DNA of 53,638 nt, the filler included, from Porpidia crustulata (taxonomy: Eukaryota): NCBI GenBank assembly GCA_964255105.1. It is 3 parts of 3 records of this genome, joined end to end, with 100 filler letters (N's around TTAATTAATTAA, not from the genome) between each part and the next. Parts side by side here need not be neighbours in the genome. Positions count along the whole stretch, not along the records: positions 35,893 to 53,638 come from CAXUWE010000206.1; 2 more parts are not named here. One strand, 5' to 3'. Position 1 is the first letter of the stretch; each line of letters starts with the position of its first letter. Made by a program: the position numbers and the translations under genes. Shown here piece after piece: positions 1 to 53,638 of the stretch. The notes below the pieces were generated by a model, which did no database searches, was not told the DNA's origin, and worked only from the letters and a program-made list of their open reading frames with translations.

Positions 1-2614
1 GAATTGGTGGACGAAAAGGTGGTGCTGCGTAGGTAGACAGGCGGATCGGGGGGTTGTGGGGGTCATTTTGAGTGTTCCGGGGATGCTGGGTCATTGGCGA
101 GTTGATGTTGTATTCATTGGTTAAGAGGTGAGTTTTTCGAGAGATGTGACGTTGAAGTGATATTCGGTACTATTGTGGAAATTTCGATTCAAGAACTTAG
201 ACGTAATTAAGTAATCTGCTCGTACTCGTATCTCTGTGTAAAAAACCAAACTGAGAGGTAGTCTTGACGAGCATCCATCAACAACATCACTTTTTAGCTT
301 CGTTCTGATTCAACACACACCTCCAGGGTCATTTAGGACCCTGCCCAAGTCATGTCTGTTTCATGTGCAGGCCACGTGTTTATCTTCCGCTAAAGAATGT
401 AATTCTGCCCCCTTAGGGTAGTTCAACACACAAGCCCGACACTAGGTGAACGGCTTTGTGGTCAGCTCACAGCTGATCCTTGCGTCCATGAGCATGATCA
501 AATATCGCTAAGATTCGATAAAAGTGCAACAAGGCCTACGCTTGAGGCGAGGTTTCCGAAGTAAGTGGCGATGTGCTTCGATCATAACAATCAAGAACAT
601 CATGGCCAACTGTGCTGAAGCATCTAATAGGGAGTGTGGCCGGCTGAACTTGCGGCATAGCCTACATAGGTGTGTCTCAGCTCTATGAGCTTTGTTGATC
701 GTCGGATCGATAGTGAGAGCGCCTCCAGTTCTTGAAAGCCCATCCATCCACCAACGCCAGGATGAAGCACGTTGCAACAAGCCGAGAGTTTCCCTAGGGG
801 TGAAGCTTAAAATCAACCTTCACAATGCTAGCGGGACTTGCTTTTCTCCACTTAATGATGTCTTGGATCTCGACAAAATACACTCACTGCGACAACTTCA
901 CCGCCTGGCTGGATGATTGTCCTAGTCCCTAGAGCATAACCCGATTGTGTGACCTGAACCTTTCTCAGAATTAACACCTTGAGAGGCTGATTCTTGAAAA
1001 GCTCGATTCTAACACGTGGCAACTTGAGTAATCCGAGCAGCCGCCCCGGCGCCGGCCGTACAACTGCCTCCAGTCCGTAAGTGCCGATTCACATAGTGGC
1101 TGTTTGTTCGCGGTGGAAGTCCCAGAGCAAGGACCAAGCATTCCAAGGCTAGAATCTCCACCAAAACTGCGCAAGCCTTGCAAGCCAAGCTCTCTACTAA
1201 GAAATAAGCATTGGAGACACACGTGCGACCACTCGTTCGGTCTCTTCCTTCAGCATGGCTAGCCCCACTCAATTAGATCGATAGCGTTGGTTCGCAAGGC
1301 TAAGAGGACGCGATATCCCCAACCGAGTAGCTTCCAAAGGCTAAAGGCAGCTCTTTCAATCTTTCCTATATTGATCTTCGAGAGAGATATCAAGTGTGCT
1401 CTGGAATTTATCGTTTGGAGCCTCTGATTAGACATCGTCGCTTTGGATTTCTGAATTTTGCTGCGATCATACGAAATGTTTAGTCAGCGGTCGCCAACCC
1501 TCCTCGCATTGTCAACGATCCTATTCACACCCCATTTTTGCTTATATATTATAGAGAGCTTGGCTGAGCAACGTTTATTGATAGGGACGATAGGCTTTCC
1601 TGAAGCTATGGAACATGAAAAGGTTGCGCAGCTTGTATATTCTGTTCACATCGAAGGAACTCGAGATAGTTTCGTTCAACTCCGGGCCTCATTGATGTTC
1701 ATGACCAGGTTTCCTGGGATACAAGGTCTTTCGGTACGTAGACGTCTTCCTGTGTTCAAGAGTTTTATAGCTTTCCTCGATAAGACTTAAGACGAGCCAT
1801 TTCCTTCATCTATACCGTGGGAATTTTCCACTGTTTGGGCAACACTTAGCAGCTACGTGTCTCCAGAGCTGAAAGTTTGCTATCGATGAAAGCAAAACTG
1901 CCAGAAAAGCGATTTGACACAGGTGATAGGCTTGTAGAAACGCTATATCGAGGTATCTCCGGATTCTCTTGAGCACCAAGTATTGTTCCTATCATAGTAC
2001 ATGTTGAACGAGCATCAACATTGTGTTATGCTTTGACGATAGGAAGCTTCTACCATTGTAATGGCAGATATTCGTTCTGAGCCCGGGCCCCGAACTGATC
2101 TTGTTGATCTTGGCCTTGTAGGAGCAGAACATGATATGAGACTCAACATCGAAATTCTTATCATTGCATTTGAATACCATCCTCAATCCATAGAGCCCTT
2201 AGTGTAGCAGTCACTATGCAACAATCAGGGTCCACACGGAAATGAGGTTTCGGTAGCCCTCATTGGCTCCCAATTTCCCATCACTGGTGAATTAATTCTG
2301 CTGCCGTTCATGCATGACCGGGTTTAATTTTGCACGGCCACACATATCACTTCGCACCTTCTTCGTTATTCCTCATTCTAGCCTTCCATAATAAACACAG
2401 CTCGTTCGGCAACGCTTGCAGCTCCTTCTGCAATTAAGTAACAGCTTCATCTCGCAACCGGTCAAGTAGCAGCAGCGCTCTGATCGAGCAACTCATAGAT
2501 ATCACCAGCCTTACACCTCTGTAAGTCCTCTTCATTGAGCTCAATTCCAACACAACAGCTGAGAGTATTCAGCTAATAGTTTAGCAAGCTTCTTCGTAGA
2601 CATAAAGAGCTGTC

Positions 2615-3799
2615 ATGTCTTTCACTAGCACAAATGCCCAGTTGAGCCTCGCGCTCAACCCTGAAGCTGTCGCCTTCGAGCCTAGGCAGGTCGTCGAGAC
2701 TGTTGAGGAGAGGGTAAGCTCAAGGTCCTGAACTTCGGTTGTCTTCAACGTCGTTGTCGCTAATATGAATTCCTATCAGAAGGAGTACTCAATCGATGAG
2801 ATGGTAGCGCGGTGGGAAGTCCTGGCCGGTTTCTCGGACCAGGCAATCCACGATGAGGAAGATTGGATGGCAGAGATGATCAATCAAGACGCCGAAAATG
2901 CCAACTACCAGATGGGTAGATCGACCAGTGCTTTACTCGTAATGCAAGCTAGTGTGTCTGATACCAATGCTTCCAACTTGACTCAAGAAGTCACGCATGC
3001 TGAAATCGGAGCCAACGACTTCAATAAATTGCCAGGTGAGCTCCGGAATAAGATCTTCGAGCTGGCATTGACAGCCGAGAATGGCATCATCTCCATGCCA
3101 TGCCTCTCAAATAAGACGTTCAAGCGAAACGTAGCAACGGCCTTGTTGCAAACTTGGTAAGCTTTTTGTCTATACAATCCATCTTTCAATCACTGATAGT
3201 CTCCGCGAAGCCGACAAGTATATGTCGAAGCGCGTAAGTTCTTATATAGCGCAAACACCATTATATTTGACAACTTCAGTTCGGATATCAATGACATCGC
3301 GAGGTTCGCGTATCCCTGGAACTTCAAAGGTCCAACATTTGCGAATATTACTCTCGATATTGGGCACATGGCGGTTGACTGGAGAGGCTTCTTCGGAACA
3401 TATTTCCTCGCGTACGCTTTGATGGGTATGCGTAACCCTATTAAGGTGGATAACCTGGTGCTCGAATTTCGAGCCTTCTGTTTCAATGAGACTATCAAGC
3501 CAGAAGACCTTGCCATGGCTCTATCTAAAATCAAAGTCAGGAAGAGTCTCATCATGTGTGGGGCTGGCTACCATTGGGATGAAGAAGATATTTCTGCTGT
3601 GCCACGGGCCCTCGGCATGGTCATAGATTCAGTCAACATGTGTCCTGATAACGAAGCGCTCGTAGACCCTAGACCAGGATTCTTCATCGTGAAGTACAAA
3701 CCAGCTTCCGATTGCAATGATCCGACTAAAGCGGAGATGAAATTTCTCGATGAAGCAAAAGTGCAGGGTCCTATCGGGTGCAAGATAGTCTGCTCATAA
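2615..3799 (+). CDS. Uncharacterised protein with N-terminal PAM2-like motif and F-box-like (LPxELRxxI) motif
   Basis: ATG 2615; introns 2714-2779 (GTAAGC..GCTAAT..CAG) and 3157-3210 (GTAAGC..CTGAT..AAG) join three frames into MSFTSTNAQLSLALNPEAVAFEPR...FNKLPGELRNKIFELAL...ATALLQTCRQVYVEARKFLYSANTIIF...stop 3799. Probable 5'UTR intron 2521-2584. Confidence 0.7.
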
Positions 3800-3964
3800 G
3801 GATCGCAGTCGTAGCAGAGTTCACAGACTAGCGAGGTTTGACACTCAGCCATACATCGTTCAGGATATTTTCGAATCGCAAAACATACACAAGCATTTCT
3901 AGATCCGTTTACCTCCTATAGATCACAATTCATGTATTGTCTTTATCTTTTTTTTCTCTTGCCA

Positions 3965-4493
3965 TCAAAGGCACTGTTTTACCAGATCGAGGATGTCGTA
4001 GAAGGACTCCCTACTGGCTTCGAATTTGCTCAAACCTAATCCAAGTACCAACGTCCTGTTCTCCTGTGGGTTTTTTGTGGCAATAGTACTTGCGATTTGT
4101 GTGGCATACAGCTGACCAATAGTCTCTCTTTCCGATGTCGACCCTCCAAGCAATGTCTTTGGCGTTAGATGGGTCATTGGCAATAGACTATTCTCATCAT
4201 TGCTCGATAACAGATAGTGATCTCCAAAATTTGGGTTGGACGTGTCAAGAGGTACGTGGATCTGATTTACGGGTTAATTCTCTTGGAGCGCTTTGGAGGT
4301 AGTGAACACTCACCCATTGTCCTAGACGTCCGCCCTGGGTGACCGTGACCATAATTTTATCGGTAAACTGGATGCATGTTGCATGGGTGGGCACGCCATC
4401 AACCATGCCGGCTGCATGTTTTGTCACTGCTGGATATGAGGGAGCTGGCAGGCTCGGGATACGAAGCTCGTCGGAAGGCATTGGGAGTGGCAT
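3965..4493 (-). CDS. Proteasome assembly chaperone 3 (PAC3/PSMG3 family)
   Basis: Motifs YPAVTKHAAGMVDGVPT, FTDKIMVTVTQGGRLGQW|IHVPL, HLTPKTLLGG, GQLYATQIAS, RTLVLGLGL; intron 4262-4313. Confidence 0.85.
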
Positions 4494-5627
4494 ACTGATG
4501 AGCACGCTTCTTGATAATTTATTCTATAGCTATTGGGGAAATCAAGGACCTCCGAGTGATTACGGAGAGTGGGAGAGTATGTCACGCGAGAAGATGAATG
4601 AAGGGATGAAATATTCGTTGATGGAGAAAGGTTAAAGTAGGTATGGTGGGGAAAGAATCTCTAAGCATCAGTAAGGTATCTATTTGTACTTACTAAGCCC
4701 TTTGTCAGGCCCATATCCCCTATTTCACAGCCATATCGTTTACTGAATGCCTGGATTTAAAGAATTTACAAATCAAAATTAATACCCAACAGCTGTCGAA
4801 TCATCATAGTTGAAGACCTTCTGAGCTACAATGTTCCAAATCTTTTCGCGCTTTTGCTATTCAGCGTCATCCGCGCTAAGCCGGGAATAGCCGGTCGCCT
4901 CTTAGTCGCCAAGACCTTGGATATCGCAAAAGTTTTTTGTGACTTCTTGGACTTCAGGGCAGTTGCCTGATGATGTTCGAATGCCATGTGCCTGTAAATT
5001 TGCAATAGTATTGTTCTCTATTCTATGAAGTCCTGCGTGTCTCACTGAAAATAGAATGTAATTCGTTGACACGAAATCCGCAACGGATGCAGACCATTCT
5101 CAAAGTTCTCGTAATCTTCCTATTCCCTTCGATGCGCAAGCCTTGTCTTTGTCCTCTGACAGCGTATTGTGACGAGTTCACAAGAGATATCTTCCATCTC
5201 CTTCTGCTCTCACGTGCATACGGGACCCGAGACAAAATTCCACCTCTCAATCACCCCTTTCAGAGTATCCAAGTATCCCTCCCTTATACAGCATCGGTTT
5301 CAACGGCCACATCATACCACCTATTCCTTGTCCCATCCCGAAAAGTAACCCTCATCAACCCTTCCCAACCCAGGTACATTGCAAGACCTTTCCAAAATCA
5401 TCACAGCCCATCAGTGATGAGATTGACGTAAGGTTTGACTATTGGCTGACGTCGAGGGCTGCAAAAGATTATTATTAGTATTGTTCCATGCGTCTCTACC
5501 TTCGCCATATATGAACATCTTTCCTACTCGAATCTTTGGGCTCGGAAGTCTAGTCCCTGAGCTCGATTCCCAACCGAAACCCTCGTCTCCGGCCTCAGAA
5601 AATCATAAATCATCTCCGCCGCACGAC

Positions 5628-8600
5628 TCAGCCAATCACCTTTTCAACATCCCAAATCCCCTTTGACCCCTTCACCTGTACGACCTTACAAGCCGGCAAT
5701 GGCCAAGCATTGCCGCCACCACCAATAAGTTTTGTCCGAACCCAAGACTCCCTCCTTCTTCCCTCCTCCTCCAGCACCTTTCCGATCATCCTGCCAAACT
5801 TCACCAACGGCGTACTCTGAGAAAAAGCCAGGAGCTGTTTCTCCGTCACTGCCGTCAGTGCGTGCAGACGCGTGCGCGGCTTTTTGGTATCGTTGATTGT
5901 AGAAGGGGTACTGCGCTGGAGATGAGAGTAGATGAGGTAGGGAGGGAGAGAGGCTGGAGGAAACGAGGAGAGGATAGAGGAGGTATGGATGAAGACAGCG
6001 AGGTCGGTCAAGTCTTCGGCTTTGCCGATATGGGAGGGGAAAAGGGGAAGGTAGGGGACGTCAATCGCCCGCGTGGGTTTCCTCGCAATTTCTGGGGGAT
6101 TTGGAGCTTTATCGTACCGCACTGCGACTTGGTCGATGAAAGCGACTGCTACTATCTGCTCCAGAGCTCTTAGCTGCTTTTCGCTTGCTTTTGGCAGTCT
6201 TAAGCTGTATGCGCTAGGAAGAAAATTAGGGTGGTTAGACCGGACGATATTGTGGAGTTGTTGGCGTAAATGAGAAGCTTCGAGGAGAGCCTTGGGACGG
6301 AGGAACATGTCTTCGCAGAACTTTGTAGGGGACGGACTGTTGGCGTACGCGCAAAGAGCGGTAAAGGCCTTCAGGATGTCGGAGTGGATAGTGTGCTGAG
6401 ACATAAGAGTATGAGCCCGGTTGTAATCCTTCTTGCGCTTGGCACGGCTTGCATCCACTTGCCTCTCTTCATGGGTGGTGGGAATAGATGGTGGTGCACC
6501 AGGTAGGAGATCAAGTTGGCTTTCTGGAATAAAGATGTCCGAGACTGCAAGAGCGGCTACCAGAGCGATTGTGTATGACATGCAACCATGCTGATGACCG
6601 ATGAGGAGCATTTTGGAGAAGCGTGGGGATAGTGGATAGATTGACATTTCTCGCCCGTGAGGCGTGATTTTGCCAGTTGACGAGATAGCACCAAGATAAG
6701 TGAGCAGCTTTTCTGCTTTAGCTAAGCTATAGCGGTCAGGGGGTGTGGGAAAGGGAAAGTTTATAACATGTTGAAGGTCCATACTCTTAAGCTGCAACAC
6801 CACTCCTTCAACGGGCATACGAAGTATCTCAGGCTCCGCGTGTTCAGGGAAATCGCGCTCGTACACAGCAGAGGAGTAGAGACGGTAACAGTGTCCTGGA
6901 CCCGTTCTACCCGCTCTACCGGCGCGTTGACTGGCACTTGCTTTACTGATCCAATCGATCTCGAAACTTTGAACGCCTGTAAGCCGATCATAGTTCTTGT
7001 CTTTGGCACGGCCGCAATCGAAGACGTAGCGGATACCTGGAATTGTAAGACTAGTCTCAGCAACGTTCGTGGCTAAAACAATAAGGCGGGCGTCCTCCGG
7101 GGGAGGTGAAAAGACGCGGAGTTGGTCTTTCGTTTGAAGCTGAGAGTAGAGGGGAAGGACGTGTATAGAGGACGAGACGAGGGAGGAGTGTTCGATATTA
7201 GGCACATCGAATTCTTCACTATCTTCCTCATCAGTTTGTCCATCATCGTCTTCGCCATCATCTTCAATATGGTCGCGGCCAGAATCAGCCTCCCCTAAGT
7301 CATAGTCTTCGTTCTCGAGAGGTGCATCTATTGCAGATATGTGAGCTCTTTGACAGGAAGCCCGACTGGCTTCGGTACTAGGCAGAGCATCCTGAAGTCT
7401 TTTTGAGAGTGCAGTAATTTCATTTTGCCCAGTCAGGAAAACGAGCATACCTCCTGGCGGAAGTTTCTTGTGACCCTTGCTGATCTTGATGAACGCTTCC
7501 TCGACGTAGTCCCTTTGGGTTCTGCGAGCAAAATGAATAGTGACTGGATGCTGGCGTCCTTCTGTTTGTAGTAGGGGAGGAGGCCCTCTGCGGAAAAGAT
7601 TTGGGTTATCCATAAAATCTGATATCCTGAGGGTTGCAGACATTATAATGAGCTTCAATGGAGTAATTTTGGGATCCTCCTTGCTCATCGATTCCCTCAA
7701 ATTAACAATCCGACTAACCATACCAATCAATATATCAGTGTTAATGCTTCGCTCATGCGCTTCATCTATGATTATTGCAGAATACTTTAGCAAAGCGAAA
7801 TCATTAGCAATCTCCCTGATAAGAATACCATCTGTCATGTATTTTATTGCCGTCGCATCGCTAACTGAGCTTTCGAACCGTATTTGGTATGAGACCTTCC
7901 CAGACATGCTACCTAATTCCTCGTTAACTCGATTTGCCATACTAACAGCAGCTACTCTCCGTGGCTGAGTCACGCCTATCATGCCGGGAGTGGGACTGCC
8001 TTGGCTGCCGAAGCCAGCTTCGAACAAAAATTGTGGGACTTGTGTTGTCTTTCCGCTACCAGTCGCGCCCCAGATCACTACCACGGGGTTGTTGTATATA
8101 GCTTCCATAATCTTCTGCTCTTCTGCCACAACTGGTAGCTCTAAACGAGCTTCATTAGCCTGGGATGATCTCTCGACTTGGACGCTGAAAGCCCTGCGAT
8201 CTGGAACATTGCTGATTGTCTCGAGTTCTGGGGGTAAGGGATCCTGCTCGGGTTCCCTGCGTATGACTGAACAGTTTTTATCCTCTTCTTCGTTTTTTGG
8301 GATTGTAGAAAACGTTGCTGGGGTAAAGCCAATCGCTTCATTGACTTGCTGGGTTGCCCAAGCCTTAAACGCACTTGATCGCTCCTTACGTGCTATATGA
8401 TCATGTGTATTGCTATTTCCGTCACTATCATGACTGCCATTGTCATCATCCGTGACTGATTCATCAGCCTCCGCTTCCGAGTCAAATTGAGACCCTTCAG
8501 AATGCGTTCCAGGAGAAGAAGATCTTGAGGTTGCATCGGAGCCAGAGGCCGAACTAAAGCCTTCCCACAAAGGCTCTCCGTTTTGGGCAGGTTGCACAGT

Positions 8601-9254
8601 TTTGTTGTTGAAACGACGTCTTTTCTCGATCATTGGCTGCCCATTTCCATCAAGCTCAAATGATCTCTTGAGCCCACTTCCAAGAAATGAGCTGAACTTT
8701 TCTTCAGCAGACGCTGTGAAGGATACTCTTTGATTGGAGTCACTCAAGCTATCGGAGCTATCACCATCGCTTATATCACGGTCCTCGAATAAGATTCGAT
8801 TATTCTTCTGCACATTGACGCCAGCTTTCTGCTCTCTCAACGCCCGTGCTAGTACCTCACGCTTAGATTCTTTACTTACGCCAAGATTACGAGAGCTGCG
8901 TAACAGCGATGTATTGACTTTCGTGCTTGCTAATTTCTTGATAAGTTCAAGATTTTCCTCTTTTCTCAGTTTATTGTCCTGGAAGGGTGGTCAATGAGTT
9001 ATCAGTATATCAAATTTTTTAACAGCTGGTCTCACAATGTATTTATCGAGTCTCTTCTTTTTTTTGCCGGACATTAACGGCTGTCCAGCACGCATGGCGT
9101 CTTTCATATTTTGCCTTTTTTCCTCTTTTTCATCACGGGTGGCGGCGGCAATCTCAATAGTATTCGAGTCATTGCTAGCTTTAGATTCTTTCCCATGATG
9201 CTTCAATTTGTCCCTGGTTCTGTGCTTGCGTTGTCGGGGTATAAATTTAGTCAT
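5628..9254 (-). CDS. DHR1: DEAH-box RNA helicase Dhr1/Ecm16 (DHX37), SSU processome
   Basis: GATGSGKTTQ, TQPRRVAA, DEAHER, MSAT, ATNVAETSLTIPG, QRAGRAGR; N-terminal KFIPRQRKH and SGKKKKRLDKYI typical of Dhr1; intron 8979-9035. Confidence 0.95.
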
Positions 9255-9800
9255 GGTGAAGATGCTCGAGGTCTCTTCAAACAAACATAGTACTAGTAGC
9301 CTAGGTTCAGCATGCTTATTAGGGTTAGGGCTTGGAAAGCACACCACCTCAGCTACCATAAGGCTGAATCGCTGAGCTTGAGATAGGTACTTCGACTGGT
9401 AGAATGACTACAGCTTTAGGGCGATCCGAGTTCGAAGTGATTGAATACTTCACTGCATCGAACTGCCAAAGCTTGATGTCCTTCTGTAAGCGCCATGCCA
9501 ATAATCTCACAACATGTATTGATTTCTAATGGTTCTGTGACTTTGCACCTCAAAGCTTTGGGGGGGGAGATGGGTGCTACATCGTGAGGGATAAACATCT
9601 TAATTTGAAAAGAATTTATTCTAGATTTCTGGCTGTCAATTTGTGTGCTAGTAGTGCTCAAATATCGCAGTGATGATCGAAGACTCCATAGCATTAGTAT
9701 CAATACCCAGCTCGTCCCTTGTTCTATGCAGTCAAGATTCGAGCCTTTTGCTTGCATTGACAAGGTTCAAGAATCGGTCCGAGTAACATGGTAGGCTCAT

Positions 9801-11438
9801 TCACCTCGAACTACCCAGCGCCGTAGATTTTGCCTTGGGGCTGAAATCCGTCGTAGTCAGATTCGGATTTCCCGAGACAATGTATTGCTTTACTTTACTC
9901 AACCTTGATATCAAGCTCTGCGGTAGATGAAGCGTATCTGCCACCACCTGAGGGGGCGTCAATCCTAACCACTGGCCCACGCTGATATCCGTGAATTTCG
10001 GTGCCTGCAAAATTTCTAGATAAACCACGTCTTCGGTGCCCACGTTCTCGATGTAATGACTGTCAACCATTGGCACGTATCCGACATCCCCGGCCTGAAA
10101 ATCGAAGGTCCGAGAATTCGCAGGTCCCGCGAAAACCGTCAGACGGGCGGTACCAGCAATGAAGAAGCTCCACTCGTCGGAGGTGAGGTGCCAATGAATC
10201 TCCCGCATAGCACCGGGGGCGATGGTGAAGAGTGCGGCTGAGAATCCAGAGGCAATGGAAAAGGTCGTCGGGTCTACGATCTTGACAGATCCACCAGGCA
10301 TCATATAAGGAATCTGTTGCGAAAAATGGTACGTGTAGGATTGGTTTTTGGGGAGATATCCGGATGGTCCAGTGATGTTTTGACGAACCGCAGTCAAATT
10401 CGCTTGGGCTGGTGTTCCGTCAAAGATGTACAGCTGATCAGAAGGTACTTGATGATGTCAGCTTACCGCAGGGCGTTTGGGGCATGGGAAAGGAGAACTG
10501 ACTGTCTTTGAAATCAGAGATGTCAGCTTGAAAGTTTTTCGCAAGGACTTCTTTGGGGTTTCGAAGGAAAAGCTCGGAGACGAGATCAGTGTCGTCTTCA
10601 GAGAAAGTGCCCTTGTCAAAGACAAGAAGAAACTCGGCGCCTTCGTTCAAAGCTTGAAGTGAGTGGGGAACTGGCAATGATCAGTCTGAGCGATACGATG
10701 GAGCATCTGCTCCTGAAAGATTTACCTCCAGCAGGAAAGAACCACAGATCGCCCGCAATAAGATCGTCGACAAAAGCCTCTCCGTTCTCATTGACCGCGG
10801 AGACGCGTACGCTGCCATTGAAGATATAACTCCACTCGTTGGCGCTGTGCCAATGCAGCTCTCGATATGCACTTGGTGCAAGTGCCATGTTTACTCCGGC
10901 CATTGCGGTGGCGATGGGCAGATCGTTGATGCTCTGCTGTCTAGCCCATCCTGAGTTCTTTCCCGTGCCAGCCCTATTGGTCGACATACCCATGGGCCAT
11001 TTTGAATTGGGAACGTCTCCAGCATCGGTACCTGGACGCGCAACCGCGTCACTGTTGATGCGATCGATGCCGTGATTACCTAGGATGCTTTGAGTAGCCA
11101 CATTCAACAAATAGTCGGCAACATGTCATACGTGGACCAGCATCAGTATACCCGTTGCTACCTCTAAGTGGCTGAGGGTTTGGTGTCGTGGTAAAATCCA
11201 GGAAAAGGCCAACATCGGAATCAGCCTGTTGGACAGGTACCAACTCATAGTTCGATACAACTGCGCTATGAGCTGTGACTTCAGAACCAGCATCATTCCC
11301 CAAAAACGACCCCGGCCCGTACAGCGAGCCCGTTGCTTCCACAGGTCCTAAGTCCCCTTGCGGTAGCGGTGCTGTTAAACCATGTTGTACGAAGCAAGCT
11401 CCAACGAAAGCACCCCAAGATATGGTTGTGCAATGCAT
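9801..11438 (-). CDS. oxdC: Secreted bicupin oxalate decarboxylase (OxdC family)
   Basis: Two cupin Mn sites: YRELHWHSANEW...PHSLQ and MREIHWHLTSDEW...SHYIEN; lid FSEDDT; signal-peptide-like N-terminus; introns 11080-11131, 10671-10725, 10448-10502. Confidence 0.9.
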
Positions 11439-12814
11439 ATTTTTGGTGACAAATGAATCTGTCGAGACGGGAGGCAAAAGCAGTTTATGGTCAACTTATA
11501 TAAATATATCTCACACGATCATCTGGAGTTGAATTATTTGCACTAGACCTCGCTAAGCAAGAAAGTTATTGGTGAGGTCCACCTCCGCCTATCCGCCCAC
11601 GCACCTAATCGAAGCGTGAGCTGGCAGTTCGGATGTTTTCCGCAAGGTTTAACCAGTAGTTCATAGAGGACCTTCGGGTGGCCACAGAAAGTATAGCGAT
11701 GATCTCATAGCACTTATCTCTATCCGATCATACCAGCGCGGACGAATAGTTGAGATGGTCGAGAGACGCGGATATCGACAATCGGGGGAAAACTTGCATG
11801 ATAAGCTTCATTTGCTCCGACTGGATCCCACGATATTGACTTGATGGAACGACGTAGTGGATAGTGAGGAACTTCGCGAAATGAGTCAAGAATAAGATCG
11901 AAAATCTCCTCGACCTCAGCCCATTTGGACTTTACGGCATCTCATCCTACACCATTTGAAGTCAAAAAATAGTTGGAGCAATGCCCAGTGATTCCTATTC
12001 TGTTTCAGTCTTCGACCTTCCTTATCGGAGCAATCACTTCAGATTTGGGTGAAATCTTCCAAAAGCCAGTATGACGATATGTGTCGTAGGAGAAGTTAAT
12101 CGCTATATGGTCCTCAGACCAGGGGGTGGTTTACATGCACGATTCAGTAAAATAATCTCAAGGCGAACAAGCATCAGTCGAGATAGTAAACCAGGAAACA
12201 GTGGTGCGTCGAAATCTTCGTTCCGTTCAACGCATATGGAAAAGTTCAAATCCTGATTCCAATGGCTCCTATTTGGGGATGCACACGTAGGTCTTTACTT
12301 ACTTCCTAGTGCTCTACCTTCTATGCACGCCTTCCGAGGACCTCATGCGGGTACGCGACAATGCCATGCATAACGACAATTATGGCTGGATGCTACAATT
12401 TCGTATAATGACGGAATGGAACCGCCATCGTACGAATCTCTTACAGGGCATTGAGCAATTGTAGTAGAGCCATCGGCAGGGGTAGCAGGAAATAAATGTT
12501 GAACGTTGTGTGCGTTGTGTGATATCAGACAAAGTCGAGCGAGGGGATTAGAACTAGCTGAGGTTCCGAAGTGCGTTTTCCGGACAGGACATTTCATTTC
12601 AGTAGTTAATGTAATCCATTACCATACCATAGATCCCATACCATTGTAGAAGTCTGTGAGTGCCGTGAAGCCAAGCACAGACATCTCGGTCCAAGGTCTC
12701 AGAGTCGTATCTCATCGTCTTTTGGATTAGCATGATTCCTTCCTGAGTCAATCGAAAGCCGCAAGACCAGAGGATTGGGGTCGGCAAGCGATGTGGCTTT
12801 CAACCTCAGGGTAG

Positions 12815-14181
12815 CTATGGCTTTGACGTTGCAGCACTCTCATCCTCCTCCTGACTCTTGACGATCTCCCTCCACTGTCCCATGAATTCTGTCAGCCCTG
12901 CCTGCCCGTTCCCGCCAGCATCGACAATGTCTCTGGGCAGCTTATGTGCACTGTACTGTGGAGTATTAAAGCTGTAGGCTTCGGGATCATCACGATTCAC
13001 AAGTCGAAATTCAGGGACATATGGGAGGTCTTCTTCATAATCTTCATCTTTAGATTCATTTACGTCCTCTTCCCATTCTTGCTCAGCCTCTCTGCCTTCT
13101 TTTCCTTGTTCAAGAGCATCATCTACGTTACGTAGAGCCACCGTTTGACCTTCATCGTTCATGTCGAGTATCTCTAGCCATGAGAATAGTAAAGGATCTG
13201 TGCGAGGCGCCCATGGATTGATATCTACGAGCCATACTTTGGTATGCGGAGGCGGAATGTAAACATCGAACACGAAGCTATCGTCTGGAAACGTCTTCTT
13301 TAGATTTGTGTCGAAGAAGCTCTGCGTCAATAATCGCAAGGTAGGTAACATTCCGGGTAGGAAGGAGTAATGATTAAGATCGCGTTGACAAACGCAAAGA
13401 AGCTGGCGAGAGCGAACGAAACATCGGAATTCAAGGGAAGTGACGAGGGCGGTAATAGTCTTACGGAGAATAAGATGGAAAGGTATGTCATATACTTGTA
13501 AAGGAGGTGTAACATCTATGGGGCTAGCAACGCCGTGGTTGATAGATTCAGAAGATCCAGTCAGGTCCGATCCAAGCTTGCTGTCATCTTCGCAGTCATC
13601 GAAGGCTTGCTCGAGGTCATGGGTGATAAAGTCCGAACTTTTAAGTAGTAGATAGATATCATTTGGTGTACGGCATTCCATGCTGTTTGTTGCCGATATC
13701 CATGTTGCATCTTTAGGAGCAGACCAATTTAGTTTGGGGACAATATTGCCTCCTAATTCAGCGATTATGGATTTTATTCTTTTATGGATCTCAGGCCAGG
13801 CGAAGGTCGGATCTACTTGTTCTTCATCTTCAGAATCTGAGCCAACATCCGATGATGCGGTCGAAAAGATACCACTGTCTGTGTCTGTAGTGTTAGTTTG
13901 GTAATCTTCGTCTTCTGATGGCAGGACTATGCCATCCGAGCGTAAGTATTCGACGAATGGGGTAGTCAGTGGTAGAAGGCGAGCTTTTGGCGTTATGGAC
14001 CGATAGCTGCTAGAGTTAATTTTCAGATATAGTAAGACGGTACACTTTCCTACCGGGAATACCACGAGTGATATGAACAATTAAGGATATGCGTCTTCGT
14101 AGTGGGTGGAAAGGGGAGTTGCGTTAAAGGCTCCATGGGCGAAGAAGATTGATCTTCGAGATCGTCATTGGCAGCAGTCAT
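12815..14181 (-). CDS. CDC123: Cdc123/D123 eIF2 assembly protein (ATP-grasp)
   Basis: [66 protein letters not shown]; intron 14007-14053. Confidence 0.95.
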
Positions 14182-14483
14182 TATGAGGACGATATCTGGA
14201 ACTTTTTTAACGATGAAGAACCTGCTACGTCCGAAGGATTTTACCAGAGGGCGACTAATTTGGTTTCTACAAGTACAATTGGTGAATGACAGCGAAATGA
14301 CTCTGATAAAAGGCTTATCTTATCTGAGATGATCTCCATTGCCTTGGCGCCGACTCGCCGATTCGCCAAAGCCATTTATACTGCTCAAAGTACATCCCTC
14401 AAACTTCCTCATTCCAATATATCTACTCAGATAATGAAGCGGTAGATTCAAAACTCTTTAAGTCCACAACTTCATATATCGTT

Positions 14484-15018
14484 ATGTCTTCCAATGTCGG
14501 TCTTACGACTCCACGCGGTAGTGGTACTTCAGGCTACGTCCAGCGGAACCTGTCCCACCTTCGACCTCGCGACACTTTCGCACCTTACCCAAAGGACTAC
14601 GACGATGTGAAACATCGGCAGCGAAAGCCAGATAAGGATATTTTGAATCATGACCGGCTACGTGAGATTGAAGTCAAGGTCTATGACCTGCGGGATAAGC
14701 TGGAGGAAAACGAGTAAGATAATACATCAGAGACACATCACGCGCTGATCTGTGATTTTCTTACACAGGGTTGATGAAGATGAGATAGAGTTGCAAACAG
14801 AGGCACTTCGGAAAAAGCTTTTGGCAGGAAATGCGAATGGAGACAAATCCACTGCGAAGGGACAACTGAAGCCTCATCAGGTTCACGAAATGGCCGCTGC
14901 GAAGATTGAGGAAAGTGAGAAGCTGAGGAAGGCGCTAGGAATTAGAGAGGATTATGAAGAAGGGAGCCACTGGAAGAGGCAGGACGAACGACTGAGGAAT
15001 GGTATTGGTGATAAGTGA
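14484..15018 (+). CDS. CWC21: Pre-mRNA splicing factor Cwc21
   Basis: MSSNVGLTTPRGSGTSGYVQRN; RKPDKDILNHDRLREIEVKV; intron 14714-14768. Confidence 0.95.
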
Positions 15019-15387
15019 TGGGATGCTGGTGGGGAGGCATATTGAGCGGAAGTGAATTTTTCAACAATTGAAATTCACATTCATGGCACCGGCGTTGGAA
15101 GCGCAAGATACCATTTGCATTTTTTACATATTTAAGGATCGTATCAGAGTGCCGTAGTTAGAGTTGCAATTGAGTGGACGTGGCCAAGATTAGCTCTGAC
15201 TAAGCAGCCCTGGCTTTAAGTGGAAGCTTTCTCAATTGTGTCCTCGAGGCGGTAGGTAAATCGTTGTGTTCTGGAAAGTCATGAAATCTTATCACCTACT
15301 TATGCATGGTTCATTCGTGTATGCACCTTCCAAAATCTCCGAGAGCCTGTAGTGGTGAAGCACGTCTAAGATTTCGAGCCCCCTCAG

Positions 15388-17849
15388 ATGGAAATCAATG
15401 CTACAGGTGTTACATTGTCAAAGAACGAATTCGACGGAATAATACATGCTGATTCCGGTACCCGGAAGGTGCAAGAAGACGCATCACAGGCGCACAACAA
15501 GAGAAAGGAGCTTCACTTTAAAGCGTCGCATGGCCTGCTGATCGGATTGTTCTTGTGGATTTTGTACGCTGCTAGAAACCCATAAGCCTCCATCACCTCT
15601 GATACCTACAGATGTCTTCATGCCCTTGGAATTTACTTCTTCACCAAAGGGTTTCTTCTTACTCGACTGGTCCTTGACCATAAATCAGAATGCACCGTAC
15701 CTCCCTTAGAGCTCGGTCTACCAAGCCATGGCTCATATATAGGCGGATGCTGGCATCCAAAGACGTTCCGAAAAGCAGTAGTGATTATCATCGATGCACT
15801 CCGCTACGACTTCACAGTGCCTCTCAATGCTTTCGACGCCGAGCCCCGCCATTTCCACAACGCCATCAGAGTGCTTCATGAGACGGCCGTTCGTAGCCCA
15901 CAGAGTGCTTTCCTCCTACCTTTCATTGCTGATCCACCCACTACAACTTTACAAAGGCTCAAAGGCCTGACCACTGGAACACTTCCGGTATTCATCGACG
16001 CTGGGTCCAATTTTGCTGGGACGGCCATTGAGGAGGATAATCTCTTGGCACAACTGAAAAAAGCTGGGAAGAAGCTGGTCCACCTCGGAGATGATACATG
16101 GAATTCTCTGTTCCCGGGTTACTTTGAGGGAAATTCGTCCCATGCGTATGATTCCTTTAATGTGTGGGATCTACATACTGTTGACAATGGAGTGACCGAG
16201 CATCTTCTGCCGTTACTTGGCCCAACCAACAACGCCGAATGGGACGTGATTTTTGGTCACTACCTAGGCGTGGATCATGCGGGACATCGATACGGCCCTG
16301 ACCATGTAGCCATGAGTACGAAGCTGAATCAGATGGACGAGGTCTTGCGAAAGATAATCCAGTTGCTCGATGATGAAACCCTTTTGGTCGTGATGGGCGA
16401 TCATGGTATGGATACCAAGGGTGATCACGGTGGAGAATCTAATGATGAGATTGAAGCTGCTCTGTGGATGTACTCAAAGAAGGGTATCTTTGGGCGAGGA
16501 CATAGCGACATTAAAGAACCGCCGAGAACAGCAAAGGATCGTCCTGTCGGGCAAATTGATTTCGTCCCAACCCTGTCACTACTGCTTGGTGTACCTATTC
16601 CTTTCAATAACCTCGGAGCTCCGATCGCGGAAGCTTTCGTCGGTAATGAGAGCCCCAATTGGAAAAATCTAGCGTCTGTGAATGCTCTTACATCTGCACA
16701 GATTCATCGCTATGAGCATGAGTATTCTCTCGCAAGAGGCCTAGATGGTACTTTATTCTCCAAGTCTTTAGCTCTATGGGACGAAGCACTTGGGTTGTGG
16801 GACAAGTCGAGTAGTAAGAACTACAATACTGACAATTATCGGTATTCCTATTTGGCATTCTCAAAGTACCAGAGAGAGACAATACACGTATGCAGGAGTC
16901 TTTGGGCAAGATTTGACATTCCGAGTATGTTAATTGGCATCTCAATGTTGCTGGCTGCATTGGTGATTTTGGCCGCCTACGCAAGGCATGCAGTTGGAGA
17001 TAGGTCTGAATATACCCCGGCCTATTTGAAAAGAATTGGTATTTTCAGTGCAGCTGGTTTAGCAATTGGAGGAATGGTTGCTCATACCTATCATGGTGTC
17101 TCTCGACTAGATGCATGTATACTTGGTTTTGGTGCAGGTGGTATGGCAGGCTTTGTCTCAATTATAGTCAAGATGCCACGAGCATATTCCTTTACCTTCC
17201 CAAAGTCAATCTGGGGTTGGCTTTCTATCGTGTTTACGCTTTCTCAAGCTGTTGGCTTTGCTTCCAATTCCTACACGATTTGGGAAGATGAGATTTTATT
17301 ATTTTTTCTGAGCACTTTTGCGTGTGCTGCCCTCATCGCCTCTCTTCGCCAGAGCGATGTAAAGGAGATGGTTCTTGGGAGCTCCCAATCCTCGATGTTC
17401 TTTCTCCTTGCTCGGCTAGCCTCCTTATCCCGCTTATGCCGTGAGGAGCAAATACCATACTGTAGATCCACGTATTACGCTTCATCAACGTCTTCGACAT
17501 CCGCTCCCTGGCAGTTACTCATTCCACTTGTGCTCGCAGGAATGCTGCCAAGTTTCATCAAAGGCTATTATGCTGGCACCCGCTCTTACGAGGGCTCAGC
17601 AGTCTTCTGGATCGGCTTTGCCTTGAGAATGGGTCTCACCGCCTCCGCCATTTTCTGGACCCTTGACGCAGCAGATGATCGCGATTTTTTCAATCTTGAT
17701 AAGGCGACTCTGAGGACAATTAAAACCACAGTTGCCCAATTGGTCCTTGCTATCGCCTTCGCCGCCGGCACAGCGACTTTTTATACTGCAAAACCCTGCA
17801 TCAGCATCGAAATGATTTCCAGCCCCAACGTCCCCAATGACACCCAGGA
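15388..17849 (+). CDS. GPI13: GPI ethanolamine phosphate transferase 3 (Gpi13/PIG-O), 3' end lost in gap
   Basis: GIYFFTKGFLLTR, IIDALRYDF, ADPPTTTLQRLKGLTTG, HYLGVDHAGH, GDHGM, GDHGG, SNSYTIWED, CREEQ; intron 15564-15611; frame still open at the N-run. Confidence 0.93.
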
Positions 17850-17949
17850 NNNNNNNNNNNNNNNNNNNNNNNNNNNNNNNNNNNNNNNNNNNNTTAATTA
17901 ATTAANNNNNNNNNNNNNNNNNNNNNNNNNNNNNNNNNNNNNNNNNNNN
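17850..17949. other. Assembly gap with artificial six-frame-stop linker TTAATTAATTAA
   Basis: 44 N + TTAATTAATTAA (17894-17905) + 44 N, 100 nt in total; same construct at 35793-35892. Confidence 0.95.
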
Positions 17950-19033
17950 CCTTTCTTTCCCCTCTTCTCCCCCTCCCGCCCTTTCCTTTCCGTCCCCTTC
18001 TGCGCCGCTAATTTCTTTGTCTCCTTCGCCTGGTCGTCTTCAAGGACGTCTGCCTCGTCGACCCATAATTCTTCAGTGACCCAGATGGGCAGGGCCATTG
18101 TGTTGGGGCCCTTGATGTGCACGGCCCGTAGGTTCCTCCAACCTCTCGGGATAAATTTGTCGATCATTCCAGTTACCACGGCCTCGATGTTTTGGACGAC
18201 GTGCTCGGCTTCCATGGTTGCCAGACCTACGCGCACGGCGGTTGTAACGGTGGGGGAAAGTTGTATTTGTGCGCAAGATATTGTGCGTTCGATTTCTTTG
18301 GCGCATTGCAGTGGGGGAGCGACTGATCTCGTCTCGTTTCGAGTCTTGGACTTGGAGGCTCCAGGGACGGCCTTGGACTTGTCTGTTCTAGGCTTGTAGG
18401 GTTCGAAGTTTACAGGAATGGGCCTCTTCGGGCCGCTGTAGAAGATCTTGCCGAGTACTTTGGGGAGTTTGGTTATTATACGGGAGTCGGCAAGGAACAA
18501 ATCGTGCTCGGCGAGGAGGAGACGGCGAGATTCGAAGGATTTGTAGCGGGCCTGGAGCTTAGAGATACCAATCACTCGGGTTATCTTCTTGGAGAGTTCA
18601 GGAGGAAAGGAGGGATGGGTAATGGTGTCCTTGAAGGGTCGTTGAGGATCTGGGGTTATTAGGCATATCGTGATGGCGGGAGAAGTATAGAGAGAATGCG
18701 GTAGAGGTATTTTGCCGGGTTTGAGGCGCTTCTGATCGATGATGTGCTTTTTGGTGGTAAGAATCAGCCATACTGGCTCGATATCTGAAGACAGGGCAGT
18801 TGATGGATCGGATGTGTCGGCGCTGAGGAGGTTCTTGGATGTCGATGAAGCTTCCTTGCGCAGTACTTCAGATTTAATGTGCTTTAGAAGTGCACTGGAA
18901 GCTTTGCGAGTCTAGAAAATATTCAATTCCAAAGTCACATATCAACTTGGTGGACACATACCTGAGTTTTGTTTAACTGATAGGGCGACTCGGAAGGCCC
19001 TCGAATTACCAATGCAGTAGATTCTGGCGCCAT
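17950..19033 (-). CDS. Ribosomal L1-domain ribosome biogenesis protein (Cic1/Utp30, RSL1D1-like), 3' end lost in gap
   Basis: PYQLNKTQ|TRKASSALLKHI, WLILTTKKHI, RLKPGKIPLPHSL, ICLITPDPQR, YKSFESRRLLLAEHDLFLADSRI, HIKGPNTMALPIW; intron 18912-18961. Confidence 0.9.
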
Positions 19034-19292
19034 GATCAGACTGAATGAGGTTTTGCGAATGGCCTTGAATTCAAAAACGTGGTCGCGATTTCTTGCCGCT
19101 AGGGAAAATATCTCGGCTGGACATGGCCGACACTCCGATGTCAGGGCACAGGGCTGTGGGCAAAGTGGCAGGTAAGGATATAGAGAACGTGCCTATGAGA
19201 TTCAATGTTTACCTACCTAATGCATTTTCAGTATGATCTCGCGTTACATGGGATTCGTTCACTGCAATAACGAGATTCAGTGGATCATTCAA

Positions 19293-20618
19293 TCATTTAT
19301 ATAGCAACTCATCCACCATCTCCCCAATCGCCAACGAACTCGTCAATCCAGGACTTTCAATCCCTAATAGATTAATGAACCCAGGGAAACCGTCCTCTTT
19401 TCTAATCACGAAATCCGAGAACCCATCCCCTTTGCCCTTGGCTACCGCGCCCCCTTTTCCTAGTTTCGGACGAATACCAGCATAGTCCAAGGTGACTTTC
19501 TCCCTCTGGATTCCGGGCATGTATGCCTGGATCTCGTCCAAGGCAGGCCCGAGTCGAGCCTCGCTCACGGAAAGATCACTGGGATCGTCCACCCACTCAA
19601 CGTCTGGGCCAAAGCGGATAGCGCCGGTCATATCCATCGTGAGATGGGTCCCGAGGCCCGCGGCCCCAGTTGTAGGGGCAGGATATACGAGAATCTTTGG
19701 GCGTGGAGAAGGCGCGGAGTAGGCGTAGTAGGAACCCTTAGCGTAGAAAGGTTGAAGATGACGTGATGGGGGAAGAATGCTGTTGGAAAGTGGTATAGCG
19801 GCAAGGCCAGCACTATTAATCAAAGTTTCCGTGGTGATGGAAGATATATCTGAGGTGGAAGGGGAGGCAGTATCAATCCTGTAGCCTTGAGAACCAGAAG
19901 CGAGAGGCTCGACGGCAATTACTGAGGTATGACATGCTAGATCGCCGCCTTTGGACAAGAAATCGGATTCGAGGAATGACATGTAGGTGTGAGAATCGAC
20001 GATTCCGGTGGTGGGGCTCTCAAGCACTGCTTCATTGACTCGGACATCCGGTTCTCTTGCATGGGCTTCGGAAAGGGGGATAAAATGCGTAGGAACGCCG
20101 ATTGAGCCTGCAAATTCGTGTGTTTTCAGGAGAGTTTCGTGTTGCTGGTGATCTTGCGCGAGTATCCATTTCCCACTGTTCCGATATGGTATCCTCTCCT
20201 TCTTACAGAGATCGTACAGCATGTCTTTCCCTTTGAGGCACAGTGCGGTCTTTAGTGAGGACGGCCCATAATAGATTCCAGCGTGAATAACCTGAGAAAA
20301 TCGGTCAGTCTCCTCCACAGCACGAGAGGTCAGGAATTCTACCTCCGAGTTGCGACTACTCGTCTCAGTGCCCACAGAGCCATGTCGCTCTATCAGAAGA
20401 GTCGATCCCTCGCGCTCAGCAAGCTTCCCCGCTATGGCCAGGCCGACAGCTCCAGCTCCAATGACCTAGCTCTTCTTAGCTATCAAAAATGGGTGACTCT
20501 CGGATCAAGGACCAATACGGACCACATGGGTGAAATCTGCCCTTTGAGCTTGGGAAGTTGTGAATGCCCGATTACTGCATGATCTCAGTAGCCGAGGAAG
20601 CAATGGGTGCGCAAACAT
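19293..20618 (-). CDS. L-2-hydroxyglutarate dehydrogenase-like FAD-dependent oxidoreductase, mitochondrial
   Basis: Presequence MFAHPLLPRLLRS...RAFTTS; VIGAGAVGLAIA; GTETSSRNSE|VIHAGIYY; GLGTHLT; FGPDVEW; YAGIRPK; GIESPGLTSSLAIGE; introns 20466-20522 and 20292-20342. Confidence 0.92.
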
Positions 20619-21902
20619 GTCTTTCGGTAATTCGTAACACCGCTGCTACGATGATAAAGATCGGCCATGATAGAGTCTACCAGTCTAGATATGACGCAGC
20701 CGTGCGGAGATAACATTGTTTCTTGACGATATGGCATTCCATGTTAATGAAGTCGATTCCCTCACCAATGGCATGTTAATTCTTGAAACTGAGGTTTGAC
20801 ATGACTTCCACCTGAGTAAGTATCCAATTCGTCTCTCGCCGTTCTATAACCCCAAGCTATATGACTGACGCATCGTATTTTTAATTTCGCACAACCTCTG
20901 TAATTTTCAAGTAAAGTATTGACGAATAATACCCGCTGCCATGAACATCGTTACCTGCCTTAGTCTCCCGTCGTCCTCATCAAACCACGCTATCCAGCCG
21001 ATACACAACCATGCAAGTATTTCCCCACAATTCGACATCTAACACCAGGCTATATTATGCTAGGATCTGGTACCTTGCCATCGATATACGCGCCAGATGC
21101 GCCCCGTCAGAATTGGCTGGTTGGCTGGCTCGCACCCGCACCGCACGGATGGGGTGCTATGATAGGATCCTTTTTCTCCGCATTTCGCAAATCCGCATTT
21201 CGGAGCAACGGGATCATCAGGGTCGTTTTGCCCTCGAGGTATTCGCGCAACGGCGAAAGAAAGAAAAAAGCTTGGGCTTTACACGAGATTTTTGAGTCCG
21301 GGAGAACTTGGCGATGTAGCTACTAGACGAGTTTGATGATAGTCAGTGTGATGAGCCGTAGCTTTGTCTGTGCGCCGCCTGTGCATGTTGAATTCTCCGA
21401 GGCCAACGTGGATTGGATATGCGATGGAAGAACGTGGTTCAACGATGTGGTCAGTGGCCGGTGCGTGAGTCGAAATCAACCAACATTGAGATATTTACGT
21501 GCAACCTAAAGTCTTATTGGTTTCGGTATGCGCGAGACAGATGTTTCAATTTTGATTCAATACTCATGATATCGTATAAATTTAAGGTATGTTCAGAAGT
21601 AGATCCGATTGTTCGTGGTAGCTAGCTAGGTATAGAGCCTTTGTACAGATATGACGAATAGTAAAGTATATACAGACCATTGCAGCATGGCGATGGTATT
21701 ACGTCCGTCTTGCGAACGCCCCCCCAAATGTGAAAATATGCAGCTCTACTATGTTGCCTTCATGCCAAAGATATCCTGATCGTCGTGAGTCTCTTGCTTC
21801 GGATAGCCATTCCATCATTGCGCAACCCAGAAGAACCATCCCATGAGAATGCCAAGTCGACCAACAGGGCTCAGTTGCAGAGCGGTTGAGCTGCCGGCCA
21901 GA

Positions 21903-23360
21903 TCATACAATGTCATCATGCGGACGACGGCCGGCCAAGTGTGTATCTGATGTTGCTTGAGGATACGGCGTATATGATTGCTTATTGGTGGCCAAGGAGT
22001 GAGGAAGCTGGGGCACCGAGTTGTAGGCCGGTAATTGTACAACAGACGGCTTGCGGTCCTTCTCATCCTCCCGGAGGATATCCTCAGAGTGGAAGGCAAG
22101 ACCTGGGTTTCCTGGCTGGTTTATCGTTGATTCGCTTTCACTTCGAGGTGGTGCCTTGCTGTCGCCACTGCTAGAGTTGTTCGGTATATAGTTTAGCTGA
22201 GGGGTACCATGGGACGACTTTCCCCGCCAGGATTTCGGAATAGCAGCGTTTAGAACTGGCAGTGATGCTGCAGTGATGGCGAAGAAAATATCGACTGTGG
22301 TCCACTGGAAGCTTGGAATAGCATTGTCTGTGTATGTATTAGGAAACTCATCACCTGCATAGAAAGTACTTCTTGGAGGCATGACTTACATGTGAAGTCC
22401 TTATCGTTATTATTCTGAATGACCTGTCTCATCACGCTACCAATGCATGAAACAGCCCCGGTAGAGAACAAAAGACAAAGCTTTATCTTCTTCACGGTAT
22501 CCATCTGCATTTTCCACAGCACAATGAGAGGGACAGATAGCAAAGCAAAGTCAAAAAGAATGTGCATAACGCTGAGGAAGATCGGAAGGACCTTGGGGTC
22601 AAGGCATACCGGTGGAGTCGGATTGGACCCGTAACTAACCATCGAAAAATGGACGCGGGCAGGACTGCAATAAAAGAAATTGGTAAATATCACCACAAGA
22701 AGGTAGCAGACAAGCAAAACGAGGAATATGTTATGAGCGATCATCCATCGTTTCGACGTCAGGCCTGTCAGTCGTCGGTTAAAAAGAGTGATGGAGACCT
22801 TGACAAGTCCAACGGAGAAAAAGAAAAGAATTTCGGCCATGGAGACCCACTGTATTGATCGGTTCGATTAGCAGGTCTACTTGCCAGAGACGGATTACTC
22901 ACACTAAAGAACATATCTAGTTCATGATATGTGAGGTCCCACACATGTCTACCAAGTCCACCGTGCATGACCATTCCAATAACAGAGCCTAGCTGGCCAA
23001 TAACACCAACCTGGATCATGGGTTAGCTATCTAACAGCTCCATCGTCGGGACACTGGTAGACATACTGCTGCTGGAATGATTATCCAATCGTCCATGCCC
23101 CACTTCAGATCTTTACGAAAGAATCGAAGTGCAAGACGGGTGCCAGTGATGAGGAAGATCAAGGACATGGCCACACACATTGCGGCTAAAATTGCGGTCC
23201 CCCGTTCATCATCTGAGGCGTGGGGTGGCTTGTGGAATGGAAGTCCCATTTCGGGGTGGATCGACTTGTCTGGGAGACCAGCCTGGCGTAAGAAGCCTTT
23301 GATGATCCAGTAATCATCTTGGGTGTTTGGGGGGTGTCCAACGAGTGCTGAGCCCTTCAT
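21903..23360 (-). CDS. PTH11-like (fungal rhodopsin-domain) integral membrane protein, no CFEM domain
   Basis: RLALRFF...DDWIIIPA, GGLGRHVWDL, GLVKVSITLF, DFALLSVPL..LWKMQM..KKI, AASLP; introns 23011-23066, 22850-22902, 22328-22389. Confidence 0.85.
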
Positions 23361-25193
23361 CTTGGCGGAATTAATGGAAAGTACTAAGCGTGTTGCAATA
23401 AATAGATGGTAGTAACTTTCAGTTTCTGAAGAAGACTGTAGGGCTGTGGTTTATGTGGTAGCACAAAAAGAGAAGTGTGAGATGAACTCCGTCACGCCCA
23501 ATGTCGAAGATGCACCTCGAATAGTCAAGCAAAACTGGAGAGGAATTGAAGGGGAATGCATATGCATGATATACAAAATTCTCCGACGGACACTAGATAT
23601 CGAGACTTGTTTAGGGATTTACTTTCACACTTAATCAAGAGACCAAGAAGCATTCGAGAGTGTGTGGCGCTTGGTGGTTAGCTTGCTTTACACATTAGTG
23701 GTCACTAGTCGGATTGCTTCGTGCCAGCCTTCGAAAGGCCAGTGCGCGGTGGAAAACGAGCCAGAATAAGTACGTCTAGAGATGATCGCACGCTTTGATT
23801 GTTAATAGTGTTATGACCGTAGCTTCAGCTCGAACCCTGCCTTTATTTCACCGACTGTGCCCTCGTTGCGAATTCAGTGAACAATTGCTTTACTGCTGAT
23901 CCACAGGAGCTTGGATGTTTCACTCAAGATTTCGGTAGCGGTCCGTTTCAGCTCGTTGTACCTGAGCCTTTTTTTGGAGCATCCCGCAGGAGGGTCATTG
24001 CTAGGTGAGCTGCATGTCAAGAAGTTGAAGTGGAGACTTAACCCCAGGTCCCTAGGCACCTAGAGTACCTAAGTTTTGGTGTAGCAGTGACCCCAGCATT
24101 ATGTTATGCTAACAAGGGTGTCCTTGGAGGTCCGTGGCCTTTCTTGGATCTCTTTCCAAGGGACGGGAGGGTCGCCCCAACCACCTCGACGAGTGGTGAG
24201 TGGTGAGTGGTGAAAGGTATGGAAGAGGTCTAGAAGCAGAAACAGCGGCCCGTTTCCTTAGAAGAAGCTTGACTAGCGTGACACTCTTGAGCAAATCCTT
24301 GGTATCTTCTCTAAGGTACTCTTTGGCATTTGACCAATTCGTTGTCTCCCAAGCAGCGTCGTGTCCACTTGCAGACTTCCAGTTGAGGCTATTGAGGGCT
24401 ATAGCCTGAAGAATTTAGAGACACTCACACTATCGTCGTTATCGACTACCCATGCACCAGGGAGCGGCCAATGGCAATGGCAGAAGTCCATCTGCGAACA
24501 ACTCATGGTGCACATCAGGTGTTCGTGGCTGCTAGATCTTGAAGGATTCAGGGCTCCAAATCCCTATCATCTGTCAACCAACACACGCTCAGACCGTCGG
24601 CCGACACTCCGGGGTAATCGAGCCAGCTCAACTACGCAATTTGGCATCCGATGTGCATATTTCGCTTCAATACCGAGACTAGGCGAGCAAATGTCGAGAG
24701 CACGCTTAAGGAGATTTGAGATGGGATGCAGAAACCGGCGGGCTGGAATCCACCTAAAATACTCTAATGTGGCCACTACTTCTAAGTACAATCTTAGAGC
24801 TTGAAGTGTAATTTTCCGTATGGACTCGAAATCAAACTGTAATCAAACAGAGATAATGACTAGCTTCACAGCAGCTGAGTTGACGTTGTATCGAGGTACT
24901 GTATCTTAAAATGTCTCGTCCATATGAACATTGATGAATATTCCTATCATGTCTATGCCTTTAATTATGAGGTCGGACTTGATGAACTCCCATCTGTTGT
25001 CTATTTTTACGTTCTTGCATACTGACGTTTGGACTTTTGAATGGTGTGGGAGTAAGCTACATGCAAGGGGTAAGCGCTCCAATACATAAATGTTATTGTG
25101 CATGAATATGTAAGGATTTAGTCAAATTGACGTTTCCCATATCTGGCAGTACTCGGCATGTATCCTAGTGGTGTGCTCACTTCTTGGGTGAAT

Positions 25194-26866
25194 CTAATCT
25201 AGAACCTCTAGCATCTCTTTGATATTCGTGAACTTCTCTCTCACTTTACCTCGTTCTTGTCCTCTCTTCTTCTCTGCCGCGTCGATCTTCTTCCAATCGC
25301 CCCAGTCGACCGTTCGCTTATGGCGTACTTCTGCCTCATTCTTGAGCACGTCCCAACCATCACCTCCCCCAAGGAAAGGTACTTTGTTGGCCCAGTCTAT
25401 AACTATAGCTTCGGCCGTCGCAAAGGCATCTTCCATGGTATTTGCAATGACGCCCGCAGGCCCTCGCTTTACCCACCCCGAGCAATACATACCGGGAATA
25501 TTCACATGATCTGCTGGTCTTGAAGACGGCGCAATAGCACGTCCTTTGCCGTCATTCGAGATGATGCCACGGGCTTCATCGAAATCTATAGTCAAGTTTG
25601 CCATACCGCACATGGCGTTGGACTTGTATCCAATGCTTCTGAAAGCCAAAGAAGCTGGAAGAGTGATCCGGTCACCTGTTATTGTAACCCTGGCAGATGG
25701 CTCGAATATGTTCGGCGCTTGCACACGGGTCTTTGCTAATTCGATTGAGGATAAAGTATTAGGAGCATCATCCGTTTGTTTGAACAAAGTAGGAGATGAA
25801 AAAAACCCTAGCGACCAGGATTTTTGCGCCTTATTTGCGGGCGTCAATGAGCCTTGTGAGAGAAGCTGCGTTAGACGTTTGGATGTTCGTGGAAGTTTAG
25901 TAAGGTCTGGAGGAAGAAACGTAGGATCAATGCTCTCAAAACCCACATGTGGGAGATTCAAAAGCTCTCGGACTTCTCTAATCGTAAAGGCAACCTATAA
26001 ATAAAAATCAATTAGCTGTATGGCGAGCATAACGATCATCGAAGTAACGGACTTGCATTGGACCTCGACGACCAACGATCTGCACTCTTTTCACCCTACT
26101 TTTCGAGAGAGTTGCGAGTGCTTCATCTGTAATATCAGTCTTTCGCAGTGTATCAACGTTGCTTAAAAGTATGCGTGCGACGTCTAATGCCACATTTCCT
26201 TGACCAATGATTATCGCGTCTTCCCCTGCTTCAAGGTGCGGTGCTAGGTCGGCGTATTCAGGTAATCCGTTATACCAGCCCACGAACGCACGTGCAGAGT
26301 AGATGCCCTTTAATTCCTCCTCGCCTGGTATCCCTAGCTTACGATCCTCGGAAGCTCCGTATGCAAAGAGGATTGCATCGTAATGATCTTTCAGTGAAGC
26401 TAGGCGCAAGTCTCTGCCAATATCTAAATTTCCGATGAAATTGAATCGTGGGGATGACGCAACTTCCGAGAATTTCTCTTCGCAATACTGGCAATCATTG
26501 TGTCTTGTCAGTTTGTATACAAAAATGTACATGTGTAATTAGAACATAGCACTAATTCACCTTTACCTCCGGATGATCTGGCGCAACACCAAATCGTACC
26601 AATCCAAAGGGTACTGGAAGACGCTCGTACATATCAACGATTGCCCCTTCAATTGTTGACATCACTTTGTAGGCTGTATAGAACCCAGCAGGGCCTGATC
26701 CGAGGACTGCCATTCGGAACTGTCTTCCATTTTCGATGACCTGACTGCTGTAATGCCTTCGAATCTCAGGTAGTGACAGATTGGGGCTTCGAGGGAACCG
26801 AAGCAGCCTTTGAGACGCGTTCGTAGATTTGCTGCATGTAGATAGTACTCTATGGAGGGCGTTCAT
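25194..26866 (-). CDS. ARH1: NADPH:adrenodoxin oxidoreductase, mitochondrial
   Basis: VLGSGPAGFYTA, PFGLVRFGVAPDHPEVK, ARAFVGWYNGLP, IIGQGNVALDVAR, GRRGPMQ|VAFTIREVREL, GWVKRGPAGVIA; two introns near 26.5 and 26.0 kb. Confidence 0.95.
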
Positions 26867-27056
26867 AAGGTGGAAACATAAATGCTTCAATGCGGTTCTG
26901 TCAAGTGGTGAAGGAGTCAAAGCGCGCTAAGACAGTTACTCCGTGCAACAGATTTATCAGTACCTTATCAACAAAGGCATTGATCATCTTCGCGTAGATA
27001 CCAAAGAGCTACCACTGCTCGGCACACTGGATTTGCCATAGGCGTCCCTTCTAGCT

Positions 27057-28849
27057 ATGGGTATCAAACCACCATTTATTTACGATCATCCATCGAAGTA
27101 CTCGTTCTCTGGGCCTACAGAAAAAGCCTTCAATCCAAAAGCCGCCTCACATTCATCATGGTCCCCTCCGAGAGCACGTCCGAAATCAGAGGGACCGTTA
27201 ATTCATTCGAAAGAGTTCAATAGACATCCTGATTCCTATTTTGTCGTGTAAGTACCAATAGGTTGAGTCATAAGGTACCGCTGCTCATAATGTTGTCTAG
27301 CCCATATGGAAACCTAGATTGGAAACCTATGAGCCCAAGAACCAAAGTTAAGGTCAAGTATGTTAGATGGACACAGTTGTTCTTTCGGCTATGCGCGCTT
27401 TTAGGAGCAGTTGGTATGCTTTTCTGCGTCATATGCATCAAAGGAGTGCCAGACTCTACGGTCTGGATCATGAGAGTACCGGTACGTTTCGTGGATTGCA
27501 GCTATCGGTACTATACTGACGTTCCACAACAGCCTGGCATTGCAATTTTGCATACAACATACGCCGTCTATCATCTTGCTCGCCCAGCCAAGGGGCGTAC
27601 ACCAACATCCTCAGCGAGCTACATGTTATTCGCAGCCGTTATTGATGTTGGCTTGATACCATTCTTCGTCTTTACGGCGATGATGGCTCGGACTCAATAC
27701 AGGGAACCGGGAAATACACACGGCCATTGGTCAACTCTATTTGGGTCAGTAGTTGCCGACTACAAAATCGTGTTTGCCCTATTCCTCGTCAGCGTGGTCA
27801 ATGGTGGCATCTATCTGATCTCGCTTCTCATTGACCTATACCTGGCAATTATCTTTCGCAAAATCTCAACTCTACCGCCCGATATGAATCCTCTAGAAGA
27901 TAATCTTACGTCACGGCATAAACGGAACAAGTCCTCTCTTCTTGACAACCGCAGCAGTCAAGCTACCACATCGACAACGAGCCCAAACCGCGGATCTCGC
28001 GCCTCGGATCCTCTCATCTCTCCGCCACGTACTGTCCCCTTCATGCATACTCGCAATGATTCCCATACAAACATATGCGACGTCCCACACCCTACCGCAA
28101 GCCCCAGAGCTTCCCAGCTAGACCTGCAAGGCCCGGCCTACGAACAATCCCTCTCACAGAGATCGTCGCGGGCAAATATTGCATTATCACCGCCCAACGA
28201 CCGAATATTCTATAAACAGCCTCAATCTCTACAGTCCTCTCGAACCAACCTCCCACGATCCCCCACCAAAGCCAAATCCTTCATCAACGACCGCCAAGAA
28301 ACTTCAAGCACCTCCGCTGCTGACATAAAGCGCTCCCCAACAAAATCCTCATCTGTCTACAGCGACTCGTCTGCCCGTCCGCCTTCAACCCGGCCTCACT
28401 CAACCGTCTCGGACAATAATTGGATAAGGCACCCCTCTCCCCCTATCGAGTTCAAACATCTCCGCCAAACATACACTCCGCTACCGCAATCTTCACCCTT
28501 TGACAGTGAGAATCTATTACCAAGACCCCTGGAAATGAATCCTCCCACACCGCCTAACGTACAGTGGCGCGGCACCCAATACAGACCTCTGGAACCTGCA
28601 ACTGGTAACGGGAATTTCACCGTTGGAGGCGTAGGAAGTTTGGGAATTGGCAAGGCGAAAGGATACGGGAATCTGGGCGCAGGCAATACGAACATGGGAG
28701 GAAGGGGAAACGGCGGAGGAGGAAGAGTAGTCAGTCGATCGGGAGTAGAGGTAGGGCAAGCGGTTGGAAATGGAAGAGGAGTCAGGGCAAGGGATGTTAG
28801 TGGTAAGATTGCCGAGGAGGGTAGGGGGACTTTGGGGAAGGCCTTTTGA
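27057..28849 (+). CDS. Uncharacterised 4-TM (MARVEL-like) membrane protein with long S/P/R-rich C-terminal tail
   Basis: Exon 1 MGIKPPFIYD..FNRHPDSY; introns 27248-27300 and 27482-27532; four hydrophobic segments, then LPPDMNPLEDNLTSR and a low-complexity tail ending RDVSGKIAEEGRG. Confidence 0.75.
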
Positions 28850-28871
28850 TTCAACTGCTTGTGAAATAAAT

Positions 28872-28943
28872 AATAGTAGGTTTTGTTCATAGGCAATATT
28901 GTGGGATAATGGAGTTCAGATAAATAGTAGGTTTTATTCATAG
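28872..28943 (+). repeat. 21-nt direct repeat in 3'UTR region
   Basis: AATAGTAGGTTTTGTTCATAG (28872-28892) and AATAGTAGGTTTTATTCATAG (28923-28943), one mismatch. Confidence 0.8.
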
Positions 28944-29222
28944 CCGATTTTTAGGAAAATGGATCAAAGATAAACCCGAGTGTGAATTGCTCGGCTGTCA
29001 TGACATATTGGCGAGAAGATAATGCCAGAAAGATAATCAACTTACGAGGTTTCATAGAGTATATTACTCCTTACCATCTCAACGCAATTCCCTCATTCAA
29101 ATGGGACACATCGGTTGATATTCCAGCGCCCACGTAGATTCTAAGTCGACATTTCACATTCTGGATTTTCAGTCAAGCGACACCGGGCGGCTGATGACCG
29201 TAGATTTCACATCGCCAGCTTC

Positions 29223-29798
29223 TTGCTGACGGGATTCACCAAAGGTAGACCTAATCCGTCATGGGTGGAGGCACAGCTTGTACCGGCATCAGCGTATGAT
29301 AGACTCGTGCCAAACCGTACTTTGGTAAAGAGTAGTTTATATCGCTTGAAGGAAACACTCAACGCGATGTTGGAAGGACAGGAAACTCAGAACACACTGG
29401 GGTTTATATTTTGTCAAATGTGTCCGATATCTTTCTCACGATTGCGGGAGAGAGTTATCAAGTGTTTGATCGGGGTTCGGGCGACATCTCTCCTTGGGTT
29501 ACGAACGACCCTCATGTAGATATCCCTTTGAAGTCTAGATTGTGATTACTCTTGCTTTTCCATGTCCATTTCCATTCTTCTCTTTGCGGAGTAGGGTCAT
29601 GCGATATCGAGATGTAACTTCGGCTTTGCTGGTTCCTATACTCACCAGACTGTGAAGGGGAATGTTGGGCCCGCATTGCCTACACTGAGAGGGCTGTTGG
29701 ATAATGTTTGCGTGTCTGCTATCACATTGCTCTTGAAAGACACTGTACCCGATGGGTTATTCAATCGTAGCTATACTTTTAGGTAGCACAGTATCTGA
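29223..29798 (+). pseudogene. Probable decayed gene of unknown family
   Basis: One frame gives protein-like sequence (SWVEAQLVP..NTLGFIF..VIKCLIGV..; NFGFAGSYTHQT..LLDNVCVSAITLLLKDTVPDGLFNRSYTFR) broken by a cluster of stops at about 29517-29595; no clean start. Confidence 0.4.
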
Positions 29799-30079
29799 CA
29801 TGAACAAAAGAGCCATTCATCTTAACGCTGATGCATTATTACCATATGAGTTCTGAGTTGGTTATTGTCGTTAAGCCAGACCCTGAGATCTATCTTTGTT
29901 TTGGATAGCGGGTTTATATTTAATCATTTGAATGGTCTGTGATCCAAGAATTTAGCTAACTCGATGCCGCTCACTACGCAGCGATGTCATGATGATCTTC
30001 CGTAGCTGAGGCTGTTGGCGAGCTTTTGTGGTCAGTGAGAACACCGAAACGCCGTATTGTATGTCATTGATGTGTTTCG

Positions 30080-30363
30080 GCAGTATTTGAATTTAGCCCT
30101 TTGTCATCTGCACGAGCTGCCCAATTTCCGCCGGGTAGCTATAAAATTGATCAGTAGGCGGTACTAGGAGATGGCTTTACGGCAGGCTTTGGTCAGGCGT
30201 GCCTGATGATAACGATCCATTTTGCAAACGCTATTCTGAAGCATATCTGCTTTCCCTGTTCAAAAGTTCCTGCATGGTAGACCACGATGATAGTTCGCGG
30301 AAATTCGAGTTTGTTGCATGCTCAGGCGCAGCGATTCAGGACGTTTTAGATACTACGTCCTGA
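30080..30363 (+). pseudogene. SGNH/GDSL (SEST-like) hydrolase N-terminal relic
   Basis: KIDQ*AVLGDGFTAGFG / (frameshift near 30193) SGVPDDNDPFCKRYSEAY...RKFEFVACSGAAIQDVL matches SGNH block I (ALGDSxxAG) and block II (FxACSGA); in-frame TAG at 30155. Confidence 0.7.
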
Positions 30364-30805
30364 GCAATGACTGTGTCAACAACTAGACAGTCACGACAGT
30401 GTCATCGTTTGAGTACGGAAAGCCAGGGCTTTCGGATTATCCTAGAAGCAGCTCAGCAAGACCCGCTCGAGAAGCGAAGACAATGGCCAGTCCGTTCTGT
30501 GTTGCTTCTGTACAAAGTGAGAGATTGGACTTTCTCTTATTGTGGTCGTTGAAACACGATTATCACCGTCGAGCATGACTTATGTTTGGATGGCCTGCCC
30601 GATGTACATAATCACTCGTATGATTTCCCATTGAATGAAATCTCTTGACGCATTCAGTCTGTTGGCGTCCTTGGTCTCCGATGGGTAAACTGAAGAAATT
30701 GTCTAAATACTAAGTTACCTCACTCACACATCGTTAGCGCACTCTGACGTTGGAATATGATGATTTGGCTTCATAGGGCTGATCCCGTCGTCAACGGTCT
30801 AGCAT

Positions 30806-30820
30806 TTTCGGGAAGCTTCG
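30806..30820 (+). promoter_or_regulatory. Heat-shock element (nTTCnnGAAnnTTCn)
   Basis: tTTCggGAAgcTTCg, three perfect inverted nGAAn units about 200 nt upstream of the Hsp88 ATG. Confidence 0.75.
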
Positions 30821-31018
30821 AAAACAAAACCGACCAGCCAAAATGACACAAAACAACTTAGACAGCATACAAACAGAACAGCCATTTCATACACTTGTCT
30901 AAACCACCAGACGCACACACTGGCCTACCTCAAGAAATATTTCTTACAGGTGTCTCATTTTCTTTTCAATCCTAAGAGATATTTTCCCCGGTGACGATAA
31001 GCCAGAGGCAGGAACAAG

Positions 31019-33593
31019 ATGAGTGTCGTAGGTGTCGATTTCGGTACGCTCAATACCGTTATAGCTGTAGCGCGTAATCGGGGTGTCGATGTGGTATGTG
31101 GTTTACCTTGAGTATTTATTCCTAAAGAATAGTAGCTGACTTTGTTTCAGATCACTAATGAGGTCTCAAATCGAGCTACACCGTCCGTATCACCCCAGCC
31201 CAACGCTTGTGTGCCCGACTGACAGTGAACAGATCCCTCGTTGGATTCGGGCCGAAAAGCAGATACATCGGGGAGCCAGCTAAAACACAAGAGATTTCTA
31301 ACCTCAAAAACACTGTGGGATCCTTGAAACGCTTGGCCGGCCGTTCTCTCAACGACCCGGACGTACAAATCGAACGCGAATATGTTTCGGCAGCGCTCGT
31401 GGATATGAAAGGTACGGTGGGCGCAGAGGTCACATATCTGGGTAAAAAGGAGCAATTTACTGCGACGCAGCTCTGCTCCACGTTCTTTAGCAAAGTCAAG
31501 GCAACGGCCTCCGCAGAGCTAAAGCTGCCTGTATCAGATATCGTCATTAGCGTCCCGCCATGGTTTACCGATGTGCAGCGGAGAGCTATAATGGATGCGG
31601 CGGAGATCGCTGGACTAAAACTACTTCGTCTCATCAACGACACTACAGCGACGGCGCTTGGCTACGGAATTACCAAGCTGGACCTTCCGGCGGCCGAAGA
31701 AAAGCCAAGGCGCATAGCTTTCGTAGATATCGGGCATTCCAACTATCTTTGCTCGATTGTTGAATTCAAGAAGGGTGAATTAGCAGTCAAGTCTACGACG
31801 TGGGATAGGCATTTTGGCGGACGGGACTTCGATAAAGCTCTGGTGGACCACTTTGCAAAGGAATTCAAGGAGAAGTACAAAATTGATATCAAAACCAATC
31901 CAAAGGCTCTCGTACGAGTTGCGGCTGCCGCGGAAAAGATGAAGAAGATTTTATCCGCAAATGCTCAAGCCCCTATCAGCATCGAATCTCTTATGAACGA
32001 CGTGGATGTGCAGGGTTTGATGAAGCGCGAAGAATTAGAGGAGCTGCTTCAACCCCTCCTTGAACGTGCTACAATTCCTCTCGAGCAGGCCTTAGCAGAG
32101 GCGAAGCTTAAGATTGAGGACATTGACTACGTCGAGATGGTTGGTGGGTGCACTCGAGTTCCGTCCTTGAAGGATAGAATTAGCAAATTCTTTCAAAAAC
32201 CGCTGTCTTTCACGCTCAACCAAGATGAAGCGGTTGCTCGTGGATGCGCTTTCAGTTGTGCCATCCTATCGCCAGTTTTCCGTGTGCGAGATTTCTCGGT
32301 TCACGACATTGTGAACTACCCTATTGAATTCAGCTGGGAGCAGTCTCCTGATATACCCGACGAGGACACGAGTCTAACTGTCTTCAACAAAGGCAACGTT
32401 ATGCCATCCACTAAGATTCTTACCTTCTATCGAAAGCAGCCTTTTGATTTGGAGGCCAAATACGCAAAACCCGAGGTACTGCCGGGCAAAATGGACCCTT
32501 GGATCGGTCGATTTTCCGTCAAGGCGGTTGCTGCAAGTTCAAAGGATGATTTCATGATCTGCAAGTTAAAAGCACGCCTAAATCTTCACGGAATTCTTAA
32601 CGTCGAATCTGGGTATTACGTAGAAGAAATAGAGGTCGAGGAGCCGATTGCTGAGGAGAAGGAAGGAGACAAGAAGGAAGGAGAAAAGAAAGAAGGTGAT
32701 AAGAAAGAAGGTGACAAGAAAGAAGGCGAAGTAAGTACAAATCCATCTTCTGGGTTATCTTCATTCACCAACAACCCTTCGATCATTGAGGGACCATCGA
32801 AGCTTAAAGGCTTATTCAAAGACGCATACGCCGGCTACAAGAAAGCATTTACTGGGCACACGTCGCTAACGAAATCGGATCAGGCAATGGAAACGGATCC
32901 CCCAAACGGCACCGCCGAACCCAAACCGAAAACTCGAAAAGTCAAAAAGCAGGTCCGCAAAGGCGAATTACCGTTATCATCAGGTACACATTCACTTGAC
33001 CAGGCTACTAAAGACGCTGCTGCCGAGAAGGAGGGCTCCATGTTCATGGAGGATAAGCTTGTTGCGGATACGGAAGACAAGAAGAATGAACTCGAGGGTT
33101 ATATCTACGAGTTAAGGGGGAAAATAGATGAGCGGTACTCGGAATTCGCAAGCGACGAGGAGAAGGCAAAGCTAAAGGAGAAACTAGAACAGAGCGAGGT
33201 AAGTATCCTTGGGGTGGCCAAAGTTCTATCGTAGAAGTATACTGATCTCATCAATAGGACTGGCTCTACGACGAAGGCGAAGACGCTACTAGAGGTGTTT
33301 ACGTCGCCAAGATGGATGAGATACGTTTTGTCGCAGGGCCCATCGTTGGACGGTATCAAGACAAAGTTGAGGAGGAACGTCAAGCGGTTCTCAAGATCGA
33401 AGAGGAAAAGGCCGCAAAGAAGAAAGCCGATTTGGAAGCAAAGAAGAAGGCTGAAGAAGAAGCGAAGAAGGCCGCTGAAGCGAAGAAAGCACCGGCTGAA
33501 GGAACGAACGGTAAAGCTAATAACGCTCAAGATGCGGAAATGACAGATGCGGAAACGGTAAAGCCGGACGGAGTGGACGAGCCAATGGACTGA
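31019..33593 (+). CDS. SSE1: Hsp110-family chaperone / nucleotide exchange factor (Hsp88/Sse1)
   Basis: MSVVGVDFGTLNTVIAVARNRGVDV|ITNEVSNRATP|SLVGFG, LNQDEAVARGCA, KLKARLNLHG, EDKLVADTEDKKNELE, DWLYDEGED; introns 31093-31150, 31183-31232, 32731-32883, 33199-33257. Confidence 0.97.
32659..32730 (+). repeat. Coding 15-nt tandem repeat (KKEG[D/E])x~5 in Hsp88 acidic loop
   Basis: aaggaaggagacaag aaggaaggagaaaag aaagaaggtgataag aaagaaggtgacaag aaagaaggcgaa. Confidence 0.85.
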
Positions 33594-34174
33594 GGCAGGG
33601 AATACAAGGAATTAGAAGCGAGTAGGTCTGAAGGGACAACAGATACCTTATGCGAGCATGCATAGCGAGTCGATTGTTACCGTGCTTGCAGTGTTTACTT
33701 TTTCAGCAATAAATACTTGCGGAAATTACGATAGATCCATGATAGACAGGTTACACGAGAGCTACAAGATGATAGCGTGACATGTGATGAGGATTAAGTC
33801 AGTCAGTCATGGTACAATCATGAAGCAATCTGCTCTTAGGCACGATCAAGACCTGAAGTGTTGACAATCATTGTTTGTGTAGGTAGGTGAGAACCAATGA
33901 AGCATGTGATTGTGGAGAAATCTACCTTCGATACCTCTTAGGCAGCGGGTTGGTTGGCGGATCATCGTCATCGGGCTGAACAAATTGTGAGAGGCTGGGC
34001 CACCTGCAGGTTTTCATCGCTTGATCGCAGCACGACCGTTAGACACTCCATACGGACACCTCTCACCTCAACGTTCATCTGTCCTCTTCCTCCAACCTTA
34101 GAACACGATACTACTAGATCAAATTGCATTGATAATCTTGCACAGTATCAACTACAGCTCTATTGCATTTGACA

Positions 34175-35155
34175 ATGGCACCTCCACCCCCCGCATCCAT
34201 GCCTATGGGCCAGCGAATGATGGCCCTTGCCCAAACATTGCAGTAAGTTGACTATCAACATGTTTACCTCTACCTTGACTTTAACGCGAAGATAGATTCG
34301 GCTGGTTTGTTGGACATCTCACACTTCTCTTTTGCTCGCTACGATATGGCCTGTCGTACATAACCTTCAACTCCTTTTCACGCTCGGCTCGCTTCTCCTA
34401 CCGCACAGCCTTCGTTGCTGCTGCTGCCACCTATGGAATTGTTGTATACAAGGCCTATCGTGCACGTGCGAAGTCGGGAAGCCGTCAACAAGGTGGTCCC
34501 TTGGCTTTGGCTGGCGATGAGAATGTTCAGTATCTAGGTAAGCCTTCTCTCATTTGAGCACGCGACCTGGAATGGAATATGGAAATCACTAACACCTAAT
34601 CCAGCAATGGCCCTCGTATGGCTCTTCTCCCGCCAAGTCCCTCTCGCCCTTCTCCCATTTATGGTGTACTCGATCTTCCACGTTGCAACTTACACCCGCA
34701 CAAACCTCATCCCCACCATCCAACCTTCCTCCTCCGCCCCTTCCCCTGCATCTCCCGGTAAACCAATGAAAGCTTCCTCTCCCCTCGCAGACACCATCGG
34801 GAAATTCGTCAAGGAATACTACGACGCTTCCATGACCCTCGTCGCCTCCCTGGAGATCTTCCTTTGGTTCCGCGTTTTGTTCTCCGCTATCTTGTTCACT
34901 AAGGGTAGCTGGATCCTATTGGCCATCTACACGGTATTTGTGCGCGCCAGATACTCCCAGAGCAGCTTTGTACAGGGTGCGGTTGCGCAAGGGGGGGCAA
35001 GAATCGACGCTCTAATTTCGGGGCAAGGAACCCCACCCGCTGTGAGGCAAGGCTGGGATACGGTCAAAGGGCTTCTGAGGCAAGCAACAGACGCAACAGA
35101 ATTGAGGAGATATGTTGGAGGGCAGCAGGGAGCCGTTCCGAAGAAGGTACAGTAG
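34175..35155 (+). CDS. POM33: Transmembrane nucleoporin / ER protein Pom33/Per33 (TMEM33 family)
   Basis: LAQTLQ|FGWFVGH, AAATYGIVVYK, DENVQYL|AMALVWLF, ALLPFMVYSIFHVATY, FVKEYYD; introns 34243-34295, 34538-34604. Confidence 0.9.
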
Positions 35156-35792
35156 GATGTTGATGAAAGGATGAGGAAGAAATCGCAGCTTGTGATGGGG
35201 GACGATGGAAAATACCATGAGACTAGCACTGCTTGGTCGGGTGCAGGAGCTTCGGAGAGATTGGAAGATAGGAGGTTATTGTATCGACGATGCGTGATTG
35301 TAGAAACGCAGAAAGCGTACAGAGCCGAGCGGGAGGATTTGGGCTGTTCTGTACAGCTCTGCAGGCTTTTACGTCCCTGTATTTCTTCTTCTAGCTCGTT
35401 CTATTTCACCCTCTCCACAGTACACTGTTCGTTTTTGTTTCCCTTGTTTCTGCAGCATGCCACGCTTTCGCCTCTTGAGCTCCAAAACTTCGAACATAGA
35501 TAAACAACGCCCACGGTCTAACGTACTCACAGTACTCGCAGTCAGCGGCGTCAGCAGAAGAGGTCAGTTGTTGTAAAGGTCAGAAGTATGTGACAAAATC
35601 CCGCCCAGAAAAAAAAAACGGCTATCGTGACTTCTGCGGATCACCCGCCAAAAAGAATGAAATCCCAAACATAAAGCATGACTGAAACCACGGCCCACCA
35701 CCAGAATCCCTTATCCTCATCCCCATCTCCACCGGCTATATTCATAATCACCCGCTTATCCCATATCTATCAAACAACCATAAATCCCATCC

Positions 35793-35892
35793 NNNNNNNN
35801 NNNNNNNNNNNNNNNNNNNNNNNNNNNNNNNNNNNNTTAATTAATTAANNNNNNNNNNNNNNNNNNNNNNNNNNNNNNNNNNNNNNNNNNNN
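35793..35892. other. Second assembly gap with TTAATTAATTAA linker
   Basis: N-run, linker at 35837-35848, N-run; 100 nt. Confidence 0.95.
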
Positions 35893-36361
35893 GTGCAGAG
35901 TGGGAATATGCTGGTTCTGCTGAGGGGGGTGGGCGTGAGTGGGTGAATGGATGGGAGGTGTGTGATGTGGTGCAAAGCTTAGCGCCGGCGTTGGGAGGAC
36001 TCCCTTGAGTTGGATTTCTATTTACATATCCGCTATACCAGAGGCTTGGGATAGCCACTGCCTTAGTCTACTTTCATCTAATGTTTATTCCGAAAACCTG
36101 TTACTCATCCGCTAGTAGTATCTCTGCAAGCACGGAATTGCCATCCACGACCCAGTTGGATATCTGTCAATATGCAATCCATCCCCGGGACTAGGCCGAT
36201 TAACCACCTGGAACTATATATATGTCGATCTAACCTTCGCTAAATCAATGGAGGATCAATCCCGAGAACAAGTGGAGGGACTATAGGGGTGTGTGTTGGA
36301 ATGCCTACGCAGCCAAACGCCGTAATCCATGCACAGCGCATATGCGCCGGGGTATCGTCTT

Positions 36362-37691
36362 CTATCCGTCAAGCTCCTCCGACCCCGACACCTCCTCTGT
36401 CCCTGAAGTCTCGGGATCACTAGCTTGTCCGTTTGTTTCCGGCGGTATTTTGGCGAAGTTTGGAATCCCGCCAGCAGATCCAAAGAAATCCGCCGTCCTG
36501 AGTCCTCTGATCTCATTGGGATCGATCCCGTCCATGTGCGCACCGGATTTTTTCTTTTCCCTGATGTACTCTCGAACAGGGACCATGGCGGCATCTCGGC
36601 AGGCTTCTTTGATGTCGCTTCCCGACATGCCGGCCGTTATCCGCACGAGGTACTCCAAGTCGAAGTGGGATTTTTCGACCCTTGTATCTTTGAGGACTAA
36701 GCCAAGGATTCGTAGTCTTTGTGGCGCAGAGGGTAATGAAATGGGGAATTTCTTCGGCATTCGTCGCAAGATTGCCTCGTCGATGTCTTGTATTCGATTC
36801 GTAGCACCTAGGACAAGGATACGCTGAGGTTCGCCACCCACATCGGCAGAGGTCAAGCCGTCCCAGAGCGTCATGAACTCGGCCTTGACCATGCCGCTAG
36901 CCTCATGCTCTCCACTCTTTCTCGTGCCTAAAACGGCGTCTATTTCATCGATGAAAACTATGGCTGGTTGGAGTTTCCGGGCTAATGAGAAGACGGCATT
37001 GACGAGCTTGTTCGAGTCTCCATACCACTTTTCTGTTAGTGTTGATATGTGTAAATTGATAAAGGTGGCGCCACTCTCATGGGCCAAGGCTTTGGCTAAC
37101 ATGGTCTTCCCACAGCCAGGAGGCCCGTAGAGTAAAACACCGGATGGAGCTGATAGTAGTGAGGACGCGTGCGAATAGAGGTGAGGCATAGTAAGAGGGT
37201 AGATGACGGATTCCCGAAGTTCTTCTATGATTGTTGAAAGGCCCCCAATATCTACCCAAGGTACTGGTCAGCTCTGATAAGAAGCCCCATAGATTCCAGG
37301 CCTACCTTCGAACGAGACCGGAATATCTTCAGGAGCAACGACATCCATAGCCACTAGTTGCTCATATTGATTGAGCACCAAGTTCTCTTTTCTTGGCCTT
37401 CGATTTCTTTCATTGCCAGCCTTATTTTCTTCCCCCCCACCTTCTCTATCTAACTTTCGTAGAACTGCTGCTGCGGCCGATTGCCGTTTTGATGATTCCT
37501 TCTGTCCATCCGGATCTATTCGCTGGAAAGCGTATCGAATCAGATAGTACATCGAAACATTCTGTAGGATCCTAGTCAGTTCCCTGTTCAAATAGCGTCC
37601 TTCATTACCGTAAGAGTACGGAAACTGTACCTACAGCAGCCGCGATAAGTATTAGATCTTGCAGCATTCCGTATCTCCGGTTTGATGACAT
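36362..37691 (-). CDS. MSP1: Membrane-anchored AAA ATPase Msp1 (ATAD1)
   Basis: LNQYEQ, VVAPEDIPVSFE|DIGGL, GVLLYGPPGCGKTMLAKALA, KWYGDSNKLV, FIDEID, EFMTLWDGL, GATNRIQDIDEAILRRMP; two introns (37562-37634 and near 37.25-37.31 kb). Confidence 0.95.
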
Positions 37692-38027
37692 TTTGCTGGT
37701 CTGAATATATCGTTGAGAGAGTCCAAACGTTGCAATTGCCAGAAGCTGAGCTGCCTTCTTGAGTGTAAGTAGCCTAAAAACGTATTTGATTACCTAACTA
37801 AGTATTGACGATGCGTCTTACTAGTCATGCTAGTCAATCTCAGGCCGAGGCTAACTAGTACTAACCGTGCCGAGCTAATCCTCAGCCTTATCCATGTATT
37901 GTTGACGCCATTTTCGTGTGTTTACATCCTCATCGCGACGGTTCAGTCGGCCTCTTGAATAAAACAGCTGATAATTGGCGCGACAGAATTTCTCACGGCG
38001 ACTCATCACAGTACTTGGTTCCAAGTC

Positions 38028-39737
38028 ATGCCGAAACGAAAAGCAGTGGCTTCGCTGGCAGGATTCGCTGGGTCTGACGTTGATATGGACATGGAGAGCG
38101 AGGCCGATGCTCTCCCCACGCCGGAGTCGAATCAAGGAATCTCAGGACCTGTGAAGAAGAGTCGGAGCAAAATAAAACCTGCGGCAAGCAAATTTTCCAA
38201 GCCAAGGGCAAAAGCACCTTCACGACGGGTAAGCGGTGGGTCTGCGGCCATCTCAAAGAAAGCAGCTCCCAAGAAGAAGGCCGCGCTTAAGAAGTCGCCG
38301 CTCAACAAAGAAGAAAATAGCCTCAACTGCAATGATACTGAGGAAGTCAACGGATTTGATGCTGAGGCTCAACAACAACCGAAGGAACACGAGTCAGCAG
38401 ATGAGCTGCTACCATTGAAGCAACCAACAAAGCGTGGGAGAAAGCCAGCAGCGAGAAGCTGTCAGACAGAAATAGAGCCATCAGAACGAGTCAAACCGAC
38501 CGAGAAAGACGGAGAGTTTGAGTACACACCAACGGCTATACGCCAGAGCCAATTTTTAAGAAAGGGCCCTTCGGCTTTACCGAAACCAGAGTGCCAGCCA
38601 TTTGCCGAACTTAGAGGCGAAGAGATCATTCCCGAAACGCAGGAGGTGCCAATGAATATGGATACGTTTATTGTCGATGAGGCAGATCAAGAAGAGCCTA
38701 TGCCGCAATCTGTATTCCGCCCAACTGGCAACCTACAAACGGATTCGCGTGCTCGAAAAGCCCCCTTTGCCCGGAGACGAGCTGGAAGTGCTTCTGACAC
38801 GGAGCGACCGGCCATCGACCCAATGACCAGACGCAAGTTGGGAGAAACAACGAAAAAATTTGAGAATTTGGAACTGAAATACAAAAATTTGCGGGAAGTT
38901 GGCATCAAGGACGCTGAAGCAACTTTCGAGAGACTCAAATCGACCTCAGAAGCTAAAGCCAAAGGTATCGTATTTGAATCACTACTTTAATCAATCACTA
39001 ATGCGTCATAGCTGCGAACGACTTAATCATCTCACTAAAGAAGGAATTAGCTACCCAAAAAGCTTTGGCCCAGGAGTCGAAATCTCTGCAAAAACAAGTA
39101 GCCAATAAGGATATAGATGTTGGCAAAGCACAGGCTCTAGCAACTCAACTATCCGCATCGCTTTCTGAGGCACAGAACGAGAATAAAGCTCTTCAAGCTA
39201 AATTGGCTAATGCTAGAAGTGCGTCTGTTGCTGTCGAGAGTGTACACGCCAAAACCCCTGGAAGCGTCATCAAAGGAAAGGGTCAGGCTCGTACCATTAT
39301 GGTCGGCAGTGCAGAGGCCGCCCAGGCCGCGCAGGTAGCCCAGTTGAAGGAGGATCTTTACAGCGATCTCACTGGGCTAATTTTGCGTGGGGTTGAGAGA
39401 GGAGAGGCGTATGATCTATATGATTGTATCCAGACCGGCCGCAATGGCAGTAAGTTCGAATTCGCTGGAGGCAATAAGCTAAGCTCGCGGTATACTGATC
39501 AATCTCCTAGCGCTGCACTTCAAGCTTGCGGTAGCAAATGACACCGATAGCAAAGGCGGTAGTTACGAGGATACAGAGTTCTCTTATACACCGCGCCTAG
39601 ACAGCAATCGTGATCGCGACTTACTCGAGCTACTGCCCGACTACTTGAGAGAAGAGATCGCGTTTTCACGGATGAACGCGGCCATATTCTATGGCAGAGT
39701 TGTCGACACATTGACGAAGAAAAGGGTCGAGGAATGA
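38028..39737 (+). CDS. Monopolin subunit Csm1/Pcs1-like chromosome segregation protein
   Basis: Disordered N-terminus, coiled coil, then LKEDLYSDLTGLI, YDCIQTGRNG|TLHFKL, YTPRLD, LPDYLREEIAF; introns 38965-39011, 39450-39510. Confidence 0.88.
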
Positions 39738-40305
39738 AAGGTTGGAGTATCCAGGCTGGCGTTTGGCGTATGAACGTAGGTCTACAACGAAAGCGTGGTG
39801 GGCTTGCAAACTTTGAGATGCCATGGTTTTTATAAGCACTCATTACTTTCGCAAAAGTCATGGGACTGTAAGCGGCTAGGCATAATTCAATTCTCTCCAT
39901 CAGATGAGAATGAATGAAGATTATCACTACATATGTAAGATACTGCGAATAAGATATGATGTAGCGATATCAAAGCTTCAGAGTATCTTCAAGTCATAGA
40001 AATCAAATCTTTATTGACATTGCTATTGATTTTTGCTGTCTGAAAATTTTCAGTGATTTGGGCCCATTTGGTTCCATGGTTTGTGCGACCCTTTGGGATA
40101 TTTGGTGATGAAGATTCTTGTACAAAGATTTCCATCTCGATATGATTTCTAGGAAACGAGGACGAGATTCACGTATGTAATGTACTACTCGCTCGGTAAA
40201 ATTACAAGCTTAATCTACAAAACATGGATCTTCGTATCTAAGCGTGCTAAAATAAAATATCCCCAAGCATTCAGGAATTACCTGCTATCTACAGGCCTAG
40301 CAACG

Positions 40306-41257
40306 ATGGGTTGGTCTGATCCTCATGGTTTGCTGTCCAACCTTTTACAGCCGACCCCTCTGGCTATTGTAATTACTGCTCTGGTTGTACTTTCTATCCC
40401 CCTCTTCTTACATTTGGTCATCTACCGCTCTGCTCCCTCGACCACTTTACCATCGTTCCTGCTTGTGGGCCCCAGTGGTTCTGGAAAGACTTCACTGCTA
40501 ACTCTGGTATGGGCTGATCATTTTGGGATGTAAGACGTTGGGCTGACGCAAAGTACGACTGTAGCTTGAACAGAATCGACATGTAGATACTCGCACCTCC
40601 CAGACCCCATTGAGCGTGGAAGTATCACTCCCTGTAACGACTGCGACCGCATCTTCGAAATATAGATCTACGAATGATCCATCACTACAAACATATAAGC
40701 GGTTCATGCTTGCTGATACCCCTGGGCATGGAAAGCTGAGACATCATGCCTTCGACAGCATTGTGAAACCTCAGAATCTGAGGGGAATAATCTTTATGGT
40801 TGACGCAGCAGACGGACCGGTAGCGAATAGTGATTCGAGCGATGAGGGCCTGCGTCCAGCGGCGGAGTACCTACATGATATTCTACTCGTGCTTCAAAAA
40901 CGGTCCACCAAGTCGAAAACATCGAAAGCACCACAAGAGCTTCCAGTGCTAGTCGCAGTAAACAAGCTCGATCTTTTTACGGCTCTTCCTGCTCAACTGG
41001 TCAGAAAGACCCTGGAAACGGAGATCTCTAAGATACGGGACTCAAGAAATAAGGGCTTGTTAGACTCCGGTGTTGGCATGAACGATGTAGATATCGGCGA
41101 GGAAAAAGAGTGGCTTGGAGAAGGTGGAGAGGGTAAATTCGAGTTCTCGCAGATGGAAGAATTTAATGTTCCTATTTCCGTGGCTGGAGGCAATGTCTTA
41201 GGATCGGACGGCCCGAATGTAGCGCGGTGGTGGGATTGGGTTGGCAGCAATCTTTGA
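40306..41257 (+). CDS. SRP102: Signal recognition particle receptor beta subunit (GTPase)
   Basis: N-terminal TM, FLLVGPSGSGKTSL, TRTSQ, DTPGHGKLR, IIFMVDAA, AVNKLDLFTA; intron 40507-40564. Confidence 0.92.
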
Positions 41258-42259
41258 GCAGATCAGGAGCCTTCCTTTCAGCCCTCCTAAATGATCCTGC
41301 TACCCACTATTGGTAATCAGCAACTCAGCTCTTGATCTACTGGTAAAGGTCTCCGAGCAGTCAACCTGAAGTAATCTGGCTCAGCTGCTCGTTAGCGACG
41401 CCTGCACAAGGAAGAGCAATAGGTTCTCAGCAAGGAAGCCTTTAGGTCGAGAGGCCTGTGGGTCACTCGTTCCACATGCCCGTTCGACTAGGGTGGGAAT
41501 GGGCGCACAGGGTTGTCGGTGTCGTCTCACAGGTCCCAATGTGGGTCAGAGAACTTATATATTAGGCGCCGCATTACTACGTTTCCAAAGGTGTAAGGAT
41601 GGGCATGATAAGAAAGCAACCTCAGACCAGCTAGGCTTGAACTTATGAGGATCAAGCGCTTGATTAACCAAGCAAAGGGGTACTGGCCAAGAATTCTCAG
41701 CGAATGTCCGTCTTCATGAGGAGCATGTCACCTCCAACAATCTGGAAGATCTGGTTATCTTTCCGCATTCACGTCCTTCACGACATAAAACTACCTTCAA
41801 TATGAACAGCAAATTGTGAATATCCTTGTACTCATAAATTTATTGTCCAAAATCGATTTGGCGTCAACATGCTTAACCTGTATTTATGTTATTGCATTTT
41901 ACTAAGGGAAGTGTTGTCAATGTTTCGTTAATCAATAAGCTTCCTTGTGCGATCGACTGCCTTAGTCTTGGACCACGGGCAAACGAAAATGGGAGGGCAT
42001 CGAAAATCTTTCGAAGTGACTCATTGCATGAGACTCTCTGCATATAATATAGAGTATTCAATACTGTCGCAACGCCATCCATACCTTTTTTGAAATACGA
42101 AGATAGCTACGCAAACTTGAATTCTTAACTGAGACCAAGTTCCCCGCAAAGCGGATTCTAAGATATTATCTGTTGTGAGCAGCAACATTGCTCCCGCTTC
42201 CGAGAACAGGCCGATCCTTCCCAGTCCGAAGCCCACAACCAATGCTGGGCAATATATCA

Positions 42260-44541
42260 ATGGATAAACAGACGACAACTTTCACCCCTGAGTACGTCTC
42301 TGCAGTTCTAGGGCGGACAGTCTGAACACATACTTCTGCATGAACCTTATATGAATCGTACTGCAGGGCTCTTCTATCAGCACCTCGGCGATCACCTGCG
42401 ATACCCAATAATGATGGAACGCTTCTGCTCCACACAGTCTCCCAGCACTCTTTTGCGTCTCATGAAACGACAAGCGAAATCCGAGTTCTAGATGCGGGCA
42501 CGGGACTATTGAGCGTTCTTTCGAGCAATCGACGAGACAGCGAGCCAGCATGGCTTGGAGATGGCGAGCACGTGCTCTGGTTGAGAGAAGAGGATGAGGA
42601 GACGACGGGGCTATGGATCAGAGACGCCAAAGATCTTCGCACAGAGTAAGTACTGCATTGAAGTGCGAATTTGTTTGTCATGTAATTCTTTCGTCGAACG
42701 TATCAAAGACCCTAAACTTACGAGCAACAAGTCCTTATCGAGTTGGAGTCTTTGAAGGTTCTGTTGGCTCTCTCAAGGTGAAATCCATCACGGAGGATAT
42801 GGTTGCAATCGTCGTTGCTGGCAAAGCCACACCGGACGGGACCATGTACAATTCCAAGAAAGTACCCAAGCAGCTCTCCACAGCTAGGGAACACGACTCG
42901 CTTCCGGTAAGATTCTGGAATCGACATCTAAGTACCGAGAGGAGCACAATCTGGTACTTGACATTGCAGAAAGTGCGATCTGCAGATGCTGGCGGCAAAC
43001 AACGATACGTCTTTTCGTCCGAAGGGCCCATCAATCTTCTCAAAGATACCGGGTTGCAGTCTCCGACCCTCAAGATAGGGGACGCCAGTGGGGATTTCGA
43101 CATTTCCAGGAACGGCATCATCTTCATAGCTCAAAATCCCAATGCGAATCCCGCAAAGTATTTTGGATCCGACCTTTACTACATGCCCGTCGATCCATCC
43201 GGACTCAACACATCTCTGGAACCACGATTGATCGACATGTCGAGCTACACGGGAGCCTGTGAATCCCCAATCTTTTCTCCCGACGGCACAAGTGTGGCAT
43301 TTGTGAAATTCAAAGAAGGCGCGGCGTGGTATGGCCAGCAGCGTCTCTATTTCATGAACGGTTTCGACGACCCAGATGGTTCTACATTTAACGATCCGCA
43401 ACATGTTGGAGGAAGCTGGCCCCTCTCCCCAGATTATGTCAGGTGGGGCGGTGATTCGCGCAAGCTGTATGTGCTAGCCCAAGACCAAGGCCGCTGCAAG
43501 CTTTTTGGCACTTCTATGTTGGATAAACCGGACAACAACCCAGAACCCTTGGTCGTCAAAGGTTGCGTCTCGGACATTCATCCCTTTATGGATTCGAACA
43601 AACAACAACAGATCCTTGTGACCAGATCGAGCTTCGTAGACAGCAGCATCTACTCCATCGTCGACCCGTCCACTGGCTCGGAGCGTATCATCTCCAACCA
43701 ATCCAACCTCGCCGCCGAGTACGGGATCTCGGCCTCCCAAATCTCAGAGATCTGGTTCCAAGGCCGCGGCGACTATAATGTTCACGCCTTCGTCGTTAAG
43801 CCCTCCACATTCATCCCCACTAAAACCTACCCGGTTGCCTTCATGCTCCACGGCGGCCCCGCCTCTGCCTTCCTCGACGCCTGGTCCACCCGCTGGAACC
43901 CCGTCCTCTTCGCCGAACAAGGCTATATCATCATCCTACCCAACTTCACCGGCTCCACAGGCTACGGCCCCGAATTTATGAAAGCCATCAAAGGCGACTG
44001 CCTCGGCCGCCCCTACGACGACATCGTCAATTGCTTCTACCACGTCCAGGACCATCTCCCCTTTGCCGACACAACCCGTGCCGTCGCCCTCGGCGGAAGC
44101 TTTGGCGGCTTTATGGTCAATTGGATTGCTGGCCACGAGCTTGGGAAGGAGTTCAAGGCTCTCGTGAACCACCAAGGCATGCTCAACATCTCCTCCCTTT
44201 ACGGCGTCGATGTCATGGACATGGCTTACGACTTTGGCGGCGAGATCTGGGAGGTACGGGAGAATTACGAGCGCTTCGATCCCGGTAGATTTACGCAGAA
44301 TTGGACGACGCCCATGCTGGTGATTGCGAGTGATTGGGACTTTCGGTGTCCGGTCACGGAGGGGTTGGCCGCATTTACGGTGCTGAAGAGTCGGGGGGTG
44401 GAGGCGAAATTTTTGAATTTCGAGGATGAGGGGCACTGGGTGCTGAAGCCGGAGAATTCGTTGAGGTGGTACTCAACGGTTTTGGGGTGGATCAATCGGT
44501 TTTCTGGAGTGGAAGGGGGGATTGAGTCGAAGAAGATCTAG
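42260..44541 (+). CDS. S9-family dipeptidyl-peptidase 5-like serine peptidase
   Basis: TFTPE|ALLSAPRRSPAIPNNDG, HGGP, WSTRWN, NFTGSTGYG, catalytic GGSFGG, DFRCP, DEGHWV; introns about 42292-42366 and 42646-42731; alternative in-frame ATG 42242. Confidence 0.9.
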
Positions 44542-45381
44542 TAGCCAAAGATTGCGTTTATTAATGTGATATGTGGGAATTAGACGTTGAGATTAGTGCT
44601 CCTTTGGGTGATGAGGGAACTATTTTATTATGCCATGAACAATGGTATCTCCATCTCGACACCGAAAATAACTGCGAGAGGATTGGCTGTACAGGACATA
44701 ACGACAACGGAATTATGTACTTACCCAACTTGGAGCTTCGCATCAGTGAAAAGGAATAGTCCCTGGAAACGTGTCCACTTGCAACGCCGAAGCGATCAGA
44801 AAGCTTGAGGAACATATAGTGGTGCTGTATATATAATTGTCTCTCCTAACCCCAAAGCAATATGGTTCAGATCTCGAAAATTGAAGTACTCTTTTTTGCT
44901 ACAAGATCGACTTTGGAGAAAAATCGGAGGGCTAAGACCACGATTGTACATCTTTCACACTCGTATCACGGATCTCTGGTGCCTGGAAATCATGTTCCCT
45001 GGCTGATTTTGACTCTCGTGGTCTGTAAATCAAACTTTCACGGGGATAATTCCGCTTCTGTTCCATTTGGAGTTCGACTTCTGATCATAATTCATTCATA
45101 AAGCGCTATCAAAGACCTTTGACCCATATGATATTGTTCAAGATATGGTTCATATGTTCCAAAGACTGATGATCTAGGACCACGCAGATTCCAAGGAGCT
45201 GCTTGACGAACTCATGGTATTGATTGAAGTTTCTGGGATAACTTACAATACACAGCTCAAACTAGTGGAAGTAACCCTAACCCTATGACAGCTGACCCGT
45301 TGAGGGGTAAAAATGAGTACAGGGAGTAGAGTAAGGTAGTGAGTCTGCATGCTCAGTGCGGTGACTGGGTGTTAGCTACGC

Positions 45382-47917
45382 ATGAAGATTCTCCTATGTT
45401 CTCAAGGCCTGCTACGCTCTGGAGTTACTCTGTCGTCAGTCATAAAGCGGTCTCAACTTGGTGTCAAAGTTGTTCGAATGGCTTCTACCATAGACGCCCA
45501 CGACGCCCCTCGTGATCCCAATACTCTATCGAATTACGACAGTTTTCTTACAACCCACACTACAGCCAATTTTGCCATTGATTTTCAGCAAAAATGTTTG
45601 AAGGGCAACGTCATCTTGAGTCTCAAACCCATCACTAATGCCAACACCAAAGAGTTACTGCTCGATACCAGTCACCTCGATGTGCAGGATGTGAAGGTAG
45701 ACGGTCAAACTCCGGCTTGGGATTTGCTATCAAGATCTGAACCATATGGAAATGCTCTGAAAATTAATATCGGAGGTAAAGCGCATGATACCCAAGAAGT
45801 ACAGGTCGATGTAGGTCACAAAACCTTTTCAAATGGTGATTGATGCGCGGGCAGCCCTGATATGTCATCGGTAATTCAGATCAAAGTGCAAACCACCAAA
45901 GACTGCACAGCGCTGCAATGGCTGAGCCCAACTCAGACATCCAATAAGAAGTATCCATATATGTGTTAGCAAGCCTATTCCAGAGGAACCATCAGGTCTC
46001 GCCTTTAGTACTGACTATCTCTCTATTTTAGTTTCGCAATGTCAGGCAATTCATGCAAGATCTTTATTTCCGTGTCAAGATACACCAGATGTCAAGTCTA
46101 CTTTCGATTTCAACATAAGATCTCCCCTACCTGTCATTGCTAGTGGCCTTTCCACGGGTGTGAGAGATTTTGAACCAGGTGAAGACGGGATAACGGGTAC
46201 TCTTTTGTACACCTTCAAGCAGGAGATTCCTATTCCAAGCTATCTCTTTGCCATAGCTAGTGGGTCAGTTTCATATCCATGGACCCAGAATAGACCAGCA
46301 GAGTTTACTCACGTGTGAAAGTGACATCGCAACTGCTTCAATTGGACCTAGAAGCACAGTCGCTACAGGGCCTGAAGAGATTCAAGCGTCGAAGTGGGAA
46401 TTCGAAGCTGATACAGAACGTTATATCCAAGCTGCCGAAGTTCGTCTTGACCATAGTACAGGCTAATTCAAAAAGAGAAATGCTCAAACTCTCCGCGTAG
46501 AACATAGTCTATCCATACGCCTGGACTACATATAATGTTCTCGTCTTACCACCCAGCTTTCCGTACGGTGGGATGGAGAACCCTGTCTTTACTTTTGCTA
46601 CACCTACTGTTGTATCTGGAGTAAGTCAAACATTCGAATAAGCATAGAACAAGATAGGTTTGCGGTCATGAACTATCTGGTATCCTTGGAAAGCTAAAGC
46701 CTAAGTCCGATATAGGATCGAGCAAATGTGGATGTCATCGCACATGAGCTTTCCCATAGCTGGAGTGGGAATCTAGTCAGTAATGCATCATGGGAGCACT
46801 TCTGGCTCAACGAGGGCTGGACGGTGTATCTCGAACGAAGAGTCAGTATCCAGTCTTTATAAGGAGAGAGAATGAGATTGACCCATACTCAATAGATACA
46901 AGCTGCAGTGTAAGACAAATGGTCACTCTACACAAAGTTACATGACTCATAGCGCGTCACAGGCACGGTGAAGCTTACAGAGATTTCTCTGCCATAATCG
47001 GCTGGAAGGCACTGACAGATTCGATCAATCAGTTCGGTGAAAAGCATGAATTCACGAAATTGATAATCGATCTGAAAGGGAAGGATCCAGATGACGCCTT
47101 CTCCAGTATACCATATGAAAAAGGGTTCACTTTCCTTTATCACCTGGAAAAGCTTTTGGGTAAAGACAAATGGGATAAGTTTATTCCTCACGTAAGATCA
47201 TCGAGCATATTCTCAGACGCCTGGTTATCGTCAGCTGAGACTGTTCCCAGTACTTTACAAAATTTGCTCGCAAATCTCTCGACTCCTATGACTTCAAAGC
47301 CACTCTCCTCGCCTTCTTCTCATCAGATTCGACAGCTTCCGCCTCGCTTATGAATCTCGATTGGGATGCGTGGTTCTATACTCCGGGCTTTCCCCCGAAA
47401 CCCGATTTCGACACTTCTCTTGCAGATGTCTGTTACGCCCTCGCTACTAAATGGGCAAGCGGTACTGGCGATTTCCAGCCTACCACATTAGATATCACGG
47501 GATGGTCCGCCAACCAAGTTGTTGTTTTCCTTGAGAGTGTGCAAGAGTTCAAAAGGCCATTGAGTGTAAGCGACGTTCGTCTCATGGGGAAAATATACGG
47601 TTTTGCGACGAGCAAAAATATAGAGATCGTGAGCCGCTATTTTACAGTAGGGTTAAGAGCTAAGGATGAAGAGGTTTACGTGCCTACGGCTGAATTATTG
47701 GGAAAAGTGGGGAGGATGAAATTTGTGAGGCCTCTGTGAGTTGCTAGGTCCTCTATAACATTAGTTGTGAAGTATGCTATGCTAATTACATCAATCAAGA
47801 TATCGACAACTCAACGAAGTTGATCGAGATCTAGCACTGGAGACTTTTGAGAAGAATCGGGATTTCTATCATCCCATATGTCGAGACCTCGTTAAAAAAG
47901 ACTTGTATGGGAGTTAA
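45382..47917 (+). CDS. LAP2: Leukotriene A4 hydrolase homolog / M1 leucine aminopeptidase 2
   Basis: [63 protein letters not shown]; nine introns and a 14-nt micro-exon 46896-46909; second ATG at 45478. Confidence 0.95.
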
Positions 47918-48169
47918 GGATCAAATCGATCACGGAAGGGGCAAGAGTACAGCACTTATAGCAAGATCATTTCACTACCTTGTCTAAATCGAAACTATAC
48001 CATTCTGTTGGCCAATAAAACAAATGGGTTTAGAGAACAGAATGTGGCGAAATGGCCTATCCTAATTTGCAGATGTGCATCGCTTTTTACCCAAACCAAG
48101 GCAGTTGTCGGACATATTAGTCACCGAAACTGATGATTATACTGACACCATTTTGGGCATCTTATGAAC

Positions 48170-48883
48170 TCATTCCAATCTAGAATCTCTATTAGCCATG
48201 GGTTCACGGCTGGCAGTGAAGAAAACCTTATACCTTTCAATCAAGTGTACTCCAGACGCCGTGTCCACCACACTACTAACTTCGCCTGGCTTCAGCGAAA
48301 AGGCCATGTCCTCGAACTCTCTCTGCATGTCTCCCCTACCGAAAAACCCACTTTGAAGTCCAATTAGCCCCCTCGAAGCCACGGAACTTTTCACACTTAC
48401 AGATCGCCTCTCTTTCTTGCACTACTGCAATCGCTCTCCGTCACACTCAACTCCCCTAAGCTCGTCTCCCCGTCCCTTATCCTTTTCTCATGCCCCCTGA
48501 TAATCTCGATTGCATCTTCCTTCGTCCTCGTGATCTCTGCTTCCCGCCAACTGCTCGGTCTCCGACTGTCCTTGTGCTTCACTAGCAAATGTGCGGCTCG
48601 TATCTTACCCTCTTTGGCCTGCGAGCCATCGGGGCGGATAGCCGCCCCGCTGTGATGCTGAGCCATATAGGCTTTGAGCTTTTCGGTGTCGGTGTGAGAG
48701 GGCGGCTCCCATTTCGATTCCTTCGAAGCGCTATTGAAATAGTAAGGGAGGTTTTTGGAGTTGGAGTGGCGGACTTCCCAGCCAGCGGGGAGGCCGGATT
48801 CGGACTTGGGAGAGCTGTCAGCTTGGAGGGCACAGTACAGGGCTACTTGAGGATCCATGTCCAATCCTTTTCGAACCCACCAT
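48170..48883 (-). CDS. ESS1: Peptidyl-prolyl isomerase Ess1/Pin1 (WW + parvulin)
   Basis: GLPAGWEVRHSNSKNLPYYFN..SKWEPP, HLLVKHKDSRRPSSW, SDCSSARKRGDL|GFFGRGDMQREFE, SGVHLIER; introns 48805-48880, 48351-48400, 48180-48233. Confidence 0.96.
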
Positions 48884-49212
48884 GATAGCTGATTTTATAG
48901 AAGGGAAACTAGAGCGAACGGTTCTATTGGAGCATGCAGATATATAAGTTTGAGAAGCTGGTGATGAGGGGTTCAGTTTACGAGTATAAGGCTGTTGACG
49001 ATCGGCATGTCGGACACTGTGGTGGGGCAACAGCTTGGACTAAGCCAATACTGGACATTACAGCACTGGTAGGGCTGGCGGCAGTATGATCAATTACTAA
49101 CAACAGCAACTTGCAACTTCGACCACAACAACATCAGCTTCGCGAGTGTCCCATACACTGCGTATCCAAACTTTCATCAAAGCGATATCCACTCACGGAA
49201 CACGACAGAACA

Positions 49213-49935
49213 ATGTCCGTCTCACCAGCACCATCTGACGATCGGCAAACAAAAACCCAAGAACAAATTACATTTAGGTTCTGTCGAGAATGGTGAGTCA
49301 CCTTTGGTTGATCCCCGTACTTACACACAGCTGATAGTCATATAGTTCCAACATGCTTTACCCAAAGGAAGATCGAAACACCAGTAAACTCATGTTCGCC
49401 TGCCGAACGTGCCAGTTCAGCGAGGAAGCCCAATCCTCGTGTGTTTTCAGAAACAATCTTTACAACACCGTCGGAGAAACGGCAGGAGTCACGCAAGATG
49501 TTGGTTCGGATCCCACGGTTGGTTTACCCGACTTTTGTACTCTGTGCGGGCAAGAGGTGCTTTGTTTCTACTGTGGGATGGAGGAATGCAGTGGGCCTAC
49601 AGGGGTTGAGGAGCTTGATGATGATGATTTGGCCGAGGAGATGGTGGTTAATAGTGGTTACGAGAGCACGGGGACGGACCAGACTTCTGGTGGGGTCAAG
49701 TGTTCTTGAATCTTTTACTAATCTGGCTTCTTGTTCGCAGCTGCCAAGGTCGAATAAGCAGTGCCCAAACTGTCATGAGACCGAAGCGGTATTCTTCCAG
49801 TCGCAACAGCGGTCGGCAGAAACGGGAATGGTAAGAATTTGTTTGATATAGCCTTTCATGCTTGAACATTGCTAAGGTCGCCTTGTTCAGAAACTCTTCT
49901 ACGTTTGCTGCGGCTGCGGGAATATCTTCCAATAG
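49213..49935 (+). CDS. RPB9: RNA polymerase II subunit Rpb9
   Basis: [65 protein letters not shown]; introns 49293-49345, 49518-49740, 49831-49890. Confidence 0.96.
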
Positions 49936-50108
49936 GTGGTGTGGTTTCCTTGGAAGGACGACATATCAATAAGTGGGTTTGGCGTTCGGGATCATGATAC
50001 CACGGAAGGCGTTGGTGGAAAGCGAGTGGATATGTGGACATCACTCGCACCGTAGTAGATGCAATGGGTTCTCAGTGGAATTGAAAGACATTTGGAACTT
50101 GCAATTAT

Positions 50109-50691
50109 TCATACGTGCATCGATGCTAATGAAAGGATTTTCGACCAATGTTTGTCTCGAAGCTCCGACCCCACAACGCCTAGTTTCGTTATTAGCATAT
50201 TGCCCCATACAGTCTCTAGAGGAAACATTCAACCCAGGATTTTGATCCTCACCATTGATCCTCGTCCCCAACGGCTCCCCGTTCTTCCCGATCAAGGCAC
50301 AAGCATTATCGTCGAACCGGACCACCATTCCATCCTTCCTCTGTACCTTCTTGGCCGTTCGAACCACTATAGCATGCTTGACATCGCCTCTCCTCACTTT
50401 ACTGGCGGCCGCGGCGCTCATGGCTCCACCAGGGCCAGCATCGGCCTGTGTGCGCGCTTTCTGAACAACTACTACAATGCGGTCCCCTTGGATCTGTCAG
50501 TCCACCTATCTGTCTGTGGGGGTGAAGTAGAATCCACCGATCTTCGCATGCCGCTTCATTCGTAGATTCGCAACACATTCGACCATCGTGGCGCCGGAGT
50601 TGTCGATGCAATTTAGCATCGTCTTTTGTTTTTGGTTAGCCAGTATCTGGAAGAAACTACTTGATCTTTGCCGTACCTTAAGTTGTATCAT
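50109..50691 (-). CDS. MRPL38: Mitochondrial ribosomal protein uL14m
   Basis: [60 protein letters not shown]; introns 50623-50676, 50487-50537, 50180-50252. Confidence 0.94.
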
Positions 50692-51155
50692 CGTGGCAGC
50701 ATTGAGAGACCTTTAAACCGAGAACTTTGTAGGAGTGGAAAAGAGAGGTCGGACACAAGAATTATATGAGCACGGCAGATCGCCCGAGCTAGCGCAGGTC
50801 ATCGTGGCTTCATGATACCGTCAACCCGCCTCTTCTTTGTCGCGTTGGTTTATATCTATCATGTCGTTCTCTCGGTTGCAAATTCTTTCTGTTCCGCGAG
50901 CAGTAAAGCACGTTTGCGTGATAAAGCACATTCATTAAGATTTTACCCTCCTTTACGACTTCAGAGCATACACCGCCGAGTCCGCGTACCTTCTCGTCTC
51001 AGCTTTCGGCTTTACTCTATCTGAGCCTAGAGTATGCACAGCTCTCTCAGCCCCTTTCACGGCCTAGCTTTCGTCGCCTTCTATCTTTGCGGAAAGGCCA
51101 CATAACAACTCGAGCGAAGCCAAGCTTTCTCTTTTCCTTGATCTTGAATACCAAC

Positions 51156-53263
51156 ATGCCGAAAAAAGAGGTCCTCGAGGCTACGGCAAAGAAAGACCGC
51201 CTTACACTTTCACAGCTCGCTGGGTACGATGACATTCTGACAGATGCGCTCGTGGACCACGTATATTTTACTCATTCGGCCGTATATAGTCTCCTTGCTA
51301 ACTTGAATTGCAGGTCTACTTCTGGACGGTGATCCGAAAGAACAGATCTAAGTACAATTCGGTTCGAGGGCTAGCTGAAGATGACATCACAGCAATCCTA
51401 TTGCAAAATGTTGTGGTGGGCAGAGATGCGCAAAGGGCCGAGGACGCGCTGCTCAAGCTCCCAGGGCTTCGAAAATTCCACGAGAACCTTAAGACCGATC
51501 GAGAGAAAGAAGATTTCAGGCGTCATATGCGCAAGTATATTAACATCTGGCTCCCTGATTGTCCCTTTGAAGTCACTACAACCAACCGGTACACGATATT
51601 GACTCACGAGGCTGCTGCAACAGCACGGCGTTTGATCAAGAAAGGTGACGCTATCAAATTTCTATGCGGGAATCTCGTCTCCATGACTCCGGAAGAGGAA
51701 CAGGACTTGGACCTCACCAGACGTGACTTTAGCATCGTCATGTCGAGTCGCAAGAAAACGCCGTCTTTGTTCCTTGGTCCAGCACGCTTTGCCAATCACG
51801 ATTGCAACGCCAATGCTCGACTCGTAACTCGGGGATCTGAAGGCATGCAAGTGGTTGCTGTCAAAGACATACAGGTTGATGAGGAAATTACAGTCACATA
51901 TGGGGATAATTATTTTGGAGAAGGGAACTGCGAGTGCCTTTGCTCGACTTGTGAGCGAGAGGGCCGCAATGGATGGCAGGCACATGACAAGAGTATGCAG
52001 TCGAGTGGTATCTCCACACCCCTTGGCGAACCGGATAATCAAACACCAGGGCCATACTCCTTCCGCCGGTCCAGGAGATCTGGACAACCCCCAGTCTTCA
52101 GTCCGTCTTCGATGACTCCCGAGACTGATGAGGGTAATCCCAAAAAGACGAGGAAACTTTGGCAGGAAAAATCCAATTCAATCCTTATTACCTATGTCAC
52201 CGAAAGTCGGTCACCGGCTCCATCTCCGGTCGTCGAAAAGTATGGCTCGACTTTACGACATGTAGTCTCGGCTACTGGCGACAGTATTCAAATCCCGGGC
52301 TCAACTTCGACAAAGAAAGAGGATCAGGATGAGGATGAATTACTCGCCGGATTAAGAAACGCCTTCTCTAGTGCAAAGGATCTTGTGAGTCAGATAAAAC
52401 AGGCACGAGGCCAAGACCAGCACCGAGGTGCGAAGAAGATCGAGGGACAACTACCACGATGGCCTGAGATCACGGAACGTGGGGCAAGCATTACATTGGG
52501 TACTGGGAAGCCGCCTCAAATCATAGACTCGAAACTCCCCAGCCCCACCACTCCTCGCCATGTTTGCCGTATCTCACCATTTAAAACTGGCGTGCGACAA
52601 CTACCCACCCCCAACTCGTCCTCCGAAGCCGGTTCGATCTTTGATGATATCCCGAAACTAAGCGTAACTCCTTCTACCACTCCGAGCGCCAGCCTTGAAC
52701 CTCTTTCAGACAGCGAACTCTCTTCCCTTCCATCAACCGCCAACCTCGACAGTACCACGCTGAGTATCACCTCGAAATCCCGAAAACGCAAACGCGGGCC
52801 GCACAAACCCCATCTTATTCCCACCGTCGAGATCAATAGCCCCGAAGATCGCTACCCCGGCGATTACATCCGCACACCCCTCTTGCTCGGCGAAACCTAC
52901 TCGCGGTGGGTCGAATGCGGCACCTGCCCGGCCTGCTGGGTGCAGCAGAACGGGTACCTGACGCGAAAAGAATGCCCGCGGTGCGAGCGCCACAGCAAGC
53001 TGTACGGCTACCAGTGGCCGAAGACGGACAAATCGGGCAAAGGCGATGACGAGGAGAGGGTGATGGATCACCGGACCGTGCATCGCTTCCTGAAGCGAGA
53101 CGAGGAGGCCAAGCAGAAGAAGAGGGGCAGGGGCATCCTGAAGGCGCAGGATCTGGTCCGATCGAGGACGGAGAGCCAAAGTGTAGCCGACGAGGTCGAG
53201 AGCCAGAGGCCCGGGTCCCGGCGGAGGGGAAGGCCGAGGAGGGCCGAGGTGGCGCACGTGTAA
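51156..53263 (+). CDS. SET9: Histone H4K20 methyltransferase Set9 (KMT5)
   Basis: LTLSQLAGYDDILTDALVDH|VYFWT, DCPFEVTTTNRY, RRDFSIVMSSRK, LGPARFANHDC, EEITVTYG..YFG..NCECLC, C-terminal CPRCERHSKLYGYQWPKT; intron 51261-51313. Confidence 0.95.
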
Positions 53264-53638
53264 GATATACGAAGACGGCGATTTGGAATTCCGTCGGGAT
53301 GGTCGTGGGGCTCTCCAGCGGTGGCATACATCTAGCATTGGTCATCACAGGGGAAATCGCGAATAGTGTGTAACATATAAACCGGCGTCGAGACCGCGCG
53401 TTTGGAAATTGGAGTATCGGAGGATACTTGGTTAGATATACCCCACAGGAAGCTTTGCCCCAAGCGCTTGCACGAATTGGACAATCGTAAAAGGAATTGA
53501 GAGTGAAATTGCAATGAGGAAGTGGACGCATTCCTATTCGCTGCCCCATGGCAATCCCAGCGATCCCCCGTCCGCTCCTCCGCATCAACCATCCTCCGCC
53601 TCCGCCTCCACCTCCCCCTCCTTGCCACCACGGAAATC

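Follow-up and report, generated by a model that had tools for sequence, protein, structure and literature searches.

Intron 2 of the RPB9 gene of Porpidia crustulata continues the reading frame of exon 2 into a short cysteine module and an acidic tail, and comparison of related sequences, which come from six or more classes of Pezizomycotina, shows that the frame and motif are conserved and under selection at the protein level. The best explanation, at a probability of roughly three in four, is that intron 2 is a dual-use sequence, which would give canonical Rpb9 when spliced and, when retained, a selected alternative C-terminus on a variant Pol II subunit. The subunit and the mechanism of intron retention are known; the conserved domain and the isoform are new.

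Rpb9 is a small, non-essential subunit of Pol II. In yeast Pol II structures its N-terminal zinc ribbon (Zn1) and linker hold it on the lobe and jaw. The TFIIS-like C-terminal ribbon (Zn2) is placed close to the funnel and jaw, and fidelity, the TFIIS response and contact with TFIIE are linked to it.

The RPB9 gene and the frame of its second intron

The window, i.e. the whole stretch of 53,638 nucleotides that was analysed, contains a four-exon RPB9 gene on the + strand at 49213-49935 (Table 1). The translation of exon 1 starts with MSVSPAPS and ends with ITFRFCRE. The exon 1/2 junction, ...CREC|SNMLY, is the same in annotated relatives, and intron 1 is skipped (49292->49347) in a contig from a sequencing run of a relative (X4). 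Compared with Pfam, exon 2 alone matches PF02150 (Zn_ribbon_RPB9, E 1.6e-07, 31.5 bits with a cut-off of 25.2) and exon 3 matches PF01096 (Zn_ribbon_TFIIS, E 1.3e-09, 38.2 bits with a cut-off of 21). Both ribbon families are present in the canonical isoform. The read-through ORF matches PF02150 only, PF01096 being absent from that isoform.

Table 1. Features of the RPB9 gene of P. crustulata, in positions of the window
Feature	Position	Strand	Description
RPB9 exon 1	49213..49292	+	start codon and first CxxC of N-terminal zinc ribbon; ends in phase 2
RPB9 intron 1	49293..49345	+	53 nt, GTGAGT..TAG
RPB9 exon 2	49346..49517	+	remainder of Zn1 and linker, last residues DPT
RPB9 intron 2	49518..49740	+	223 nt, donor GTTGGT, CAG acceptor; also alternative coding extension of exon 2
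5' splice site of intron 2, GTTGGT	49518..49523	+	Val-Gly if intron retained
Cysteine module C-T-L-C-G-x4-C-F-Y-C-G	49536..49577	+	inside intron 2
Acidic, probably disordered tail	49578..49706	+	with GVEELDDDD and NSGYES
TGA stop of intron 2 read-through frame	49707..49709	+	a short way upstream of branch site
Branch-site-like TACTAAT in intron 2	49716..49722	+	read from sequence
RPB9 exon 3	49741..49830	+	first half of TFIIS-like ribbon (Zn2)
RPB9 intron 3	49831..49890	+	60 nt
RPB9 exon 4	49891..49935	+	second CxxC of Zn2, stop; translation starts [10 protein letters not shown]

The first-pass annotation of this DNA had placed intron 2 exactly at DPT|LPR, at the end of the linker, and had described an in-frame extension of exon 2 by 63 codons. 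The coordinates, length and donor letters of the intron were exact on re-reading, its place in the protein agrees with the gene model and with the Pfam matches on the flanking exons, and the extension and its stop were recovered by translation. The 63 codons open with VGLPDF; [13 protein letters not shown], G and the acidic tail follow, up to the TGA. The CxxC-x5-CxxC module with acidic tail that had been noted in this frame is likewise present in the translation. In the P. crustulata clade the stop stands shortly before the branch site, and CACTAAT or TACTAAT occupies the equivalent place in two loci of relatives (L001 and L008).

Conservation and codon-level selection in relatives

A protein search with the read-through ORF as query yielded 830 relatives, and in 108 of the best 120, which were examined, C..C-x5-C..C follows directly after DPT-VG. 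Among them, intron-aware gene models of lichen fungi (Lobaria, Xylographa, Teloschistaceae and others) have intron 1 spliced and intron 2 read through; their C-terminus is an acidic tail, and they have no TFIIS ribbon. Many of the other entries are simple ORF calls made on genomic contigs, so that the proteins, taken alone, could be an artefact of ORF calling.

DNA loci were found by exon-2 peptide patterns only, in 128 relatives, of which the best 80 were kept, ranked by similarity to a query containing the intron ORF. Ten loci were dropped, either because the pattern for the end of exon 2 failed (L033, L045, L064, L067 and L069) or because exon 3 lay beyond the locus or the AG check failed (L018, L026, L068, L070 and L074). 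The resulting 71 models, i.e. 70 loci and the P. crustulata gene, represent 62 distinct introns. Canonical exon 3 (LPRSNK.CP.C...AVFFQSQQR) lies downstream in 62/62, and the mean column identity of exon 3 is 87% (29 orthologues); these loci are therefore the same gene and not a paralogue. By fungal standards intron 2 is long in every case, at 89-578 nt across the 62 and mostly 160-400. Its lengths fall into all three classes modulo 3, consistent with a genuine intron rather than an insert that keeps the frame.

The median open fraction of these introns is 0.69 in frame 0, against 0.36 and 0.23 in the other two frames. The in-frame core C..C-x5-C is found in 52 of the 62 distinct introns (from the best 80 of 128 loci), a proportion that is biased upward because the ranking query included the intron ORF. 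An open frame and conserved Cys spacing in orthologous introns were among the checks proposed at the outset; both are seen, in the 52 introns that keep the core and, for the full pattern, in the 108 proteins above. Among the most divergent sequences, of which 13 were compared, C, C-G, C and C never vary and the final G hardly does. Downstream of the cluster many lineages carry a second short motif, approximately CG-x-x-[TS]D-x-G-hydrophobic-hydrophobic-L-E-[VA]-[DE]-D, of which GVEELDDDD in P. crustulata is a weaker form. The tails of relatives have a median D+E content of 0.29, and the net charge is negative in 41/50.

An exon 1-2 junction is present in 17 loci. These were considered as possible cDNA, a reading that was rejected: the loci lie on genomic contigs and show loss of intron 1. 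L036 continues into intergenic DNA and, by eye, an apparent neighbouring gene on the opposite strand.

Carriers of the module are many in the Lecanoromycetes. In the Leotiomycetes they include Cadophora, Rhynchosporium, Lachnellula, Hymenoscyphus and Sclerotinia (SS1G_08937), as well as Botrytis cinerea B05.10, whose Bcrpb9 model (112 aa) is the read-through form. Sordariomycete carriers are Fusarium, Metarhizium, Claviceps, Cordyceps, Ophiocordyceps, Colletotrichum, Tolypocladium and Cladobotryum, and those of the Dothideomycetes are Venturia, Trichodelitschia, Lophium, Verruconis, Macrophomina, Acrodontium and Microthyrium. The Lichinomycetes are represented by Phylliscum and the Coniocybomycetes by Sclerophora. 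No named Eurotiomycete is among the carriers seen, which is not evidence of absence. In the loci and proteins compared, the module has been wholly or partly lost in several lineages. It is missing in Pseudogymnoascus and in Erysiphales, one CxxCG is left in the Lepraria-like loci L012, L024 and L029, and in L071, L073, L075 and L078 the frame meets a stop after 6 codons. The Leotiomycete module is reduced, with three Cys and Arg at the fourth position. All four Cys are found in P. crustulata and in 29/47 distinct cores; of the 18 remaining cores, 17 are from the Leotiomycete group, and 15 of those have the Arg.

The codons of conserved residues vary at synonymous positions. Three Cys are invariant in the 47 distinct cores, a count in which these same Cys also served as the selection filter for the set, and their TGT/TGC usage is 37/10, 39/8 and 29/18. 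The Gly after the second Cys, which lies outside the filter, is present in 46/47 cores and is encoded by GGT, GGC, GGG and GGA in 17, 14, 8 and 7 cases. For nine groups of related introns, substitutions were counted in nucleotide alignments that ignored the reading frame. Variable sites number 47 (8%), 43 (7%) and 105 (18%) at codon positions 1, 2 and 3, out of 582 each, and 130/650 (20%) in the part of the intron after the ORF stop. The pattern is clearest in group D (L049, L055, L062 and L063), with 4, 1 and 24 variable sites of 75 at the three positions and 55/142 after the stop. Indels within the ORF are multiples of three in 7/7 cases (15; 9, 3, 3, 6, 3, 3), and after the stop in 2/11.

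Nei-Gojobori dN/dS, calculated for the intron ORF minus its two donor codons, comes to 0.15, 0.29, 0.25, 0.06 and 0.27 in five groups, values that come from protein-guided alignments, which lower dN; exon 2 gives 0.00-0.06 for comparison. A sixth group (E) is a near-identical pair (dS 0.02) with dN/dS of 0.59 in the intron ORF and 0.95 in exon 2, the latter value being put down to a misaligned exon start. The dN/dS below 1 that had been set as a check at the outset is thus obtained, at 0.06-0.29 in five groups and less markedly in the near-identical pair. On these comparisons the intron 2 ORF is under purifying selection at the codon level. An antisense ORF (49524-49772, 82 aa) was considered as the cause of the pattern and rejected, since its third positions correspond to position 1 of the + strand, which has no excess of variation; the antisense ORF is a by-product.

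Transcripts and competing explanations

The donor of intron 2 has the form GT[TG]GGT in 48/62 distinct orthologous introns and is non-consensus; in intron 3 of these genes the donor is mostly GTAAG or GTGAG. The letters GTTGGT suggest a donor of weak strength, as had been proposed. Retention of the whole intron would be the simplest route to the alternative product. A listing of sequencing runs gave no RNA run for P. crustulata. Run X1 is near-identical DNA and probably the source, X2 and X3 give partial cover, and X4 contains short spliced contigs of relatives that skip intron 1. Apart from the probable source DNA, no contig from these runs spans the exon 2/intron 2 border. Two JGI proteins, P0153 and P0251, come from contigs of about 1.2-1.3 kb that are apparently metatranscriptomic, and have the same in-frame 5'UTR. 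In P0153 intron 2 is present as far as its stop codon. After CLLC, P0251 continues in the +2 frame of spliced exon 3+4; its contig is therefore a cDNA in which a cryptic donor inside the module was used. This pair, from organisms other than P. crustulata, gives a hint of retained-intron transcripts. With its stop 121 nt short of the exon 3/4 junction, the read-through mRNA may be prone to nonsense-mediated decay.

Three other explanations of these data can be weighed against dual use of the intron. The frame could have arisen by chance in a neutral intron and owe its look of a protein family to ORF callers that read through introns. Dinucleotide shuffles of intron 2 (n=20000) give a frame open for at least 63 codons in 539 cases (2.7%), plain ORF calls on genomic contigs are numerous among the database 'proteins' (P0004 is this gene's own), and protein P0046, such a plain ORF call, reads through intron 1 too. 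However, C..C-x5-C..C occurs within such an ORF in just 1/20000 of the shuffles. The open frame alone is unremarkable and the cysteine pattern is unusual, and the question is settled by the comparative data. The frame and motif are conserved across classes in which exon 2 is only about 50-60% identical, and codon use, codon-position bias, indels in threes and dN/dS already contradict a chance frame, which is left as an extremely improbable explanation. The remark in the first-pass annotation that such a cysteine pattern is unlikely for a neutral intron is upheld, both by the shuffles and by conservation and selection in relatives.

Alternatively, the module could be inserted between the linker and Zn2 by use of a distal in-frame 5' splice site. 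The remaining intron would then be short, beginning close to the ORF end, and the product would be a long Rpb9 containing three zinc modules. A candidate donor is GTCAAG at 49695, which is in phase 0 and from which a 46-nt intron would be removed, with ...SGG fused to LPRSNK, and models of Fusarium venenatum, Ophiocordyceps, Colletotrichum gloeosporioides and Rutstroemia are joined in that way. The closest relatives, however, lack GT at the same place (AGCAAG in L001-L007, AGAAAG in L008), intron lengths across loci leave 0, 1 or 2 when divided by three, and the distance from stop to acceptor varies from 0 to 278 nt. Four Fusarium models have four different joins, two of which delete the first CxxC of Zn2; these look like gene predictors forcing one frame. 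With the GT not conserved, the lengths varying modulo 3 and the annotated joins inconsistent, the distal donor was rejected and is regarded as very unlikely. The third explanation is retention with a regulatory role and no working peptide, i.e. autoregulation of RPB9 via decay-prone transcripts, the conserved stretch being an RNA or splicing-control element. The conserved non-consensus donor speaks for it, as do the stop upstream of a spliced junction, from which decay may be expected, and the length of the intron in L071, L073, L075 and L078, still 183-193 nt despite the early closure of the ORF. Such a role would not account for the rate at codon position 3, which is about that of the intron beyond the ORF (18% vs 20%) while positions 1 and 2 are 2.4-fold lower, or for the synonymous variation at Cys and Gly codons and the restriction of ORF indels to threes. 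Nor does intron 2 of P. crustulata have an unusual RNA fold (z = -1.5; 13/200 shuffles fold as well). Regulatory retention without a peptide is accordingly judged unlikely, and dual use of intron 2, with a selected product of the retained form, is the preferred reading.

The module, its proposed role and known systems

The 14-residue Cys cluster CxxCG-x4-CxxCG is probably a small putative zinc knuckle; in P. crustulata it has the four Cys, in two CxxC(G) knuckles, of a Cys4 arrangement. A profile of the module only, compared with 1.84 billion representatives, gives 62 matches at E <= 0.001. The RPB9 Zn1/linker is upstream in 54 of these (43 by pattern, 11 by eye), and the others are 7 short ORFs with the module alone and 1 unrelated zinc-finger protein. 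In Pfam the intron peptide has no family match, with none below E 0.01, and among 26 module members no family recurs in more than 3/26. A PDB sequence search with the module gave no match (best E 1.3), and the protein Atlas search returned RPB9 clusters in Ascomycota only, and no other family. An origin of the module as a duplicated exon 3 was rejected for want of support, at 5% probability in hhalign profile comparison. The module is thus a compact new domain without a Pfam family, found in this RPB9 intron only.

AlphaFold2 models were made of the full-length read-through protein of Lobaria immixta (136-row alignment) and of the P. crustulata intron peptide alone. The former has pLDDT of about 90 over Zn1, about 57 over the linker, 83 over residues 91-100 (most of the module) and about 50-60 over the tail. 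In the latter pLDDT is 73-77 over residues 1-20 and below 55 beyond. Confidence over the module is moderate, and both models fit a small ordered knuckle followed by a disordered acidic tail.

In the proposed mechanism, splicing from the non-consensus GTTGGT donor would produce canonical Rpb9, with Zn1, linker and TFIIS-like Zn2. Where intron 2 is left in the mRNA it would be translated as the Cys cluster and the acidic disordered tail, and translation would end at the stop shortly before the branch site. The product would retain the Pol II-anchoring Zn1 and linker and be without Zn2. Its likeliest role would be that of a variant Pol II subunit that alters the properties dependent on Zn2, e.g. 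fidelity, TFIIS response and TFIIE contact, and the acidic tail may possibly act near the DNA entry or TFIIS channel. The original proposal that retention swaps Zn2 for a Cys module is strongly supported in its evolutionary half, by conservation and selection. Its functional half is inferred, namely that the product is made through retention of the intron, that the module binds zinc, and that the isoform enters Pol II, affects transcription or acts in feedback. Filamentous ascomycetes might, more broadly, make two kinds of Pol II from one RPB9 gene, one standard and one with a new zinc knuckle and acidic tail in place of the TFIIS-like ribbon at the jaw and funnel, in a ratio set by a regulated weak donor, as a switch of fidelity, elongation or start site kept since the Leotiomyceta ancestor; this extension is tentative, and the odds are somewhat against it.

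Fungal alternative splicing reportedly creates alternative C-termini, as in the cryptic peroxisomal targeting of glycolytic enzymes that Freitag, Ast and Boelker are said to have described in 2012. The RPB9 case is similar in that a conserved short alternative C-terminus derives from sequence that is intronic in the main isoform. The peroxisomal case concerns a targeting signal, whereas in RPB9 a new Cys module would replace a folded domain of a polymerase subunit. Canonical Rpb9/POLR2I (PF02150 and PF01096) is a product of the same gene, and exons 1-2, i.e. Zn1 and the linker to DPT, are common to it and the alternative product. Unlike canonical Rpb9, the alternative product would have CxxCG-x4-CxxCG and an acidic tail in place of the TFIIS-type ribbon. 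There is also a likeness in idea to paralogous or variant TFIIS-like factors such as archaeal TFS4 (PMC5715097), namely that a variant TFIIS/Rpb9-type protein could alter or inhibit the polymerase and not support cleavage. TFS4 reportedly has a gene of its own and retains the ribbon fold, whereas the RPB9 variant would come from the same gene by way of an unspliced intron, with the ribbon replaced. In yeast the dosage of Rpb9 alters transcription fidelity (Carey 2015, eLife, PMC4868539).

In the open-access PMC and bioRxiv literature that was searched, no fungal RPB9 isoform was found, nor any sign of prior recognition of the conserved module. In databases the read-through proteins are filed as 'hypothetical protein' or 'RPB9'. 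If true, a second selected isoform would be a built-in, splicing-controlled route to a functionally different Pol II. The group concerned is very large and takes in lichens, plant pathogens and laboratory models. Mutations internal to the intron spare the canonical protein, so that the module is easy to test. Public RPB9 models are split among canonical, read-through and hybrid forms that differ from species to species, and acceptance of two real isoforms would resolve this split. Both forms stand in the public annotations of the same species in Rhynchosporium, Sclerotinia and Clarireedia ('variant 2' model).

Persistence and closure of intron 2

Among the related RPB9 loci (the best 80 of 128 relatives), intron 1 is missing from the genome in 17, i.e. 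L012, L013, L015, L024-L026, L028, L029, L036, L064, L067-L069, L074, L076, L077, and L079, several of which lie on contigs of 60-280 kb. The long intron 2 is kept in every complete locus of this set. In these loci the long intron 2 is retained in the genome though its short neighbour, intron 1, is gone. At four loci, L071, L073, L075, and L078, the intron-2 frame is shut after 6 codons, with a GTTCGT donor; the intron is still 183-193 nt in length and is similar among the four. Further into the intron there is a possible remnant, ...MLCGG.

Transcript-like proteins and gene models

The database protein P0251 (JGI, contig of 1219 nt) is a transcript-like ORF from which intron 2 has been removed using a cryptic donor within the module, after CLLC at the Gly codon GGT, leaving exons 3 and 4 frame-shifted. 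P0208 looks like a further mis-spliced form, in this case at intron 3. Public Fusarium RPB9 models P0277, P0282, P0302, and P0312 (209-232 aa) join the intron ORF to Zn2, the TFIIS-like C-terminal ribbon, at four different junctions, and in two of the four the first CxxC of Zn2 is deleted. These Fusarium fusion models are probably annotation errors, recurring in many records (one cluster alone has 43 members).

Cys module and acidic tail

In Leotiomycetes (loci L031-L061, proteins P0126-P0247) the module takes the form CLLCG-x4-C-EGR, comprising three Cys, with Arg at the position of the fourth Cys of other lineages. This three-Cys module would either bind zinc differently or function without zinc. 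Within the acidic tail, the window's NSGYES is replaced by DSGYES in the closest relatives; two Dothideomycete-like loci, L049 and L072, carry DSGYEG/DSGYQG upstream of the Cys module. The motif is similar to the DSGxxS phosphodegron consensus; a phosphodegron-like tail motif would fit a short-lived, regulated putative isoform.

Genes adjacent to RPB9

The Pol II CTD is a target of the Ess1/Pin1-like prolyl isomerase family, a member of which is encoded directly upstream of RPB9. The promoter region may be common to these two Pol II-related genes. At Leotiomycete locus L036 a gene seemingly similar, judged by eye only, to the Ribosomal_L14 neighbour occupies the same position.

Tail motif and genes flanking RPB9 in the window
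Feature	Position	Strand	Remark
WW domain + PPIC-type rotamase gene	48397-48894	-	directly upstream of RPB9, divergent; Ess1/Pin1-like prolyl isomerase
NSGYES	49650-49667	+	within acidic tail of intron-2 ORF
Ribosomal_L14 family protein gene	50041-50496	-	downstream neighbour of RPB9
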